From: an uncultured Pelagibacteraceae bacterium
GTDB taxonomy: Bacteria > Pseudomonadota > Alphaproteobacteria > Pelagibacterales > Pelagibacteraceae
NCBI GenBank assembly: GCA_902608845.1
Contig: CACLPR010000001.1
Span: forward strand, 19,375-83,374
Direction of reading: 5' to 3'
DNA length: 64,000 nucleotides
Part shown: in pieces, positions 1 to 64,000 of the stretch
How the letters are laid out: the number at the start of each line of letters is the position of its first letter
Position numbering within the stretch: the stretch's first letter is position 1
Notes under the pieces: generated by a model
Database searches by the model: none
What the model saw: the letters and a program-made list of their open reading frames with translations, nothing else
Told to the model about the DNA's origin: nothing
Made by a program: the position numbers and the translations under genes

Positions 1-59
1 GATTGATTTATTAAAAGACTACAAGAAAAAAAAATACAACTATTAATTGATATATAATA

Positions 60-962
60 TTAATAGATTGATTTTCTTCCTAATCTTGCAGCACCTCTAA
101 CGCCACTAGCATCTCCGTACTTTGGCTTAAGAAATACACCTTCATACTCTCTACCAGTTACAAATTTTCTTACGATAGTTTCGATTTCACTTAAAAAATC
201 AATTTCATTTGAAACACCCCCGCCAAAAACAAAACAATCGGGATCAAGAATGTTAATTATATTTGCTAAGGACATTGCTAAATTTACTTTAAAATTATCT
301 ATTAAATCTTCAGCATCTAAATCATGCTTTCTATATAAATTAAAAATTTCATTCGTCTTTAAATTTTTTTTGAATTTTTTATTAAATTTTTTTGCTAAAC
401 TTAAGCCTGACATAAAACTCTCAATCTCACCCTCTCTTAGATTGGTAGAATCGAAATTTTCTTTTTTGGAAATTAAATGGTTAATTTGATTGTGTCCCCA
501 TTCACCTGCTACTCCATTTGGTCCACTAACAATTTTTTTGTCTATTACTAAACCACCACCTACCCCAGAGCCAATAATAATTCCATAAACAATTTTATAA
601 TGTTTTCCTGCCCCATCTAAAGCTTCAGACAAAGCAAAGCAATTGGCATCATTTTCACAAAATACCTCCTTACCTAATTCTTTTCTCAGATCATTTTGAA
701 ATGGTTTTTTTTCTAACCAATAACAGTTAGGAGCGTTCTTAACTAATCCTGTTTGAGGTGAATGAATGCCAGGATGACAAACACCAATCGGTAGTTCTTT
801 GTTGAATTCTTTCTCTAACTTTTTGTTAATTTCTTTAATTGTTTTTATAATTTGAAAGTAGTCTTTTGGACAATCAGTTCTCTCACGGTGACTTTCGTTT
901 CCTTTTTCATCTAAAACTACACTTTCAATTTTTGTAGCTCCAACATCAATACCTATTTGCAT
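60..962 (-). CDS. ROK-family sugar kinase (Mak/fructokinase-like)
   Basis: GIDVGATK start, ENDANCFALSE, IIGSGVGGG, GEWGH and C-terminal GDASGVRGAA resemble Mak; the Cys-rich Zn motif is absent. Confidence 0.85.
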   Translation of the reverse strand: MQIGIDVGATKIESVVLDEKGNESHRERTDCPKDYFQIIKTIKEINKKLEKEFNKELPIGVCHPGIHSPQTGLVKNAPNCYWLEKKPFQNDLRKELGKEVFCENDANCFALSEALDGAGKHYKIVYGIIIGSGVGGGLVIDKKIVSGPNGVAGEWGHNQINHLISKKENFDSTNLREGEIESFMSGLSLAKKFNKKFKKNLKTNEIFNLYRKHDLDAEDLIDNFKVNLAMSLANIINILDPDCFVFGGGVSNEIDFLSEIETIVRKFVTGREYEGVFLKPKYGDASGVRGAARLGRKSIY

Positions 963-965
963 AAA

Positions 966-1715
966 TTAATAAGTTGCTCTTCCACCACTCAAATCAAAAA
1001 CAGCAGCTGTTGAAAATGAATTTTCTTCACTTGATAACCAAGTCACAAGGGAAGCTAATTCATTAACTTTTGCAAATTTATTTCTAGGAATTTTAGATAA
1101 CATATAATTTATATGTTCCTCGGTCATTTGATCAAATATTCTTGTTTTTGCTGCTGCTGGAGTAACACAATTAACTGCAATATTTTTTAATGCTAATTCT
1201 TTTCCCAATGACTTTGTTAAACCTATTACTCCTGCTTTAGAAGTGCTGTAAGCACTAGCGTTAGGATTGCCTTCTTTTCCTGCAATTGATGCAATATTTA
1301 CAATTCTTCCATAATTATTCTTTATCATGTAGGGGGTAACTGCTTTACAACAATAAAATACTGCATTTAAATTTAGGTCTATAACCCTCTTCCATTCATC
1401 AAGTGGATAATCAACTACCGTGGTATTTTTTCCTGCAACGCCTGCATTATTGATAAAAATGTCAATTTTTTTGTGTGTTTTTTCGATTTCGGCTAAATTT
1501 TTTTCTATATTCTCATAATTTCCAACATCAACAATTTGGTATGAAACTTTATCTGAATTAATTTTATTGATTGCTGTTTTAATTGCTTCCTCATCAATGT
1601 CCCAAATCACTACACTTGCCCCTGATTCAATAAATCTTTCTGTGATAGCTAAACCAAATCCTTGAGCTCCTCCTGTAACAACTGCAACTCTATTTTTTAA
1701 ATCAAAATTAATCAT
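966..1715 (-). CDS. SDR dehydrogenase, 2-keto-3-deoxy-L-rhamnonate 4-dehydrogenase (LRA5)-like
   Basis: TGGAQGFG, NNAG and YSTSK motifs; AGKEGNPNASAYSTSKAGVIGLTKSLGKELA and FDLSGGRATY match the recalled LRA5 subfamily. Confidence 0.7.
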   Translation of the reverse strand: MINFDLKNRVAVVTGGAQGFGLAITERFIESGASVVIWDIDEEAIKTAINKINSDKVSYQIVDVGNYENIEKNLAEIEKTHKKIDIFINNAGVAGKNTTVVDYPLDEWKRVIDLNLNAVFYCCKAVTPYMIKNNYGRIVNIASIAGKEGNPNASAYSTSKAGVIGLTKSLGKELALKNIAVNCVTPAAAKTRIFDQMTEEHINYMLSKIPRNKFAKVNELASLVTWLSSEENSFSTAAVFDLSGGRATY

Positions 1716-1716
1716 A

Positions 1717-3189
1717 CTATTTTTTTTGTTTTTTTGACCTTAATAAAGGAAAAGCTAATGCAATTAAAGATAAAATAAAAAAGGTTAAAGCTATAGGTCT
1801 TGTTAAAAACATCAGCCAATTTCCATCAAAAATAACTAAAGATTGTCTTAAGGTTCCTTCTACTAATTCTCCTAAAATTAATCCTATAATTACTGGAACA
1901 ACTGAAAAACCAAATCTTCTCATAAAAAATCCAAGCACACCAAAAAATAACATAATCCAAACATCAATTATTGACTGACTTAAAGAATAAGTACCACACA
2001 CAGATACAGCAAATATCATAGGCCATAAAATTTTGTTAGGAACAAGAGTTATTCTTGCAAATAATTTTGCACCAAAAAATCCAAAAATAAAAAATAAAAC
2101 ATTAGCAATTAACATTGCCCCAAAAATTCCATACAAAAAGTCTGGTTGCTCTCTAAATAGATCTGGACCTGGTCTTACACCGTGAATTATAAGCCCAGTT
2201 AATATGACTGCTGTTGTAGCACTTCCAGGTATTCCTAATGCTAACGTTGGAACCATTGCACCACCTGTAGCAGCATTATTTGCTGCCTCAGCACCGGCAA
2301 TACCTTCTATTGACCCTTTTCCAAATTCTTCTGGCTCTTTAGAAAATCTTTTTGCTTCTGAATAACCAATTAAGGATGCTACAGTCCCACCCTCAGCTGG
2401 CAAAACTCCAATAAACGAACCAATACCACTAGATCTAAGAATAGTTTTCCAAGTTTTTTTATAATCATCTAAGGATGGAAGTTTTACCGCTTTTAGTGCA
2501 ACTCTTTTGAAAACTTGATCAAGAAGTGTAGACTGAGTTAACATTTCGCTTATTGCAAATAAACCTACTACAACTGGTATAAATCCTATTCCTACAGAAA
2601 GCTCATTTATACCATAAGTAAATCTATCAATTGAAGTCATAAAATCTTTTCCAATAGTAGAAATTAAAATTCCAAACGCACCAGCGATTAAATTTTTGAT
2701 CGGACTTCCTTCACCAATTGATGCTAGCATTGTTAAACCAAAAATAGCTAACGCAAAATATTCTGGTTGACCAAATTCATAGGCAAGTTGAGCTAAAACA
2801 GGTGCAAAAAATACCAAAACTATTACGCTAAAAATTCCACCCACTGTGCTTGAAACTGTTGCCATACCCAAGGCTCTTCCCGCTTCCCCCTTTTGAGCTA
2901 GGGGATAACCATCTAGACAAGTGGCTGCTGCTGCTGGAGTTCCAGGGGTATTTATTAAAACTGCAGTGATTGCACCGCCGTATGTTCCAGCACAGTAAAT
3001 TGATGTTAAGAGAACTATTGCTGAAAGAGGGTCTAAAGTCATAGTAAATGGTAAAATTAATGCACCACCAGTTGTAGGGCCTAATCCTGGTAGAACGCCT
3101 AAGATCAATCCAAATAAAGTCCCAAAAATTAAAACAATTAACAACTTAGAACTAAACAAAGGTGCCATCATTAATAAAAGATTGTCCAT
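1717..3189 (-). CDS. tctA: Tripartite tricarboxylate transporter large permease TctA
   Basis: GVLPGLG, YGGAITAVLINTPGTP, EAANNA and LGIPGS signatures; polytopic membrane protein. Confidence 0.93.
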   Translation of the reverse strand: MDNLLLMMAPLFSSKLLIVLIFGTLFGLILGVLPGLGPTTGGALILPFTMTLDPLSAIVLLTSIYCAGTYGGAITAVLINTPGTPAAAATCLDGYPLAQKGEAGRALGMATVSSTVGGIFSVIVLVFFAPVLAQLAYEFGQPEYFALAIFGLTMLASIGEGSPIKNLIAGAFGILISTIGKDFMTSIDRFTYGINELSVGIGFIPVVVGLFAISEMLTQSTLLDQVFKRVALKAVKLPSLDDYKKTWKTILRSSGIGSFIGVLPAEGGTVASLIGYSEAKRFSKEPEEFGKGSIEGIAGAEAANNAATGGAMVPTLALGIPGSATTAVILTGLIIHGVRPGPDLFREQPDFLYGIFGAMLIANVLFFIFGFFGAKLFARITLVPNKILWPMIFAVSVCGTYSLSQSIIDVWIMLFFGVLGFFMRRFGFSVVPVIIGLILGELVEGTLRQSLVIFDGNWLMFLTRPIALTFFILSLIALAFPLLRSKKQKK

Positions 3190-3190
3190 A

Positions 3191-3697
3191 CTAGTAATAA
3201 TAAAGGTTTGTAATTATTCCTGGAGGAAATCTAAGTCCCAATATCATTTCAAAAAATATGAAAACTACTAATGGAAACAAAATTCCAACTAATAATAAAT
3301 AAAAAATTCTCTTTTCACCCCAATTGTATGAAACAAATATTGAGAGTACTGATATAGCTAAGAAAAAGTCTAATGTTTTAGAAATTATAATAAATAAAAT
3401 AAAACTTAAGATTGTTAAAAAAAATGGTTTTGGAAGTTTTTTTTCTTTTTTCCAAGGATTTTTGAATGAAAGATAATAAATAACTGCAGTTAAAAACATT
3501 ATCAATACTAACAATCCTTTTGGGAAAGTAGCAGGTTGTATGCCTCTATTTAAAATTGGAGGAACCTTATCAAATGTAAAAGTAGTTACTAATAATATTG
3601 TCGAAACAAATATAATTACAAAAAAAACTTTAAATTCATCTTTAAAAAAAAAGGGCAAACTTTTGTTTGCCCTTTTTTTATTTCGTACATTATTCAT
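3191..3697 (-). CDS. tctB: Tripartite tricarboxylate transporter small permease TctB
   Basis: About four TM segments, PATFP motif, C-terminal LGLRFPPG; lies between tctC and tctA. Confidence 0.85.
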   Translation of the reverse strand: MNNVRNKKRANKSLPFFFKDEFKVFFVIIFVSTILLVTTFTFDKVPPILNRGIQPATFPKGLLVLIMFLTAVIYYLSFKNPWKKEKKLPKPFFLTILSFILFIIISKTLDFFLAISVLSIFVSYNWGEKRIFYLLLVGILFPLVVFIFFEMILGLRFPPGIITNLYYY

Positions 3698-3717
3698 AAA
3701 AATGTACTTTCTTATGA

Positions 3718-4692
3718 CTAATTAATGTAACCCAAAGCTTTAAGTTGAGCAGTCATCTCTGCAAGCATGACTTCCATTTGCTTGCCCCACTCATCAGCTC
3801 CAACAACACTAGTTGAATCAAGGCCAATATCAGTTAAAAAACTTTGGAAATATTTATGTTCCATTGCTTTAATCATTGCATCTTCAAGTTGTTTTTTTCT
3901 ATCGCCTGGAACACCTTTTCTTGTTACAAAACCTCTAACTGTTGAAAGCACAACTGGAATTCCTAACTCAGTAGCAGTAGGAACATTACTTAATTTTTCC
4001 ATTCTGTTACTAGCAAGTACAACTGAAACACACAATGTACCATCTTCAATTTCTGTTACAGCTTCTCCCAAGTTTAAAACACCTACATCAATATCTCCTT
4101 TGATAAGATTAGTTTTAATAGGACCAACACCTTTATAAGGAACAATTGTTGGGTCTGTTAATTTTCCTTTTTTTGTAAAAGCGATAGCACTTACATCATC
4201 AATACCACCAACGTGAGTAGTACCATATTTTAATGATTTTGATTTTTGAGCGCTAATAAATTTTTTAGCATCTTTAATATCATTTTTACAATTTACGACA
4301 AATAATTGAGGATCATCAGTTCCTCTAGCAAGTGGTTGCATATCACTTAATTTAACTTTTGTTTTTCCTAATGCCATAGAAACAGCATGTCCTGTAGTCC
4401 AAGTTAAAGTATGTTGACCATCTGCTGGTAAAGTCATCATGTAATCCATAGATGCAGCTCCACCACCACCCTTCTTGTTAACTAATTGCATATCTTGTTT
4501 TAGATACCTTCTAGTTCTTAACAACATCATTCTAGTAGTTACGTCTGTACCACCACCAAAACCAGCGTGTGTAATAGCTTGAATTGGGTGACCATCTGCT
4601 TTTGCAGAAGTAATCATAAGTGGAAGTGCAACAACAAAAAATTCAGTTACCAAAAATGCGGCAGCTAAAAATAATTTAAAACTTTTTTTCAT
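3718..4692 (-). CDS. tctC: Tripartite tricarboxylate transporter substrate-binding protein TctC/Bug
   Basis: Signal peptide; GGGTD, NKKGGGG, PADG, VPYKG and VPTATELG motifs; RBS-like AGAGGG upstream. Confidence 0.88.
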   Translation of the reverse strand: MKKSFKLFLAAAFLVTEFFVVALPLMITSAKADGHPIQAITHAGFGGGTDVTTRMMLLRTRRYLKQDMQLVNKKGGGGAASMDYMMTLPADGQHTLTWTTGHAVSMALGKTKVKLSDMQPLARGTDDPQLFVVNCKNDIKDAKKFISAQKSKSLKYGTTHVGGIDDVSAIAFTKKGKLTDPTIVPYKGVGPIKTNLIKGDIDVGVLNLGEAVTEIEDGTLCVSVVLASNRMEKLSNVPTATELGIPVVLSTVRGFVTRKGVPGDRKKQLEDAMIKAMEHKYFQSFLTDIGLDSTSVVGADEWGKQMEVMLAEMTAQLKALGYIN

Positions 4693-4763
4693 TATTTCCC
4701 TCTTTTTAGTTAATTTATATTTAAATATATAAACATAATCTGATACATAGCGTAAAGTAAAAA

Positions 4764-5759
4764 ATGGCTCAAAATAAAATTAACATAGCAGTTCTTTTAG
4801 GGGACCCTTCTGGTATAGGTCCCGAATTGGTCTCAAAACTATTGTCAGAGGAAATCACTAACAAGGCTAATTTAATTATCATAGGTGAAAAAAATATATT
4901 AGAAAGTGGAAATAAAATTTCAGGCAAATCACAAAATCTAAATTTTGTAGAAGATTTCAATAATATTGATTTTGCGAAGGGTAATAAATTTTTTCTAGAT
5001 ATCTCTAATGGTAAAAATCATAATTATAAATTATCTGAGTGCTCTAAAGAGGCGGGAGAAAGCGTCTTAGCTTCGCTAAATTTAGCTTTAGATCTTGCTA
5101 AAGAAAATAAAATTCATGCAATAAACTTTGGACCTTTTAATAAAACAAGTCTTAAACTTGGAGGAAATAAATATTCTGATGAATTACATTTAATGGCTGA
5201 AAAGTTAGAGGTTAAAAATTTTTTTTGTGAATTTAATGTTATTGATAATTTTTGGACAGCAAGGGTATCATCACATATTCCAATAAAAGAAGTTCCAGAA
5301 CATGTAAAAAAAGAAAAAATTATTAAGCCAATTAAACTTATAAATGAAGCTATGAAATTAAATGGTATTAAAAGTCCAAGAGTAGCAGTTCAAGCACTGA
5401 ATCCTCATGCTGAATTTGGAACTGAGGAAAAAGAAGAAATTATACCCGCAATAGAAGAGGCAAAAAAACTAGGTATTAATGCTGATGGACCTTTGCCGTG
5501 TGATACTTCTTTTATTACTGCTTATAAAGATGGAAATCATGATTGTATTGTTGGTATGTATCATGATGCTTTACAATCAGGTTTAAAAGCATTTGGATTT
5601 GATCGAGGAGTAACCGTTCAAGGAGGTTTACCTTTACCTATTACCACTCCTGCTCACGGTACAGCGTTTGATATTGCAGGTAAAAATGTGGCAAACTTAG
5701 AACCTACTTTGAATTCATTTAAAATTGCATTAACAATGGCAGAAAATAAAAACAATTAA
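4764..5759 (+). CDS. PdxA-family oxidative decarboxylase, probable 2-carboxy-L-lyxonate decarboxylase (ClxD-like)
   Basis: GDPSGIGPE, LNPHA, MYHD and TTPAHGTAFDIAG; the DELH...FCEFNV...WTARVSSH block recalls the catabolic PdxA2 subfamily found beside lyxD; abuts the dehydratase gene. Confidence 0.7.
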   Translation: MAQNKINIAVLLGDPSGIGPELVSKLLSEEITNKANLIIIGEKNILESGNKISGKSQNLNFVEDFNNIDFAKGNKFFLDISNGKNHNYKLSECSKEAGESVLASLNLALDLAKENKIHAINFGPFNKTSLKLGGNKYSDELHLMAEKLEVKNFFCEFNVIDNFWTARVSSHIPIKEVPEHVKKEKIIKPIKLINEAMKLNGIKSPRVAVQALNPHAEFGTEEKEEIIPAIEEAKKLGINADGPLPCDTSFITAYKDGNHDCIVGMYHDALQSGLKAFGFDRGVTVQGGLPLPITTPAHGTAFDIAGKNVANLEPTLNSFKIALTMAENKNN

Positions 5760-6935
5760 ATGTCTAAAATAAAAAGTATTCGTACCAAGGTATATCAATG
5801 GAATGGTAAAACAGTTCCTCCACAAAACAATTTTTGCACAAATGCATCAGACCTTTTGTTTGAAAAATCAGATGCTATGGGCTCTTTTAGGTTTCATGAA
5901 TGGTTAATATGTGAAATTGAAACAGACGATGGTACAGTTGGAATTGGAAACGCAGCACTCGCACCACAATTAGTGAAAAAAACAATCGATACTTATTTAA
6001 CTCCTTTAGTAATAGGTGAAGATCCTTTTGATTATTCTTATATATGGGAAAAAATGTATAGAAGAACGCATGCGTGGGGAAGAAGAGGATTGGGAATGGT
6101 AGCTATTTCTGCAATTGATATTGCACTCTGGGATATAATGGGAAAGATTACAAATAAACCTGTATTTAAATTATTAGGTGGGAGAACAAAAGAAAAAATT
6201 CCTGTTTACGCATCTAAACTTTACAGCCAACCAATCAACGACTTGCAAAAAGAAGCTGAAAGCTATGTTAAGCAAGGTTTTAAAATGTTTAAAATGAGAT
6301 TTGGATGGGGGCCAAAAGATGGACCTGATGGTATGAAAAAAAATATTGAGCTAGCTGAAGCAGTTAGAGAAGTTATTGGATATGATACCGACCTAATGAT
6401 GGAATGTTATATGGGTTGGAACTTAGATTATACAAAAAGGATGATCCCTAAATTAGTAAAATTTAACCCTAGATGGTTGGAGGAACCTGTAATAGCAGAT
6501 GATATTCATGGCTATGCAGAATTAAATAATATGAATGCAATTCCAATTTCTGGTGGAGAACATGAATTCAACTTATTTGGATTTAAACACTTATTGGATA
6601 TTAAAGCAGTCAGCTATATTCAATATGACAATAATAGAGTTGGTGGATTTACAATTGCAAATAAAATAAATGCATTGGCAGAAGCTTATCAAGTGCCAGT
6701 TATTCCTCATGCTGGTCAAATGCATAATTATCATTTAACAATGTCAAATTTTAATTGTCCAATATCTGAATTTTTTCCAGTCCATGACGTAGAAATTGGC
6801 AATGAATTATTTTATTACATTTTTGAAGGTGATCCTGCCCCTAAAAATGGATATATAAATTTAGATGATAACAAACCCGGTCTAGGTTTAACAATTACTG
6901 ATAAATTTAAGTCTGATTTCAAAATAATAGAATAA
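5760..6935 (+). CDS. lyxD: Mandelate racemase/enolase-superfamily sugar-acid dehydratase, L-lyxonate dehydratase-like
   Basis: [43 protein letters not shown] and [10 protein letters not shown] closely match the recalled Labrenzia L-lyxonate dehydratase. Confidence 0.78.
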
Positions 6936-7850
6936 CTAATAAGCTTCTACTTCATCAAGTTTTGGCATTGCATTAGCTGCGCCTGCTTTTGTTGTGGAAA
7001 TTGCAGCTACTTTATTTGAAAATTCTAGAGCATCTTTAATTTTTAATTTATTGGATAAAGCATATGCAAACGCTCCGTTAAAGGCATCGCCTGCTCCAGT
7101 TGTATCTATAACTTTATCCTTTAAACTATAAACATCTATAAAAAAACTCTCCTCAGAGTTTGCAAAGTAGAGGCCTTTTGGACCTAATGTAATGATAATA
7201 TTTTTTACTCCTTTTTCTAAAAAAGTTTTTGCAGACTCTTCAATTTCTGTTTTATTCTCAACCTTTTTACCTAAATAAAAACTTGCTTCAGTTTCATTAG
7301 GAGTAAAATAATCAATACATTTAAAATCACTTTCTTTTATGTCTGATGCAGGTGCCGGATTAAAAATTGTAATAGATCCTGTCTCTTTTGCTCTATTGAG
7401 GGCATAACTAGTTACTTCATTAGGTGTTTCTAATTGAGTTAAAAAAATTTCTGATTTTTTTATAAACTCAATATTGTTATCAATATCTTCATTAGATATA
7501 GAACCAGCAGCTCCAGGTACAATATTAATTGCATTATCCCCTGTTTTTTCATTTATCATTATACCTGCAACACCTGTTGACTGATTTGGATCTTTAATTA
7601 TTGAATCTGTATTAATTCCAGCCTCCTCATACAACTTAAGAGCCATCTTGGCATTTTGATCATCTCCTATCTTAGTTATAAAATTTACATTTCCGCCAAG
7701 TCTTGCAGCAGCGATAGCTTGGTTTGACCCTTTTCCACCTGGACCAACTATATGATTTTTACCTAAAACTGTTTCACCCTTGATTGGAATTTTGTCAGCA
7801 AAAAAACAAAGATCAGCTACAAATACTCCAAATATACATATTGAGCTCAT
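6936..7850 (-). CDS. rbsK: Ribokinase (PfkB family)
   Basis: GGKGSNQA, NPAPA, PNETE and DTTGAGDAF motifs. Confidence 0.82.
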   Translation of the reverse strand: MSSICIFGVFVADLCFFADKIPIKGETVLGKNHIVGPGGKGSNQAIAAARLGGNVNFITKIGDDQNAKMALKLYEEAGINTDSIIKDPNQSTGVAGIMINEKTGDNAINIVPGAAGSISNEDIDNNIEFIKKSEIFLTQLETPNEVTSYALNRAKETGSITIFNPAPASDIKESDFKCIDYFTPNETEASFYLGKKVENKTEIEESAKTFLEKGVKNIIITLGPKGLYFANSEESFFIDVYSLKDKVIDTTGAGDAFNGAFAYALSNKLKIKDALEFSNKVAAISTTKAGAANAMPKLDEVEAY

Positions 7851-8314
7851 TATTTATCAAGAACCCAAACACTACCATCTGGTTTAATTACTCCCTTAGT
7901 TAATATAAAACACCCATACGGTCTCATTTCTGAGGTTGATACTATTAATTGAGATTTTTTTGCCTCTTTATAAAATTCTTGTCTTTCAATTGAACCTATC
8001 TTCCAATTTTCTCCAGAAGTTTCTTTTACAGCTTTAATAAAATCTTTATGACAATCAGTTAATTCATCAGGTTTGTTATCAACCTGCATTCTGTTTGCAG
8101 CTGAATCAATGAAACTATCTAATGGAAAAACAGAAAGAATAGCCTTTGTGGCTTCATAAATATCTACTCCATCTAGTCTAATTACTTTATTATTTAAAGA
8201 GTGAGAATATGCTGGAAAATTAGCATCAGTTAAAACAAGTTTATCGCCATGACCCATTGCCCTTAACTGATAAAGGAGCTCAGGGCTTAAAATTGGATTA
8301 ATTTTAATTAGCAT
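7850..8314 (-). CDS. RbsD/FucU-family mutarotase/pyranase
   Basis: LSPELL..L..MGHGD.LVLTDANFP and PYGCFILTKGV. Confidence 0.88.
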   Translation of the reverse strand: MLIKINPILSPELLYQLRAMGHGDKLVLTDANFPAYSHSLNNKVIRLDGVDIYEATKAILSVFPLDSFIDSAANRMQVDNKPDELTDCHKDFIKAVKETSGENWKIGSIERQEFYKEAKKSQLIVSTSEMRPYGCFILTKGVIKPDGSVWVLDK

Positions 8315-8335
8315 TTTGCAACTATAATATATAAA

Positions 8336-8368
8336 AAAAAAGGGTGAAATAAAATTTCACCCTTTTTT
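8336..8368. terminator. Intrinsic terminator hairpin downstream of the sugar-binding protein gene
   Basis: Perfect stem AGGGTGAAAT-aaa-ATTTCACCCT flanked by an A run and a T run. Confidence 0.8.
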
Positions 8369-8386
8369 ATTTAATTTTTCTAAAGA

Positions 8387-9319
8387 TTATTTAAAATCGT
8401 TAGCGTTTTCTGTTGTTACTAATTGTGTACCAGTATCAATATTAGGATCAATACTTCCACCGTTAGCTAGCTCAAGAGCATATTTAACTCCATATGCGCC
8501 CATGTTGTATGAGAACTGAGCTATTGTTGCAGTCATCTCTCCTTTTAGGATGCTTGTAGCTGCATCTGGAGTAGCATCAAAACCAACAACGATCACATCA
8601 TTCATATCAGCATCTTTTAATGCTTGCATTGCACCTAATCCCATATTGTCATTAGAAGCAAAAATCGCTTTGATATTAGGATTTTTCAAAATGATTGACT
8701 CAGTAACTGATCTACCTTTTGCAGTATCCCACTCAGCTGTTTGAGTAGCAACAAGGTTCAAACCACAGTTTTTAAATCCTTTGATTGCACCATCTCTTCT
8801 TAGTAATGCAGTTGATTGAGACTCAATTCCAGTAAGAATTGCAACATCAGATCCTTTTGGAGTTTTATCACAAATAAATTTTGCAGCTAATTCTGCACCG
8901 TTCATATTATTTGTCCCAATGAAAGTTACACCTTCATTAATTCCTTTTGTATCAACAAATACAACTGGAACACCACTTTTAATAGCATCGTCTACAATTG
9001 GTGCAAAAGCGTTTGGATCTCCTGGTGCAAGTGCAAGTGCATCAACACCTTTTGCAAGTTGGTCCTCAACTTGGTTTATCTGAGCTTGTACATCACCTTC
9101 TTGTGGAGGAGCAATTAAAATTAATTTTACTCCTAATTTTTTTGCCTCTTCTTCAGCACCTTTTGTAACAGAAGCCCAGAATGGGTTTCCAGAACCAGGT
9201 CCTTTAATACTGAATAAGATTTTTTTACCATGTCCGTCAGCAAAAGATACTGACCCCATGCTAATCAATAAAAAAATCGCTGAAATGAAAACAACAATTT
9301 TTCTGTTTAGTTCTCTCAT
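8387..9319 (-). CDS. Sugar ABC transporter periplasmic binding protein (RbsB-like)
   Basis: Signal peptide; NPFW, GVPVVFVD, IFASNDNMGLGA, VVGFDA and ATIAQ motifs. Confidence 0.9.
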   Translation of the reverse strand: MRELNRKIVVFISAIFLLISMGSVSFADGHGKKILFSIKGPGSGNPFWASVTKGAEEEAKKLGVKLILIAPPQEGDVQAQINQVEDQLAKGVDALALAPGDPNAFAPIVDDAIKSGVPVVFVDTKGINEGVTFIGTNNMNGAELAAKFICDKTPKGSDVAILTGIESQSTALLRRDGAIKGFKNCGLNLVATQTAEWDTAKGRSVTESIILKNPNIKAIFASNDNMGLGAMQALKDADMNDVIVVGFDATPDAATSILKGEMTATIAQFSYNMGAYGVKYALELANGGSIDPNIDTGTQLVTTENANDFK

Positions 9320-9427
9320 ATTTTTACCCCTTTAATAATTATTAAAAATTAATTTAATTAAATTTTTAAAAAAAATTCAACTGTTTATAAAAGACAATCA
9401 AATTTACAATTACAACTATTAAGTGTG

Positions 9428-10441
9428 CTATTTTCTTGTCCCAAGATCTCTTCTAAGAACGTCGATATATACTGCTAATACTATAATAGATCCGATTAGA
9501 ACCTGTTGCCAAAATGAACTTACATCCATCAGATTAAGACCATTTCTTAAAATACCCATGATCATTACACCTGCAAAAACTCCAAGAACTGTACCTCTTC
9601 CTCCAAAAAAACTCGCTCCACCAATAATGCATGCTGCTATTGCATCTAACTCAGATTGTAATCCAGCGTTTGGATATCCCGAGTCTGTTCGTCCAGCTAA
9701 AATAAGTGCTCCAATTCCAGATAAAAAACCGCAAAGTGAGTAGACTATTACAAGAATTTTATTAACGTTTATACCAGAGGCTCTTGCAGCATTAGGATTT
9801 CCTCCAATTGCATAAATCCATTTTCCTGTTCGAGTTTTGTTCATAAATATCCAAAAAATTATATAAACAATTGCAATGAGAACTAAACTGACTGGTAAAT
9901 ATTGTGATTTTTCTAAACCAAGCCAGGTTAAATCAATCCGTCCATGACCAAGATATCTAACTTCGTCTGTAAAACCACTTATTGGTGTTCCACCTGAAAT
10001 TAAATTCCCTGTACCTCTAAAAATATACAATGTACCTAAAGTCATTATGAAAGGATGAGGCATCCTCAATAGAGTTATTCCTAATCCATTAAATAGACCA
10101 CATAAAAATCCTGCGATCAAAGGGGTTATTACTACGATATACCAGGGTGCCCCTGCTTTTGCGACTATTGCGAGGATCATTAACGACAACATCATTATGG
10201 ATCCAACCGATAAATCAATCCCTGCTGTAACTATCACCATAAACACACCTAATGCTAACATCGATTGCCAAGAAATTTGTTTGAATACGTTGGTAACATT
10301 TCTCCAAGACAAGAAAACGTCTGGCTGAAGGAAGTGCATTACTACAATCATTATTACCAGTAGCAATAATATTCCATACTTTTCAAGGTATGGCATTATT
10401 TTTAAATATAGTGAATTTTTTTCTTGATCTTTATTTTCCAT
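9428..10441 (-). CDS. Sugar ABC transporter permease (RbsC-like)
   Basis: GIDLSVGS, YAIGGNPNAARASGI and ELDAIAACIIGGASFFGG. Confidence 0.92.
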   Translation of the reverse strand: MENKDQEKNSLYLKIMPYLEKYGILLLLVIMIVVMHFLQPDVFLSWRNVTNVFKQISWQSMLALGVFMVIVTAGIDLSVGSIMMLSLMILAIVAKAGAPWYIVVITPLIAGFLCGLFNGLGITLLRMPHPFIMTLGTLYIFRGTGNLISGGTPISGFTDEVRYLGHGRIDLTWLGLEKSQYLPVSLVLIAIVYIIFWIFMNKTRTGKWIYAIGGNPNAARASGINVNKILVIVYSLCGFLSGIGALILAGRTDSGYPNAGLQSELDAIAACIIGGASFFGGRGTVLGVFAGVMIMGILRNGLNLMDVSSFWQQVLIGSIIVLAVYIDVLRRDLGTRK

Positions 10442-10443
10442 AA

Positions 10444-11193
10444 TTATTTTTTACCCATAATCCAACCTATTACTTCATCTCTTGAAGTTTTAGATAATTC
10501 AGATTCTGCAAAATTTGTTCCTTGGAATAAGGCCATCACACGATCACACACGGCAAAAATATCATCCATTCTATGACTGATAACTATTACTCCAACACCT
10601 GTTTGTTTTAAACTATTTATAAGGTCTAGAACTTTACCAACTTCTTTAATTGCAAGTGCAGCAGTTGGTTCATCCATTATTACAACTTTAGCATTAAATG
10701 CTGTTGATCTTGCAATTGCAACTGCTTGCCTTTGACCACCTGAAAGTTCTTCTACTTTTTGATCAGCACTTTTGACATTAATTTTTAATTTACCAAGATG
10801 CGCATCAGTAAGTTCTTTAATTTTTTTATAATCTAGAAATTTAAGTAGTCCAAGATTTTTAGTTGGTTCACGTCCTAAAAAAATATTTTCACCTATTGGA
10901 AGATTTCCAGCTAATGCCAAGTCTTGATAAACCATCTCTAGACCTAAATTTTGAGAGTCTTTTGGACTTTCTAAAATCTTCTCTTTACCGTCAAAGAATA
11001 ATGAGCCTGCACTTGGTTTGTATAGCCCTGATAAAACCTTCATTAAAGTTGATTTTCCAGCTCCATTATCGCCCACAACACCAAGACATTCTCCTGCATG
11101 TATCTTTAAATTTACATTCTCGAGAGCTGTTATGGTTCCAAAATATTTTGTTACACTTTTTGCTTCTAGAAGTAATTGATTAATTGATGACAT
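10444..11193 (-). CDS. Sugar ABC transporter ATP-binding protein (single NBD)
   Basis: GDNGAGKST, LSGGQRQ, IMDEPT and ISH; start moved to the ATG at 11193 to avoid overlap with the upstream gene. Confidence 0.9.
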   Translation of the reverse strand: MSSINQLLLEAKSVTKYFGTITALENVNLKIHAGECLGVVGDNGAGKSTLMKVLSGLYKPSAGSLFFDGKEKILESPKDSQNLGLEMVYQDLALAGNLPIGENIFLGREPTKNLGLLKFLDYKKIKELTDAHLGKLKINVKSADQKVEELSGGQRQAVAIARSTAFNAKVVIMDEPTAALAIKEVGKVLDLINSLKQTGVGVIVISHRMDDIFAVCDRVMALFQGTNFAESELSKTSRDEVIGWIMGKK

Positions 11194-11215
11194 AAGTGAA
11201 GAAAATATAAAAAAA

Positions 11216-12238
11216 TCAGTTAATTGCAACAGGTTTTGAGGCTAACAGATTTACCGTTTTTCTTTGAGCCCTTTTGCAGAATTTTGGAGGCATTTTTTTT
11301 AAAATTAAGTTCATATCTTTTAGAACAATATCACCCATTTCGAAAAAAGCCTGTTCTAAAGCTCCGGCTCTATGAGCTGAAAACAATATATTTTTAAGCT
11401 TTCTAATTGGATCATTTTTTTTTACAGGTTCTTCAGGAAATACATCTGTTGCGACATATATATCTCCCTTTTTAATTCTTTTTTTTAGGTCCACAAAATT
11501 AACGATTGCTGCTCTACTCATTAAAACAAAAACTGATTTAGGTTTCATTTTATTTAATAATTTTTTGCTTATTAAATTTTTGTTTTTGGTTGTGACAGTT
11601 GCTAGAACATAAATAATCTCACAATCACTAAACATTTTATTTAAATTAATAGACTTAAAACCAGCTTTTTTTATTATTTTATTTGGAACCCAAGGGTCAT
11701 AAACATTAATATTTTTTGTAAATGGTATCAGCAATGGATAAAGCGCCTTAGCTAAATCTCCAAAACCAAGTAAACCAATTTTTTTATTTGTCAAAAGGGA
11801 AGCATTCAAATTACTCTTTAAACCATATTTTTCTTTACCTTTTACAAAATCAAAATGAGCATTATGTATATTTCTTAATAAAGACAAAGTCATACCTAAG
11901 GCTATTTCAGCAACAGGCTTTGAAAAAACAGGTGATGTAGCAATGACATCAATTTTTTTTTTAAAGCAATAATCATAGTCAATATTATCCATAAAATTAC
12001 TTTCGACATTTATAATACATTTCAACTTAGAAGCTTTTGATAAAAGATTTTTATCAAGATCTGGCTGACCCATTATAAAAGTAGCTTTATGAATATTTTT
12101 TTCATAAAAATCTTTTTTATTTAACTTAGGAGCAGTTATTAATTTATATTTTAATTTTAATTCCTTAAGTTTTTTTCTTGAAAAGATTAAATCTAATCTT
12201 CTTGGATATGGATCAGAAATAACTATATGTTTATTCAC
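11216..12238 (-). CDS. D-isomer-specific 2-hydroxyacid dehydrogenase
   Basis: GFGDLA Rossmann motif, YDPW, SRA, DVFPEEP and SAHRAG; GTG start. Confidence 0.82.
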   Translation of the reverse strand: MNKHIVISDPYPRRLDLIFSRKKLKELKLKYKLITAPKLNKKDFYEKNIHKATFIMGQPDLDKNLLSKASKLKCIINVESNFMDNIDYDYCFKKKIDVIATSPVFSKPVAEIALGMTLSLLRNIHNAHFDFVKGKEKYGLKSNLNASLLTNKKIGLLGFGDLAKALYPLLIPFTKNINVYDPWVPNKIIKKAGFKSINLNKMFSDCEIIYVLATVTTKNKNLISKKLLNKMKPKSVFVLMSRAAIVNFVDLKKRIKKGDIYVATDVFPEEPVKKNDPIRKLKNILFSAHRAGALEQAFFEMGDIVLKDMNLILKKMPPKFCKRAQRKTVNLLASKPVAIN

Positions 12239-12245
12239 GGTCTAT

Positions 12246-13403
12246 TTATTTAAGTAATTTCTTTGCATCTATTTCTAAAAACTTTTTTGGTTTTACACAG
12301 TTAGAATTAATTGACACAGATGTTCCAAATTTAGCTGCTTTCATAATAGAGGTAATAATTTCTAATACATGTAAAGATATCTCACCATTACATAAATGTT
12401 TTCTTTTATTCTCAATTGAATATGCCATTTCAGATAATCCAGCTCCTCGATAGTTTGCATTAGTTGGTGCTTCGTTAGCTCTAGAACTTTGTGTTCTTAT
12501 GTTAATACGTCCCAAAGACATTTTTGTAGTCTTAAATTCTCTCCAATTTTCCCCTAATTTATTACAAGTTAACACTGATCCACCAAACATGTTTGGGTCA
12601 GGAACAATCATTGAGCCCTTTTCTCCATATAATTCAATGTGATTTCTTTGATGAGCTATTACATCAAATGATAATGTTAATCTTATAACGGAGTTATTTT
12701 TAAAAGTGATTGTAGATAAATAAGTAGTTGGACATTCTACCTTAAATTTTTTTCCTTTTTTGGGTCCTATACCAATAGTTCTATATTTTTGACCTTGAAT
12801 GATGGTGCTAGTTACTTTTTTTGCAGGTCCTAACAGATTTACTAAAGTGGTAATATAATACGGTCCCATATCTATAACAGGGCCTCCTTCATTTTTTGCA
12901 AACCAAGGTTCAGGGTTAGGATGATAAGACTCAATTCCAGGAAAAGCAAAAACTGCATTGCCTAATTTAATTTTTCCGATTATGTTTTTTTCAACTAGTT
13001 CTTTTGATTTTTGAATTCCACCACCCAAAAATGTATCAGGAGCATTGCCTAAATATAATTTTTTTTTCTTTGATAATTTTATTAAATCTTTTCCATCTTT
13101 TAAATTTATTGCTAATGGTTTTTCAGAGTATACATGTTTTCCATTTGTTAAAGCATTTTTAGATATTGAATAATGCGCTTTTGGAATTGTAAGGTTTAAA
13201 ATAATTTCAACCTCTTTATCTTTTAGCAGTTCATTTACAGTTAAAAATTTTATTCCATAGTTTAATGCACAACGTTTTGCAGCTTTCAAATTAATATCTG
13301 CACATTTGACAATTTTAATATTATTGAAATATTTTTCAGCTCTAAAATATGTTTCAGCGATATGTCCACAACCTATTAAACCAATTTTAAAAACCTTATT
13401 CAT
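12246..13403 (-). CDS. Gfo/Idh/MocA oxidoreductase
   Basis: GCGHIA, GKHVYSEKP, APDTFLGGG and DMGPYY. Confidence 0.88.
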   Translation of the reverse strand: MNKVFKIGLIGCGHIAETYFRAEKYFNNIKIVKCADINLKAAKRCALNYGIKFLTVNELLKDKEVEIILNLTIPKAHYSISKNALTNGKHVYSEKPLAINLKDGKDLIKLSKKKKLYLGNAPDTFLGGGIQKSKELVEKNIIGKIKLGNAVFAFPGIESYHPNPEPWFAKNEGGPVIDMGPYYITTLVNLLGPAKKVTSTIIQGQKYRTIGIGPKKGKKFKVECPTTYLSTITFKNNSVIRLTLSFDVIAHQRNHIELYGEKGSMIVPDPNMFGGSVLTCNKLGENWREFKTTKMSLGRINIRTQSSRANEAPTNANYRGAGLSEMAYSIENKRKHLCNGEISLHVLEIITSIMKAAKFGTSVSINSNCVKPKKFLEIDAKKLLK

Positions 13404-13412
13404 AAAAAGTTT

Positions 13413-15257
13413 TTAAACACCTTGTCTCTGTTTTGATTTTCCTTCTTTATGGAGTTTTAGTGCTTCTTCATTTTCTTTTGATGTTGGTATTTCAAGCGTA
13501 GGACTTTCCCAATAAGCAGATCCCTCAAGCCATTCATAACTATGTGTTTTGATTGAAATGACATAAGTGATTTCTGACTGCTTAGCTCTTTTAAATGCCT
13601 CTTCTAATTCTGAAATACTAGAAACATGTTCTGATTTTGCACCCATACTTGCAGCATGTTGAGCAAAATTAACTTCTTTTAAATCTTGAACATTTGATGA
13701 ATTAAATAAACAATTAAATTCTTTTCCACCCTTGAACAATTGAAGTCTATTTATAACAGCATGACCTCCATTATCACACACGATAATTATTAATTTGTTA
13801 TTCGTTAATACTGAAGAATATATGTCAGAATTGTTTAATAAATATGAACCATCTCCTACAAATGCAATGACATCTTTATCTGGGTTTGCCATTTTAATTC
13901 CAAGAGCACCGGAAATTTCATAACTCATGCAACTAAATCCCCACTCTGTCTCATGTGTATTTAACTCTTTTGGCCGCCAAACTTGAACAACTTCTCCGAC
14001 CAAACCTCCTGCTGCTGTAACAGCTATATCAGTTGGATCTGAATTCCTATAAATTGCTCCAACAGCGTGAGCATAACTTGGTAAATCTTGATTAGTTGGA
14101 CCACTCTCTTTATCTACATATTCATTCCAAGACCTAAGCTCATCTTGTGATTTTTTATGCCAATTATCAGATGATCTCCAATCTCCAAGTACATTTGATA
14201 ATTCTATTAATGATACTTTTGCATCTCCAATAACTGCGTCTGCTAAATGTTTATTTGCATCATGTCTAGCAATATTAATTGAAACTAACTTAAATTGAGG
14301 ATTTTCAAAATTCGCCCATGATCCAGTTGTAAAGTCAGCTAACTTTGTACCAATACAAATAGCTAAATCAGTTTCTTTAGCTAAATTATTTGCAGCCTTT
14401 CCTCCAAGTCCTCCTATTGGTCCTACAAAATGAGAATGATCTCTTTTCATTGTTGAGTATCCCATAACTGTTTGAGTTACTGGTATATTATGTTTAACTG
14501 CAAAATTGCTTAACTCTTCCATGGCGTCAGAATAAAATACCCCTCCACCTGAAATTATAATTGGGTTTTTGGAATTCTTAATTCTTTCAACAGCTTGTTT
14601 AATTTGAAAATCATCTGGCTTGGGTCTTCTAATATTGTGAACTCTTTCTTTAAAGAATTCTTCGGGATATTCAAATGTTTCTCCTTGTACATCTTGGCAT
14701 AAAGATAAACACGCAGGACCACAATCTGCTGGATCTAACATGGTTTGAATTGCTTGAGGAAGTGACTGTAATATTTGCTCTGGTCTTGTAATTCTATCAA
14801 AATATTTTGTAACTGGTTTAAATGAGTCGTTAGCTGTCATTCCTGGATTTGAAAAGTGTTCAACCTGTTGCAAAACTGGATCTGGCATTCTATTTGCATA
14901 AGTATCTCCAGGTAAAAATAAAATTGGCAATCTATTACTCATCGCTACTGCTGATGCTGTAACTAGATTTGTAGATCCTGGTCCAACCGAACTTGTTGCA
15001 ATAAAAATTTGCTTTCTTCTTTTTGCTCTTGAAAAAGCAATGCCTGTTAAAGCCATATTTTGTTCATGATGACCTCTAAATGTTGGAAGTTTATCTTTAT
15101 TTTCCTCTAAAGCTTGCCCAATACATGCTACATTTCCATGTCCAAAAATACCAAAAGCTCCTGGGAATAAAGGTTCAACCTTACCATCTATATAGATTTT
15201 CTGTGCAATTAAGTGTTTAACTAAGGCATGTGCGCAAGTAAGCTTTATTTTTTTCAT
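13413..15257 (-). CDS. iolD: 3D-(3,5/4)-trihydroxycyclohexane-1,2-dione acylhydrolase
   Basis: IFGHGNV, SSVGPGSTN, PDPVLQQVE, GFSCMSYEI and ThDP motif GDGS...DN. Confidence 0.93.
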   Translation of the reverse strand: MKKIKLTCAHALVKHLIAQKIYIDGKVEPLFPGAFGIFGHGNVACIGQALEENKDKLPTFRGHHEQNMALTGIAFSRAKRRKQIFIATSSVGPGSTNLVTASAVAMSNRLPILFLPGDTYANRMPDPVLQQVEHFSNPGMTANDSFKPVTKYFDRITRPEQILQSLPQAIQTMLDPADCGPACLSLCQDVQGETFEYPEEFFKERVHNIRRPKPDDFQIKQAVERIKNSKNPIIISGGGVFYSDAMEELSNFAVKHNIPVTQTVMGYSTMKRDHSHFVGPIGGLGGKAANNLAKETDLAICIGTKLADFTTGSWANFENPQFKLVSINIARHDANKHLADAVIGDAKVSLIELSNVLGDWRSSDNWHKKSQDELRSWNEYVDKESGPTNQDLPSYAHAVGAIYRNSDPTDIAVTAAGGLVGEVVQVWRPKELNTHETEWGFSCMSYEISGALGIKMANPDKDVIAFVGDGSYLLNNSDIYSSVLTNNKLIIIVCDNGGHAVINRLQLFKGGKEFNCLFNSSNVQDLKEVNFAQHAASMGAKSEHVSSISELEEAFKRAKQSEITYVISIKTHSYEWLEGSAYWESPTLEIPTSKENEEALKLHKEGKSKQRQGV

Positions 15258-15312
15258 TTTTCTAGTTATATTCTCATCAAATATTCAACTAATTAACCAC
15301 AAAATAAAAATT

Positions 15313-16755
15313 ATGTATAGCAAATTTGGACAATTCATTGACGGCAAATGGCAAGCATCACAAAATAATGAAACTTATGATGTTTTAAATCCTGCAACTG
15401 AAGAAGTTTTAGGTAAAGCATCTAAAGCAGGTGAAGAAGATGTAAACAAAGCACTTAAGTCTGCAGAAAAAGGTCTTGAAGTTTGGAGAAATACTCCACC
15501 TTGGCAAAGATCAAAAATTATAAGAAAAATTGCCGATCTTATGAGAGAGAGAACTGACGTTTTGGCTAAGTGGTTAACATTAGAAGTTGGAAAGCCACTA
15601 TCAGAAGCAAAAGGGGAAGTTGGCGGAGCTGCAGATATTTTTGAGTGGAACTCTGAAGAAACAAAAAGAATTTATGGTCAGATAGTTGAAAGTAGATTTG
15701 AACATACAAGAATGTATGTAAAATATGAACCTGTTGGAGTTGTTGCTGGATTAATACCATGGAACTTTCCAATAGTTTTATCCTCAAGAAAAATTTCTAC
15801 TGCTTTAGCTGCAGGATGTTCAGTAATTTGTAAGCCTGATGTAATTACTCCAGGTAGTGTAATGGAACTTATGAATATTATAAATGATGCGGGGGTTCCT
15901 CCAGGAGTAGTAAATTTATTATCTGGTGATCCAGCTAAAATCTCATCTCAATTAATATCATCTGATATAGTGAAAAAAGTTTCTATTACTGGTTCAACAA
16001 GAGTTGGAAAACTAATTTTAAAACAAGCTGCTGAAAAAGTCCAAAGAGTTACAATGGAATTAAGTGGCCATTCACCTTTCATTGTTTTTGACGACGTAGA
16101 TATTAACAAGGTAACCGACATGGCAATTACTGCTAAATTTAGAAATAATGGTCAAGTTTGTATATCACCAGCAAGATTTTATATTCATGAAAGTAAAAAA
16201 GATGAATTTGCTAAAAAATTAGTTGAAAAGGTTAGTAAACTGAAAGTTGGTAACGGAATGGATGAAGATACAATTCTAGGACCTTTAACTACAGAAAAAA
16301 GATTAAATGAAATAGAGGCATTAGTAGAAAAAACTAAAAGTGAGGGAGCAACGGTTTTATGTGGGGGAAAGAGACCAGCTGGTTTTAATAAAGGATATTT
16401 CTATGAACCAACTGTTTTTGACAATGTTAAAGATAATTTTACAATTGCTAAAGAAGAGCCCTTTGGACCTTTAGTTCCATTGCTTACTTTTAAAAACACA
16501 GATGAAGTTGTGGAAAGAGCAAATGACAATGACCTTGGTTTAGCAAGCTATATTTACACAAATTCTTTAGAAAAAGCACACAAAGTCTCAGAAAAAATGG
16601 AAACTGGAACATGCGCAGTGAACCATCCAACAATTGCATTTGCTGAAGTACCTTTTGGAGGAATAAAACAAACAGGTTATGGAAGAGAAGGTGGTTCAAT
16701 GGCTATCAAAGATTATTTGAACGTAAAGTACACTCACTTCGGTCTCAATTATTAA
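15313..16755 (+). CDS. NAD(P)-dependent aldehyde dehydrogenase (SSADH / alpha-ketoglutaric semialdehyde dehydrogenase-like)
   Basis: PWNFP, TGSTRVG, MELSGH, KFRNNGQVCISP and EPFGP; the GDPAKIS and VCISP features recall the AraE-type KGSA dehydrogenase. Confidence 0.85.
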   Translation: MYSKFGQFIDGKWQASQNNETYDVLNPATEEVLGKASKAGEEDVNKALKSAEKGLEVWRNTPPWQRSKIIRKIADLMRERTDVLAKWLTLEVGKPLSEAKGEVGGAADIFEWNSEETKRIYGQIVESRFEHTRMYVKYEPVGVVAGLIPWNFPIVLSSRKISTALAAGCSVICKPDVITPGSVMELMNIINDAGVPPGVVNLLSGDPAKISSQLISSDIVKKVSITGSTRVGKLILKQAAEKVQRVTMELSGHSPFIVFDDVDINKVTDMAITAKFRNNGQVCISPARFYIHESKKDEFAKKLVEKVSKLKVGNGMDEDTILGPLTTEKRLNEIEALVEKTKSEGATVLCGGKRPAGFNKGYFYEPTVFDNVKDNFTIAKEEPFGPLVPLLTFKNTDEVVERANDNDLGLASYIYTNSLEKAHKVSEKMETGTCAVNHPTIAFAEVPFGGIKQTGYGREGGSMAIKDYLNVKYTHFGLNY

Positions 16756-17546
16756 TGAGAAAAAATAAAGTCAAACAAATGATGGCTGATGGTAAGCCTG
16801 TTGTAAATGGTTGGTTACAAATACCAAGCACTGTATCAGCAGAAGTTATGGCGCATCAAGGTTGGGACTCTCTAACTGTAGATATGCAACATGGACTTGT
16901 TGATTACACAAATGCACTTCCAATGCTTCAAACAATTTCATCAACTGATGTAACTCCTCTTGCTAGAGTAAATTGGAATGAACCAGGCCAAATAATGAAA
17001 ATTTTAGACGCTGGTTGTTATGGAATTATATGTCCAATGGTAAGTAACAAAGAAGAGGCGGAAAGATTTGTTCAAGCTTGTATGTATCCTCCAAGAGGAT
17101 ATAGAAGTTTTGGTCCTGTTAGAGGATTGATTTATGGTGGAGCTGATTATGCCGACCATGCAAATGATGAAATTTTAAAATTAGCTATGATTGAAACAAA
17201 AGAGTCATTAGATAAATTAGATGAGATTATGTCAACAGATGGCGTAGATGGAATATATATTGGTCCAGCTGACTTAAGTTTAGCAATAGGAGAAAAGCCT
17301 GGGTTTGACAGAGCAGAAAATACAAAAGCTTATTCAGAAATATTAAGAATATTAGAGCATGCCAAAAAAAATAATATATTTGCAGGAATTCATAATGGAA
17401 CACCAGAGTACGCACAAAAAATGATCGATAAAGGTTTTAACTTTGTAACTATTGGTGCAGATCAAAGAGCAATGAGCGCAGGTGCTAAAGCAATTGTTGA
17501 AAAAATGAAAGGCTCAATAAGCAAAAAAGAATCTGAAACTTATTAA
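16755..17546 (+). CDS. HpcH/HpaI class II pyruvate aldolase
   Basis: DMQHG, ARV, LDAG..GIICPMV, YPPRGYRSFGP, MIET and IGPADL; TAATG coupling to the ALDH gene. Confidence 0.9.
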   Translation: MRKNKVKQMMADGKPVVNGWLQIPSTVSAEVMAHQGWDSLTVDMQHGLVDYTNALPMLQTISSTDVTPLARVNWNEPGQIMKILDAGCYGIICPMVSNKEEAERFVQACMYPPRGYRSFGPVRGLIYGGADYADHANDEILKLAMIETKESLDKLDEIMSTDGVDGIYIGPADLSLAIGEKPGFDRAENTKAYSEILRILEHAKKNNIFAGIHNGTPEYAQKMIDKGFNFVTIGADQRAMSAGAKAIVEKMKGSISKKESETY

Positions 17547-18358
17547 TCAAGCTTATCAAGAAAAGACTCGAACTCTTTTTTATTTAAATTTGAAGATTGT
17601 TTTTTTCCTGGAAATTTTCCCGCCATTGAATCTTTTTTGAATGCCTTAAGAGCTCGAACTCTCTCAACTTTTATTTCATTTTTTAATTTTAATAAATTTC
17701 CATAAGCTTTTGAATGTCTTGGAGGATTTAAAGTATCTCCACATATGTCTTCCATGAACAGATACATTACGTCAGCTTTCTTTCCTGAACCTAAAGAGAC
17801 TGTAACTATATTCGTTCTTTTTGAGATTTCTCCCATTACATTTTCTGGGATAACCTCACATTCGGCAGAAAAAGCTCCTGCATCTTCTAATCTTTTAAAT
17901 TTTAAAAAAAGTTCATGTGCCTCTTCACTATTTTTTCCTACTGCTCTTAAACCACCAATCCACGTAGATTTTCTTGGAACTAAACCAAGATGTCCCATAA
18001 CTGGAACATCCTCATTAGCCAGCATTTCTATGATCTTCATACTTCTAGGTGTCATTACAGCATCAGCTCCATTTTCTAGGGCTTCAAACGCTCCTCTCAT
18101 GATATCTTCCGAAGTGACAAACTTATTTAATACTAACGCAGCAGTTAAAAATAGATTTTTTGATCCCTCTCTCACATGTTTCACATTAAAAGCATTGCAG
18201 ATTATCATGTCAAACCCAGCCTTCTCTGCAGCCTCAGCTTCATCTATTGTATTAGCTGTGACTTGAGTAAATTTTTTTTTTCCTTTTGCTTTTTTAAGAT
18301 CATCAACTGTAAGAGTTCTGTTAGCAGGTTGAGCGGCCCAAGTATAAATCTTTTTCAT
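17543..18358 (-). CDS. Divergent PanB-like (ketopantoate hydroxymethyltransferase fold) protein
   Basis: PVMGHLGLVP, GGLRAVGK, LEDAGAF..E.E and G.FP retained; GDS and ADMPF metal-ligand motifs missing. Confidence 0.75.
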   Translation of the reverse strand: MKKIYTWAAQPANRTLTVDDLKKAKGKKKFTQVTANTIDEAEAAEKAGFDMIICNAFNVKHVREGSKNLFLTAALVLNKFVTSEDIMRGAFEALENGADAVMTPRSMKIIEMLANEDVPVMGHLGLVPRKSTWIGGLRAVGKNSEEAHELFLKFKRLEDAGAFSAECEVIPENVMGEISKRTNIVTVSLGSGKKADVMYLFMEDICGDTLNPPRHSKAYGNLLKLKNEIKVERVRALKAFKKDSMAGKFPGKKQSSNLNKKEFESFLDKLD

Positions 18359-19323
18359 TTTATATTTTTTAATTCTTTATAGATATTATTCACTCTATGT
18401 ACTTCTTGTGCAATATTAAAGTACCCTTCATATTCAATTTCATCTGGTGAAACGTCAAAATGATAATGTCCAGCATCATTCTTATGCTCATATGAGTGAA
18501 AGTGAGTATGCTCACCGGACTCTCTTAAATTTAATTCTCCTCCCGTTGGATCACCAGTCCATAAAACAGTATAGCATTGTAATTTTGGTCCAACAGGCTC
18601 ATAAAATTGTAGAAAATCTTTTGTGCATTTCATCAATTGTGGATCATAATATTCATGTTTTATATCCTTATAATCTGGTTGTACATGTGATCTTATTTTT
18701 CCATTCAAAACTCTAAATACACCAGCAAGAGCAATATGATCTTTATTCCCAATTTTAAGATTTTCTGAAAGTACTGCTCTTATTGATTGAGGTAATGAAC
18801 CTTGTTTTCCAATTCTTTTTTTTATCTTTAAATATATAACTTTTCCTTTAACACCATCTGAATAATAAACATTACCCAGCCCGCCATGTTTGCTTGCAGT
18901 ATAGTCCTCTACTATACATTCTTTATCTTTTCCTACCCTAGCAATTAAAGATTTATTTTCTTTAGTAATAAAGTTTTCATTTATAACCAATTCTCCACAG
19001 TGTCCATCCAGGCAAGACATTGCACCAGATCCTGCGCCAAGTGCGTACGATCTTTCTGATCCAATCATTTTAGAGATTTCAAAATAATCAAATTCTGTTC
19101 CAAGATATTTAGGATCATGCATGTAAGGCTCCCCTCCAACATCGATTATCTTTTGGTTACCACTCATGCCTTCAGACGGACAATCCCAGTTTCTTAAATT
19201 TGGACAATCAATTACTTCTGCTTTTACACTGTCATAATTCTTTGACAGACCTTTTTCTAATGCGTTTGATATTTCTTCTAACTTAAATTTTTTGAAAATT
19301 CCTTTTTCTATTTTTAATTCCAT
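18355..19323 (-). CDS. DUF1907/PTD012 (C11orf54) family zinc enzyme
   Basis: LEE...L.KGL..NY, DCPNL, DVGG.PY, LGAG.G, SHVQP and EHTHF...GHYHFD..PD..EYEGYF align with recalled human C11orf54. Confidence 0.85.
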   Translation of the reverse strand: MELKIEKGIFKKFKLEEISNALEKGLSKNYDSVKAEVIDCPNLRNWDCPSEGMSGNQKIIDVGGEPYMHDPKYLGTEFDYFEISKMIGSERSYALGAGSGAMSCLDGHCGELVINENFITKENKSLIARVGKDKECIVEDYTASKHGGLGNVYYSDGVKGKVIYLKIKKRIGKQGSLPQSIRAVLSENLKIGNKDHIALAGVFRVLNGKIRSHVQPDYKDIKHEYYDPQLMKCTKDFLQFYEPVGPKLQCYTVLWTGDPTGGELNLRESGEHTHFHSYEHKNDAGHYHFDVSPDEIEYEGYFNIAQEVHRVNNIYKELKNIK

Positions 19324-19386
19324 ATATAAATTAGTTACATAATATATTGCATAATTTTTTTACATAAATATATTTCGACTTTAAAA

Positions 19387-20331
19387 ATGAATAATAAAGA
19401 TTTAAAAGTTGCAGTTCTTGGTGCAGGGGCAATGGGTTGTCTATTTGGAGGCCTACTAGCAGAAAAAGGTCTAAATGTAACGCTCATTGACGTTTGGAAA
19501 GAGCATGTTGATGAAATAAATAAAAATGGTCTAAAGATGGATGGTCATGGTGGTGATAGATTTATAAAAGTACCAGCTACATCAGATCCATCTACAATTG
19601 GAAAAGTTGATGCTGTGATAGTGATGTGTAAAGCAACAGCTCTAGAGCCTGCTTTAAAAAGTATTAAAAATATTATTAACGATAAAACAGTTTTTATGTC
19701 TTTTCAAAATGGAATTGGACATGAAGCTATAATTAAAAGTATTGTTGGTGATGAAAAAGTAATCGGGGGAACAACAACTCAAGCATCAAATATCTTAGGT
19801 CCTGGTCATATTATGAATCATGCATCTCTACCCTCTTGGATTGGAGAATATGATGGTGGAATAACTAATAGAATAACCGAAATTGCAGACACCTTTACTG
19901 CTCATAATTTGGAAATGATTGCTGCTGAGGATGTAAAAAAAAGAAAATGGATGAAACTTTTTGCTTTAACCGCAATAGGCCCACTTTCAGCTATTTTTGA
20001 TCTACATCATACTGATCTTTACATAAATAATAATGCCAACGACGTTTCTAGAAGTTTAGGTAAAGAGATAATTTTAGAGACAAGAGACGTTGCTTTAGCA
20101 GATGGCGTTAATGTTTCTGAAGATGAGTGTTTATTTATGTTTAATAAAATTGTTGATTCAAAACAAACAAATAAGTCTTCAATGGCTTTTGATGTGCTTT
20201 ATAAAAGAAAAACTGAAATTGATTTCATAAGTGGCGCCGTGTCTAAAATAGGAAAAAAACATGGAATAGCCACACCATTAAATGACCTTATGTACAAAAT
20301 GATTAAAGTAAAAGAGGGCATGTACAGCTAA
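19387..20331 (+). CDS. Ketopantoate reductase (PanE/ApbA) family 2-ketoacid reductase
   Basis: GAGAMG, FQNGIG, KWMKL, SSMAFD and TEIDFISG. Confidence 0.85.
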   Translation: MNNKDLKVAVLGAGAMGCLFGGLLAEKGLNVTLIDVWKEHVDEINKNGLKMDGHGGDRFIKVPATSDPSTIGKVDAVIVMCKATALEPALKSIKNIINDKTVFMSFQNGIGHEAIIKSIVGDEKVIGGTTTQASNILGPGHIMNHASLPSWIGEYDGGITNRITEIADTFTAHNLEMIAAEDVKKRKWMKLFALTAIGPLSAIFDLHHTDLYINNNANDVSRSLGKEIILETRDVALADGVNVSEDECLFMFNKIVDSKQTNKSSMAFDVLYKRKTEIDFISGAVSKIGKKHGIATPLNDLMYKMIKVKEGMYS

Positions 20332-21192
20332 ATGCTGAAAATTAGTAAACTAAAGAAAATTAAATCAAACTTCCCGGTCATTGTTGGAGAACAAATAATC
20401 AGTAAAAAAGTGTGTAATTCTTTAATTGAAGAAATAACTAATTCAAAAAGTTTTGATGATATGATTATGGGTGGCAGAAGCAGGATTAATAAAGGATCAA
20501 AAAATTTCAACAAATATATCTCAAGTTCTAAAATCTCAAAAAAACTTTTTGCTACTTTCAATACAAAATCCTTTTATAAAAAAATTGATAAAAAATTTAA
20601 AACAGAATTTAAGGCAAATACTTGGGAAAGTTTGTTTAAACCAAAAAAATTTAATAAAAAAAAATATACACTAAAAAGAAAAGTAAATTCCAAAGAGCTA
20701 AAAAAACTACTAGGTAAAGATTATAAAAACCCAAATTTAAATTTAGATATTGATTTCTCAGTATCTAAAGGAGGATATAGATTGAGACCACATAGAGATG
20801 ATGTGAATAGGCTATATAATTTTTTGATCTATTTAACCGATATACCAAAAAAAAATGGAGGATCACTTACTTTATATAAGAAAAAAATAAACAAAAACCT
20901 TAGAAAAAGCTTTAGAAGGTTTCCTAAGATTAATGAACTTGATAAATTAAAGGAATTCACACCAAAACAGGGAAGTGTAATTTTCTTTAAATCTACTCCA
21001 AATTCTTATCACGGAGTAAATAGATTTAAGGAAAAAAACTGTCCAAAAAGATTTTTTATTTATGGAAGTTATGCTCTTAACAAGCCAGTGATATGGAAAT
21101 ATAAAAATTTTGAATATCATCCACATATTGTTGCGACGAAAAAAAGAATGCTTACATCTTTTCATGATTCGAATTATTTGCTAAAATATTAA
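20332..21192 (+). CDS. Fe(II)/2-oxoglutarate-dependent oxygenase
   Basis: H-x-D (PHRD), NFLIYL, GGSL, distal His (SYHGV) and downstream Arg. Confidence 0.72.
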   Translation: MLKISKLKKIKSNFPVIVGEQIISKKVCNSLIEEITNSKSFDDMIMGGRSRINKGSKNFNKYISSSKISKKLFATFNTKSFYKKIDKKFKTEFKANTWESLFKPKKFNKKKYTLKRKVNSKELKKLLGKDYKNPNLNLDIDFSVSKGGYRLRPHRDDVNRLYNFLIYLTDIPKKNGGSLTLYKKKINKNLRKSFRRFPKINELDKLKEFTPKQGSVIFFKSTPNSYHGVNRFKEKNCPKRFFIYGSYALNKPVIWKYKNFEYHPHIVATKKRMLTSFHDSNYLLKY

Positions 21193-21197
21193 TAACT

Positions 21198-22187
21198 ATG
21201 CAAATTAAGACTAAATTAAAGAGTATTTTAGATAGAGATGGCTTCCTAAGAGTAAGAAATGTTCTTAACTTCAATAAAGATTTAAAACCAATTTTAAATG
21301 ACATGGAATATGTAATGGACAATTTAGTTCATAAATTTGCTCCTGAGCATATGAAAGAAAAAATTTTTAAATATAACTTTAGAAAGAAATACACATACAT
21401 TTCAAAACTAAAAATTTATGATCTTGATCAATATTTTAATACTAGACTTCCAAGAGATCACGTGAAGAAAGATAGTGATTATTTTGCATCTCAATCTTTA
21501 TGGAATTTAATTAATCACAAAAAAATCTTGGATGTGGTTGAAAAATTATTAGGGCCAGAAATTCTTTCAAATCCAGTTCAAAATACAAGAATTAAACAAC
21601 CCGAAAATAAATTACCTAAACATTCTGTTCATGATGGCCTCTCAGGTAGAACTCCATGGCATCAGGATGCAGCAGTATTATCATCTTTGGGGCAAAGATT
21701 AACTGATATGGTAACTGTTTGGATTCCATTTACTAAAACTACTAAAAAAAATGGATGCATGATTACAGTAAAAGAAATTAATAAATTGGGACTATTGAAT
21801 CATATATCAGGATATAGAGGTCAGGTAGAAATAAAAGATAGTAAACTACTTAATAATTACAAGCCAGTTTTTCTGGAGGCTAATGTTGGCGATATTATTA
21901 TTTTGCACAAACACTCCATTCATTGTTCATTGCCTAATAGATCCAATGATTTTAGAATTAGCGCTGATTTAAGATACAATAGAGCTGGAACCCCATCTGG
22001 TAGGAAACCTTTGCCCAATTTTTATGTAAGAAGTAAAAATAAAAAAAATATTACTATCCACAACTATAAGCAATGGATTGCTTTGTGGGAAAAGGCAAAA
22101 AATAAATGTATTCCAAGAAAGTATGCTTTTAAATATCCACTTCCAACATTTAGAAATAGTAAAAGAGATCTTGCTAGACTAATATAA
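21198..22187 (+). CDS. Phytanoyl-CoA dioxygenase (PhyH) family Fe/2OG enzyme
   Basis: DGFL, TPWHQD, TVWIP, NGCM, GDIII and HCS..N.S...R.S.DLRY. Confidence 0.85.
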   Translation: MQIKTKLKSILDRDGFLRVRNVLNFNKDLKPILNDMEYVMDNLVHKFAPEHMKEKIFKYNFRKKYTYISKLKIYDLDQYFNTRLPRDHVKKDSDYFASQSLWNLINHKKILDVVEKLLGPEILSNPVQNTRIKQPENKLPKHSVHDGLSGRTPWHQDAAVLSSLGQRLTDMVTVWIPFTKTTKKNGCMITVKEINKLGLLNHISGYRGQVEIKDSKLLNNYKPVFLEANVGDIIILHKHSIHCSLPNRSNDFRISADLRYNRAGTPSGRKPLPNFYVRSKNKKNITIHNYKQWIALWEKAKNKCIPRKYAFKYPLPTFRNSKRDLARLI

Positions 22188-22201
22188 TTTTTTTTAAAAT
22201 T

Positions 22202-23158
22202 ATGAAAAAAATTCTTATTGTCCAACCTATTCATGAAAAAGGTATGGAATTATTAAAAAGTAATAGCGACTATAGTTACGAGGTTGTTGAAGATTTAAGT
22301 GTTGAAAATGTGAAACAAAAAATTGTAGATGCAGATGCAGTTTCTTTAAGAACTTCGATATTACCTGCTGAGGCAATTGAAAATGCAAAAAACCTTAAAA
22401 TAATTTCAAGACATGGAGTTGGTTACGATAATATTGATTTAAATAGCTGTAAAAAAGGAAACATCGACGTAGCAATAACCGCAACAGCAAATGCTGTGGC
22501 AGTTGCAGAACATGTTCTTTTCATGCTTTTAAGTATCTCAAAAAGAAAGAGTATGTATGACAATTCAGTCAAAAGTGGAAAATTTAATGAACGAAATAAA
22601 TTACCAAAAACTATAGAGATTTGGGATAAAAACATTCTTGTTGCTGGATTTGGAAGAATAGGAAAAGCGTTGATTAAAAGATGTTTAGGATTTGAAATGA
22701 ACGTTTTTGTTTACGATCCATTTGTAGATTCAGAAACAATAAGCAAAATGGGTGGTAAAAAAGTTGAAGATTTATCAGAGGCTATTAAAGATATGGATGC
22801 TGTCTCACTCCATATGCCTTTAACTGATCAAACTAAAAATATTATAAATTACGAACTTCTAAAAACGATGAAAAAAAACAGCATCATCATAAATGCTGCA
22901 AGAGGCGGTATTATAAATGAAAAAGATTTAGACAGGGCATTGAATGAAAATTTGATTTTTGGAGCAGGAATTGATGTATTTGAGGTAGAGCCTCCAGAGG
23001 CTGATAATCCTTTATTAAAAAATGACAAAGTTTTACTTAGTCCTCATGCTGCAGCATTCACTGAGGAATGCATGACAAGAATGGCAAAAGAAACTATTCA
23101 AAATATTTTCGATTTTTTCGATGGTAAACTTGAAGACAGTAAAAAAGTAAAATTATAA
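22202..23158 (+). CDS. D-2-hydroxyacid dehydrogenase (PGDH-like, no ACT domain)
   Basis: SRHGVGYDNID, GFGRIG, NAARG, DVFEVEP and SPHAA. Confidence 0.88.
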   Translation: MKKILIVQPIHEKGMELLKSNSDYSYEVVEDLSVENVKQKIVDADAVSLRTSILPAEAIENAKNLKIISRHGVGYDNIDLNSCKKGNIDVAITATANAVAVAEHVLFMLLSISKRKSMYDNSVKSGKFNERNKLPKTIEIWDKNILVAGFGRIGKALIKRCLGFEMNVFVYDPFVDSETISKMGGKKVEDLSEAIKDMDAVSLHMPLTDQTKNIINYELLKTMKKNSIIINAARGGIINEKDLDRALNENLIFGAGIDVFEVEPPEADNPLLKNDKVLLSPHAAAFTEECMTRMAKETIQNIFDFFDGKLEDSKKVKL

Positions 23159-24055
23159 ATTATTAATCTCTAAATTTGATTTCTTTAAAGTATCAGTAAT
23201 ATATTTATAACCCTTGATAGCATATTCAAGTGGATTAGCTTTTTTAGGATCTTGTTCGGCCTCTACCACAAGCCAACCTTGATAATTATTTTTTTTTAGA
23301 ATATCAAACAGAGGTTTGTAGTCGATACACCCATCGCCAGGTACCGTAAAAGCACCTTCTAAAAAAGCGTCCCTAAAACTCAAATCTTCATAAAGGGCTT
23401 TTTTTAATACTTCTTCTCTAATATCTTTGCAGTGTATGTGTATTACTCTTTCTTTAAATTTATTAATTATATTAATTGAGTTTCCCTTAGCAAATAACAT
23501 ATGACCAGTATCTAAAGTTAATTTTACACTATCATCTGTGTTTTCTAGTAATCTAATAGTTTCTTCTTCTGTTTCTATTACTGTACCCATATGATGGTGA
23601 TAAGCTAAAGGCATACCTTCATCTTCAAGATACTTTGCAAGCTCAGAAATTTTTGTACAATAATCTTTCCATTCTTGGTCCGTCATCTTTGGTCTATTGG
23701 AAAGTTTTTTTGTTGGATCACCCTGTATTGAACCAAAAACTTCAGCAAAAACAATACATGGAGCTTCACAATCTTTAAATAATTTAAGTTGGTCTTGAAT
23801 TAAATTTTTTTCTTGTTCAACAGAATTTTTTCTTAGATTTCCGCTATACCAACCTGAACATAATTTTAAGTTATACTTTTCTAATTTTGGTAATAATTCC
23901 TCAGATGTTTTTGGGAATTTACCACCTGACTCAATCCCAACAAATCCAGCCTGACTTGCCTCTGACAAACATTGTTCTAGAGGAGTATCTCCGCCTAGCT
24001 CAGGCATGTCATCATTACTCCAAGCAATTGGTGCTATACCTAATTTTACTGACAT
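23153..24055 (-). CDS. iolE: myo-Inosose-2 dehydratase
   Basis: GIAPIAWSNDDMPELGG, YHHHMGT, LDTGH, HCKD, FTVPGDG and VVEAEQDP; start set at the ATG at 24055. Confidence 0.93.
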   Translation of the reverse strand: MSVKLGIAPIAWSNDDMPELGGDTPLEQCLSEASQAGFVGIESGGKFPKTSEELLPKLEKYNLKLCSGWYSGNLRKNSVEQEKNLIQDQLKLFKDCEAPCIVFAEVFGSIQGDPTKKLSNRPKMTDQEWKDYCTKISELAKYLEDEGMPLAYHHHMGTVIETEEETIRLLENTDDSVKLTLDTGHMLFAKGNSINIINKFKERVIHIHCKDIREEVLKKALYEDLSFRDAFLEGAFTVPGDGCIDYKPLFDILKKNNYQGWLVVEAEQDPKKANPLEYAIKGYKYITDTLKKSNLEINNL

Positions 24056-24086
24056 AAATTTTTTATTTGTTAAGATATATTTAATC

Positions 24087-25232
24087 ATGAGATTAATTAA
24101 AGGAAAAAAAATTCAGCTTGGCGTAGTTGGAGGTGGTCCAAAATCTTGGATTGGTCATGTTCATAGAATTTCATCAAGATTTGATAATCAATATGAGATA
24201 GTTGCTGGTGTTTTTTCGAAAAATTCAAAACTATCTAAAAGCTTTGGTCAAAGTCTAGGTATTTTAAAAGAGAGATGCTATTCAAATTTTAGAGAAATGG
24301 CTGAAAGAGAAGCGGCAAGAAAAGATGGTATTAATGTTGTAGCAATAATGACACCTCCTTCAAGTCACCAAATTATTGCAGAAAAATTTATTGATAAAAA
24401 TATACATGTAATTTCTGATAAACCATTTGCTGGAAATCTTACTCAAGCTAAAAAATTATTTAAAAAAATAAAATCAAATAAAAAAATTAAGTATGCTTTG
24501 ACACACAATTACTCTGCTTATCCTATGGTTAGAGAGGCGAAAGTATTGGTTGAAAAAGGTAAAATTGGAAAAGTTGAATACGTAAACGTTGAATACGTTC
24601 AGGATTGGTCAGATGGAGAGAGTATTTCACAAAAAAATGCAAAGAAAAAGTTTAAGTGGAAAATAGATAAAAATATTGTTGGAGCTTCAGCGGTCTTAAA
24701 CGAAATTGGCTCCCATGCATATCATATGGCAACCTATATATCAGGTTTAAAAGGTGAAACTATTTTTGCAGATATTAAACAAGTTTCAAATAAAGTTAAA
24801 ATGGACAACAATGCTCAAGTAATGATCAATTTTAATAATGGAGCTAAAGGAATGTTTTGGACAAGTGTGATGGCTAGAGGTGGAGTTTATGGATTACGAA
24901 TAAGAATTTTTGGAACAAAAGGAAGTTTGGAATGGGTTCAAAACGATCCAAACTATTTAAAACTTAATCCATCTAACGGTGCAGTAAAATTTATTGAAAG
25001 AGGTTTTTTTAATGCTGAATTGTCTAAAAAATTTTCTAGATTAAAATTTGGTCATCCTGAAGGTTATTTGGATGCATTTGCAAATATTTATCGTGAATTT
25101 GCAAATTCTTTAAAAAATAATGCAAAAAAAAGGTATTTTTACCCCAATGAAGACGAAGGACTGGAAACTGCAAAATTTATTGAAGCATGCAAAGTTTCAA
25201 ACAGAAAAAAAAGATGGGTAAAAATAAAATAA
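24087..25232 (+). CDS. Gfo/Idh/MocA oxidoreductase (inositol-associated type)
   Basis: GVVGGG..SWIG.VH, SDKP, THNYSAYPMVR and GHPEGYL.AFANIY; start set at the ATG at 24087. Confidence 0.85.
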   Translation: MRLIKGKKIQLGVVGGGPKSWIGHVHRISSRFDNQYEIVAGVFSKNSKLSKSFGQSLGILKERCYSNFREMAEREAARKDGINVVAIMTPPSSHQIIAEKFIDKNIHVISDKPFAGNLTQAKKLFKKIKSNKKIKYALTHNYSAYPMVREAKVLVEKGKIGKVEYVNVEYVQDWSDGESISQKNAKKKFKWKIDKNIVGASAVLNEIGSHAYHMATYISGLKGETIFADIKQVSNKVKMDNNAQVMINFNNGAKGMFWTSVMARGGVYGLRIRIFGTKGSLEWVQNDPNYLKLNPSNGAVKFIERGFFNAELSKKFSRLKFGHPEGYLDAFANIYREFANSLKNNAKKRYFYPNEDEGLETAKFIEACKVSNRKKRWVKIK

Positions 25233-26230
25233 AAACTGCTCTGTTTGGCCTTGGTAGAATTGGCCAGATGCATGCTGATAATTTAAGAAAAAATAGTGAA
25301 TTTGATTTAAAATATGTTTTTGATTTAAATAAAAATTTATTAAACAAAATTTCAAAAAGGTTTAATGCTATTTCAATAAATAATCCAGATATAGCTTTTA
25401 AAGATAATGAAATTAGATGTATTTTTATAGCCTCTTCTACTTCTACACATTTAAAATTTATTGAAAAAGGTGTAAAATATAAAAAAGTAATATTTTGTGA
25501 AAAACCACTAGATTTAAATTTAAAAAAAATTAATTCATCTTTAACAAAAATTAAAAAACTTAATCCTAAAGTTCAAATAGGATTTAATAGAAGATATGAT
25601 CCTGGACATAATTTACTTAAAAAGAATTTATTGAAAAATAAAATAGGTAAACTAGAGAAAATTATTATTACTAGTCGCGACCCTGCTCCTCCTTCGTTAT
25701 CTTATTTAAAAAGTTCTGGAGGAATTTTTAAAGATATGATGATACATGATTTTGATTTGGCAAGATACTACTTGGGTTCAGATGAATTTATATCAGTATT
25801 TGCTACTGGCAGTAACATATCAGACCAAAGATTTAATAAAATAAAAGACTATGAACTTGCTACTACAGTGCTTAAGTCAAAAAAAGGAGTACAATGCATT
25901 ATAACTAATTCGAGACATTGTAGTTTTGGTTATGACCAAAGAGTTGAGCTTTTTGGAACAAAAGGAATGATGATATCAGATAATAAAAGAGATACAGAAA
26001 CTAATCTCTTTTTAAAAAATTCGACAAATAATAAATCCCCTCTCCTTCATTTTTTTATAGAAAGATATGCAGAAGCTTTTAGGTTGCAACTATCTGACCT
26101 TGCAAACTTTTGCAAAAAAAATATCAAACCCAGAGCGGTTTTTGAAGATGGAAGAAAGTCTATAATTTTAGCAGAAGCTGCACAAAAATCAGTTAAATCA
26201 AAAAAATTTGAAAAATTAAAAATAAATTAA
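25214..26230 (+). CDS. iolG: myo-Inositol 2-dehydrogenase
   Basis: GLGRIG, CEKP, GFNRRYDP, SRDP, DMMIHDFD, GYDQRVE and FFIERY. Confidence 0.88.
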   Translation: MGKNKIKTALFGLGRIGQMHADNLRKNSEFDLKYVFDLNKNLLNKISKRFNAISINNPDIAFKDNEIRCIFIASSTSTHLKFIEKGVKYKKVIFCEKPLDLNLKKINSSLTKIKKLNPKVQIGFNRRYDPGHNLLKKNLLKNKIGKLEKIIITSRDPAPPSLSYLKSSGGIFKDMMIHDFDLARYYLGSDEFISVFATGSNISDQRFNKIKDYELATTVLKSKKGVQCIITNSRHCSFGYDQRVELFGTKGMMISDNKRDTETNLFLKNSTNNKSPLLHFFIERYAEAFRLQLSDLANFCKKNIKPRAVFEDGRKSIILAEAAQKSVKSKKFEKLKIN

Positions 26231-26242
26231 AATTATTTATTT

Positions 26243-27136
26243 TTATATACTCTGAATTTTTTTATCTCCTGCCTTTTTTACAAAATAAATTCCTAAGACA
26301 ACAGCACATAGGGCAATTAAAATTTTAGATGTTACTAATTCGTTTAGGAAAATAAATCCTAAAATAACACCAAAAATCGGTATTAGATAAGCTACCTGAC
26401 TTTGGAAAACTAAGCCATTTTTCTTTAAAATCATAAATCTTAATAACCATGCAATTCCAGTTGGAAAAATACCAAGATAAATCAAAGATAATGTAGAATC
26501 TAATGATGGATTTAAATTCCATGGTTGCTCAATTATTAGTGATATTGGACAAGCAATTATAGCTCCCCAAATAAGAATTGATGCAGTTACATTTTCATTT
26601 TTCTTATTACTAATTTTTAATGTCAAAATTCCTCCAATTACATAAAAAGTGGATCCCAACAGAATCATAAGAGCAGAAAATAAATTTTTATTATTTATAA
26701 GTAAATTTTCTGAGAATAAATAAACAATTCCTGAAAAACCTAATACTATTCCAAATATTTTTATTATGTTAATTTTTTCTCCTTCTGCAAAGAAATGTGC
26801 AAGTATTGTTGCACTTATAGGTGTAGTTGACATTAAAATTGCTGCTAAGTTACTTTGAACTTTCTGAACCCCGTATGCTATTAGGAAAAAAGGTATAACT
26901 AAATTAATAATACCAATTGCTGCAAACCATTTCCAATCTTTAGAAAACGCTTCAATTTTTATTTTTTTAAAATAACAAAGTAATAATAATGGTATCATAC
27001 CAAAAAAAATTCTTAAAAAAGCTATGGTTATTGGTCCGTAAGAATATGTTGCAATTTTAATGTTGAAAAAAGCTGAAGCCCAAAGTAAGGCTAAAAAAGT
27101 AAGAATAAAATAATCAGTAGCGTTTGGAGATTTCAT
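26243..27136 (-). CDS. EamA/DMT family transporter
   Basis: About ten TM segments in two repeats; LLWAS.F and YLIPIFGVILG...L.E. Confidence 0.85.
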   Translation of the reverse strand: MKSPNATDYFILTFLALLWASAFFNIKIATYSYGPITIAFLRIFFGMIPLLLLCYFKKIKIEAFSKDWKWFAAIGIINLVIPFFLIAYGVQKVQSNLAAILMSTTPISATILAHFFAEGEKINIIKIFGIVLGFSGIVYLFSENLLINNKNLFSALMILLGSTFYVIGGILTLKISNKKNENVTASILIWGAIIACPISLIIEQPWNLNPSLDSTLSLIYLGIFPTGIAWLLRFMILKKNGLVFQSQVAYLIPIFGVILGFIFLNELVTSKILIALCAVVLGIYFVKKAGDKKIQSI

Positions 27137-27612
27137 TCAATTATATCTTCTATTGATCCATTTGTTATTTTAATAAGATCATCAAAATTAATTTTAAAAA
27201 TACAGTTTGGATGTCCTGCAGCTGCAAATAAATCTTTAAATCTATTCAAAGAACTATCAACTAATATCTGCAAGCTATTAGTGTGTCCTATTGGAGATAC
27301 TCCTCCAATTGTATATCCAGTTTGTTCTTTCACATCATTAGGTGATGCCATACTTAAATCTTTACTATTAAAAAACTTTTTTAATTTGTTTAATGAACAT
27401 TTTTTGTCACCAGAGACTAAACATAAAAAATAATTATCACCATTTTTAAAAAGTAAGCTTTTTACAATTGCGCCTACTTCACAATTTAAAGATTTTGCTG
27501 CATCAACTGCTGTTCTAGCTGTATTTTCTAATTCTGTGACTGATAAAGTCTCATCGAATTCTTTTAATGCTTTTTCAGCTCTTTTAACTGGTTCTTTATT
27601 TAATAAACTCAT
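27133..27612 (-). CDS. YbaK/EbsC (ProXp) aminoacyl-tRNA deacylase
   Basis: IVKSLLF, TGYTIGGVSPIGH and AAAG. Confidence 0.88.
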   Translation of the reverse strand: MSLLNKEPVKRAEKALKEFDETLSVTELENTARTAVDAAKSLNCEVGAIVKSLLFKNGDNYFLCLVSGDKKCSLNKLKKFFNSKDLSMASPNDVKEQTGYTIGGVSPIGHTNSLQILVDSSLNRFKDLFAAAGHPNCIFKINFDDLIKITNGSIEDIIE

Positions 27613-27741
27613 TATTGCAACTTAGGATTGATTGAAAATTCTAATTTTTTAAGGTTAATATACATGTAAAAAAAGCATAAGTGATATCTATTTAATAGGC
27701 ATTATTTATCTTTTCTTAACTGATAAGAAAATTAAAAAATT

Positions 27742-27749
27742 ATAGGAGA
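27742..27749 (+). promoter_or_regulatory. Shine-Dalgarno site of glnA
   Basis: ATAGGAGA a few nt before the ATG at 27754. Confidence 0.6.
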
Positions 27750-27753
27750 TAAT

Positions 27754-29160
27754 ATGAGCGCTAAGGACGTACTAAAATTAATGAAGTCTAAGAATATTGA
27801 ATTTGTAGATCTTAGATTTACGGACCCAAGGGGAAAACTTCAACATTTAACAATGGATACAACTATTGTAGATGAAGGAATGTTAAATGACGGTGTATTT
27901 TTTGATGGATCCTCAATTGCAGGATGGAAAGCAATTAATGAATCTGACATGATATTAAAGCCTGATTTAAGTAGAAAAGTAATAGATCCTTATACATCTC
28001 ATAATACTTTAATTTTATTTTGTGATATTTTAGATGCTGTTAAGAGAGATCCCTATGAAAGAGATCCTAGAGGAATTGCAAAAAAAGCTGAAGCTTATCT
28101 AAAGAAAACAGGAATTGGAGATACAGCTTATTTTGGTCCAGAGCCTGAGTTTTTTGTTTTTGATGACGTAAGAATTAAAAACGATATGAATGAAACAAGT
28201 TTTTCAATTGATAGTTCAGAAGGTCCTTATAACTCTGGAAAATCTTATGATAATGGAAACATGGGTCATAGACCTGGAGTAAAAGGAGGATATTTTCCTG
28301 TGCCACCAGTAGATAGTGCACAAGATATGAGAGGTGAATATCTTAAAGGACTAAGGGATGTTGGGATTACAGTAGAAAAACACCACCATGAAGTTGCTCC
28401 AAGTCAACATGAACTTGGAATGTTATTTGGAACTTTGGTTAATCAAGCAGACAACGTTCAGCTATATAAATATGTAGTTCAAATGGTTTCTCACTCTTTT
28501 GGAAAAACTGCAACTTTTATGCCTAAGCCAGTTAAAGGAGATAATGGTTCTGGAATGCATACTCACCAATCAATTTGGAAAGGGAAAACTCCGGTATTTT
28601 CTGGAAACAAATATGCTGGATTATCTCAAACTGCACTTTATTATATTGGTGGAGTATTAAAGCATGCAAAAGCAATTAATGCATTTGCCAATGCTACTAC
28701 AAATAGTTATAAAAGATTAATTCCAGGATTTGAGGCTCCTGTTTTACTTGCATACTCTGCAAGGAATAGATCAGCTTCATGCAGAATTCCAATCACATTA
28801 AGTAAAAAAGGTGCAAGATGTGAAATAAGATTCCCAGATGCTTCAGGAAATCCATACTTAACATTTGCTTCTATGCTTATGGCTGGTATTGATGGAATAA
28901 AAAATAAAATTGATCCAGGTAAATCGTTCGACAAAGACCTTTACGCTTTATCAGAAAAGCAAGTTAAGAAGGTACCAACTGTTTGCGGTTCTTTAAGAGA
29001 AGCAATGGAAGCTTTGGATAAAGATAGAAGTTTCTTAACTAAAGGCAATGTATTTACTGATGATCAAATAGATGCGTATATTGAACTTAAATATGAGGAA
29101 ATTCACAATTTTGAACATACGCCGCATCCAATTGAATTTGATATGTATTATAGCTGTTAA
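27754..29160 (+). CDS. glnA: Glutamine synthetase type I
   Basis: FDGSSIAGW, HHHEVA, FMPKP..GDNGSGMH, NRSA and adenylylation-site KDLY. Confidence 0.98.
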   Translation: MSAKDVLKLMKSKNIEFVDLRFTDPRGKLQHLTMDTTIVDEGMLNDGVFFDGSSIAGWKAINESDMILKPDLSRKVIDPYTSHNTLILFCDILDAVKRDPYERDPRGIAKKAEAYLKKTGIGDTAYFGPEPEFFVFDDVRIKNDMNETSFSIDSSEGPYNSGKSYDNGNMGHRPGVKGGYFPVPPVDSAQDMRGEYLKGLRDVGITVEKHHHEVAPSQHELGMLFGTLVNQADNVQLYKYVVQMVSHSFGKTATFMPKPVKGDNGSGMHTHQSIWKGKTPVFSGNKYAGLSQTALYYIGGVLKHAKAINAFANATTNSYKRLIPGFEAPVLLAYSARNRSASCRIPITLSKKGARCEIRFPDASGNPYLTFASMLMAGIDGIKNKIDPGKSFDKDLYALSEKQVKKVPTVCGSLREAMEALDKDRSFLTKGNVFTDDQIDAYIELKYEEIHNFEHTPHPIEFDMYYSC

Positions 29161-29172
29161 AAAGCTTAATTT

Positions 29173-29209
29173 TATGGGATTACCTGCAGTAATAGCAGGT
29201 ATTCCCATA
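29173..29209 (+). terminator. Stem-loop downstream of glnA (probable terminator or stabilising hairpin)
   Basis: TATGGGATTACCTGC-agtaata-GCAGGTATTCCCATA, 15-bp stem with one mismatch; weak U tract. Confidence 0.65.
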
Positions 29210-29248
29210 TTAGAATTCTAATTTCATTCGTTTTTGTTATGAAAAGGT

Positions 29249-29386
29249 ATGATAAAAATCATATCAACATTAAAAAATATTATTAGTTATAATAAGCCTG
29301 AAATTAGAAAACCTAAGCGTAGAAAAAATAAAACTTACTCTATGAATAAAAGAGGCCAATATTGGTTTATTTCTTATTACCAATAA
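29249..29386 (+). CDS. Small basic hypothetical protein, 45 aa
   Basis: ATG at 29249 preceded by AAAAGG; MIKIISTLKNIISYNKPEIRKPKRRKNKTYSMNKRGQYWFISYYQ; the stop abuts the stop of sufA. Confidence 0.5.
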   Translation: MIKIISTLKNIISYNKPEIRKPKRRKNKTYSMNKRGQYWFISYYQ

Positions 29387-29722
29387 TTAAACTTTAAAAG
29401 ACTCTCCACAACCGCATCTTTCAGTTTCATTAGGGTTATTAAACACAAATTGAGAAGAAAATTGCTCTTTTTTATAATCCATTTCAGTTCCAAAAAGATA
29501 CATTACAGCTGCTGGGTCAATAAACACTTTTACTCCCTTATCCTCAATAACCTCATCATTAGGATTAATTTCTTTTGTGTATTCCATAATATAAGACATT
29601 CCTGCGCATCCACCTGATTTTACCCCAACTCTAACACCAATAGATCCATTTTCAGATGAAGACATAATTTCTTTTATCCTGTTTGCTGCTTGATCGCTTA
29701 TTGATATAACTTGTTTTGTCAT
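29387..29722 (-). CDS. sufA: A-type Fe-S carrier (SufA/IscA)
   Basis: GGCAG and CGCGESF. Confidence 0.9.
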   Translation of the reverse strand: MTKQVISISDQAANRIKEIMSSSENGSIGVRVGVKSGGCAGMSYIMEYTKEINPNDEVIEDKGVKVFIDPAAVMYLFGTEMDYKKEQFSSQFVFNNPNETERCGCGESFKV

Positions 29723-30015
29723 AAGTTTAATTCTAATTTTGCTGCTTCTGACATCATAGATTTATCCCATGGTGGTTCCCAAACTAAATCTAAATCTACT
29801 TTGTCAACTTCTTCTAATTGCATAATACTATCTTTAACTTCTTTAGGCAAACTTTCAGCTACTGGACAATTTGGAGTGGTAAGTGTCATTTTTACACTAA
29901 TATTTTTTTTGTCTACCGCAATATCATATATTAATCCAAGTTCGTAAATATTTACTGGTATTTCAGGATCATAAATTTTTTTTATTTCTTCAATTACTTT
30001 TTCTTTTAATTCCAT
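29719..30015 (-). CDS. sufT: SUF-system DUF59 protein SufT
   Basis: DPEIPVNIYELGL, MTLTTPNCP and PPW. Confidence 0.88.
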   Translation of the reverse strand: MELKEKVIEEIKKIYDPEIPVNIYELGLIYDIAVDKKNISVKMTLTTPNCPVAESLPKEVKDSIMQLEEVDKVDLDLVWEPPWDKSMMSEAAKLELNL

Positions 30016-30019
30016 AAAG

Positions 30020-30484
30020 TTACGACTCGGTTTTAGTGATTTCTTTTGAGTTATCCATTGCTGACGTAAGAGTGTGCCACGATAATGTCGCGCACTTAAC
30101 TCTCATTGGATATTGTTTAACACCAGATAAACACATTAATTTAGTTTTTTCGTCGTCGTTTAAGTATTCTGATTTTAAGTCTGGATTTTCTTTTATCATT
30201 CCTAAAAAGTCTTCAACTATCTCTTTAGCCTCGTGTTCATTTTTGCCTTTAATTAAATCTGTCATGATTGAAGCTGATGCCATTGAAATAGCACATCCAC
30301 TTCCCTCAAATGAAATATCCTCAACTATTTTTTGTCCATTTAATTTAAGATAAACATGAACATTGTCTCCACATAAAGGGTTATGACCTTTTGCATCTTT
30401 ATTAAACTCATGTACTTTTCCAAGATTCCTTGGATTTTTTCCATGTTCTAAAATAATTTCTTGATAAAGTTCTTTTAAGTTCAT
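30020..30484 (-). CDS. sufU: SufU (NifU-N family) sulfur acceptor
   Basis: LYQE.ILEH, NPLCGD, GSGCAIS and RVKCA. Confidence 0.88.
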   Translation of the reverse strand: MNLKELYQEIILEHGKNPRNLGKVHEFNKDAKGHNPLCGDNVHVYLKLNGQKIVEDISFEGSGCAISMASASIMTDLIKGKNEHEAKEIVEDFLGMIKENPDLKSEYLNDDEKTKLMCLSGVKQYPMRVKCATLSWHTLTSAMDNSKEITKTES

Positions 30485-31701
30485 TTTAAATTAAATATTT
30501 TTTTACAGTTATTAATGGAGTCATTTAACTTATCTAAGTCATCTTTAGTATTATAAATTCCAACTGACGCTCTTGCACTAGCAGGTATATTTAATTTGTC
30601 ATGTAATATTTGACAGCAATGATGACCTGCTCTTATTGCAACTCCGTCTTCATCAAGTATTGTTGCAATATCATGTGGATGAACACCTTCCAATGTGAAG
30701 GATAAAACTCCCCCTTTGTTTTTTGGACTACCAATTAACTTTACAGAATTATTTTTTTGTAATAGCTCTTGGCCATACTCAACTAAATCAGCTTCATGTT
30801 TCATTATATTCTCTATACCAATACTCTCCATAAACTTAATTGACTGATCAAATGCAATAACTTGAGCTGTAGCCATGGTACCAGCCTCATATTTATTTGG
30901 TAAATCACCGTAAGATATTTTATCTTTTTTGACTTCTCTAATCATTCCACCTCCACCTTGATAGGGTGGCAGTTCTTCTAACCACTTCTTTTTACCATAC
31001 AAAACACCAAGTCCAGTAGGCCCGTACATTTTATGGCATGATATTGCATAAAAATCACAATCTAAATCTTGCATATCTAATTTAAGGTGAGGAGCTCCCT
31101 GACAACCATCAATAACAACTATTATTCCTTTTGAGTGGGCAAGATTCGCTATTTCTTTAACAGGCAATATTGCACCCGTAACGTTAGACAAATGAGTAAT
31201 TGCTATTACTTTAGTTTTAGATGTTATTTTTTTTTCAATCTCCTCCAGAGAAATGTCTCCATCATCATTTACCTCTGCAAAGTTTATTTTTATATTCTTT
31301 GATTTTCTTAAGAAATGCCAAGGCACATAATTTGAATGATGTTCTAGCTCTGTGATTAAAATTTCATCACCTTCATTCAGATATTTTTGCCCTAGAGTGT
31401 TAGCTACTAAATTTAAAGCTTCTGTCGCTCCTTTAGTAAAAACTATCTCATTTTTATCTTTAGCATTAATGTATTTTTGCACAGAAGATCTTGTATTTTC
31501 ATACAAGTTTGTCGCTGCAACTGCTAAATAATGGACACTTCTTCCAACATTTGAAAACTGTTTAGTATAAAATTCATTTATTTTATCTGCTACTATCTTT
31601 GGTTTTTGAGATGAGTTCGCACTATCTAAATAGACTAAATCATTATTTTGAATTTTTTCATCAAAAATTGGAAATTCAGTTTTTATATTTTCTATTTTCA
31701 T
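30481..31701 (-). CDS. sufS: Cysteine desulfurase SufS
   Basis: YLDSA, SCHKMYGPTG and RAGHHC. Confidence 0.95.
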   Translation of the reverse strand: MKIENIKTEFPIFDEKIQNNDLVYLDSANSSQKPKIVADKINEFYTKQFSNVGRSVHYLAVAATNLYENTRSSVQKYINAKDKNEIVFTKGATEALNLVANTLGQKYLNEGDEILITELEHHSNYVPWHFLRKSKNIKINFAEVNDDGDISLEEIEKKITSKTKVIAITHLSNVTGAILPVKEIANLAHSKGIIVVIDGCQGAPHLKLDMQDLDCDFYAISCHKMYGPTGLGVLYGKKKWLEELPPYQGGGGMIREVKKDKISYGDLPNKYEAGTMATAQVIAFDQSIKFMESIGIENIMKHEADLVEYGQELLQKNNSVKLIGSPKNKGGVLSFTLEGVHPHDIATILDEDGVAIRAGHHCCQILHDKLNIPASARASVGIYNTKDDLDKLNDSINNCKKIFNLK

Positions 31702-32945
31702 TCCTTAATTCCAATCATATTTTTAATTAAATTTTTTACTTCAGGATCAGTTATTTTTTCAACAACATCTAACAAAAAACCATTTATCAAAAGTTCTCTT
31801 GATTGTTGATAATTTAATCCTCTAGACATCAAATAAAATATCGAGTCCTCATTGAGACTACCTGATGCAGAACCGTGTGAGCATTTTACATCATCTGCGT
31901 AGATTTCCAGCTCTGGTTTAGCATTAAACTCAGAGTCTTTATTTAACAATATTGCTTTACTCAGTTGATAACCATCTGTTTTTTGTGCTTTAGAGTTAAC
32001 AAATATTTTTCCTTGGTATACTGCTCTAGAACTATTCTCTAAGACACTTTTTATAAGTTGATAGCTTTTTGTATTTTCAGTTAAGTGATTTATTATTGTT
32101 CTGATTTCATGATGTTTATTATTATTTATAGAGAAAATACCATTTACAAAAGCTGATGAATATTCCCCATTTAAGTTACAATTAATTTCATTCTTACAAA
32201 AATTTGATCCTGAAGACAAAATGAATGTTTCTGAAATACTATTTTTGTCTTGCTCAATATTATTGAAAGAATACTTAATATTTTTATTTTCGAATTTATC
32301 TACTTTGTAATTTTTTAAAATAGAATTTTCTTTTAATTCAAAGTTATAAAAAATATTTAAGAAATTTTTTTCTGAAGTGTCCCTAAATAAATCAATTAAT
32401 CTTAATGAGCTATTCTCGTATAATTTAAAATTTAATCTTAAATTAATATTTTTAGACCAGATTTTAGAGTTGGTTGTATGATAGATTATAAGAGGCTTTG
32501 TTAATTGATAACCCTCTTTAACCACTATTTTAAAAGACTTGTTGGTAAAAGCACTATTTAAATCAGATAAAGAGCTATTGTTATTGAATTTATTGATAGT
32601 TTCTGACTGATCAATTATTTCTATTTGGTCTTTTTTTTCATAATCAAAATCAATTTTTTCTATTCTTCCATTAATAAATACTATTTTGTTATGCTCCAGA
32701 CCATCTACGAATGCAGAAGTATCGACTTTATTTGTAGATGTATAGTCACTATAAAAGCTTAGTTCTCCAATATTTTTTTTTATTATTTGGTTAAGATCAG
32801 AAAATTTCCAGTCTTCTTCTCGTCTATTTGGAAAACCTTTATTAATAAAATTATCTAAATAAAATTTTTTTATTTCAATATCTTTTTGAGATAAAGTTAA
32901 ATTTTTAATAGTATTATCAAAATCTTTTTGTAATTGCTCTTTCAT
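31698..32945 (-). CDS. sufD: Fe-S assembly protein SufD
   Basis: E.WKF, KPELEIYADDVKCSHG and FYLMSRG. Confidence 0.93.
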   Translation of the reverse strand: MKEQLQKDFDNTIKNLTLSQKDIEIKKFYLDNFINKGFPNRREEDWKFSDLNQIIKKNIGELSFYSDYTSTNKVDTSAFVDGLEHNKIVFINGRIEKIDFDYEKKDQIEIIDQSETINKFNNNSSLSDLNSAFTNKSFKIVVKEGYQLTKPLIIYHTTNSKIWSKNINLRLNFKLYENSSLRLIDLFRDTSEKNFLNIFYNFELKENSILKNYKVDKFENKNIKYSFNNIEQDKNSISETFILSSGSNFCKNEINCNLNGEYSSAFVNGIFSINNNKHHEIRTIINHLTENTKSYQLIKSVLENSSRAVYQGKIFVNSKAQKTDGYQLSKAILLNKDSEFNAKPELEIYADDVKCSHGSASGSLNEDSIFYLMSRGLNYQQSRELLINGFLLDVVEKITDPEVKNLIKNMIGIKE

Positions 32946-33680
32946 CTAATGAAAATTTTCATACCCCTTTTTTTCTAATTCCAAAGCTAAATCTGCACCA
33001 CCAGATTTTACAATTTTTCCATCCATTAAAACATGGACAAAATCAGGTTTAATATAATCAAGTAATCTTTGGTAATGAGTAATTATTAAAAATGAATTTT
33101 TACTATCTCTTAATGAATTGACACCATCAGCTACAATTCTTAATGCATCAATATCTAAACCTGAGTCTGTTTCATCTAAAATTGATAGTTTTGGAGCTAA
33201 TAATGACATTTGTAAAATTTCATTTTTCTTTTTCTCTCCCCCTGAAAAACCAACATTCAGTTGTCTATTTAATTTTTCCTCATCAAATTTAAGTTCTTTA
33301 GATTTTTCCTTTACTAATTTTAAAAATTCTATGGCATCGAGCTCTTTTTCACCTCTTGCTTTTCTTACTGCATTTAATGAAGTCTTTAGAAATATATTTG
33401 TATTAACACCTGGGATTTCTAATGGATATTGAAAGGCAAGAAAAATACCTTTATGAGCTCTTTCCTCTGTTTCAAGCTCAAACAAATCTTTTTCCTCAAA
33501 AAGTACTTCTCCTGAAACTTCATATCCTTTTTTACCTGACAAAATATTTGATAGAGTGCTTTTACCAGATCCATTTGGTCCCATAATAGCATGAACCTCT
33601 CCAGGATAAATATTTAAAGAAAATTCTTTTAAAATTTCTTTACTATCAATTTTTGCGTTTAATTTATTTATTTTTAACAT
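32946..33680 (-). CDS. sufC: Fe-S assembly ATPase SufC
   Basis: GPNGSGKST, FQYP, GFSGGEKK and LDETDSGLD. Confidence 0.96.
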   Translation of the reverse strand: MLKINKLNAKIDSKEILKEFSLNIYPGEVHAIMGPNGSGKSTLSNILSGKKGYEVSGEVLFEEKDLFELETEERAHKGIFLAFQYPLEIPGVNTNIFLKTSLNAVRKARGEKELDAIEFLKLVKEKSKELKFDEEKLNRQLNVGFSGGEKKKNEILQMSLLAPKLSILDETDSGLDIDALRIVADGVNSLRDSKNSFLIITHYQRLLDYIKPDFVHVLMDGKIVKSGGADLALELEKKGYENFH

Positions 33681-35122
33681 TAGCCAACACTACCTTCTAA
33701 GCTGATACCAACTAGTTTTTGGGCCTCAACAGCAAATTCCATTGGTAATTGCTGTAATACCTCTTTACAAAATCCATTAACAATTAATCCTACCGCCTCT
33801 TCAGCACTCAAACCTCTCTGTTGACAGTAATGTAATTGCTCTTCACTGATTTTTGATGTTGTTGCCTCATGAGCAATATTGGATTCTGAGTTTTTGTTTT
33901 TAATATACGGAACTGTATGCGCCCCACATTTGTTGCCCATTAATAAAGAGTCACATTGAGTATAATTATTGGAATTTGCAGCTTTTGATGAGATATCAAC
34001 TAAGCCTCTATAAGTCATATCTGAGAAACCAGCGCTAATACCTTTTGATATTATTTTACTTTTAGTATTTTTTCCTAAATGTATCATTTTAGTTCCAGTA
34101 TCTGCTTTTTGATGGTTGTTTGTAATCGCTATTGAGTAAAATTCGCCAACAGAATTATCGCCTTTTAAAATACAACTTGGATATTTCCAAGTAATGGCAG
34201 ATCCAGTTTCAACCTGCGTCCAAGAGATTTTGGAGTTTTTTCCTTTACACAATCCACGCTTTGTAACAAAATTGTAAATTCCACCTTTTCCATCTTTATC
34301 ACCAGGATACCAATTCTGCACTGTAGAATATTTTATCTCTGCATCATCTAATGCTACTAATTCTACATTTGCAGCATGTAACTGATTTTCGTCTCGCATT
34401 GGAGCTGTACAACCTTCTAAATAACTTACATAGCTTCCTTTATCAGCAACAATTAATGTTCTTTCAAACTGACCTGTGTTAGATGCATTAATTCTAAAAT
34501 ATGTTGAAAGCTCCATTGGGCAACGTACACCCTCGGGTATATACGCAAATGACCCATCAGTGAAAACTGCAGAGTTTAGTGTCGCAAAGAAATGGTCAGT
34601 TACTGGTATAACTGAACCTAAATATTTTTTTACTAATTCGGGATGATTTTGTATAGCTTCTGAAATTGGACAAAAAATAATCCCCTGTTTTGTAAGTTCT
34701 TCTCTAAATGTTGTTGCGACAGAAACAGAGTCAAATACTGCATCAACTGCTATCCCATTAAGTCTTTTTTGCTCTTGTAGTGGGATACCTAATTTTTTAT
34801 AAGTCTCCAAAAGTTTAGGATCTAAATCATCTAAATTTTTTGGTTTTTCTTTCATACTTTTAGGTGCTGAATAATAATATAAATCTTGGTAATCTATTTT
34901 TGGATATTTTGGTTTTTGCCAATCAGGTTCTTTTAACTGTTTAAATCTTTCATATGCTTTTAATCTAAAATCAAGCATCCATTGTGGTTCTTTTTTAATA
35001 GTTGAGATGAATTTTATTACATCTTCATTTAATCCCTTAGGCGCTCTAGTGTCTTCGATATCAGTTGTAAAACCGTACTTATAATCTTTTAGATTATCAA
35101 TTTCTTTTTGTCTGTTATCCAT
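33680..35122 (-). CDS. sufB: Fe-S assembly scaffold SufB
   Basis: VFDSVSV, GQFERT, EGCTAP, TWKYPSC and SLEGSVG. Confidence 0.97.
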
Positions 35123-35537
35123 TTAAAGTTCTCTTATTAATTAAATCACTTAATGTTTTTTGCTGGAAAAAATTATTTATGTAATCTTCCAGCTCATCCC
35201 ATAAGTCATGCGTAATACATTTAGAAGATTTGCCGTTGCATCCACTCTCTAAATGTTTTTCACACCCAACTGTTTTTACTTTTTCATCAACAGCAATAAA
35301 TACATCTGAAATTTTTATCTCAGATGCTTGTTTTGATAATACGTAACCACCTTTATTACCTCTAACGCTTGTAACAATTTGGTTCTTTTTTAATTTTGAA
35401 AAAAGCTGTTCCAAGTAAACAAGCGATATACCTTGTCTTAAAGATATGTCTCTTAAAGATACGGGCTCTTTTAAATTAAATTTTGCTAGATCAGCTAAAG
35501 CCATTACAGCGTATCTACCTTTACTTGATAATTTCAT
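35115..35537 (-). CDS. iscR: Rrf2-family regulator IscR
   Basis: [19 protein letters not shown]; three Cys plus THDLW. Confidence 0.88.
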
Positions 35538-35667
35538 ATTTTCCGCAATTTATGGGTCTTATATATACCCGACTATTTTAGTCAAGATTAATTGCTATTT
35601 AAAAACTTGCATTTTGTCACTCAATTTTGATAGAAAAAACCTTATTTTTTTTTGAGATTAATAATCA

Positions 35668-36333
35668 ATGGCATCAGTAGATAATAAAATTGTAGAAATA
35701 TTTATACCAGGCCCAGCTGGAAGACTAGAAGCTAAATATTTTAAAAGTAAAAAAAACACTTCCCCAATTGCATTAGTTTTACATCCTCATCCTCAGTACG
35801 GTGGAACAATGAACAATAAAATTGTTGTCGATATATTTCAAACATTTGTCGATAATGATTTTTCAGTTTGTAGAGTGAATTTTAGAGGTGTTGGTAAAAG
35901 CGATGGTGAGTTTGATAACGGGCAAGGAGAACTCGCAGATGCAGCAGCTGCCTTAGATTGGTTAGAAAGAGAAAACTTTGATAACTCTCAATGTTGGATT
36001 TCAGGTTTTTCTTTTGGATCTTTGATAGCAATGCAATTACTAATGAGAAGACCTGAAATAAATAGGTTTGTAGTTGTCTCTCCTCAACCTAACGTTTATG
36101 ATTTTTCTTTTTTATCACCATGTCCTACATCTGGTACAATGATTTATGGAAAAAAAGATGAGCTAGTTCCTATAGAACATATAAATGATCTAAATAAAAG
36201 ACTTAGCGAACAAAAAGGTATTAAAGTTGAATTTGAGGCTGTTCAAGATGCAAACCATTTTTTCGCTAAAAGTGATCTAGCTTTAATTAAATCTCTCAAT
36301 AAATACATAAAAAAAGAAACTGCTTTATATTAA
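35668..36333 (+). CDS. Alpha/beta hydrolase (conserved partner divergent from iscR)
   Basis: GPAGRLE, HPHPQYGG, NFRGVG and GFSFG. Confidence 0.88.
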   Translation: MASVDNKIVEIFIPGPAGRLEAKYFKSKKNTSPIALVLHPHPQYGGTMNNKIVVDIFQTFVDNDFSVCRVNFRGVGKSDGEFDNGQGELADAAAALDWLERENFDNSQCWISGFSFGSLIAMQLLMRRPEINRFVVVSPQPNVYDFSFLSPCPTSGTMIYGKKDELVPIEHINDLNKRLSEQKGIKVEFEAVQDANHFFAKSDLALIKSLNKYIKKETALY

Positions 36334-37428
36334 TTAAGAATTTTTAATAATAATACCACCAACTGTTGGTGTTTTACAATTAGTAGTAGATGGAAATGAA
36401 ATAGGCAGTCCTAAGTAAGATCTAATTGCAAGGAATGCAAATGCCTGTGACTCTACAAAGTCACCATCAATACTTAAATTATCAATTGAGAAAACTTTAT
36501 TTTTAATTTTATTTTTCAATGAATTAATTAAGTATTTATTTTTTCTACCACCACCACAAACATAAATATTATTTTTTCCGATTTTTTTTGATAATAATTC
36601 AGATGTTAAATCAGTAATTGTAGTTGTTCCGTTTTCTAACGAAAGACCTTTTGCAAATGAAATATCAAAATCATTTGTATCTAGTGATCTCCTAGAATTA
36701 ATTTTACTATAATAATAGTTATCCATGTATTGATCAAAAATAAATTTATCTGTTTTTCCTTTCATTGCTAAATTTCCATCCTTGTCAAAAGATTTGTTAG
36801 AATTTTTTCTCATCCACTTGTCAATTAAGCAATTTCCTGGTCCGATATCTCTACTTGATATTATAAAATCTTTATCAATTTCAGTAATGTTTGCTATACC
36901 CCCAATATTTAATATTGAAATAGGGATTTTAACTTTACTTTCTTTTAACAAGGTTTTTATAAGTGCAAGGTGGTAAATTGGAGCTAAAGGTGCTCCCTCT
37001 CCCCCATTTTTGATGTCGTTTTGTCTAAAATCATAAACTACAGTTTTATTAGTTTTTCTTGATAAAATATTACCTAAACCAATTTGTTTAGAAATCTTTT
37101 CATCTGAATTATGATAAATAGTATGACCATGAAAACCTATAAGATCATAATTAATTTGTTTGGATATTTTAATTGCAATATCGACATGGAAGTCTGTGAT
37201 TTCTCTCTCTAATTCTTCAATATTAGAGGAATATTTTAGCAGATCTTGCATTTTTAAAATGTTTTCTTTTAATCTATGAATTTTAATTGAAAGCTTTGAT
37301 GGATAAGTATCAAATCTATTATATTTGATAATAATACTGTCCTTACCATCAGAGCTTATAACTGAAGAATCTACTCCATCGCCTGATGTACCACTCATGA
37401 ACCCAAGTGCCAATAAATTTTTTTCCAT
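36334..37428 (-). CDS. anmK: Anhydro-N-acetylmuramic acid kinase
   Basis: MSGTS.DGVD, GFHGHT, GGEGAPL, NIGGIAN and ESQAFAFLA. Confidence 0.93.
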   Translation of the reverse strand: MEKNLLALGFMSGTSGDGVDSSVISSDGKDSIIIKYNRFDTYPSKLSIKIHRLKENILKMQDLLKYSSNIEELEREITDFHVDIAIKISKQINYDLIGFHGHTIYHNSDEKISKQIGLGNILSRKTNKTVVYDFRQNDIKNGGEGAPLAPIYHLALIKTLLKESKVKIPISILNIGGIANITEIDKDFIISSRDIGPGNCLIDKWMRKNSNKSFDKDGNLAMKGKTDKFIFDQYMDNYYYSKINSRRSLDTNDFDISFAKGLSLENGTTTITDLTSELLSKKIGKNNIYVCGGGRKNKYLINSLKNKIKNKVFSIDNLSIDGDFVESQAFAFLAIRSYLGLPISFPSTTNCKTPTVGGIIIKNS

Positions 37429-37475
37429 TCTTATTTTTTTTTATTAAAATATGTATATTGTACGACTATAGACCT

Positions 37476-38699
37476 ATGAATAATTTTTTAAAAGAATTTA
37501 AAGGAAGAGGATACTATTATCAATGTACCAATGAATTGGAATTATCAAATTTATTAAATAAAGAAAGTACTAATGCTTATATTGGGTTTGATAGTACTGC
37601 TCCAAGTCTTCATGTAGGTAGTTTATTACAAATAATGTGTCTTAGGCTTTTACAAAAACATGGTCATAGACCAATTGTTCTTTTAGGTGGAGGAACAACA
37701 AGAATAGGAGATCCATCAGGAAAAGAAGAAACTAGAAAAATATTATCTGAAAAACAGATAGAGAGTAATATTAATAATATAAAAAAAATTTTTAAAATTT
37801 TTCTCAAAACAAATAATCCAAAATTAAAGCCTTTATTTGTTAATAATTATAAATGGTTAAGCAAACTTAACTATATAAATTTTTTAAGAGATATAGGAAG
37901 ACATTTTACAATCAATAAAATGTTAACATTTGATAGTGTAAAATTAAGATTAGAAAGAGAACAATCATTAAGTTACATGGAATTTAATTATATGATTCTA
38001 CAAGCATATGATTTTTTTGAGCTTAATAAATCAAAGAAGTGTAGCCTACAAATTGGTGGGTCAGATCAATGGGGCAATATTGTAAATGGAGTTGAGCTTA
38101 TTAAAAGAGAGACTGGAAATCATGTATATGGCCTAACTACACCACTTATAACTTTAGCATCAGGTGCTAAAATGGGTAAAACTGAAAAAGGTGCAATATG
38201 GCTTAATAAAAATATGCTATCACCATATGATTACTGGCAGTTTTGGAGAAACACGGATGATCGTGATGTATTAAAGTTTTTAAAAATGTTCACTGATTTA
38301 TCTTTAGATAAAATAAATAATTTAAAAGATAAAAATATCAATGAATTGAAAATTTTACTCGCCAATAGTACAACTGAAATGCTTCATGGGAAAAAAGAAG
38401 CTGAAAATTCTGCTAAACTTGCTCAAAATACCTTCAAAGAAAACTCTACAGGTGAAAATCTTCCAGGAATTAAAGTCAAAAATGACATTCTTTCAAAAAA
38501 TATTATAGAGCTTATTTCATTTGTTAGTAAAGATATTTCAAAATCTGAAATAAGAAGATTGATTAAATCAAACGCTATTAAAATAGATAATAAAAATATT
38601 CAGGATGAAAAATATATTGTTGACCCTATCTTGTTCTCCGACAAAGGTTTTGTAAAGTTGTCTATAGGAAAGAAAAAGCACTTTAAAATTACAGTTTAA
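37476..38699 (+). CDS. tyrS: Tyrosine--tRNA ligase
   Basis: HVGS, QIGGSDQWGN, KMGKT and an S4 C-terminus; start set at the ATG at 37476. Confidence 0.96.
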   Translation: MNNFLKEFKGRGYYYQCTNELELSNLLNKESTNAYIGFDSTAPSLHVGSLLQIMCLRLLQKHGHRPIVLLGGGTTRIGDPSGKEETRKILSEKQIESNINNIKKIFKIFLKTNNPKLKPLFVNNYKWLSKLNYINFLRDIGRHFTINKMLTFDSVKLRLEREQSLSYMEFNYMILQAYDFFELNKSKKCSLQIGGSDQWGNIVNGVELIKRETGNHVYGLTTPLITLASGAKMGKTEKGAIWLNKNMLSPYDYWQFWRNTDDRDVLKFLKMFTDLSLDKINNLKDKNINELKILLANSTTEMLHGKKEAENSAKLAQNTFKENSTGENLPGIKVKNDILSKNIIELISFVSKDISKSEIRRLIKSNAIKIDNKNIQDEKYIVDPILFSDKGFVKLSIGKKKHFKITV

Positions 38700-41668
38700 T
38701 TGCCTTTAATAATTTCGAGAGTCCTGGTAATAAATCTTGGAGTAAGTGTTTTTATTGGATTAACTGAGCTTTTTAAATCATTTGGTGGTCCCTTAATCTT
38801 AAAGCTAACACCAAAAACACCTTCACCAGTTTTACTACCAACTAGGATGTTGCCAAGTAAAGGAATTTTGGATATTGTTTTATTTATTGTTGTTGCTGGT
38901 ACTAAAGTTCCTCTTAAACTTGTTACTCTATCTTTCTCAATATAACCCTCCATCATTATTGAAATGGCTGGTCCGAGTGCATAAAGTTCATCGATTTCTA
39001 TTAGATTATCTTTTGTCTTAAAATCCATTTCGAATTCATCAAATCTTATTCCTTCTCCTGTTAAAAGATCAGCAATTCCTTGCAAAGATGCGAGTGTAAG
39101 TATTTTTGCTAAAACTGGCACTTCTTTAATTTTAAAATTAGTAATTTTGAGATTTGATCTAGAAGTATTATCAATCTTAATAGAATTTAACTTTAATTCG
39201 CCTTCATCAAAACCTTTAATAAATTTATAATTATTTATAAATGGTTTTGGTCCATCAATAAATATATTTGAAATTTTTTCATTTTTGATTGTTGTTCGAT
39301 AAGAATAAGAAAATTTTTTATTGTTTTGTAAGATACCATCAGCCTTAGCTAAGAATAACTTATTTTCCTTAATATCAAATTCTCCTATAAATTTTTCAAG
39401 GTATGTGTCTTTTTCTAAATATATTTTATTTATGTTTAATATTAATGAAGTATTAATATTATGAAATAATTTGGATATTTTATTTTTTTTATTACCTTTC
39501 AATAGTCTTTCAACTAATTGTTCTCCATCAATTTGGTATCCAATTAAATTATAGTTATTTGAATTTTTTTTAATTTTGAAACTATTTAAAATTTCATTTG
39601 TATTTACAAAGTTTACATCAATTTCCTCTATACTCTGCATCTTAAAGTCAGGAGAAATACTTAAATTTAGAGCTGAAATATAATTCTGATTTTCATTTAA
39701 ACTAATTTTTTTTATGTTGAATGCTTTTTCTGATTTATTTAATAAAATTTCTAATTTTGCGGGGATATTATTTTTTTTGTAATATTGAATATCTCTTAAG
39801 TTTAAAATATTTTTGTCCAAATCTAATAAAGAGTAAAGTTCAAAATTATGTTGATTTCCCACAAATTTAATAAAAAAATTATCTTTTTTATTATTTAATG
39901 AGTATTTTCCATCTAATTGAAAATTAATTATGTCGTTAGAATATCGAAATGAAAGATTAGGATTCTTTATAGATATTTTATTTTCATAATTTTCTAAATA
40001 TTTTTTTACGAGATTAGATTTTAGATTAATATCTATATTATCAAAGTTTAAATCTGAAGTTACATCAAGGTTGTTGATATTAAATTTATCATCAATAGAA
40101 AAATTAATTAAAAAATTAGAGTCTATATTGATAATTTGGTCTTCTACCAAGTTTTGTTGAACATTAAAATATTTTTTAAATTCTCTTGTATTAATATTAT
40201 TGTTTTTAGTCTTTAGAAAGATTTCAACATCACTGATTTTTGAGCTATTTTTATCTAATTTTAAATTTAAAATATTATTATCTAACTCGTTATTATAGTT
40301 TTGATTTAAAAATGAATAATTACTTTTTAAATCTAGCTTTAATATTTCATCACTATAAATTAATTCGGTCTTAATATTTTTTAAATACAGAACATCTTGG
40401 ATTTTTTTATTTAGCTCTAATTTATCTAAATCAATTTTTGAATTTATAAGATAATTTTCTACTTTACTATTATTAATTTCAAATTTGAATTTATTATCTG
40501 TTTCAATATTTATACTTTCATTAGTTATTAGATTGGCATCTAATCCTAAAAAGTTCAAAAATATTTTGGGATCAACAAATGTTTTTTTATTACTAATGTT
40601 TCCATTTATTTTAATTTTTTTATTATTTTTACTTTTTAAAAATAATTTTAATTTATTGTTTTTATAATTATTTTTTGATTTTAAATTATTAGAAAATACG
40701 AAATTTGATGTTAAATCTGCATTAAATTGTCTATTTTCATACTTAGAGTTAATTGTACCATCCTTAAGAAAAATTAAATTTTTGTACTTTTTTGCCAAGT
40801 GTATTTCATCAAAATTTAAAATTGAATCAATTTTTATATTTTCTAATTTTTTAAATTCACTTAACTTAAATGAAAAAAAATTTTTACTCTTAATTGAAAT
40901 ATCTTTATTAGACAGAAAATCTTGTTTGATATTTGCTAATTTGAATAATACATTTGGATTTATTATTGCTTTAGAATTTTCAATATCTCCTTTTATAAAA
41001 TAGGAGTCTGATTTTTCAGCATTAATTTTAATATCTTCTGATACAAAACTTAAATTTTGATATCTAAATTTTAAATTTGAAATTTTTATCAATTTATCTT
41101 TAGTATCAAAATTAAAATTAATACCATCAATACTGTCATAGCCTAACAAGTTGAATTTTGCTTCTTTAATATAACCTGAAAGACTATATGAATTTATTTT
41201 TTGACTTAGAGTATCAAATTCAGCCTCTAAATTGAATTTGATCAATCCTCTTTTGATTTGGCTGTAGAGTAAATATCTAGATAGATCGAAGTTTATAGAG
41301 TTTATTAAGGATGTAACTCTATTGATAGAATTTTCTGAAGACTGAATCTTTATATCTTTAATTGAGTTTTCTTTTTTTATTAATTTTATAATATTTAAAT
41401 TTATGTCTGTATTTAAAATATTTATTTCATTATTTTCAGCAATTAAAATTGCATCTTTAGTATTAATATTTATTGAACCTTGAAAGAGGTTTAACTTAAT
41501 AAATACAGAACCAAGTTTAAGATTTAATCTAGAATTATATTCCTTTACCTTAGTATTTATAAAAGTATTAAAATTATCTGTCTTTACTCCATAAGTACTT
41601 AAATAAATTAGAGAAAAAAATAAGACTACTAAAGTTATTGAAATTATAATTAAAATAATTTTACGCAT
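38696..41668 (-). CDS. AsmA/YhdP-like (DUF3971) envelope protein
   Basis: N-terminal anchor, long beta-rich body and C-terminal GTLVP...IPLLGNIL..GEG.FG.SF.I.G...VNP; syntenic with tyrS. Confidence 0.72.
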   Translation of the reverse strand: MRKIILIIISITLVVLFFSLIYLSTYGVKTDNFNTFINTKVKEYNSRLNLKLGSVFIKLNLFQGSININTKDAILIAENNEINILNTDINLNIIKLIKKENSIKDIKIQSSENSINRVTSLINSINFDLSRYLLYSQIKRGLIKFNLEAEFDTLSQKINSYSLSGYIKEAKFNLLGYDSIDGINFNFDTKDKLIKISNLKFRYQNLSFVSEDIKINAEKSDSYFIKGDIENSKAIINPNVLFKLANIKQDFLSNKDISIKSKNFFSFKLSEFKKLENIKIDSILNFDEIHLAKKYKNLIFLKDGTINSKYENRQFNADLTSNFVFSNNLKSKNNYKNNKLKLFLKSKNNKKIKINGNISNKKTFVDPKIFLNFLGLDANLITNESINIETDNKFKFEINNSKVENYLINSKIDLDKLELNKKIQDVLYLKNIKTELIYSDEILKLDLKSNYSFLNQNYNNELDNNILNLKLDKNSSKISDVEIFLKTKNNNINTREFKKYFNVQQNLVEDQIINIDSNFLINFSIDDKFNINNLDVTSDLNFDNIDINLKSNLVKKYLENYENKISIKNPNLSFRYSNDIINFQLDGKYSLNNKKDNFFIKFVGNQHNFELYSLLDLDKNILNLRDIQYYKKNNIPAKLEILLNKSEKAFNIKKISLNENQNYISALNLSISPDFKMQSIEEIDVNFVNTNEILNSFKIKKNSNNYNLIGYQIDGEQLVERLLKGNKKNKISKLFHNINTSLILNINKIYLEKDTYLEKFIGEFDIKENKLFLAKADGILQNNKKFSYSYRTTIKNEKISNIFIDGPKPFINNYKFIKGFDEGELKLNSIKIDNTSRSNLKITNFKIKEVPVLAKILTLASLQGIADLLTGEGIRFDEFEMDFKTKDNLIEIDELYALGPAISIMMEGYIEKDRVTSLRGTLVPATTINKTISKIPLLGNILVGSKTGEGVFGVSFKIKGPPNDLKSSVNPIKTLTPRFITRTLEIIKGN

Positions 41669-42759
41669 TTATTTTATATAAAGAATTTTCTAAAAAATCA
41701 TCAATCTCGCCATCTAAAACTTTATCAGGATTAGAATTCTCATAATTTGTTCTATTATCTTTAACCATCCTATAGGGATGTAATACATATGATCTAATTT
41801 GGTGTCCCCAGCCAATTTCAGATTTTGAATTTTCAATATTATCACTCTCTTTTTTTCTTTTTTGAATTTCATGCTCATAGAGTCTCGCTTTAAGCATATT
41901 CATGCATGTTTCTTTATTTTTGTGCTGAGATCTTTCATTTTGACATTGAACAACAATTTTACTTGGAATATGGGTAATTCTCACAGCACTATCTGTTGTA
42001 TTTACATGCTGTCCACCTGCTCCACTTGATCTATAAGTATCTACTCTTAGATCTTTATCTAATATCTCTATGTCTATATCCTCACTAATTACTGGGTAAA
42101 CCCAGACACTTGCGAAACTGGTATGTCTTCTAGCCCCTGAATCAAAAGGAGAAATTCTAACTAAACGATGGATCCCAGACTCTGATTTTAAAAAGCCATA
42201 AATATATTCACCAGATATTTTTATTACTGAAGATTTTATTCCTGCTTCATCTCCTTTATGCTCGCTAATTAATTCTACCTTGTGATCTCTAACAGCTGCC
42301 CATTTCATATACATTCTTCTTAACATTGCTGCCCAATCTTGACTTTCGGTACCGCCTGCTCCTGCATGAAATTCTAAATAACTATCTAAAATATCGTTTT
42401 CATTAGAAAGAAAACATTTTATTTCTAATTTTTTAAAATCTTCTTTTAGATTTGAAAATTTTTTTAAAGTTTCCTGAACTAGTTGTTTATCATTTTCTTC
42501 ACTAGCTAATTGAAAAATATCATATAGCTCATTAATCTCTTTCTCAGATTGTTTGTGGGAAACTAATAAATTATCGTAACCTTTTTTTGTCTTTAATATT
42601 TTTTCAGCTTGTTTTCTATCATTCCAAAATTTTGGATCTTCTACAATGGCATTAAGTTTATTTCTTTTTGCCTCTATATTTTGTGTTTCAAAGAAACTCC
42701 TTAATTCTTTGATTTATCTTTATTACTTCAGATTTAAATTTATCTATTTCCTGTTCCAT
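41661..42759 (-). CDS. prfB: Peptide chain release factor 2 (programmed +1 frameshift after codon 23)
   Basis: ATG at 42759, 23 codons, then CTT TGA; the +1 frame continues to SPF and GGQ motifs; total about 365 aa. Confidence 0.95.
42687..42702 (-). promoter_or_regulatory. RF2 autoregulatory frameshift cassette
   Basis: Minus strand reads AAGGAG TTT CTT TGA A: internal SD, 3-nt spacer, slippery CUU-UGA. Confidence 0.9.
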
Positions 42760-45098
42760 TAATAAAATTTTAAAATATTTTTTTTATAAATTTCAGATTT
42801 ATATTTATCATTACTAATAAATGTCTGATTTTCAAATTTTTCTTTCTTATAAGACTCAATAATTGTTTTTTTTGAGCCAAAATCTGCTTTTTCCCCAGTT
42901 TCAGCATCTATTACCATCATTTTAATTCCTTTTGAAATTTTAAAAGGTCTAGCCTCATAATTATTTACTGCCTTTTTTATAAAATCTTTGAATATTGGTA
43001 GCGCGGTTTTAGATCCAGTTTCGTATTTTCCTAGTTTTTTTGGGGCGTCATATCCAACAAAAACACCAACTACTAAGTTAGATGTAAATCCTATAAACCA
43101 TGTATCAGTATTGTTATTAGTTGTTCCTGTTTTTCCAGCAATTTGTAAATTTAAATCTCGTAGTCTCTTTCCAGTTCCTCTTTGTATTACACCTTCGAGT
43201 ATTGAGGTCATTTGATAAGCAGTTTGTGGGGAAAAGATTTGCTTGAAGTTACTTTTTATTACTGGAATATTATTACCCTCAAAAGAAATTTGATCGCAAT
43301 TTTCACAATATCTTTTTTCGTTATTAAAAATAGTTTTACCTTCACTATCCTGAATTCTATCAATAATGATTGGTGTAACAAGCTTTCCACCATTTACAAA
43401 TGAACAGTAGGCACTCGTAATATTCAATAATGTTGTTTCTGCAGATCCTAAGGACACCGATAACAATTCTTCAGGATTGTCATAGATATTAAGTTTTTTT
43501 GAAAAGTTGATTATTTTATCTATTCCTAAATCCTGTGAAATTCTAACAGTCATTAAGTTTCTAGACTTTTCAACGCCATTTCTTAATGTAGACAGACCAT
43601 AAAATTTTTTACCATAATTTTCAGGTTTCCACATTTTGAGATCTTCTCCTTGATCAAGAACGATTGGTGCATCTAAAATAAGAGAGGAAGGTGTGTAATT
43701 ATTTTCTAATGCAAGAGCATATATAAAAGGTTTAAAAGCAGATCCAGGTTGTCTTTTTGCTTGTGATACTCTGTTAAATTCACTTTTTTTGAAACTAAAT
43801 CCTCCTGCCATTGCTAAAACTCTTCCACTGTAAGGATCCATAACAACTATTCCACCATTGACATTTGGTAATTGCCTCAAACTGAAAATTCCATCAGAAA
43901 TTTTTTTTACATAGATTAGGTCATTTGTTTTAAAAATTTGGTCAAAATTTTTTCTTGTCCAATTGATATCCTCGTAACTTATAACGCCATTTTCTTTGTT
44001 TGAAGTTTGAATTACAGTCTCAAATTTGTCTATTCTTTTTACAATTGCGATATCCCAATCAATAGTTTTCTCTAAATTAAATTTATCTAAATTTTTACTC
44101 CAATCTTCATTCTTTCTATTGTCTAAAGGTCCACGCCACCCTTTTCTCTTATCATACTCTAATAATCCTTTTCGTAATGACTCTGAAGCTAAATTTTGAA
44201 GTTCTAAATTAATTGGACTTTTTATATTAAATCCTTGTTTATGAATTTTATCATATCCAAAGTCTTGAATTACTTTTTTTCTTATATCCTCTACAAAATA
44301 TCTTGTATCCTCTATAAAAATTCTTTTTCTCTTTTTTAAATTAATTTCTGAATTAATTAATTCGTCATATTTTTTTTTTGAAATATAATTATTATCATAA
44401 AGATTTTTGATTACTAAGTTTCTTCTATAAGTTGCTAATTCTTTATTTTTGTATGGGTTATATTTACTAGGAGCTTTTGGTAATGCAGCCAATAAAGCAG
44501 CTTCTGAATAATTTAATTCTCCAATTGGTTTATCAAAATATCTAAGACTAGCAGATGCAATACCATAAGATCCTTCACCTAAATATATTTGATTTAGATA
44601 AAGTTCTAAAATTCTTTCTTTTGTTAAAGCTCTTTCAATTCTAAAAGCTAGAATAGCTTCTTTTATCTTCCTATCTAAACTTACTTCATTCGATAAGAGA
44701 AAGTTTTTTGCTACTTGTTGGGTAATCGTAGAAGCTCCTTCTAGTCTATTTGATTTTATTATATTAAAAATATTATTTTTTATTGCCCTTAGAACACCTT
44801 TGGCATCAACGCCTGGGTGCTTAAAGAAATTCTTATCCTCAGAAGATAAAAATGAATAAATTATTTTTTTCGGTATGGCATTAAATGGAACAAATATTCT
44901 TTTCTCTGTGGAAAAATCACTAATTAATACACCCTTTCCTGAATATACTTTACTGGATACTGGCGGTTTAAAATTTTTTAAAAATTTATAATCTGGTAAT
45001 TTATTTGAATAAGTCCAAAGCACTGAAAAGATTGCTATAAAGCTTAAAAATGAAAATAAAGTAAAAACAATTATCAGTCTTTTTATAAAAATACTCAT
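42759..45098 (-). CDS. mrcA: Penicillin-binding protein 1A
   Basis: EDKNFF.H.G, GASTITQQ, RKIKE, SAFK, SRN and KTG. Confidence 0.95.
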   Translation of the reverse strand: MSIFIKRLIIVFTLFSFLSFIAIFSVLWTYSNKLPDYKFLKNFKPPVSSKVYSGKGVLISDFSTEKRIFVPFNAIPKKIIYSFLSSEDKNFFKHPGVDAKGVLRAIKNNIFNIIKSNRLEGASTITQQVAKNFLLSNEVSLDRKIKEAILAFRIERALTKERILELYLNQIYLGEGSYGIASASLRYFDKPIGELNYSEAALLAALPKAPSKYNPYKNKELATYRRNLVIKNLYDNNYISKKKYDELINSEINLKKRKRIFIEDTRYFVEDIRKKVIQDFGYDKIHKQGFNIKSPINLELQNLASESLRKGLLEYDKRKGWRGPLDNRKNEDWSKNLDKFNLEKTIDWDIAIVKRIDKFETVIQTSNKENGVISYEDINWTRKNFDQIFKTNDLIYVKKISDGIFSLRQLPNVNGGIVVMDPYSGRVLAMAGGFSFKKSEFNRVSQAKRQPGSAFKPFIYALALENNYTPSSLILDAPIVLDQGEDLKMWKPENYGKKFYGLSTLRNGVEKSRNLMTVRISQDLGIDKIINFSKKLNIYDNPEELLSVSLGSAETTLLNITSAYCSFVNGGKLVTPIIIDRIQDSEGKTIFNNEKRYCENCDQISFEGNNIPVIKSNFKQIFSPQTAYQMTSILEGVIQRGTGKRLRDLNLQIAGKTGTTNNNTDTWFIGFTSNLVVGVFVGYDAPKKLGKYETGSKTALPIFKDFIKKAVNNYEARPFKISKGIKMMVIDAETGEKADFGSKKTIIESYKKEKFENQTFISNDKYKSEIYKKNILKFY

Positions 45099-45180
45099 TT
45101 TAGTTTAAATTATTGATTGAATTTGTTAAAGTTATGGCACCGAATTTAAAAAACAAATTAATGAAAAACAATCAAAATTT

Positions 45181-46947
45181 ATGTCAAAAAATTTATACAT
45201 TGATGCATCGCATCCAAATGAAACAAGAGTTGTTCTTAAAAAAGATAATCATATTGAAGATTACGAATATGAAAGTATAAACAATACTTTAATAAAGAAT
45301 AATATTTATTTAGGAAAAGTAAGCAGAATAGAACCTTCACTTCAAGCAGCATTTGTTGATTTTGGAAGGGAGAGACATGGTTTTTTATCATTTAATGATA
45401 TTCAATCTGATTACTATCAATTACCTCAAAGCGATTTAGAAAAAATAAAAGAGGAAGAAGAAAAAGTAAGAGAAGAACTTTCTAAAGAAAGTGAAAATAA
45501 CGAAAATCAGATTTTAGAAGGTAACGAAGAGATAAAATTAAATGATCCAGTTGAAAAACTAGAAGATGAAAATAAAGAAAAAATAAATAGTGAAAGAAAA
45601 TTTCCCTCTAAGAGATATAAAATTCAAGAAGTAATAAAACCTAATCAAGTTATATTGGTACAAGTATTAAAAGATGAAAGAGGTTTTAAAGGCGCAGCTC
45701 TAAGTACATTTATAAGTATTGCAGGAAAATATATTGTGTTAATGCCTAATACCGCAAAAGGTGGCGGAATATCTAGAAAAATTTTTAACCCTGGTGATAG
45801 AAAGAAAATTAGAAAAATATTGAATGAGATTGAGATTCCGAAAGAGATGGGCATCATAGTCAGAACTGCTGGATCAAATAAAACTAAAAATGAAATAGAT
45901 GGTGATCTTAAAAATTTAATTACAATTTGGAATTCTATAAAAGATAATGCATTAAATTCTATCGCTCCTTCATTAATTCATCAAGAAAGTGATATAATTA
46001 AAAGAAGTATACGAGATATGTACGATGACGAAACACTGAACATAATTGTTGAGGGTAATGAGGGTTATCAAAAAGCAAAAAATTATATGAAACTAATGAT
46101 GCCTAAACAATTAAAAAAAGTAAAAAAATTTAGAGAGAAAATTCCGTTATTTTTTAAAGAGAATATTGAAAAAAAACTTTTTGAAATTTTTAAAACAGAG
46201 GTAAAACTCAGCTCTGGTGGTTATCTTGTTATAAATCCAACAGAAGCATTAGTATCTATAGATATCAATTCAGGTAAATCAATCAAACAGAAAAATGTCG
46301 AAAGTACAGCATTAGATACTAACCTTGAAGCAGCCGAAGAGATAGCTAGACAAATAAAAATTAGAGATTTGTCAGGTTTAATCATAATTGATTTTATTGA
46401 CATGCTTAGCTTCAATAATAGAAAACAAGTAGAAAGAAAACTAAAGGAAAGATGTAGAAATGATAGAGCCAGAATACAAATTGGGAGAATAAGTAATTTT
46501 GGTTTACTTGAAATGTCTAGACAAAGATTAAGAGAGAGTAATATTAAGTGGTCTATTAAATTAACAAACGAAACCTTAGCATTAAAAGTAATTAAACTTA
46601 TTGAAATAAAAATATTTGAAACAAGTGCTAAAATTGTAGACGTCCATATTAATGAAAAGATACTTAGTTTTATTGAAACATATTTTTCTGAGGATTTAGA
46701 TTATTTTAAAAAAAAAAATAAGGTTAAAATTAATCTTAGTTCTAGCCAGGACCTAGGTTTGCAAGACTACAATATTGAATTTAAATCAAAATCAGGCAAA
46801 TCATTAGATAAAGTTGAGAAAGTTGAAAATTTACAGAAAATTTCCGAGGAAAAATTAGATAAAAGTTTAGATTTAATAAAAGAAAAAAAATCAAACTTTA
46901 AAAGAAAGAAATTTAAAAAAAGAAAAAATTTTAAAAAAAAAAACTAA
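45181..46947 (+). CDS. rne: Ribonuclease E/G
   Basis: EPSLQAAFVD, S1 domain with acidic insert, IDINSG, IIDFIDM and EMSRQR. Confidence 0.93.
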   Translation: MSKNLYIDASHPNETRVVLKKDNHIEDYEYESINNTLIKNNIYLGKVSRIEPSLQAAFVDFGRERHGFLSFNDIQSDYYQLPQSDLEKIKEEEEKVREELSKESENNENQILEGNEEIKLNDPVEKLEDENKEKINSERKFPSKRYKIQEVIKPNQVILVQVLKDERGFKGAALSTFISIAGKYIVLMPNTAKGGGISRKIFNPGDRKKIRKILNEIEIPKEMGIIVRTAGSNKTKNEIDGDLKNLITIWNSIKDNALNSIAPSLIHQESDIIKRSIRDMYDDETLNIIVEGNEGYQKAKNYMKLMMPKQLKKVKKFREKIPLFFKENIEKKLFEIFKTEVKLSSGGYLVINPTEALVSIDINSGKSIKQKNVESTALDTNLEAAEEIARQIKIRDLSGLIIIDFIDMLSFNNRKQVERKLKERCRNDRARIQIGRISNFGLLEMSRQRLRESNIKWSIKLTNETLALKVIKLIEIKIFETSAKIVDVHINEKILSFIETYFSEDLDYFKKKNKVKINLSSSQDLGLQDYNIEFKSKSGKSLDKVEKVENLQKISEEKLDKSLDLIKEKKSNFKRKKFKKRKNFKKKN

Positions 46948-47717
46948 ATTAGACCTTTTTTAGTTGTAGAAGGTGATCCTTCAAGATTGGGTACAATCCT
47001 TCCAGAAAGAAAAGACTTTCTTCCTGATATAACCGCATATTTCATTGCCTCTGCCATTTCAAATGGTTTTTTTGCTTTCGCTATTGCAGTGTTTATTAAA
47101 ACGGCATCACAGCCCATCTCCATAGCTTCGACTGCATCTGAAGCCTGGCCTATCCCAGCATCAATTATCAAAGGGACTTTTGTTTGATGTCTTAAAATTT
47201 TTATATTTATTTTATTTTGGATACCAAGACCAGATCCAATTGGTGCTGCTAGTGGCATAATAGCGGAAGCTCCAGAATTTTCTAATCTCTTACACATTAG
47301 TGGGTCATCATTGCAATAAACCATAACCTTAAAGCCTTCTTTTGTTAAAACTTCTGTAGATTTTAGAGTTTCAATCATATCTGGAAATAAATTTTTTTTG
47401 TCTCCTAAAACTTCTAGTTTTACTATTCTCCATCCTCCAATTTCTCTGGCAAGTCTTAATGTTCTTAAAGCATCATTTGATGTAAAACACCCAGCTGTAT
47501 TCGGTAAATACATTATTTTTTTGGGATTAATATAATCCATCAACAACGGTTTAGATCTATCTGAAATATTTACCCTTCTAACCGCAACTGTTACAATTTC
47601 AGCTCCTGAAATTTTAATCGCTTTTGCACACTCTTGCATGTTCTTATACTTTCCTGTTCCAACGATAAGTCTGGATTTAAATTTCTTATTTGCAATTTTC
47701 AAAATATCTAATTTCAT
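46944..47717 (-). CDS. thiG: Thiazole synthase
   Basis: SRLIVGTGKY, LPNTAGC, KLEV, PIGSGLG and DAGIG. Confidence 0.96.
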   Translation of the reverse strand: MKLDILKIANKKFKSRLIVGTGKYKNMQECAKAIKISGAEIVTVAVRRVNISDRSKPLLMDYINPKKIMYLPNTAGCFTSNDALRTLRLAREIGGWRIVKLEVLGDKKNLFPDMIETLKSTEVLTKEGFKVMVYCNDDPLMCKRLENSGASAIMPLAAPIGSGLGIQNKINIKILRHQTKVPLIIDAGIGQASDAVEAMEMGCDAVLINTAIAKAKKPFEMAEAMKYAVISGRKSFLSGRIVPNLEGSPSTTKKGLI

Positions 47718-47935
47718 TAACCTCCACCTATAAAATGAACAATTTCTATTTTATCTTTATTTTTTAAAAAAATTTTATTTAATTTTTTTTTATCAACTAT
47801 TTCTTTATTTAATTCTATTGCTACTTTGTTAATGGGAGTTTTTAGCTGTTCGATTAGATTTTTTAATGAAAATTTGAAGTTTACAGTCAAAAGCTTACCA
47901 TTGACTATTATTTTTATTTTATTATTTTTATCCAT
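47717..47935 (-). CDS. thiS: Sulfur carrier ThiS
   Basis: Ubiquitin-like size, ends IVHFIGGG, adjacent to thiG. Confidence 0.93.
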   Translation of the reverse strand: MDKNNKIKIIVNGKLLTVNFKFSLKNLIEQLKTPINKVAIELNKEIVDKKKLNKIFLKNKDKIEIVHFIGGG

Positions 47936-47951
47936 ATAATATAAGGTCTTA

Positions 47952-48395
47952 ATGAGTAAATTATTAATTATTAATGGCCCAAATCTTAATCTATTAGGTG
48001 AAAGAGAACAAACTCAATATGGTAGCAAAGACTATAAATATCTTGAAGAAATTTGTCTAAAAAGAGCAAAAGATTTGAATATTGATATAGAAATCAAACA
48101 ATCAAACGTTGAAGGAGATATTGTAAATATTATTCAAGCTGCGCGCAAAACGTATAATGGAATCATAATAAATGCTGCTGGATACAGTCATACATCGGTA
48201 GCTATTAGAGATGCATTAAGTATTTTTAAAAAACCTATTATAGAACTTCACATATCAAATATTTATAAAAGAGAGGATTTTAGACATAAGTCACTTATAA
48301 GCGCAGTTGTTACTGGTATAATTTGTGGTTTAGGAATTAACGGCTATATTTTAGCCATAAACTCTATGCATGAAATATTAAAAAATGAAAATTAA
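47952..48395 (+). CDS. aroQ: Type II 3-dehydroquinate dehydratase
   Basis: NGPNLNLLG.RE and ELHISN. Confidence 0.95.
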   Translation: MSKLLIINGPNLNLLGEREQTQYGSKDYKYLEEICLKRAKDLNIDIEIKQSNVEGDIVNIIQAARKTYNGIIINAAGYSHTSVAIRDALSIFKKPIIELHISNIYKREDFRHKSLISAVVTGIICGLGINGYILAINSMHEILKNEN

Positions 48396-48807
48396 TAAAA
48401 ATATTATTAAAGAGTTAAATGATTATTTGGAGGAATTTAATCTTACAGAAATAGAATACACTGAAAAAGACATAAAGGTTAAAGTCTCAAAATCTAGAAC
48501 ATCAAAAAATATTGAAACTGTAGTAACCGACAACAAAAAGGAGGTTATTAAAGAAGAAGTTTCAATTGATAACTCTAAAAAAATTACTTCACCTATAATT
48601 GGCACAGCTTATCTCGCTCCAGAGCCAGGTGGTAAAAAATTTATTGAGATAGGTCAAAAAATAAAAAAAGGTGACACAGTGATGATAGTTGAAGCAATGA
48701 AAACTATGAATCATGTACCAAGCCCGATAGATGGGACAGTTAAAGAAATTAGTGTTGAGGATGGTCAGCCTGTTGAGTTTGGTCAGACAATTGCAACATT
48801 AAACTAA
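48385..48807 (+). CDS. accB: Acetyl-CoA carboxylase biotin carboxyl carrier protein
   Basis: EAMKTMN biotinylation site. Confidence 0.95.
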   Translation: MKINKNIIKELNDYLEEFNLTEIEYTEKDIKVKVSKSRTSKNIETVVTDNKKEVIKEEVSIDNSKKITSPIIGTAYLAPEPGGKKFIEIGQKIKKGDTVMIVEAMKTMNHVPSPIDGTVKEISVEDGQPVEFGQTIATLN

Positions 48808-48811
48808 ATTA

Positions 48812-50149
48812 ATGTTTAAAAAAATACTTATAGCTAATAGAGGTGAGATAGCTGTGCGTGTTATAAGGGCTTGTAAAGAATGGGGTATTGCAACTGTAGC
48901 TATTCATTCAGATGTGGACAGAGATGGAATGCATGTAAGATTAGCTGATGAAAGTGTTTGTGTAGGTCCTCATCAACCATCGTTAAGTTATTTAAATATT
49001 CCTGCAATTATGTCAGCCATTGAACTCACGGGAGCTGAAGCTGTGCATCCTGGATATGGTTTTTTGTCAGAGAACTATGAATTTGCTAAAATATTAGAAG
49101 AAAACAATATAAAATTTATAGGTCCTTCCTCTAATTTAATTAAAATGATGGGAGATAAGATTCAAGCAAAAAAAGTTGCAAAAGAATATGGGCTTCCTGT
49201 TATAGAAGGATCAGATGGTGGAATTAAAGATTTGGAAGAAGCAAAAAAAATATGTGAGAATGTAGGCTTTCCTGTTTTAATCAAGGCGTCAGGTGGTGGT
49301 GGTGGAAAAGGAATGAAAATTGTCAATAAGTTAGAGGAATTTGAGAATCTTTTTTTAACAGCAAAACAAGAAGCAAAAAAATTTTTTAATAATGATGAAG
49401 TTTATATTGAAAAATTTTTTCAAAATCCAAGACATATAGAAGTTCAGGTGCTTTCGGGTAAAAATAGAACAGTGCATTTACATGAGAGAGATTGTTCTGT
49501 TCAAAGAAGACATCAAAAACTTATAGAAGAAACTCCAAGTCCTGTTTTAAATGATGCAATTAGAAAAGATCTGTTTGATAAAACAGTTAGTATGGTTAGC
49601 AAAATTGGGTATGAGGGTGCTGGAACAGTTGAATTCATATACGAGGATGGAAAATTCTTCTTTTTAGAGATGAATACTAGGGTACAAGTTGAACATCCAG
49701 TAACAGAGATGGTAACAGGAATTGACATAATAAAAGAGCAAATATGGATAGCTTTTTCAGGAAATACTGCGCTGAAACAGAGTGATGTAAACCCTAGAGG
49801 TCATGCTATCGAATGTAGAATTAATGCTGAGGATCCTAGTAATAATTTTCAACCTTCCCCAGGTAAAATAGGCATGTGTCATCAACCATCTGGCTTTAGA
49901 ACAAGAGTTGATGGATCAATTTACCAAGGATATAAAATTACACCTTACTACGATAGTATGGTCTGCAAAGTCATTACTCACGGAAGAAATAGAGAAGAGG
50001 CTATTCAAAGAATGTTAAGATCATTAGATGAGTTTGTAATTGAAGGAATAACAACTACAATTGAACTCCATAAAGTATTGCTAAATAACAAAAAATTTTT
50101 AAGTTCTAATTTCAATGTTAGTTGGCTAGATAATGAAAAAGTTATTTAA
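48812..50149 (+). CDS. accC: Biotin carboxylase
   Basis: IANRGEIA, HPGYGFLSEN, GGGGKG, RDCSVQRRHQK and EMNTR. Confidence 0.97.
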   Translation: MFKKILIANRGEIAVRVIRACKEWGIATVAIHSDVDRDGMHVRLADESVCVGPHQPSLSYLNIPAIMSAIELTGAEAVHPGYGFLSENYEFAKILEENNIKFIGPSSNLIKMMGDKIQAKKVAKEYGLPVIEGSDGGIKDLEEAKKICENVGFPVLIKASGGGGGKGMKIVNKLEEFENLFLTAKQEAKKFFNNDEVYIEKFFQNPRHIEVQVLSGKNRTVHLHERDCSVQRRHQKLIEETPSPVLNDAIRKDLFDKTVSMVSKIGYEGAGTVEFIYEDGKFFFLEMNTRVQVEHPVTEMVTGIDIIKEQIWIAFSGNTALKQSDVNPRGHAIECRINAEDPSNNFQPSPGKIGMCHQPSGFRTRVDGSIYQGYKITPYYDSMVCKVITHGRNREEAIQRMLRSLDEFVIEGITTTIELHKVLLNNKKFLSSNFNVSWLDNEKVI

Positions 50150-50550
50150 CTATAACATTTTTTTAACCAAACATCATATACCGGGTGGTCAAAGGGTCTT
50201 ATCGATGGACTTGAAGCAAAAGTCCAATCATTAAAAACAAATACTTTATCATTTTTATTCATTGAGACATCTTTAACTTGAATAAATGCGGTAACTTCAG
50301 GATCATCATCAAATGTTGAATTGTAACATTTTAAAACTTTTATAGTTAGATTTTGAAAAGAAAATTCTTCTCCAACTTGTATTTTAATATTTGTGTTTTT
50401 TGAACTTACTTTATCAAGAACACTTAATTCTGCTATTTTCTCACTTTTTGGCATAGTATCAGCAAGAGAATAATTTAATTTAATTAAAAAAAAAACTACT
50501 ACAAAAAAAAAATTAACTTTTCCAACTTTTATATTTTTTTTTAATTTCAC
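50146..50550 (-). CDS. DUF2155 family protein
   Basis: LDKVS and W.FASSP....FDHPVYDVWL..C. Confidence 0.8.
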   Translation of the reverse strand: MKLKKNIKVGKVNFFFVVVFFLIKLNYSLADTMPKSEKIAELSVLDKVSSKNTNIKIQVGEEFSFQNLTIKVLKCYNSTFDDDPEVTAFIQVKDVSMNKNDKVFVFNDWTFASSPSIRPFDHPVYDVWLKKCYS

Positions 50551-50872
50551 GATTAAATTTTTTTGGGTGATAAGAGTTAGCGGAGCCAGTTTGATTCGAT
50601 AAATGTTCTTTTTGCCAGTGATATTTTTTTAAGTCGTGATTGTTCTCTATTTGATTATTCATATAATGCATCCATGAATACCACTCATTAGGTATTTTTG
50701 ATGCCTCAACTTCACCATTATAAATTACCCATCTTCTTCCTGATTTACTTTCAAAATATTTATTTCCATTCTTATCTTCTCCAACTAATTTTCCTGAAAA
50801 AAATATTTGTAATCTAGTTCCAAATGTCTGTTGATTCCACCAAGTAAAAATTTGTTTAAATACTGTCAACAT
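50513..50872 (-). CDS. NADH:ubiquinone oxidoreductase NDUFA12-like subunit
   Basis: G.LVGED..GNKYF, RRWVIY and IP.EW.SWMH. Confidence 0.9.
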   Translation of the reverse strand: MLTVFKQIFTWWNQQTFGTRLQIFFSGKLVGEDKNGNKYFESKSGRRWVIYNGEVEASKIPNEWYSWMHYMNNQIENNHDLKKYHWQKEHLSNQTGSANSYHPKKFNREIKKKYKSWKS

Positions 50873-50988
50873 AAATGTTTAATTTTATTTCAATTTATAA
50901 TTGTAAAAAATAAATTAGACTAAAATTTTAAATTTCTATATACTTTATAAACTTAAGATTCAATTTTAAAAATAAATAAGGAAATTTA

Positions 50989-51813
50989 ATGGCAAAATAT
51001 TTAGTAGAAACGTATTACACCTGTAGTTTTAAAGTAAGTCATTACCTAGATGATATCGACGAAAAAAATATCCAAAATATAGAGAAAAGAGATGACGGTA
51101 AATTTGAGATACTAGACGTAAAACTAGATAATAGAAAAACTAAAAATTTAGAAAAAATTGAAAAAAATAAGATAAATGTTGTTGAAAAAGAGCTTCCTCT
51201 AACTCAGCAAAAAAATAGCCTTAAAATTAACCAAGAAATGTTTACTCAAAACATTAAAGATAAGAATGGAAAAAGATTTAGTATGCCAGACAGAAGAAAA
51301 GGATATATCCAAAAAGCATCGATTGGTGATCACAAAGTATATCTTCACACAGGTGAATACGAAGATGGTAAAATAGGAGAAATATTTATAGATACAAGTA
51401 AAGAAGGTGAGCTAGTAAAAGCTACAATGAATAACTTTGCGATAGCTGTTTCACTTGGATTACAGTATGGAGTTCCTTTAGATGAATTTGTTAATGCCTT
51501 TGTAGATACTAAATTTGAACCCTCAGGAAAGGTATTTGGAAATGACAGAATTTTAAGTGCAACGTCAATATTAGATTATATATTTAGAGAATTAGCAATA
51601 TCATATTTAAATAGAGAAGATCTAGCTCATACACCTTCTATTGGAGGAGCTGATACTTTAGATGAAACTGGTGCGGATGAAAATAGTGAAGATAAAACTC
51701 AATTCTTAAAATTAGTAAAAGATATCACAAGCAAAGGATTTGTAAGAAGTAATTATAAAAAGAAATTAGTAGATCTGTCAGATATAAAAATTAATCTTAA
51801 AGGAAAAAAATAA
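50989..51813 (+). CDS. Stand-alone C-terminal (TSCPD-like) domain of class II ribonucleotide reductase NrdJ
   Basis: [37 protein letters not shown] and [11 protein letters not shown]; no catalytic barrel. Confidence 0.8.
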
Positions 51814-53598
51814 TTAATTTTTCTTTTTTAATGATAAATTCAGCTCTTTTAATTGATCCCCAGAAATTTCAGATGGTGCATTCATCATTAAATCTTGAGC
51901 ATTTTGATTCATTGGAAACATAGTAATCTCTCTAATATTTTTTTCATTCGCTAAAAGCATAACGATCCTATCAATACCTGGAGCTATACCTCCATGAGGT
52001 GGAGCTCCATAGCTCAAAGCATTTATCATTCCACTAAATTTACTATTAACATCATTTTTCGAATAACCGGCAATTTCAAATAATTTATACATTAATTCAG
52101 GAACATGGTTTCTTATAGCACCTGATGATAACTCTATTCCATTACAAACAATATCATATTGATAGGCTTTAATATTTAAAGGATTAGATAAATCTAATTT
52201 ATTTATTTCACCTTGAGGCATTGAGAATGGATTATGACTAAATTTTATTTTTTTATTAGTTTCATCAATCTCATACATTGGATAGTCAATAATCCAACAA
52301 AATGAGAATATTTCATTATCAATTAAATCTAAATCTTCAGCTATTTTGTTTCTTGCAACACTTAATATTTTTTCTACATCATTTTTTTTTCCACAAGAAA
52401 GAAATACCGTATCACCTATATTAGCATTTGTTAGTTTCATGATTTCTAATAATGCATTCTCTGAAAAGAATTTTCCAATTGGTCCTTTAGCGTTAATTTT
52501 ATCATCTTTTTCTAATGTAAAATATGCTAGACCAGAGGAACCTTGCTCTTTTGCCCATCTATCAATACCATCAAAGAAACTTCTTGGTTTATTCTTTGTA
52601 TTTTTACTAACTATCGCCCTAACTAGTGAGCCACTTTTCACTAGTTTTTTAAAAATATCAAATTTCACATCTTCTCTTTCAAAAACAATTGTTAAATCTG
52701 AAATTTCTAAAGGATTTCTTAAATCTGGTTTATCTGATCCATATTTAAGCATTGCATCTTCATAAGTAATCCTTGGGAACTTTTCATGAAGAATTTTTTT
52801 ATTACTAAATGTTTTAAATAATTTTAGAAATAAGGTTTCAATTACCGCAAAGACATCCTCTTGTTCAACGAAAGACATTTCAACATCTAATTGATAAAAT
52901 TCTCCAGGACTTCTATCTGATCTGGCATCCTCGTCTCTGAAACAAGGTGCTATTTGAAAATATTTGTCGAAACCAGAAACCATTATTAGTTGCTTAAATT
53001 GTTGAGGAGCTTGTGGTAAGGCATAAAATTTTCCAGGATTTAATCTACTTGGTACAAGAAAATCTCTTGCTCCTTCTGGGCTAGATGAAGTTAAAATAGG
53101 AGTTTGAAATTCTAAAAAACCAAGTTTTTGCATCTCATTTCTAATAAATGAGATTACTTTTGATCTTAAGATAATATTTTGATGTATTTTTTTTCGTCTT
53201 AAATCTAAAAATCTATACTTAAGTCTTATTTCCTCAGCATATTCTTGATCTGAAAAAACTGGCATTGGTAATTCTTTAGTTTCCCCAAGAATATCAATAT
53301 TATTAATTTTGACTTCAATTTCGCCAGTAGAAATGTTTTTATTTATTGTTTCATTTGATCTCTCAATAACCACTCCCTTAATTTGAATTACTGTTTCCAA
53401 AGAAAGTTTTTCAATTTTCTTAAAAATTTCATTACTTTTGTCTATAACGCATTGAGTAATTCCAAAATTATCTCTTAAGTCTACAAATAAAAGATTGCCA
53501 TGGTCTCTTTTTTTGTTAATCCAGCCAGATAGAGAAATTTCCTTTTCTTTATGTAACTTGGTTAACTCTCCACAATTATGAGTTCTATATTTATTCAA
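51814..53598 (-). CDS. aspS: Aspartate--tRNA ligase
   Basis: YRTH.CGEL, RDHG, LPQAPQQFKQ, CFRDED and GAPPHGGIA.G.DR. Confidence 0.97.
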   Translation of the reverse strand: MNKYRTHNCGELTKLHKEKEISLSGWINKKRDHGNLLFVDLRDNFGITQCVIDKSNEIFKKIEKLSLETVIQIKGVVIERSNETINKNISTGEIEVKINNIDILGETKELPMPVFSDQEYAEEIRLKYRFLDLRRKKIHQNIILRSKVISFIRNEMQKLGFLEFQTPILTSSSPEGARDFLVPSRLNPGKFYALPQAPQQFKQLIMVSGFDKYFQIAPCFRDEDARSDRSPGEFYQLDVEMSFVEQEDVFAVIETLFLKLFKTFSNKKILHEKFPRITYEDAMLKYGSDKPDLRNPLEISDLTIVFEREDVKFDIFKKLVKSGSLVRAIVSKNTKNKPRSFFDGIDRWAKEQGSSGLAYFTLEKDDKINAKGPIGKFFSENALLEIMKLTNANIGDTVFLSCGKKNDVEKILSVARNKIAEDLDLIDNEIFSFCWIIDYPMYEIDETNKKIKFSHNPFSMPQGEINKLDLSNPLNIKAYQYDIVCNGIELSSGAIRNHVPELMYKLFEIAGYSKNDVNSKFSGMINALSYGAPPHGGIAPGIDRIVMLLANEKNIREITMFPMNQNAQDLMMNAPSEISGDQLKELNLSLKKKN

Positions 53599-53599
53599 T

Positions 53600-54256
53600 T
53601 TACAAAATCTCTTTTATAGTTTTTAAATTAATTGGTTTTTTTTTTTTTAAGCTTAACTCGTCAATCTTATATATAAATTCATCAATTTTTCTATAAGATC
53701 TATCAATTCTACTAATTATAAAATTTATTATTTTTTTTTCAATTTTGATCTGACGATCAGAAAAATTCTTTAAAATTATAGCAAAAAGTAATTCATCATC
53801 TGGATTTTCAATTACTGCGTAAAGACAATTTTTTGATCTTGAGGTTAAATCAGGAAGTCTGAATTTTATTTCATTTATTGGTTTTAATGAATTTATCAAT
53901 AAATACTTACTATCCTGATCTATTAAATTAAAAATTGAATAAAGTATTTCTTCCTGATTACATTCTTCAAAATCATCAACAATTATACTTTCGTGTAATT
54001 TAATACTTTTAAAAATTGAATCATCAATTTTATTTCCCTTAACTAAAAAAGCTTTAGATTTTAATTTAAAGATATTTGCTAGGTGACTTTTTCCAGAGAA
54101 TTTTTCACCTGATATATTTAATATTTTTTTGTCCCAGTCAGGCCATCTATTAATCAAGTTAAATGCATTAGAATTACTTTTCGATAAATAAAAATCATGT
54201 TCATTAAAATTAATTTTATAATCAAAATCTAAAAGTAATTGATTTAATTCACTCAT
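53600..54256 (-). CDS. DnaA/Hda-family AAA+ protein
   Basis: QL.LDF clamp-binding motif, SN..A, SGKSHL and LPDL.SR. Confidence 0.82.
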   Translation of the reverse strand: MSELNQLLLDFDYKINFNEHDFYLSKSNSNAFNLINRWPDWDKKILNISGEKFSGKSHLANIFKLKSKAFLVKGNKIDDSIFKSIKLHESIIVDDFEECNQEEILYSIFNLIDQDSKYLLINSLKPINEIKFRLPDLTSRSKNCLYAVIENPDDELLFAIILKNFSDRQIKIEKKIINFIISRIDRSYRKIDEFIYKIDELSLKKKKPINLKTIKEIL

Positions 54257-55329
54257 TTTATTTTCCAGTTAGTTGAAGAAGTATCAATATTAATTCCATA
54301 AGATAAAATATCTTTTAAAAATCTTTTTGGACTACTGCTGTAATAAACTTTATAAATAATCATTTTACTATCAAACTTTTCAATATTATAGCTATTAACA
54401 AAATCTAAATTAATCAAAGCATTTTCTAATTTTAATGATTTTTCTGTATTATTTGACCCTACTGATAATCGGATTGGAACAGATGTGGATGGACTCATTT
54501 TATTAATAGATTTCCAATTGTCTTCATAATCGTTTTTTATATCAAGTATCATTGAATTTAAGTCTATTTGATTATCTATATTTTTATCTTTAAAATTTTT
54601 ACTTATTATTTCAAACTTATCATCAAAATTAATTTTTGAATAAAATTTAATATTATTTTTTCTTTTAAAAATTATCATTATTATAAAATTTTCAGAATTA
54701 TATTTTTTCAGTATTTTTTTGAAATTATAATTTTCTATATCTTGTAAGTTTTTTTTTATAATTAAATAATCTTCTACATCCTCGTTTGGCATAACATAAG
54801 TAATTTGAAAATAATTTTTTTCGATACTTTGCCAATTCTTTGCAAAAATGTTTTCACTTAAGTAGTTTAAATTATTTGTTTCTAAATTAACTAGAATTGG
54901 TATTAAAAAAACATCTATTTTTTTCGGTAATGAAATAGTTATATTTCTAGAGTCTAAAAATTTAATTAACTTTTTTCTATTAAACTCTACTTCCATAATA
55001 CTTTTATATTTTTGATTAACAAATTTTTCATCCAAAATTGAAAAGTTTTCTATCAATTTTTTAATATCTTTTATTTGTGTGTTTTTAATTTTATCAAGAT
55101 CTTTTCTCTCAAGTATCATTTGAGAGATATCTTCAAATGCTTTTTTAAAACCTCTATCGATAACTTTAAGTTTATTAAAATTAAGATTATATTTTTCCTC
55201 AACTTCAATTTTTGAAACTACAAAAGTTTTTGCAATTACCTCCTTTGTGGAAAACTCTATAAAATTAAAGGTTAAAATTATAAAAAATATATATAAGGAA
55301 TTTGATATATTTTTTTTAAAAAAATACAT
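54253..55329 (-). CDS. Exported hypothetical protein (DUF2066-like)
   Basis: Signal-like N-terminus; position divergent from purM as in other alphaproteobacteria; start moved to the ATG at 55329. Confidence 0.55.
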   Translation of the reverse strand: MYFFKKNISNSLYIFFIILTFNFIEFSTKEVIAKTFVVSKIEVEEKYNLNFNKLKVIDRGFKKAFEDISQMILERKDLDKIKNTQIKDIKKLIENFSILDEKFVNQKYKSIMEVEFNRKKLIKFLDSRNITISLPKKIDVFLIPILVNLETNNLNYLSENIFAKNWQSIEKNYFQITYVMPNEDVEDYLIIKKNLQDIENYNFKKILKKYNSENFIIMIIFKRKNNIKFYSKINFDDKFEIISKNFKDKNIDNQIDLNSMILDIKNDYEDNWKSINKMSPSTSVPIRLSVGSNNTEKSLKLENALINLDFVNSYNIEKFDSKMIIYKVYYSSSPKRFLKDILSYGINIDTSSTNWKIK

Positions 55330-55340
55330 AACTTTGTTAT

Positions 55341-56363
55341 ATGGCATCAAATAAATTAACATACAGTAAGAGTGGAGTTAATATTTCAAAAGCAGATAGT
55401 TTTGTTAAGTTCATAAGTTCGCTATCAAGAAAATCAAGAAAAAGTGGTGATTTTAAGAATATAGGAGGTTTTGGAGCAATCTCGCCAATACCCAGACAAC
55501 TAAAAGAACCTCACATTGTTACTAGCACTGATGGAGTTGGAACAAAAATTGAGATTGCAAATGATCTAAATAAATTTGATACAATTGGAATAGATCTTGT
55601 CGCGATGTGTGTAAATGATTTGATCGTTCAAGGAGCGAAGCCTTATTTGTTCTTAGACTACATTTCGATTAGCAAAATTAATTTGAGTAAATTAAAACAT
55701 TTAGTTAAAGGCATTGTTAAGGGATGTGATATTGCAGGTTGCAAATTAGTTGGTGGTGAAACTGCTGAAATGCCAGGAACGTATACTAAAGGAAAATTTG
55801 ATATAGCGGGTTTTGCTGTTGGTCTTGTTGAAAAGAAAAAAATACTTAATAAAAAAATTAAAAATAATGATCTTATTTTAGCTGTACCTTCTAATGGACT
55901 TCACTCTAACGGTTATTCCTTAGTAAGATATCTTTTAAAAAAAAAAAAAATAAATTTAAAAAAAAGTAAATTCCTCAAAAACGAATTGATTAGACCAACT
56001 AAAATTTATGTAAAAGAATTATCTCTTATTAATGAGAAAAATTTAATAAATGGATGTGCAAATATAACTGGTGGAGGCTTAGTGGATAATATTAAAAGAA
56101 TAATACCAAAAAATTTATGTGCTGAAATAGATCTAAATAGAGTTAAAACATTAAATATTTTTACATGGTTACATGAAATGGGTGTAAGTGAAAAAGAAAT
56201 GTTAAAGACCTTTAATTGTGGTGTAGGTTTTTGTCTAATGACAAATTCTAGAAACTTAAACTCAGTAAGTAAATATTTTGGAAAAAAATTTAAACCCTAT
56301 ATAATTGGAAAAATAGTTAAAAATTCAAAAAAAGTTAAATTAAGTGGAAAAATATCCTGGTAA
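55341..56363 (+). CDS. purM: Phosphoribosylformylglycinamidine cyclo-ligase
   Basis: TDGVGTK, DLVAMCVND, GGETAEMP, HSNGYSL and TFNCGVG. Confidence 0.97.
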   Translation: MASNKLTYSKSGVNISKADSFVKFISSLSRKSRKSGDFKNIGGFGAISPIPRQLKEPHIVTSTDGVGTKIEIANDLNKFDTIGIDLVAMCVNDLIVQGAKPYLFLDYISISKINLSKLKHLVKGIVKGCDIAGCKLVGGETAEMPGTYTKGKFDIAGFAVGLVEKKKILNKKIKNNDLILAVPSNGLHSNGYSLVRYLLKKKKINLKKSKFLKNELIRPTKIYVKELSLINEKNLINGCANITGGGLVDNIKRIIPKNLCAEIDLNRVKTLNIFTWLHEMGVSEKEMLKTFNCGVGFCLMTNSRNLNSVSKYFGKKFKPYIIGKIVKNSKKVKLSGKISW

Positions 56364-56916
56364 AAAAAATACTGCTGTTTTTATTAGTGGTAGAGGTAGT
56401 AACTTAAAATCTTTAATAAAACACTCAAAAAAAAAAAATTCTTTAATTAAAATTATATTAGTTATTTCAAACAATCCAGATGCTGAGGGACTAAAATATG
56501 CATCTAAATCTGAAATAGAGATTTATGGAATTAAAAATAAATCAAATTTTGAAAATAAGTCACTTAAATTACTAGATAAATATAATATAGATTTAATTTG
56601 TTTAGCTGGGTTTATGAAAATCTTGTCAGGTAATTTTATAAAAAAATTTTCTAAGCCAATATTAAATATTCACCCATCACTTTTGCCAAAGTATAAAGGA
56701 TTAAATACGCATGAGAGAGCAATTAAAAATAAGGATCGATTTGCAGGAGCATCAATTCACAAAGTAACAGAAAAATTAGATTCGGGTAAAATTATTTTAC
56801 AAAAGAAGGTTAAAATCCTAAAATCAGATGATGTAAGAAGTTTGGAAAAAAAAGTGCTTAAAATTGAACATGAGATATATCCAAAAGCTATTGATAAGTT
56901 TTTAACTAATCTTTAA
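56344..56916 (+). CDS. purN: Phosphoribosylglycinamide formyltransferase
   Basis: SGRGSN, LAGFMKIL and NIHPSLLP. Confidence 0.96.
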   Translation: MEKYPGKKNTAVFISGRGSNLKSLIKHSKKKNSLIKIILVISNNPDAEGLKYASKSEIEIYGIKNKSNFENKSLKLLDKYNIDLICLAGFMKILSGNFIKKFSKPILNIHPSLLPKYKGLNTHERAIKNKDRFAGASIHKVTEKLDSGKIILQKKVKILKSDDVRSLEKKVLKIEHEIYPKAIDKFLTNL

Positions 56917-57316
56917 AAAAAAAATCTAACTCTATCTTTGCGTTTTCAACACTATCTGATCCATGAACAGAGTTTTTATCAATTGAGATACCATATTTTT
57001 TTCGAAGTGTTCCTTCTTCTGCATCTTTAGGGTTAGTCGCTCCCATTAATTTTCTATTTTCTAAAACTGCGTTATCTTTTTGAAGAGTTATTACAACAAT
57101 TGGTCCAGAAGATAAGTAAGCACATAAATCATTATAAAATGGTTTAGACTCATGAACTTTATAAAACTTTTCAGCTTCTTCTTTAGAAATATGAATTTTT
57201 TTTTCCTTTAAAATTTCAAATCCATTACTTCTAAATTCATTTTTAATCTGATCTTGCAAATTTCTTTCAACAGCATCTGGCTTAATTATTGATAATGTTT
57301 GTTCAATATTACTCAT
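56906..57316 (-). CDS. ndk: Nucleoside diphosphate kinase
   Basis: IIKPDAV and NSVHGSDS. Confidence 0.97.
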   Translation of the reverse strand: MSNIEQTLSIIKPDAVERNLQDQIKNEFRSNGFEILKEKKIHISKEEAEKFYKVHESKPFYNDLCAYLSSGPIVVITLQKDNAVLENRKLMGATNPKDAEEGTLRKKYGISIDKNSVHGSDSVENAKIELDFFFKD

Positions 57317-58742
57317 AATTCTCCTCTATAAATTTGTTTAATAATCTAACACCATATCCAGTTGCGCCACCTGAATTCAATGCTCCAGCATATTTAGAAA
57401 AAGCCATTCCAGCAATATCTAAATGCGCCCAAGGTGTTTTATTAATTATAAATCTTTGTAAAAATTGAGCTGCAGTTGTTGATCCCGCTCCTCCAACATA
57501 ATTAATATTTTGCATATCGGCATTATTTGAATTCATTAATTTGTTATAATTCTCATGAAGTGGCATTGCCCATACTTTTTCTTCTACATGCTCTCCAGCA
57601 TCGAAAAGTTGTTTAGATAATTTTTTATTATTTGACCAGAGTCCAGCATATTCAGATCCAAGTGCAACAATTATTGCTCCAGTTAATGTTGCTAAGTCAA
57701 TAATTAGACTTGGCTTAAATTTCTCCTCAGTATATGTAAGTGCATCTGCTAAAACTAGTCTTCCCTCAGCATCTGTATTTAAAACTTCGATTGTTTGTCC
57801 GCTGTAAGATTTTACAATATCTCCAGGTCTTTGGGCATTTGCTCCAGGCATATTTTCAACTAATCCAACAACTCCAACTGCATTAATTTTAGATTTTCTT
57901 AAAGCTAAAGTTTTCATAAGACCAACTACTGTTGCTGAACCAGCCATATCATATGTCATGTCTTCCATAAATTTTGCAGGTTTGAGTGAAATTCCACCAG
58001 TATCAAAACAAACACCTTTACCAACGAAGGCTAAAGGTTTTGATTTATTTTTATTTCCATTCCACTCAATAGTAACCATATAAGAACCTCTGATACTTCC
58101 TTGTCCAACACCGAGCAATGCATTAAAACCTAATTTTTTTAATCTCTTTTGGTCATAAACTGTTACTTTTAATCCAAACTTTCTTAATTTAACAATTCTC
58201 TTTGCGTATTCATCTGGGTGCAAAATATTTCCAGGTTCAGAAACTAAATCTCTTGTAAGAAAAACTCCTTTCAAAAGTGCATTTAATTTATTTCTTAGTA
58301 AATTTTTTTGTTTAATATTACTGCCAACAACGCTTAAGTTTATATTAACATTTTTTTTCTTATCTGTTTTATAAAGATTAAAATTATACGACTTAAGTTG
58401 TGCTCCATGAAGAAACTTTTCTAATTGTACATTAGTAAAAGAATTATTTTCTACATTTATAAATGAATTCTCTTTTTTATTATCCTTTAAAAAAACAAAT
58501 AATTTCGAACCAAGTTTTTCAAAATCTAATGAAACTTTTGACTTCGTACAATTTACTAATATGTAACTTTTGCTATTATAATCTTTTGTAAGGAAATTTT
58601 GTTCCATGAAAAGTTTATTAGAAAAGACTGATTTTGTTAAATCTTTAATCTCTTTATTTTTTTTAACTTTTTGAGTTAGCAGGATAATCTCATTATCCTT
58701 TGCAATTTTTGGGACTTTGTTTACAAAATTTAAATTTAGCAT
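57309..58742 (-). CDS. pepA: Leucyl aminopeptidase (M17)
   Basis: VGKGVCFDTGG, NTDAEGRL and HLDIAG. Confidence 0.95.
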   Translation of the reverse strand: MLNLNFVNKVPKIAKDNEIILLTQKVKKNKEIKDLTKSVFSNKLFMEQNFLTKDYNSKSYILVNCTKSKVSLDFEKLGSKLFVFLKDNKKENSFINVENNSFTNVQLEKFLHGAQLKSYNFNLYKTDKKKNVNINLSVVGSNIKQKNLLRNKLNALLKGVFLTRDLVSEPGNILHPDEYAKRIVKLRKFGLKVTVYDQKRLKKLGFNALLGVGQGSIRGSYMVTIEWNGNKNKSKPLAFVGKGVCFDTGGISLKPAKFMEDMTYDMAGSATVVGLMKTLALRKSKINAVGVVGLVENMPGANAQRPGDIVKSYSGQTIEVLNTDAEGRLVLADALTYTEEKFKPSLIIDLATLTGAIIVALGSEYAGLWSNNKKLSKQLFDAGEHVEEKVWAMPLHENYNKLMNSNNADMQNINYVGGAGSTTAAQFLQRFIINKTPWAHLDIAGMAFSKYAGALNSGGATGYGVRLLNKFIEENYE

Positions 58743-58799
58743 TATTTTTTTGAAATATTTATCAGATAATGTTGTATATTTATAAAAACATAAATTTCA

Positions 58800-59948
58800 A
58801 TGAATAAATTAATATTTCGTAAATTTTCTCTCGATATTCTTAATTTCTTTTTAATAGCGTCTTTTAGTATTACTTTTATCGTATGGATTATTCAGGCTGT
58901 CAATCTTTTAGACCTAGTTTCTGATGATGGACATAGTTTAAAAATTTATTTTTACTATGTTTCGCTAAATTTACCAAAGATATTTAGTAAAATTATAGTT
59001 TTTGTATTTTTCATTTCAATTTTTTATGTGATTAATAAATACAATAACTCCAATGAATTGCTTGTTTTCTGGAATAATGGAATTCAAAAAATCAAGTTTA
59101 TAAATTTTATATTAATGTTTTCATTATTATTCTTAATTATACAGTTAGCTTTAAATTTATTTATTGTTCCGAAATCCCAAAACTTAGCGAGACTTTATAT
59201 AAAAGAGTCTAATATAGATTTTTTACCTAAATTAATCTCAGAAAAAAAATTTATAAATGTTATGAAAAATCTTACGATATTTGTAGAAGAATACAAAAAG
59301 GATGGAAAACTTAATAAGGTTTATATCAATGAAAATATAGACACTAGTAAATCAAAAATCATTGTTGCAGAAAATGGTAGAATTATAAAAAAAGACAATA
59401 AATATATTTTAAGATTATTTAATGGCGGAATAACAAATATTAATAAAGACAACACTTTCACTTTAAACTTTTCTGAAACTGACTATGATTTGTCAGAATT
59501 TTCAACAAAAACAACTACGCACACTAAAGTTCAAGAATTAGATTCAGTACAAATATTTTTATGTCTTAAAGAAATTTTTCAAAATAAAAAATTTAATAAA
59601 GATGAAATAATAAATAAACCAGAGAGTGAGACATGTAATGGCAGAACTGTTAAGTCCTTGAGCGAGGAATTATATAAAAGATCTGTGCTACCATTTTATA
59701 CTCTTATAATTTCTCTTATAGCTGCAAGTTTAGTTATTGAGCCAAGATCAAAATATTTTATGAAGTTTCAAAAGCTAAATCTCTTTTTAATAGGAATTTC
59801 TGTAATAATTATATCACAGCTTAGTTTAAAATTTTTTTTAAATTCTATTAATATTTTGTATTTAATATTATTTTTACCAATAATATTAGTAATCTTATAT
59901 TATATTTTACTGCTTATTTTTACTAAATTTAAATTAAATTATCTATGA
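58800..59948 (+). CDS. lptF: LPS export permease LptF
   Basis: YjgP/YjgQ topology (3 TM, periplasmic domain, 3 TM), NEL...G; divergent from pepA. Confidence 0.85.
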   Translation: MNKLIFRKFSLDILNFFLIASFSITFIVWIIQAVNLLDLVSDDGHSLKIYFYYVSLNLPKIFSKIIVFVFFISIFYVINKYNNSNELLVFWNNGIQKIKFINFILMFSLLFLIIQLALNLFIVPKSQNLARLYIKESNIDFLPKLISEKKFINVMKNLTIFVEEYKKDGKLNKVYINENIDTSKSKIIVAENGRIIKKDNKYILRLFNGGITNINKDNTFTLNFSETDYDLSEFSTKTTTHTKVQELDSVQIFLCLKEIFQNKKFNKDEIINKPESETCNGRTVKSLSEELYKRSVLPFYTLIISLIAASLVIEPRSKYFMKFQKLNLFLIGISVIIISQLSLKFFLNSINILYLILFLPIILVILYYILLLIFTKFKLNYL

Positions 59949-61033
59949 TGTTAAAACGTTATGAAAAATATTTGTCGAAACTTTTCTTAAAAAATATTTT
60001 AATAATTCTTATAGTATTTGTTTTCTTAAGTTTTTTTCTTAACATTTTCGAAGAAATTAAATATTTTGAGGATAAAGAAAATGAGCTTTATTATCCAATA
60101 ATTTTAACTATATTGAACATACCCTCGATTATCTTTGAAATTCTCCCTTTTATATTTTTATTAGGTGTGATGTTCTTTTTTATTAATCTTTATGAAAATG
60201 AGGAAATTGAATTACTTCGAAGTAATGGTGTAAATAATTTCAAAATTACTTTTATAATTTCGATAGTTTCTTTGATCGTTGGAATATTACTGATTGTTGT
60301 TTACTATTCATTTTCTGCAAATTTAAAAAGTTTATACTTGAGTATGAAATATAAATACTCAAATGATGGAGGTCATTTAGCAGTTGTAAATGAGGATGGT
60401 TTGTGGATTAAGGAAAAAAATGACAGTGGTACCAAAATTTTTATCATAAACGCTAAAACTTATAAATTAAATAATTTAGAAAATGTTGAAATAATTGAGT
60501 TAGATAAGAATTATAAATTAACAAATACTATTATCTCAGAAAAAGCAAATATAATCAGAAAAAATTGGATACTTACTAATGTAAAGATTTACTCAAAAGA
60601 AAAAAAAAGTATAACATTAGAAAATTATAATTATACATCCAATTTTAATGGAAAAATAATATCTAATTTATTCTCAAATTTAGATTCATTAAATATTTTG
60701 CAACTAAATAAACTAAAAAGAAACTATGAGGCTATTGGATATTCTGCAACGGAAGTTAGACTTCAAATTAATAAAATATATAGTATACCATTTTATCTTA
60801 CACTCACTACAATAATAGGTGCTTTATTAATGTTTAAACTAAATTTCGTTAAATCAAAATTCTTTTTAATCGTAATAGGAGTGTTAGTTTCAGTTATTTT
60901 TTACTATATAAATTTTTTTTCAATTTTATTTGGAAAAAATGAAACACTGCCAGTAGAGGCTTCGGTATGGTTACCTCAAATACTAATTTTTTTAATATGC
61001 TCTTTAGGACTAACTAGACTCAATGAAAAATAA
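59945..61033 (+). CDS. lptG: LPS export permease LptG
   Basis: Same family, EI..LRS.G and GLWIKE; follows lptF. Confidence 0.85.
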   Translation: MMLKRYEKYLSKLFLKNILIILIVFVFLSFFLNIFEEIKYFEDKENELYYPIILTILNIPSIIFEILPFIFLLGVMFFFINLYENEEIELLRSNGVNNFKITFIISIVSLIVGILLIVVYYSFSANLKSLYLSMKYKYSNDGGHLAVVNEDGLWIKEKNDSGTKIFIINAKTYKLNNLENVEIIELDKNYKLTNTIISEKANIIRKNWILTNVKIYSKEKKSITLENYNYTSNFNGKIISNLFSNLDSLNILQLNKLKRNYEAIGYSATEVRLQINKIYSIPFYLTLTTIIGALLMFKLNFVKSKFFLIVIGVLVSVIFYYINFFSILFGKNETLPVEASVWLPQILIFLICSLGLTRLNEK

Positions 61034-63419
61034 ACTTTTTATTAATTTTATAACATTTGTTCTGATATGTTTGGGTTCAAATTTAAAAGCAGAAACTATT
61101 TTCTTCGACTCAAAGAATATAAAAATCGAAGAAAATGGAAATATGATATTTGCAACAAAAGGGCAAGCAAAAATACCATCAAGTAATTTAGTCATAGAAG
61201 GTGATAAATTTATTTATAATAAAATAGATTCTGAACTACTAGTTTTAGATGATGTTAAATACTTTGATGATGAAAATAATATATATATTGAAAGTGATAA
61301 AATAATTTATAATGAAATAAATAATACAATTTTCTCAAAAAGCGATACTTTTATTAAAAGTGAAGCTGATTATGAGATTAATTCAAACGATGTCTTGTAT
61401 GACAGAAATTTAAATAAAATATTAAGCAATGAATATACAAACGTTAGTGATAAAAATTTAAACAGTTTTATATTTAAAAGAGGATTAATTTTTGAACTTG
61501 TTCCTGAAATTATTTTTTCTAATGAGGTAATCGTAACAGATAAAAATCTCAATAAATATTTTTTTAAAGAGTCAAAAATTAACTTAAAAAGTAACGAAAT
61601 TATTGGTAAAGAAGTATTAGTAGAATTTGAGGACTCCTTTTTTGGTAATAGTGAAAATGACCCAATATTAAAAGGGAAAAGTGTAACTTCTGGTAATGAA
61701 AGCACAAAGATTTATAAAACAGCTTTTAGCACATGTAATAATGAAAATAAAAATTGTAGAGGTTGGGAGTTGCAAAGTAAATTATTTACACACAATAAGG
61801 TTAAAAAGTTATTTGAGTATGAAAAATCTTGGCTTAAAGTTTTTGATAAAAAAATTTTTTATATGCCATATTTTAATCATCCTGATCCCTCGGTTAAAAG
61901 AAAATCTGGATTTCTGAATCCTTTTTATAAAGGGTCAAATAATTTGGGATCATCAATAACTATTCCATATTTTTTTAACTTATCAAACTCCAAAGATCTA
62001 ACATTTAAGCCAAGAATTTATATGGATAATGATGTTATTATTCATACTGAATATAGGGAAGCTTTTAAAAGCTCAGATTTAAAAACAGATTTTAGTCTAA
62101 ATAGAAGTAATAATAATACAAGTTCACATTTTTTTGCAGATTTAAATGGTAAGTTTGATGACAAGACAAATTATGAACTTAAAGTCCAAAATGTTACAAA
62201 TGATAATTATTTAAAAATACATGATATAAAAAGTTACACATCAATTATTGATAGTGATAGTTTGTTAGCTTCTCAATTCAGAATTAATAAAGAATTTGAC
62301 AAGAATACAAATATTACCAGTACTGTAAGACTTTATGAAGATTTGTCAAAAGAGGACAGTGACAAGTATCAATATATATTTCCAGATTTCAATTTTAAAA
62401 AAAATATTGATTTAGATGAAAATTATAATGGTCAATTTAAGTTCTTGTCATCAGGTTTTCAAAAAGTTTATAATACTAACATTCACGAAACTCAGATTAA
62501 TAATGACTTTAATTTTGAATCCTATGATTTTTTCTCATTAAATGGACTTGTTACTGATTATAGTTTTTTATTAAAAAATTTTAATACTTATTCAAAAAAC
62601 TCAACTGTATACGAAAGTAAAAATGATCATGAAATTTTTGGAACATTTTTGCTTAAAACAGAGTTTCCACTAAAAAAAAAAATAACAAAAGGAAATAATT
62701 TCTTAAAACCAGTTGCTCAACTAAGGTTTAGCCCAACTAATGGAAAAAATATTTCATCAACAGGATCAAAAATGGATTATAGTAATATTTTTTCTCCAAA
62801 CAGAATAGGTAGGAGCGATATGGTTGAGAAAGGTAAATCTATTACTTTAGGTTTAGAATTTGAAAAACAAAATCTTAGTAATGAAAAGATTCTTGGTTTA
62901 AATATTGGTAATATATTTAAAGATAAGAAAAATGAGGCTTTGCCAAACGTGTCAAAGCTTGATCAAACAAGATCTGATATTGTTGGAGATATATTTTACA
63001 AATTTGATGATAAATTTGAGCTAAATTACAATTTTTCTTATGATAGAGACTTAGACTTTTCAAACTATGACGCAATAACTGCTAAATTTGGTGTTAACAA
63101 AGTGGTTACAACGTTTGATTATATTACAGAAAATCATGAACTTGGGAATTCAGAAATACTAAATAATGATACTCAAATAGAATTTAATAAAGAACATTCA
63201 CTTAAATTTGGTACTACAAAAGATCTAAAAGACGACTTTACACAGTTCTATAAACTTGCTTACAAATATGAAACAGATTGTTTATCAGCTTCATTTGAAT
63301 ACGAAAAAAAGTTTTTTAGAGATGGTAGCTTGGTTCCAGATGAAAGTTTATTTTTTTTAATACGATTTATACCTTTTGCAGACATAAGGGGATCAGCAAA
63401 TACTATTTTTGATAATTAA
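61023..63419 (+). CDS. lptD: LPS assembly protein LptD
   Basis: FSTC, PYF.HPDP.VKRKSGFL.P and Y..DC; lptFG-lptD-surA synteny. Confidence 0.88.
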   Translation: MKNKLFINFITFVLICLGSNLKAETIFFDSKNIKIEENGNMIFATKGQAKIPSSNLVIEGDKFIYNKIDSELLVLDDVKYFDDENNIYIESDKIIYNEINNTIFSKSDTFIKSEADYEINSNDVLYDRNLNKILSNEYTNVSDKNLNSFIFKRGLIFELVPEIIFSNEVIVTDKNLNKYFFKESKINLKSNEIIGKEVLVEFEDSFFGNSENDPILKGKSVTSGNESTKIYKTAFSTCNNENKNCRGWELQSKLFTHNKVKKLFEYEKSWLKVFDKKIFYMPYFNHPDPSVKRKSGFLNPFYKGSNNLGSSITIPYFFNLSNSKDLTFKPRIYMDNDVIIHTEYREAFKSSDLKTDFSLNRSNNNTSSHFFADLNGKFDDKTNYELKVQNVTNDNYLKIHDIKSYTSIIDSDSLLASQFRINKEFDKNTNITSTVRLYEDLSKEDSDKYQYIFPDFNFKKNIDLDENYNGQFKFLSSGFQKVYNTNIHETQINNDFNFESYDFFSLNGLVTDYSFLLKNFNTYSKNSTVYESKNDHEIFGTFLLKTEFPLKKKITKGNNFLKPVAQLRFSPTNGKNISSTGSKMDYSNIFSPNRIGRSDMVEKGKSITLGLEFEKQNLSNEKILGLNIGNIFKDKKNEALPNVSKLDQTRSDIVGDIFYKFDDKFELNYNFSYDRDLDFSNYDAITAKFGVNKVVTTFDYITENHELGNSEILNNDTQIEFNKEHSLKFGTTKDLKDDFTQFYKLAYKYETDCLSASFEYEKKFFRDGSLVPDESLFFLIRFIPFADIRGSANTIFDN

Positions 63420-64000
63420 TGAGTAAAATTAAATTAATATTTTTTTTAATTTTTACTTTAACATTTGTTCAGTTCTCATATGGAGATTCAATAGAAATAA
63501 AAGTTAAAATAAATGATGAAATAATCACTAACTTAGATATTGAAAATGAAAAAAAATATCTTTTATATTTAAATCCAAAACTGATAGAATTAGAAAAATC
63601 TAAGATAGAAGATTTAGCTAGGAACTCCTTAATAGCTGAAATTATAAAAAAAATCGAATTAAAGAAATTTTTTGATTTTACTAACAATAACCAGTTGGTA
63701 GACAAAATAGAAAAACAGTTAATCAATAAGAGAAATATAAGTAGTGTAGAAGACTTTAAAAAAATTTTGAAAGATAAAGACTTAAATTATTTTACAGTAA
63801 AAGAAAAATTATTAATAGAAACTTTATGGAATAAATTAATATATGATAAATATAAGGATAATGTAGTAATCAATAAAGAAAAATTAAGAGAAAATATAAT
63901 TATCAAATTTAATAATAACAAAAAAAAATTTTCTTATAACCTATCAGAAATAGTTTTATCAAAAAATGTCGGCGTATCCTTTGAGAAAAAATTAGTAGAA
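63419..64000 (+). CDS. surA: SurA-like periplasmic chaperone (partial, runs off window)
   Basis: TAATG overlap with lptD; MSKIKLIFF signal, KINDEIITNLDI, open to the window end. Confidence 0.75.
   Translation, partial: MSKIKLIFFLIFTLTFVQFSYGDSIEIKVKINDEIITNLDIENEKKYLLYLNPKLIELEKSKIEDLARNSLIAEIIKKIELKKFFDFTNNNQLVDKIEKQLINKRNISSVEDFKKILKDKDLNYFTVKEKLLIETLWNKLIYDKYKDNVVINKEKLRENIIIKFNNNKKKFSYNLSEIVLSKNVGVSFEKKLVE

Follow-up and report, generated by a model that had tools for sequence, protein, structure and literature searches.

A candidate SAR11 module for the uptake and breakdown of an acid downstream of oxidised vitamin C

A Pelagibacteraceae (SAR11) genome, represented by a 74% complete assembly, carries within the 64-kb window analysed here (the whole stretch of 64,000 nucleotides) a gene cluster that we interpret, with modest confidence and from sequence comparisons, as accessory machinery for catabolising an acid that arises downstream of vitamin C oxidation. 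In the proposed mechanism the periplasmic protein TctC would bind a carboxylate, which TctBA would then bring into the cell; its likeliest ligand would be 2-carboxy-L-threo-pentonate (= 2-carboxy-L-lyxonate), a compound that arises non-enzymatically from 2,3-diketo-L-gulonate (PMC6225978, PMC11066805). A PdxA-family paralog is predicted to take one carboxyl group off this acid to give L-lyxonate, which, with strong support from homology, would be dehydrated by a LyxD-family enzyme to L-2-keto-3-deoxypentonate (L-KDP). Homology and operon structure further suggest that an SDR co-transcribed with tctCBA might oxidise L-KDP at C4, and that an LRA6-like FAH hydrolase might split the ensuing diketo acid into pyruvate and glycolate. 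Both products are compounds needed by SAR11 cells. The oxidation of ascorbate itself would be left to abiotic or community processes, and this marine SAR11 bacterium most likely scavenges a product of the spontaneous decay of vitamin C, having no enzymes that attack the vitamin itself.

The core of the module consists of two divergent gene sets. On the reverse strand lie tctC (3718..4692; Pfam PF03401), encoding the solute-binding protein of a TTT transporter, tctB for the small membrane subunit (3191..3697; PF07331), which is conserved in SAR11 loci, and tctA for the large membrane subunit (1717..3189; PF01970 TctA, 528 bits), followed after 1 nt by the gene for the SDR, a candidate L-KDP 4-dehydrogenase of the LRA5/L-KDRDH-like type (966..1715). 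On the forward strand lie the genes for the PdxA-family paralog, a candidate NAD-dependent 2-carboxy-L-lyxonate decarboxylase (4764..5759; PF04166, 249 bits), and for the enolase-superfamily dehydratase predicted to convert L-lyxonate to L-KDP (5760..6935; Pfam MR_MLE_N and MR_MLE_C). The sequence-only reading had described a zero gap between these two genes and a 71-bp spacer shared with tctC, and both descriptions hold: the TAA stop codon of the former directly precedes the ATG of the latter, in exact agreement with the ORF coordinates, and the divergent control region spans 4693..4763. This control region is AT-rich, its blocks GTTAATTTATA and ATAAACATAATCTG are mostly kept in diverged SAR11 loci, and no regulator gene is adjacent to the SAR11 module. 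The arrangement is not fortuitous: about 55 SAR11 loci show it, and, of 80 loci representing many taxa across the Proteobacteria, 78 have a PdxA-like gene flanking that of LyxD. Contigs from RNA libraries of four studies cover all the module genes, tctC included.

The product of the enolase-superfamily gene clearly belongs, by homology, to the LyxD family, as the sequence-only reading had proposed. It recovered PDB entries 3SSZ, 3STP and 3SQS with scores of 668-691 bits and is about three-quarters identical to relatives with solved structures; of these entries, 3STP is presumably the characterised LyxD. The catalytic residues K178 and R180 of the KxR motif and D290 and H317 of the His/Asp dyad are invariant among 82 family members. 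In a phylogenetic tree all SAR11 copies fall in one clade, within which one subclade is fast-evolving.

The exit route from L-KDP seems to run via the SDR and an LRA6-like FAH hydrolase, which predicts pyruvate and glycolate as end products. The SDR aligns end to end with PDB entries 6D9Y, 9JVE and 9KQ1 (280-304 bits), the first of which, a putative L-KDR 4-dehydrogenase, shows 51-54% identity to characterised enzymes (PMC11199699). The SDR homolog C785_RS20555 acts on L-KDP, and the route combining an L-KDP dehydrogenase with an FAH hydrolase yields pyruvate and glycolate (PMC6336799). The SDR gene comes after tctA in the SAR11 loci that reach that far, and in loci L043, L065-L070 and L079 an FAH hydrolase gene lies 14 nt past it. 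In the present genome some 17 kb separate the left edge of the window from the FAH hydrolase gene, which is part of another sugar-acid operon; the best NCBIfam family of the FAH protein is 2,4-didehydro-3-deoxy-L-rhamnonate hydrolase, at 405 bits against a cut-off of 500. Orthologs of the KdlD-type DHDPS and the alpha-ketoglutarate-semialdehyde dehydrogenase were not found in this 74%-complete genome. Of the earlier proposal that the locus encodes the lower half of an ascorbate pathway, the PdxA-like and LyxD steps are supported, whereas the classical exit is missing and the SDR and FAH hydrolase are found instead. The SDR gene is followed by one for a ROK-family sugar kinase (60..962, reverse strand; PF00480), whose best NCBIfam match is fructokinase (271 bits; cut-off 443). 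In the minimal SAR11 module this gene is missing and the FAH hydrolase gene occupies its position; the kinase is probably part of the adjoining ABC sugar-uptake genes and lies outside the module. A further gene pair on the forward strand encodes an aldehyde dehydrogenase (15313..16755) and a translationally coupled HpcH-family aldolase (16755..17546), both recognised by Pfam, for which no equivalog-level NCBIfam match was recovered. An ortholog of the aldehyde dehydrogenase gene directly follows that of LyxD in other SAR11 loci, and the pair could possibly form an alternative exit, by which L-KDP would be cleaved to pyruvate and glycolaldehyde and the latter converted to glycolate.

Seven loci combine the PdxA-like and LyxD genes with those for a beta-propeller, a DHDPS-family protein, an ALDH, a LacI regulator, an ABC transporter, a cytochrome b561 and an SGL lactonase, and in gene content these, by our comparison, match the published ascorbate pathway. 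Six others combine tctCBA, LyxD, a DHDPS-family protein, a GntR regulator, a PdxA-like protein and an ALDH. The occurrence of PdxA-like homologs inside full ascorbate clusters, together with their conserved pairing with LyxD, is the ground on which the decarboxylation step is proposed. Homologs of the cytochrome b561, the beta-propeller 'mutase' and the ascorbate-cluster lactonase were found neither in the window, as the sequence-only reading had noted, nor elsewhere in this 74%-complete genome. Profiles for the beta-propeller and the cytochrome b561 matched none of 301 Pelagibacteraceae genomes and none of three roseobacter genomes with TTT modules, where a TctC ortholog is linked to LyxD, while as a positive control they matched two full-cluster genomes with E-values of 1e-127 to 1e-194. 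A cell without the cytochrome b561 oxidase and the rearranging beta-propeller would rely on ascorbate being oxidised abiotically or by the community. The earlier suggestion that a ready-formed downstream acid, probably 2-carboxy-L-lyxonate, is imported gains indirect support from this shared lack of upper-pathway genes in SAR11 and the three roseobacters, where orthologous TctC proteins are linked to PdxA-like and LyxD genes. The SAR11 TctC, which has an N-terminal signal peptide and a predicted mature end starting DGHPIQ, is 51-55% identical to LyxD-linked TctC proteins in five non-SAR11 genomes; these are its best genome-wide matches, the next paralog reaching at most 41%, and on such criteria it is orthologous to them. 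Likewise, the tctA product is 60-65% identical to TctA of LyxD-linked TTT systems of roseobacters.

The transporter could instead import L-lyxonate itself or a mixture of L-lyxonate and L-xylonate, with LyxD and the SDR/FAH pair as the true pathway and the PdxA-like enzyme in a side role, for instance on a minor co-occurring acid. LyxD is indeed the best-supported assignment, ascorbate decay products also give L-lyxonate abiotically, and TctC-family proteins take many carboxylates, as seen among their PDB relatives. This possibility is nevertheless rather unlikely: all streamlined SAR11 loci retain the PdxA-like gene, translationally coupled to that of LyxD, and its near-universal pairing extends to TTT and TRAP modules that lack the genes of the upper pathway, a persistence not expected of a dispensable enzyme.

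The import and decarboxylation of 2-carboxy-L-lyxonate is the reading that we also prefer for the PdxA-like protein. It possesses the metal-binding His triad (H171, H215 and H267), falls in the tree within the smallest supported clade containing all LyxD-linked homologs, and matches these at 18 of 22 signature columns. Yet its substrate could differ, given its 38-44% identity to other LyxD-linked clades, a SAR11-specific deletion of four residues immediately past the metal ligand H215 and the change of MYHDQ to MYHDA. The SAR11 branch has a long stem, its nearest neighbours vary with the tree method, and the wider subclade is not uniformly linked to LyxD, as unrelated genes surround P0132, P0138, P0151 and P0161, and a non-LyxD enolase adjoins P0126. 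Together with the fast-evolving LyxD subclade, these features might indicate that the PdxA-like enzyme has shifted, perhaps along with the TTT system, to some other dicarboxylic sugar acid, branched or beta-hydroxy, which has no connection with ascorbate but still feeds a LyxD-type dehydratase. We regard such a shift as improbable, as the SAR11 divergence equals that among the other LyxD-linked clades (41-48%), most signature columns are shared, TctC and TctA have clear orthologs among the LyxD-linked proteins elsewhere and the LyxD catalytic residues are unchanged. That the gene is a conventional pdxA for vitamin B6, or encodes a PdxA2-type 4-phospho-tetronate dehydrogenase, with an incidental enolase neighbour, is very improbable despite its public annotation ('4-hydroxythreonine-4-phosphate dehydrogenase PdxA') and the ROK kinase gene in the transporter's operon, for, in keeping with the sequence-only reading, the protein lies outside both families: it scores 221 bits against the NCBIfam PdxA cut-off of 290 and 173 against 583 for PdxA2 (all LyxD-linked homologs tested being likewise below both), shares 27% identity with E. 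coli PdxA, whose G-H at positions 135-136 is replaced by D-E in it and in all LyxD-linked homologs, and coexists with a separate, housekeeping pdxA adjoining ksgA as in E. coli, while a DUF1537 kinase was not found among the genes scanned and the ROK gene is dispensed with in the minimal module.

The module is reminiscent of several known systems. The L-ascorbate catabolic pathway of Ralstonia eutropha/Cupriavidus necator H16, reportedly that of Stack et al. 2020 (J Am Chem Soc 142:1657), is said to employ a PdxA-family enzyme followed by LyxD. The SAR11 module shares this succession, and on a Cupriavidus chromid the genes for TctC, a PdxA-like protein (43% identical to that of SAR11) and LyxD (66% identical) are consecutive. 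Homologs of both proteins also sit in loci with cytochrome b561, SGL lactonase and beta-propeller genes. SAR11 is without the cytochrome b561, the beta-propeller, the KdlD-type DHDPS and an alpha-ketoglutarate-semialdehyde dehydrogenase ortholog, and uses a TTT system for uptake and a different exit. The L-lyxonate pathway of Pseudomonas aeruginosa PAO1, reportedly that of Ghasempur et al. 2014 (Biochemistry 53:3357), is said to reach alpha-ketoglutarate by way of a 2-keto-3-deoxy-L-lyxonate dehydratase followed by an aldehyde dehydrogenase. It shares with SAR11 the LyxD family, with its KxR motif and His-Asp dyad, but in SAR11 both later enzymes are missing beside LyxD and an SDR is present, along with an FAH hydrolase in sister loci. 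A similar pairing of an L-KDP/L-KDR 4-dehydrogenase-like SDR with an FAH hydrolase occurs in Route III of non-phosphorylative pentose metabolism in Herbaspirillum huttiense (Watanabe et al. 2019, PMC6336799) and in the LRA5/LRA6 L-rhamnose pathway; in Route III the pair is fed by a pentose dehydrogenase, a lactonase and a pentonate dehydratase in series, whereas in SAR11 it is joined to a TTT operon and fed by LyxD. Similar in composition are the TTT-LyxD modules of roseobacters such as Pseudopelagicola sp. nBUS_19 and Ruegeria sp. Alg231-54, which have orthologous TctCBA, PdxA-like and LyxD proteins in genomes similarly without the upper pathway, but retain a DHDPS-family dehydratase, an ALDH and a GntR regulator, none of which is in the SAR11 module with its divergent gene order; the megaplasmid cluster of Ruegeria pomeroyi DSS-3 is linked to a TRAP transporter and retains the beta-propeller and lactonase. 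Finally, SAR11_1203 of Ca. P. ubique HTCC1062, a citrate-binding TTT protein (Clifton et al. 2024, PMC11485210), is likewise a SAR11 member of the TctC family; set apart from this citrate system by description, the module TctC belongs to a paralog of the flexible genome, and its orthologs are invariably linked to LyxD.

The locus is organized as two divergently oriented gene sets in DNA of about 30% GC. On the minus strand a single operon encodes a complete TTT system, comprised of TctC (3718-4692; PF03401, with a signal-like N-terminus), TctB (3191-3697; PF07331) and TctA (1717-3189; PF01970), which is followed after a gap of 1 nt by an SDR gene (966-1715) and then, still on the strand of tctA, by a ROK kinase gene (60-962). 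On the plus strand a PdxA-family gene (4764-5759; PF04166, 249 bits) directly abuts an enolase-superfamily gene (5760-6935; PF02746, 74 bits and PF13378, 179 bits), with the ATG of the latter placed immediately 3' of the TAA stop of the former, and a 71-bp spacer (4693-4763) separates the pair from tctC. The coordinates that the sequence-only reading had assigned to five of these genes match the ORF map exactly, with all families confirmed by Pfam, and both the zero gap and the 71-bp spacer were reproduced. The ROK kinase lies outside the minimal module and probably serves the adjoining ABC sugar system. The ABC permeases encoded downstream of it fall in the same BLAST cluster as the permeases of complete ascorbate clusters from other bacteria, but were rejected as orthologs because the identity is just 28-31%.

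The enolase-superfamily protein possesses both the N-terminal capping domain and the C-terminal barrel of this superfamily in Pfam searches. It shows full-length matches to the PDB entries 3SSZ (691 bits), 3STP (675 bits) and 3SQS (668 bits), whereas the next-best PDB match, an L-rhamnonate dehydratase, scores 212 bits. A KxR motif (K178-M-R180) and a His-Asp dyad (H317/D290) are present, and K178, R180 and both dyad residues are invariant across 82 family sequences. We take 3STP to be the LyxD of Labrenzia aggregata, in which the KxR motif presumably lies at the end of the second β-strand (Arg179) and His316 belongs to the dyad; Ghasempur and colleagues are said to have delineated this isofunctional family in 2014, with the KxR motif and the dyad as its defining features. 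The identity proposed in the sequence-only reading, a predicted L-lyxonate dehydratase, is thereby well supported by the fold domains, the two motifs and the scores against solved relatives. All LyxDs of SAR11 belong to a single clade (99% support), which branches within those of Alphaproteobacteria. Within it the LyxDs of one subclade (loci L056, L065-L070, L073, L075, L079 and L082) are about 71% identical to that of the window and sit on a long branch, while TctCBA and the PdxA-like proteins of the same loci are mostly 74-95% identical to their counterparts in the window; the LyxD of this subclade is evolving unusually fast.

The genome containing the window encodes two PdxA-family proteins. 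The second gene lies directly upstream of ksgA/rsmA, like pdxA of E. coli, and is therefore the housekeeping copy. The possibility that the LyxD-linked protein might itself be a canonical PdxA or a threonate-phosphate enzyme was checked with negative outcome: against the PdxA equivalog it reaches 221 bits where the cut-off is 290, and against the model for D-threonate-4-phosphate dehydrogenase (PdxA2) 173 bits where it is 583, and at the positions equivalent to 135-136 of E. coli PdxA the canonical G-H is replaced by D-E. Six further homologs with a LyxD linkage, taken from SAR11, roseobacters, Kiloniellales, Cupriavidus and a metagenome, also remain below the cut-offs. The metal-binding triad is retained, with H171, H215 and H267 aligning with H166, H211 and H266 of the E. 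coli protein. The D-E pair exemplifies a set of 22 signature columns, defined by a conservation of 90% or more among LyxD-linked homologs together with rarity in canonical PdxA, of which the window protein has 18. Its identity with the LyxD-linked homologs amounts to 38-44%, compared with 41-48% between the clades of these homologs, and with E. coli PdxA to 27%; the LyxD-adjoining homolog of Cupriavidus sp. EM10, used as a stand-in for the protein of C. necator H16, is 43% identical. A homology search initiated with the window protein recovered only near-identical SAR11 sequences, named Candidatus Pelagibacter, and this, along with the mainly Pelagibacteraceae origin of the related loci described below, identifies the host as SAR11. 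The protein is thus distinct from PdxA and PdxA2, which act on phosphorylated substrates, and is a candidate NAD-dependent 2-carboxy-L-lyxonate decarboxylase of the PdxA family.

In both trees that were computed the PdxA-like protein is placed far from canonical PdxA, within the smallest supported clade containing all context-verified LyxD-linked homologs (97% SH-like and 91% SH-aLRT support); this clade also includes members from unrelated contexts, and its sister group shifts with the tree method. The signature columns were discarded as a marker of function, since their presence in a Firmicute protein with a housekeeping context (P0151) indicates that they define a broad subfamily. Likewise, the locus of P0126, which is among the closest non-SAR11 PdxA-like proteins, provides no evidence for the pathway because its neighboring enolase is not a LyxD. 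Moreover, in all SAR11 copies the NPHAGDNG loop, universal elsewhere, is shorter by four residues directly after the metal ligand H215 (approximately residues 216-221), and MYHDQ is changed to MYHDA (around residue 269). Given the unstable sister group, the members from unrelated contexts, the shared signatures and these SAR11-specific changes, phylogeny alone cannot fix the function, and the argument for it is carried by gene context. The closest non-SAR11 relative by identity (46-48%) is a fungal gene (L084, on a contig of GCA_003369635.1) whose neighbors are a fungal transcription factor gene and an MFS transporter gene, and the subfamily therefore extends into eukaryotes.

Contextual analysis was performed on 80 loci with LyxD as the anchor, mostly from Pelagibacteraceae single-cell genomes, by clustering the neighbors and scanning them with Pfam. 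The PdxA-like gene is next to LyxD or at most 3 kb away in 78 of them, and in the two exceptions LyxD lies less than 300 nt from a contig end. Outside SAR11 three types of module were recovered, namely full clusters, TTT modules and TRAP-linked modules. The seven full clusters (L053, L059, L060, L067, L077, L078 and L080) encode the β-propeller protein, the PdxA-like protein, LyxD, a DHDPS-family protein, an ALDH, a LacI regulator, an ABC transporter, cytochrome b561 and an SGL lactonase; no amidohydrolase-family lactonase was detected by the Pfam scan, which was confined to their 10-kb flanks. The six TTT modules (L054, L055, L057 and L061-L063) combine tctCBA and LyxD with genes for a DHDPS-family protein, a GntR regulator, the PdxA-like protein and an ALDH. 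The megaplasmid of Ruegeria pomeroyi DSS-3 (L091; NC_006569.1, 257352-282524) carries a TRAP transporter with the β-propeller, PdxA-like, LyxD, DHDPS, ALDH, LacI and SGL genes, and a Cupriavidus chromid carries LysR, TctC, PdxA-like and LyxD genes. In a further full-type cluster (L094; ENA ERZ23496337 scaffold, 2166-3335) a DOMON-domain protein occupies the usual place of cytochrome b561 and may be an alternative ascorbate-oxidizing component. Another locus (L085; 49-9017 on a contig of GCA_014773385.1) encodes an IclR regulator, an MR-family enolase that is not a LyxD, a protein of 318 aa that weakly matches peptidase U32, an ALDH, TctCBA and a PdxA-like protein, which suggests that the combination of TTT, PdxA-like protein and enolase is used repeatedly for other sugar dicarboxylates.

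Public annotation labels the PdxA-like proteins 'PdxA' and the LyxDs 'L-rhamnonate dehydratase', those of DSS-3 and of the Cupriavidus chromid included, and in the DSS-3 locus and other PLSDB records RefSeq also gives the PdxA-like protein pyridoxal GO terms and the β-propeller protein the name 'hypothetical protein'. The RefSeq naming of all three families is a systematic misannotation, and the labels 'PdxA' and 'L-rhamnonate dehydratase' hide the pathway in metagenomic surveys.

The sequence-only reading had remarked on the absence of the upper-pathway genes from the window and had proposed that a preformed acid is imported. Using a profile built from five cluster-encoded cytochrome b561 homologs and a likewise cluster-derived profile of the β-propeller, we extended the absence of these two components to 301 Pelagibacteraceae genomes (123 of high quality; 36 LyxD-positive): neither the cytochrome b561-family ascorbate oxidase nor the WD40-like β-propeller rearranging enzyme gave a match in any of them. 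The same profiles recovered both proteins in two full-cluster genomes used as positive controls (E values of 1e-127 and 1e-142 for the cytochrome, and 1e-187 and 1e-194 for the β-propeller). Neither profile matched in three genomes with TTT modules, including a complete one, and among five TRAP-linked genomes a true β-propeller ortholog is absent from all and the cytochrome from four. The best match of the SAR11 TctC was the LyxD-linked TctC in all five TTT-module genomes searched (51-55% identity, E of about 1e-100), the next TctC paralog in each being at most 41% identical. Hence, a distinct TctC subfamily travels with the PdxA-like protein and LyxD in genomes that are unable to make the substrate of the PdxA-like protein from ascorbate. 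Such a linkage is predicted by the proposed import, and this interpretation is supported as the best explanation of the module.

Citrate, the ligand of classical TctC, has been reported for the TTT binding protein of HTCC1062 (PMC11485210), and the diversity of TTT paralogs in SAR11 has been published with no mention of an ascorbate or lyxonate substrate (PMC11796062; bioRxiv 10.64898/2026.10.07.757358). That the orthologs of the window TctC are the LyxD-linked ones argues for a ligand other than citrate, which is the ligand of classical TctC and of SAR11_1203. The candidate that we infer is 2-carboxy-L-threo-pentonate, of which '2-carboxy-L-lyxonate' and '2-carboxy-L-xylonate' are synonyms, and which arises from 2,3-diketo-L-gulonate by non-enzymatic rearrangement and slowly breaks down into L-lyxonate and L-xylonate (PMC6225978; PMC11066805). 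Within the literature collection that was searched, nothing relevant joined SAR11 or Pelagibacter with lyxonate, dehydroascorbate or diketogulonate.

The dehydration of L-lyxonate is expected to yield L-KDP, with C4 as the sole remaining chiral center. SAR11 lacks the exit from this intermediate through a KdlD-type (DHDPS-family) dehydratase and α-ketoglutarate-semialdehyde dehydrogenase: searches of the genome's own assembly (939 kb, 74% complete) recovered just a DapA-like match of 24-26% identity for the former and weak ALDH matches for the latter, and neither the dehydratase nor its matching ALDH adjoins LyxD in the SAR11 loci. A coupled ALDH and HpcH aldolase pair (15313-17546), recognized at the level of Pfam families rather than specific ones, could provide a second route via glycolaldehyde. 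In place of the DHDPS/ALDH pair, an exit through the SDR is predicted; this protein is of the L-KDRDH type and matches PDB 6D9Y, 9JVE and 9KQ1 end to end with 280-304 bits. Of these, 6D9Y is a putative L-KDR 4-dehydrogenase that is 51-54% identical to characterized enzymes (PMC11199699), while C785_RS20555, another homolog of the SDR, oxidizes L-KDP and together with a FAH-family hydrolase generates pyruvate and glycolate in 'Route III' (PMC6336799). The SAR11 loci L043, L065-L070 and L079 display the operon tctC-tctB-tctA-SDR-FAH, with 14 nt between the SDR and FAH genes and core genes beyond the latter, and in L056 the order is SDR-ROK-FAH. The best family of these FAH proteins is 2,4-didehydro-3-deoxy-L-rhamnonate hydrolase (NF053535), at 375-405 bits and hence below its cut-off of 500. 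Their ortholog in the genome of the window (80-82% identical) is encoded 17 kb to the left in another operon (G000:C1:2525-3367), next to a second SDR gene, a paralog of the enolase and a lactonase gene. The SDR would thus oxidize the LyxD product L-KDP, and the FAH hydrolase would then yield pyruvate and glycolate. Of the 'lower half' of an ascorbate pathway envisaged in the sequence-only reading, the PdxA-like and LyxD steps are retained, while the exit has to be redrawn around the SDR and FAH hydrolase, the classical DHDPS/ALDH pair not having been found.

The operon that houses this FAH gene (L083; G000:C1:443-7990), about 11-19 kb left of the window, is a second sugar-acid unit, encoding on one strand an SGL lactonase, an MR-family enolase 35% identical to LyxD, the LRA6-like FAH hydrolase, an SDR, a 3-hydroxyisobutyrate-dehydrogenase-like protein and TRAP DctMQP. 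Its FAH is the sole close ortholog, in this genome, of the SDR-adjoining FAH of other SAR11. The unit looks like a Route III pathway of the fuconate/rhamnonate type with a transporter of its own.

LyxD is present in 36 of the 301 Pelagibacteraceae species genomes (27 of the 123 of high quality) and in 6 of the 19 genera, and the module is therefore accessory. Every gene of the module is covered by seawater RNA contigs, which stem from four libraries and as many studies. In all four libraries, summing the contig depth over tctC and over an rbsB-like gene for a ribose-binding protein (3769-4710 and 8165-9400) gives 10-fold to more than 100-fold the value of their neighbors; since genes cannot be ranked by contig depth, this excess is only a hint of high expression of the binding proteins. 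Binding proteins dominate SAR11 expression, and the depth pattern fits this. The 71-bp divergent spacer contains a palindrome, TATATTTAAATATA, along with blocks that SAR11 loci share despite their divergence; no gene for a regulator adjoins the module. A scan for promoters and terminators was uninformative at 30% GC, since shuffled sequence yielded more promoter-like sites than the locus itself.

The surface ocean's most abundant heterotroph is SAR11, the growth substrates of which are poorly mapped, and the module is thus of relevance to marine microbiology. As a tentative proposal, which we hold to be somewhat less probable than its contrary, SAR11, roseobacters and other marine bacteria might take up 2-carboxy-L-threo-pentonate, a branched C6 dicarboxylate formed spontaneously from oxidized vitamin C, through a dedicated TTT system of high affinity, which SAR11 would couple to a four-enzyme route to exactly pyruvate and glycolate. 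If true, dissolved organic carbon in the surface ocean would flow unrecognized from the ascorbate of phytoplankton to this heterotroph, and a single abiotic decay product would meet two known nutritional needs of SAR11; Carini and colleagues reportedly found in 2013 that cultured SAR11 can satisfy its requirements for pyruvate and glycine with pyruvate and glycolate. Should the prediction hold, labile dissolved organic matter would gain a new class, the acids from vitamin C decay, with one substrate linked to both pyruvate and glycolate through a truncated pathway in which abiotic chemistry takes the place of the missing enzymes.

Thus, the module is supported as a variation on known ascorbate/lyxonate catabolism, with a predicted SDR and FAH exit and a candidate ligand for its transporter. 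The full clusters encode the same enzyme families as the ascorbate pathway that Stack and colleagues are said to have described in 2020.

What the first reader, a model, noticed from the sequence alone, without database searches (positions are those of the whole stretch)
18355..19323. Bacterial homolog of animal C11orf54 (DUF1907) in a sugar-acid cluster
Seen: full-length motif similarity, including the HTH...HYH zinc triad. Known: DUF1907 is mainly eukaryotic, has an acetolactate-decarboxylase-like Zn site, and human C11orf54 has been reported (from recall) as the beta-keto-L-gulonate decarboxylase making L-xylulose. Inference: this could be a non-phosphorylative bacterial route from keto-L-gulonates to L-xylulose, fed by a neighbouring 2-ketoacid reductase (stereochemistry unresolved). 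The gene context supports a sugar-acid role and raises the question of transfer between eukaryotes and bacteria.
Basis: partly seen in the sequence, partly recalled or inferred. Interest (0 to 1): 0.8.

Follow-up and report, generated by a model that had tools for sequence, protein, structure and literature searches.

The report
SAR11 decarboxylase paired with hydroxyacid dehydrogenase
An abundant ocean bacterium carries a true relative of the human enzyme that makes L-xylulose, but it belongs to a separate branch that usually sits next to, or is fused with, a hydroxy-acid dehydrogenase, which points to an undescribed two-step route for breaking down an organic acid whose identity is still unknown.

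Summary
Observation confirmed. ORF 18355-19323(-) is a full-length DUF1907 protein (Pfam E 5e-57; model TM 0.83 to human PTD012) in a SAR11 genome. It keeps the three zinc histidines and both residues essential in human BKGD. Bacterial DUF1907 is already mentioned in the literature.

It is not an animal-type enzyme. It belongs to a separate subfamily with a two-residue insertion after the catalytic Arg (R-x-S-G-E-H-T-H, 151 of 153 members). Its usual partner is a PanE/ApbA-type D-2-hydroxyacid dehydrogenase, not CRYL1: adjacent in 80/80 close SAR11 loci, co-present in 47/48 genomes, adjacent in 7/8 other bacterial contexts. The two are fused in an intron-bearing eukaryotic gene, a bacterial genome and a virus-like contig.

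Decarboxylase chemistry is likely (~0.8); the substrate is not shown. L-xylulose output is weakly supported: no L-gulonate dehydrogenase found, and no FGGY kinase in two near-complete genomes. I favour oxidative decarboxylation of a (2R)-malate/tartrate-type acid to a 2-oxo acid (~0.4). Bacterial sequences are not one clade, so some cross-domain transfer is likely; direction unknown. An earlier scan report on another genome had already noted the partner and the cassette.

The parts
18355..19323 (-). DUF1907 / C11orf54-family zinc enzyme, RxSGE subfamily, 322 aa; predicted beta-keto-acid decarboxylase
19387..20331 (+). PanE/ApbA-family D-2-hydroxyacid oxidoreductase, 314 aa; the steady partner; probably NAD(H)-using (Asp35); keeps N108, K190, S265, E277 but not the Asn pair equivalent to E. 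coli N180/N184
   Evidence: E. coli residue roles from own knowledge
19324..19386 (.). 63-bp AT-rich spacer between the two divergent genes, with a conserved ATTATGCAA core; probably a shared promoter/operator (inference)
17543..18358 (-). PanB-like protein, 271 aa, start overlaps the DUF1907 stop; lacks equivalents of E. coli D84 and E114 and does not align over the D45 loop, keeps the E181 equivalent; paralog of true panB; optional cassette member (41 of 48 genomes)
   Evidence: metal-ligand roles from own knowledge
20332..21192 (+). 2OG-Fe(II) oxygenase, cassette member in SAR11 (25% GC)
21198..22187 (+). PhyH-family Fe(II)/2OG dioxygenase, cassette member in SAR11 (46 of 48 genomes)
13413..17546 (.). 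Left flank of the host inositol island: IolD (13413-15257 -), aldehyde dehydrogenase (15313-16755 +), HpcH-type aldolase (16755-17546 +); present with or without the cassette
22202..26230 (.). Right flank: SerA-like D-2-hydroxyacid dehydrogenase (22202-23158 +), IolE (23153-24088 -), a Gfo/Idh/MocA oxidoreductase and an IolG-like dehydrogenase; present with or without the cassette

Best explanation
The protein is a Zn-dependent beta-keto-acid decarboxylase that works in tandem with the PanE/ApbA-type dehydrogenase. Together they act as a two-protein version of a beta-decarboxylating dehydrogenase. Step 1 (inferred): an imported organic acid with a (2R)-hydroxy-acid end and a second carboxyl on C3 (malate or tartrate skeleton, probably C3-substituted) is oxidised at C2 by the NAD-dependent PanE-like enzyme. 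Step 2 (inferred): the product is a beta-keto acid with respect to the second carboxyl; DUF1907 chelates it on zinc and releases CO2, giving a 2-oxo acid. With a tartrate skeleton the intermediate is an alpha-hydroxy-beta-keto acid, the same motif as acetolactate and 3-keto-L-gulonate. Step 3 (inferred, weaker): accessory enzymes (PanB-like, FAH/MhpD-like, Fe/2OG oxygenases) prepare the substrate or process the 2-oxo acid. Shown: fold, conserved catalytic residues, subfamily, partnership, fusions. Not shown: any activity or substrate. Layered odds: decarboxylase chemistry ~0.8; same pathway as the PanE-like enzyme ~0.9; this substrate class ~0.4.
For: All five catalytic residues conserved; H217 and R263 are essential in the human enzyme. 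PanE-like gene adjacent in 80/80 SAR11 loci; present in 47 of the 48 carriers among 151 genomes and in no non-carrier; next to DUF1907 in 7 of 8 other bacterial contexts, once with a transposase between; adjacent in 40 of 41 high-GC metagenome loci with enough flank. About 17 DUF1907-ApbA fusion clusters, including an intron-bearing gene, a bacterial assembly and a virus-like contig. The partner's nearest structures are ketopantoate reductase and D-mandelate dehydrogenase, i.e. 2-oxo-acid / D-2-hydroxyacid chemistry. The other recurring neighbours belong to families that bind 2-oxo acids (established knowledge): PanB-like in three lineages at 62-71% identity and FAH/MhpD-like in 19 low-GC loci and one other bacterium. 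The linked transporters are TRAP and LivK-type ABC systems, each conserved across lineages at 48-58% identity, which fits a charged organic acid.
Against: No substrate is demonstrated and no gene context names one. The recurring link to inositol genes (46 of 48 SAR11 carriers have iolD; IolG and an RpiR-type regulator beside the operon in a second clade) is not explained by a C4-diacid substrate. One Caldilineaceae-type clade has no PanE-like neighbour, and a second low-GC, SAR11-like clade has the FAH-like gene adjacent instead (the PanE-like gene is three genes away in L166). The partner has lost two pocket asparagines in SAR11, so its regiochemistry could have shifted. I know of no characterised DUF1907 or ALDC acting on a 2-oxo diacid.
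Confidence: 0.4

Rival explanations
1. One-carbon trimming of a branched sugar acid or cyclitol. The substrate has a tertiary carbinol carrying a hydroxymethyl or carboxyl branch (apionate, hamamelonate, or a C-methyl-inositol first oxidised by the Fe/2OG oxygenases). The dehydrogenase makes the adjacent ketone, DUF1907 removes the carboxyl (possibly after an alpha-ketol shift) and the PanB-like protein removes a hydroxymethyl. The product enters the inositol or tetrose route.
For: Explains the PanB-like gene in three lineages, the two oxygenases in the SAR11 cassette, PhyH-like domains fused to DUF1907 in other proteins, the inositol linkage and the Rieske/desaturase genes near L089. A tertiary alpha-hydroxy-beta-keto acid is the acetolactate motif.
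Against: Needs beta-oxidation or a rearrangement by enzymes whose relatives do alpha-oxidation. The PanB-like protein lacks its metal ligands and is absent from 7 of 48 carriers. The fused PhyH-like domains show no BLAST similarity to the SAR11 PhyH gene and also occur on canonical-motif proteins. No paper on such a route was found.
Confidence: 0.2
2. One reading: the PanE-like enzyme reduces 2,3-diketo-L-gulonate (an ascorbate breakdown product) at C2, and DUF1907 decarboxylates the 3-keto-hexonate to L-xylulose without phosphorylation, a parallel to E. coli YiaK + LyxK + SgbH with the YiaMNO TRAP system.
For: Same catalytic residues as human BKGD. The TRAP + reductase + decarboxylase layout mirrors the yia operon (own knowledge). 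The island holds an enolase-family gene scoring 675-691 bits to 3STP/3SSZ, which I recall as L-lyxonate dehydratase (could not be checked). One carrier has a xylulokinase-like gene in the island.
Against: No FGGY kinase at all in G583 (99% complete) or G004 (96%); the copy I classified elsewhere is glycerol kinase. The enolase gene occurs in only 16 of 48 carriers and in 23 non-carriers. PanE-family enzymes give (R)-2-hydroxy acids, whereas C2 of 3-keto-L-gulonate is (S) by my CIP assignment, so the intermediate would be the C2 epimer. The active-site loop differs from BKGD in 151 of 153 members and none ends in the animal-type RD. The Ldh_2 gene in L092 is much closer to malate/ureidoglycolate dehydrogenases than to YiaK.
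Confidence: 0.17
3. Non-phosphorylative tetronate/aldonate route: the dehydrogenase oxidises a (2R)-aldonate (L-threonate, D-erythronate) to the 2-oxo acid, this isomerises to the 3-oxo acid, and DUF1907 decarboxylates it to dihydroxyacetone or another ketose, replacing OtnK + OtnC.
For: L-threonate and D-erythronate are (2R) and pantoate-like (own knowledge). L089 carries an L-threonate-dehydrogenase-like gene (below cut-off) and a xylose-isomerase-like TIM-barrel gene just downstream. A PdxA2-like gene lies in the SAR11 island.
Against: An isomerase is not part of the conserved cassette or of the fusions. The L089 genes were seen in one context only.
Confidence: 0.1
4. The protein fills the missing IolB/IolC step of SAR11 inositol breakdown (acting on an oxidised 5-deoxyglucuronate), or it is a zinc hydrolase or isomerase and not a decarboxylase.
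For: Carriers lack IolB and nearly all have iolD. Human PTD012 has weak esterase activity.
Against: 33 sampled genomes have iolD without the gene, and in those examined the aldolase is followed directly by the SerA-like gene and IolE. L081 has iolB and iolC as well as the DUF1907-ApbA pair. Both decarboxylase-essential residues are invariant.
Confidence: 0.08

Closest known systems
[quoted passage not shown]
   Same: Pfam family, fold (TM 0.83, 32% identity), zinc triad, H217 and R263 equivalents.
   Different: Two-residue insertion after the Arg; no C-terminal Asp; many subfamily-specific positions (E65, H69, W255, Y225, D227); partner is PanE/ApbA, not CRYL1 (3HCDH); separate branch with 100/98 support.
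[quoted passage not shown]
   Same: Fold and three-His zinc site; beta-keto-acid decarboxylation chemistry.
   Different: 10-16% identity, TM 0.39-0.45; the His/Arg pair replaces ALDC's Arg/Glu; no PF03306 match.
Rotifer CRYL1-DUF1907 fusion (3HCDH + DUF1907)
   Same: [quoted passage not shown]
   Different: Here the fused domain is ApbA, C-terminal, and the DUF1907 domain is of the other subfamily; P0151, the 3HCDH fusion, groups with canonical sequences.
Beta-decarboxylating dehydrogenases (isocitrate, isopropylmalate, tartrate, D-malate dehydrogenases)
   Same: The net reaction I propose: (2R)-hydroxy acid with a beta-carboxyl to a 2-oxo acid plus CO2 (own knowledge).
   Different: Those are single enzymes of an unrelated fold; here two unrelated proteins would share the job. 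Functional analogy only, untested.
E. coli yiaK-S operon (2,3-diketo-L-gulonate route)
   Same: TRAP transporter, reductase and decarboxylase in one operon (own knowledge).
   Different: No YiaK, LyxK, SgbH, SgbU or SgbE homolog seen in the cassette; no kinase.

Membership tests
DUF1907 / PF08925 (C11orf54 family) | Full-length profile match above the curated cut-off | tested here: met
   194 bits against a cut-off of 25, positions 1-285 of 285
DUF1907 / PF08925 (C11orf54 family) | PTD012 fold | tested here: met
   model pLDDT 97; Foldseek 1xcr E 3e-30, TM 0.83
BKGD (EC 4.1.1.34) orthologs | Zinc ligands H266, H268, H278 | tested here: met
   H272, H274, H286; 100% conserved in the subfamily
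BKGD (EC 4.1.1.34) orthologs | Essential H217 and R263 | tested here: met
   H213 and R267 invariant by multiple alignment; the spatial position of R267 could not be inspected in the model
BKGD (EC 4.1.1.34) orthologs | Arg three residues before the first zinc His | tested here: not met
   five residues before, in 151 of 153 subfamily members; 54 of 70 canonical sequences have the human spacing
BKGD (EC 4.1.1.34) orthologs | C-terminal Asp (D315), conserved in metazoan orthologs | tested here: not met
   protein ends in K; 0 of 153 end in RD; many non-animal canonical sequences also lack it
BKGD (EC 4.1.1.34) orthologs | Co-occurrence with CRYL1 (L-gulonate 3-dehydrogenase) | tested here: not met
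   five near-complete carriers: three have only a ~745-aa 3HCDH protein; two have one more of ~315 aa, and the one read looks like carnitine dehydrogenase by context
BKGD (EC 4.1.1.34) orthologs | Grouping with animal-type sequences in a tree | tested here: not met
   canonical-motif group is one side of a branch with 100/98 support; SAR11 groups with other bacteria 96/94; most tips have no taxon label
BKGD (EC 4.1.1.34) orthologs | Decarboxylation of 3-keto-L-gulonate to L-xylulose | not testable with these tools
   needs an enzyme assay
Alpha-acetolactate decarboxylase (PF03306) | Profile match and the Arg/Glu active-site pair | tested here: not met
   no PF03306 hit; His/Arg instead
PanE ketopantoate reductase (partner, 19387-20331) | ApbA + ApbA_C domains and fold; catalytic Lys, Asn, Ser, Glu | tested here: met
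   (TIGR00745 above cut-off)
PanE ketopantoate reductase (partner, 19387-20331) | Pantoate-pocket asparagines and a housekeeping distribution | tested here: not met
   N180/N184 equivalents are Leu/Gly; below every PRK06522 equivalog cut-off; confined to cassette carriers; a second ApbA gene lies on contig C18
PanB ketopantoate hydroxymethyltransferase (17543-18358) | Mg ligands D45, D84, E114 and the panB cut-off | tested here: not met
   ligands missing, 98 bits against 207; a true panB exists elsewhere in complete carriers

The most novel reading that the evidence does not exclude
The DUF1907(RxSGE) + PanE-like pair is the core of an undescribed marine catabolic pathway: a two-enzyme oxidative decarboxylation of an abundant, still unidentified algal organic acid. 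It is shared by about a third of sampled Pelagibacter-genus genomes, sponge-associated and other marine bacteria, protists and possibly giant viruses, and the fused form has crossed between domains. Naming the substrate would identify a new currency of marine carbon flux and give both families a new activity.
Probability: 0.45. Interest if true: 0.72.

Novelty: new variant of a known kind. Interest (0 to 1): 0.52.

Why it matters
SAR11 has a very small genome and keeps few optional catabolic genes. A cassette kept in 48 of 151 sampled genomes suggests a substrate that is common in seawater. The fusions reduce the problem to a two-enzyme assay plus a ligand screen of the conserved binding proteins, so the question is directly testable. 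It also shows that the family just assigned in humans has a second branch with a different partner, so BKGD annotation should not be copied to bacterial or protist members. That bacteria have DUF1907 at all is not new (PMC12435205; NCBI names).

Tried and rejected
Recent transfer from animals to SAR11: rejected; about 30% identity to canonical sequences, and SAR11 groups with other bacteria. Pantothenate synthesis by the PanB-like and PanE-like pair: rejected; metal ligands lost, true panB elsewhere. Coupling to the L-lyxonate-dehydratase-like gene: not co-distributed. Binding-protein searches gave no ligand: best DctP hit only E 1e-34, LivK-type E 1e-16. IMG/VR scans found no fusion, so the viral nature of L093 is unverified; its neighbours gave only NDP-sugar families. 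Complex prediction of the two proteins returned no verdict and is not used either way. Literature searches for L-lyxonate dehydratase, SAR11 iolD, mytilitol catabolism and a PanE/PanB catabolic pair found nothing relevant. The LyxD and PTD012 structure papers are not held. Genomes behind L087, L092 and L193 are not held, so I could not check for a distant PanE-like gene in the Caldilineaceae-type clade or name the organism with the bacterial fusion. The tree could not be rooted: ALDC is too distant.

Full report
Observation. The stretch 18355-19323 is one 322-codon frame on the minus strand. It matches DUF1907 over the whole profile (E 5.1e-57), and human PTD012 is its only PDB sequence relative (E 3.6e-35). 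A 79-sequence AlphaFold model (pLDDT 97.2) superposes on 1XCR with TM 0.83, followed by acetolactate decarboxylases at TM 0.39-0.45. The closest relatives are Pelagibacteraceae genomes at 80-99% identity, so the window is SAR11. [quoted passage not shown]

Active site. The window protein has H272, H274, H286, H213 and R267 at these positions, all invariant in its group. Two things differ from the human enzyme. The Arg is followed by a two-residue insertion (R-x-S-G-E-H-T-H against human R-L-E-H-T-H), present in 151 of 153 group members, while 54 of 70 canonical sequences have the human spacing. The C-terminal Asp is missing. Further positions are fixed only in this group (E65, H69, Y225, D227, W255). 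I infer that the zinc/enediolate chemistry is kept and that the substrate pocket has changed.

Subfamily and spread. In a 214-sequence tree the insertion group is one side of a branch with SH-aLRT 99. A 63-sequence tree separates the canonical group with 100/98 and joins SAR11 to other stand-alone bacterial genes with 96/94. Named bacterial members are Caldilineaceae, Spirochaetaceae and Arenicella MAGs. The gene is rare overall: none in 400 other genomes of the phylum, none in 24 genomes of a sister family, but 48 of 151 genomes of the own genus.

The partner. A PanE/ApbA-family gene lies divergently 63 bp away. It is adjacent in all 80 closest loci. In the genus sample it occurs in 47 genomes, all among the 48 carriers. 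It lies next to DUF1907 in seven of eight unrelated bacterial contexts, in three different arrangements, and in 40 of 41 high-GC metagenome loci with enough flank. About 17 protein clusters are DUF1907-ApbA fusions, two of them with a second ApbA domain. One fusion gene has an 80-bp GT-AG intron whose removal restores the frame, so it is eukaryotic. One lies in a gene-dense bacterial assembly beside a PanB-like gene and an ABC transporter. One lies on a 25%-GC, gene-dense 71-kb contig among NDP-sugar genes that looks like a giant virus (unverified). The partner's nearest structures are archaeal ketopantoate reductase and D-mandelate dehydrogenase; PanE-annotated NADH-dependent D-2-hydroxyacid dehydrogenases are known. 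It keeps the catalytic Lys/Asn/Ser/Glu set and has an Asp at the cofactor loop, as D-mandelate dehydrogenase does, which suggests NAD(H) (inference). Exceptions exist: a Caldilineaceae-type clade has no such neighbour, and a second low-GC, SAR11-like clade (71-73% identical) has an FAH/MhpD-like gene adjacent in 19 loci.

Wider context. In SAR11 the pair is the core of an optional cassette (PanB-like, DUF1907, PanE-like, two Fe/2OG oxygenases) inserted between the HpcH aldolase and a SerA-like gene of an inositol island. Genomes without the cassette have those two genes side by side. In the sample, iolD is in 79 genomes, including 46 of the 48 carriers; the PhyH gene is in 46 and the PanB-like gene in 41 of the carriers. 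Kin are not independent, so these counts show co-inheritance of a block, not 48 events. The same degenerate PanB-like family recurs beside the pair in two other lineages (62-71% identity), as do one TRAP and one LivK-type binding-protein family. A clade of ~54% GC carries IolG, an RpiR-type regulator, a TonB receptor, TRAP, ApbA and DUF1907 together. An earlier scan report (e1-5451756) had described the partner and the separable cassette; I tested both and they hold.

Is the product L-xylulose? The evidence leans against it. No CRYL1-like gene was found in five near-complete carriers. Two of them have no FGGY kinase at all; the copy I classified elsewhere is glycerol kinase, and only one genome has a xylulokinase-like gene in the island. 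The L-lyxonate-dehydratase-like gene of the window is in only 16 of 48 carriers. PanE-type reduction of 2,3-diketo-L-gulonate should give the C2 epimer of the human substrate (my stereochemical assignment). The route stays possible (0.17).

Most likely mechanism. The two families' known chemistries join most simply on a (2R)-hydroxy acid that has a second carboxyl on C3. Oxidation at C2 makes a beta-keto acid, and zinc-assisted loss of CO2 gives a 2-oxo acid. On a tartrate skeleton the intermediate has the alpha-hydroxy-beta-keto motif shared by acetolactate and 3-keto-L-gulonate. The recurring accessory proteins come from families that handle 2-oxo acids, which fits a 2-oxo-acid product better than a neutral ketose. 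Every step is inferred; none is shown (0.4). The reading does not explain the inositol linkage. A rival in which a branched sugar acid or C-substituted cyclitol loses one carbon explains that linkage but needs unusual regiochemistry (0.2).

Transfer. The SAR11 gene is not a recent gift from animals. But bacterial sequences do not form one group: the fused bacterial protein sits inside the fusion clade with the intron-bearing gene, and holding all bacterial rows together is rejected (p-AU 6.5e-57). That group was named after seeing the tree, and most tips are unlabelled. At least one cross-domain transfer of the fusion is likely; without a root its direction is open.

Verdict. A real feature and a new variant of a known enzyme family: probably the same chemistry, a different partner and probably a different substrate, in a pathway I found no paper on. 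Interest 0.52. The family, its human function and its presence in bacteria are known and the substrate is unresolved, but the fusions make a sharp experiment possible in a major marine lineage.

Noticed in passing
window 13413-17546 and 22202-26230: The SAR11 inositol island has IolD, IolE and IolG-like genes, but no IolB was found in six carriers and no IolB or IolC in this genome. An aldehyde dehydrogenase, an HpcH aldolase and a SerA-like dehydrogenase sit between IolD and IolE in all six genomes mapped that reach that far. They could form a non-phosphorylative route: 5-deoxyglucuronate to the diacid, C2 oxidation, cleavage to hydroxypyruvate plus malonate semialdehyde (inference).
   Followed up: partly
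window 5760-6935 (+): Enolase-superfamily gene scoring 675-691 bits to PDB 3STP/3SSZ/3SQS, recalled as L-lyxonate dehydratase; in 39 of 151 genus genomes, not tied to the cassette.
   Followed up: partly
window 17543-18358 (-): PanB paralog without the Mg ligands, conserved at 62-71% across three lineages; its reaction is unknown.
   Followed up: partly
L064 9007-9423 (+) and other ~80%-identity loci: A 138-aa gene with a weak SarA/Rot (MarR-like) match sits right after DUF1907 in 21 of 80 loci and is absent from the window; possibly the cassette's regulator.
   Followed up: partly
L093 1-16347: DUF1907-ApbA fusion on a 25%-GC gene-dense contig among GDP-mannose dehydratase, epimerase, sulfotransferase, DegT, 2OG oxygenase and TupA-like genes; looks like a giant-virus glycosylation cluster, not verified.
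   Followed up: partly
proteins P0130, P0286, P0246, P0196: A conserved PhyH-like domain is fused N-terminal to DUF1907 in both subfamilies (Pfam match weak, E 1e-3 to 1e-2; 35-66% identity among them); P0286 is from EukProt.
   Followed up: partly
proteins P0471, P0472: Triple fusions DUF1907-ApbA-ApbA of about 1000 aa.
   Followed up: no
L081 10600-10945: The called DUF1907 gene is frameshifted before the zinc motif; the motif continues in another frame, probably a long-read assembly error.
   Followed up: yes
L089 1962-4610: Ferredoxin reductase, Rieske ferredoxin and desaturase-like oxygenase genes upstream of the TRAP-ApbA-DUF1907 operon resemble the MocDEF methyl-inosamine demethylase set (recall).
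   Followed up: no
L202 9326-10774 (+): One carrier (G568) has a xylulokinase-like FGGY gene inside the island, not seen in the other carriers checked.
   Followed up: partly
window 20332-21192 (+): The 2OG oxygenase gene is 25% GC against 29-35% for its neighbours.
   Followed up: no
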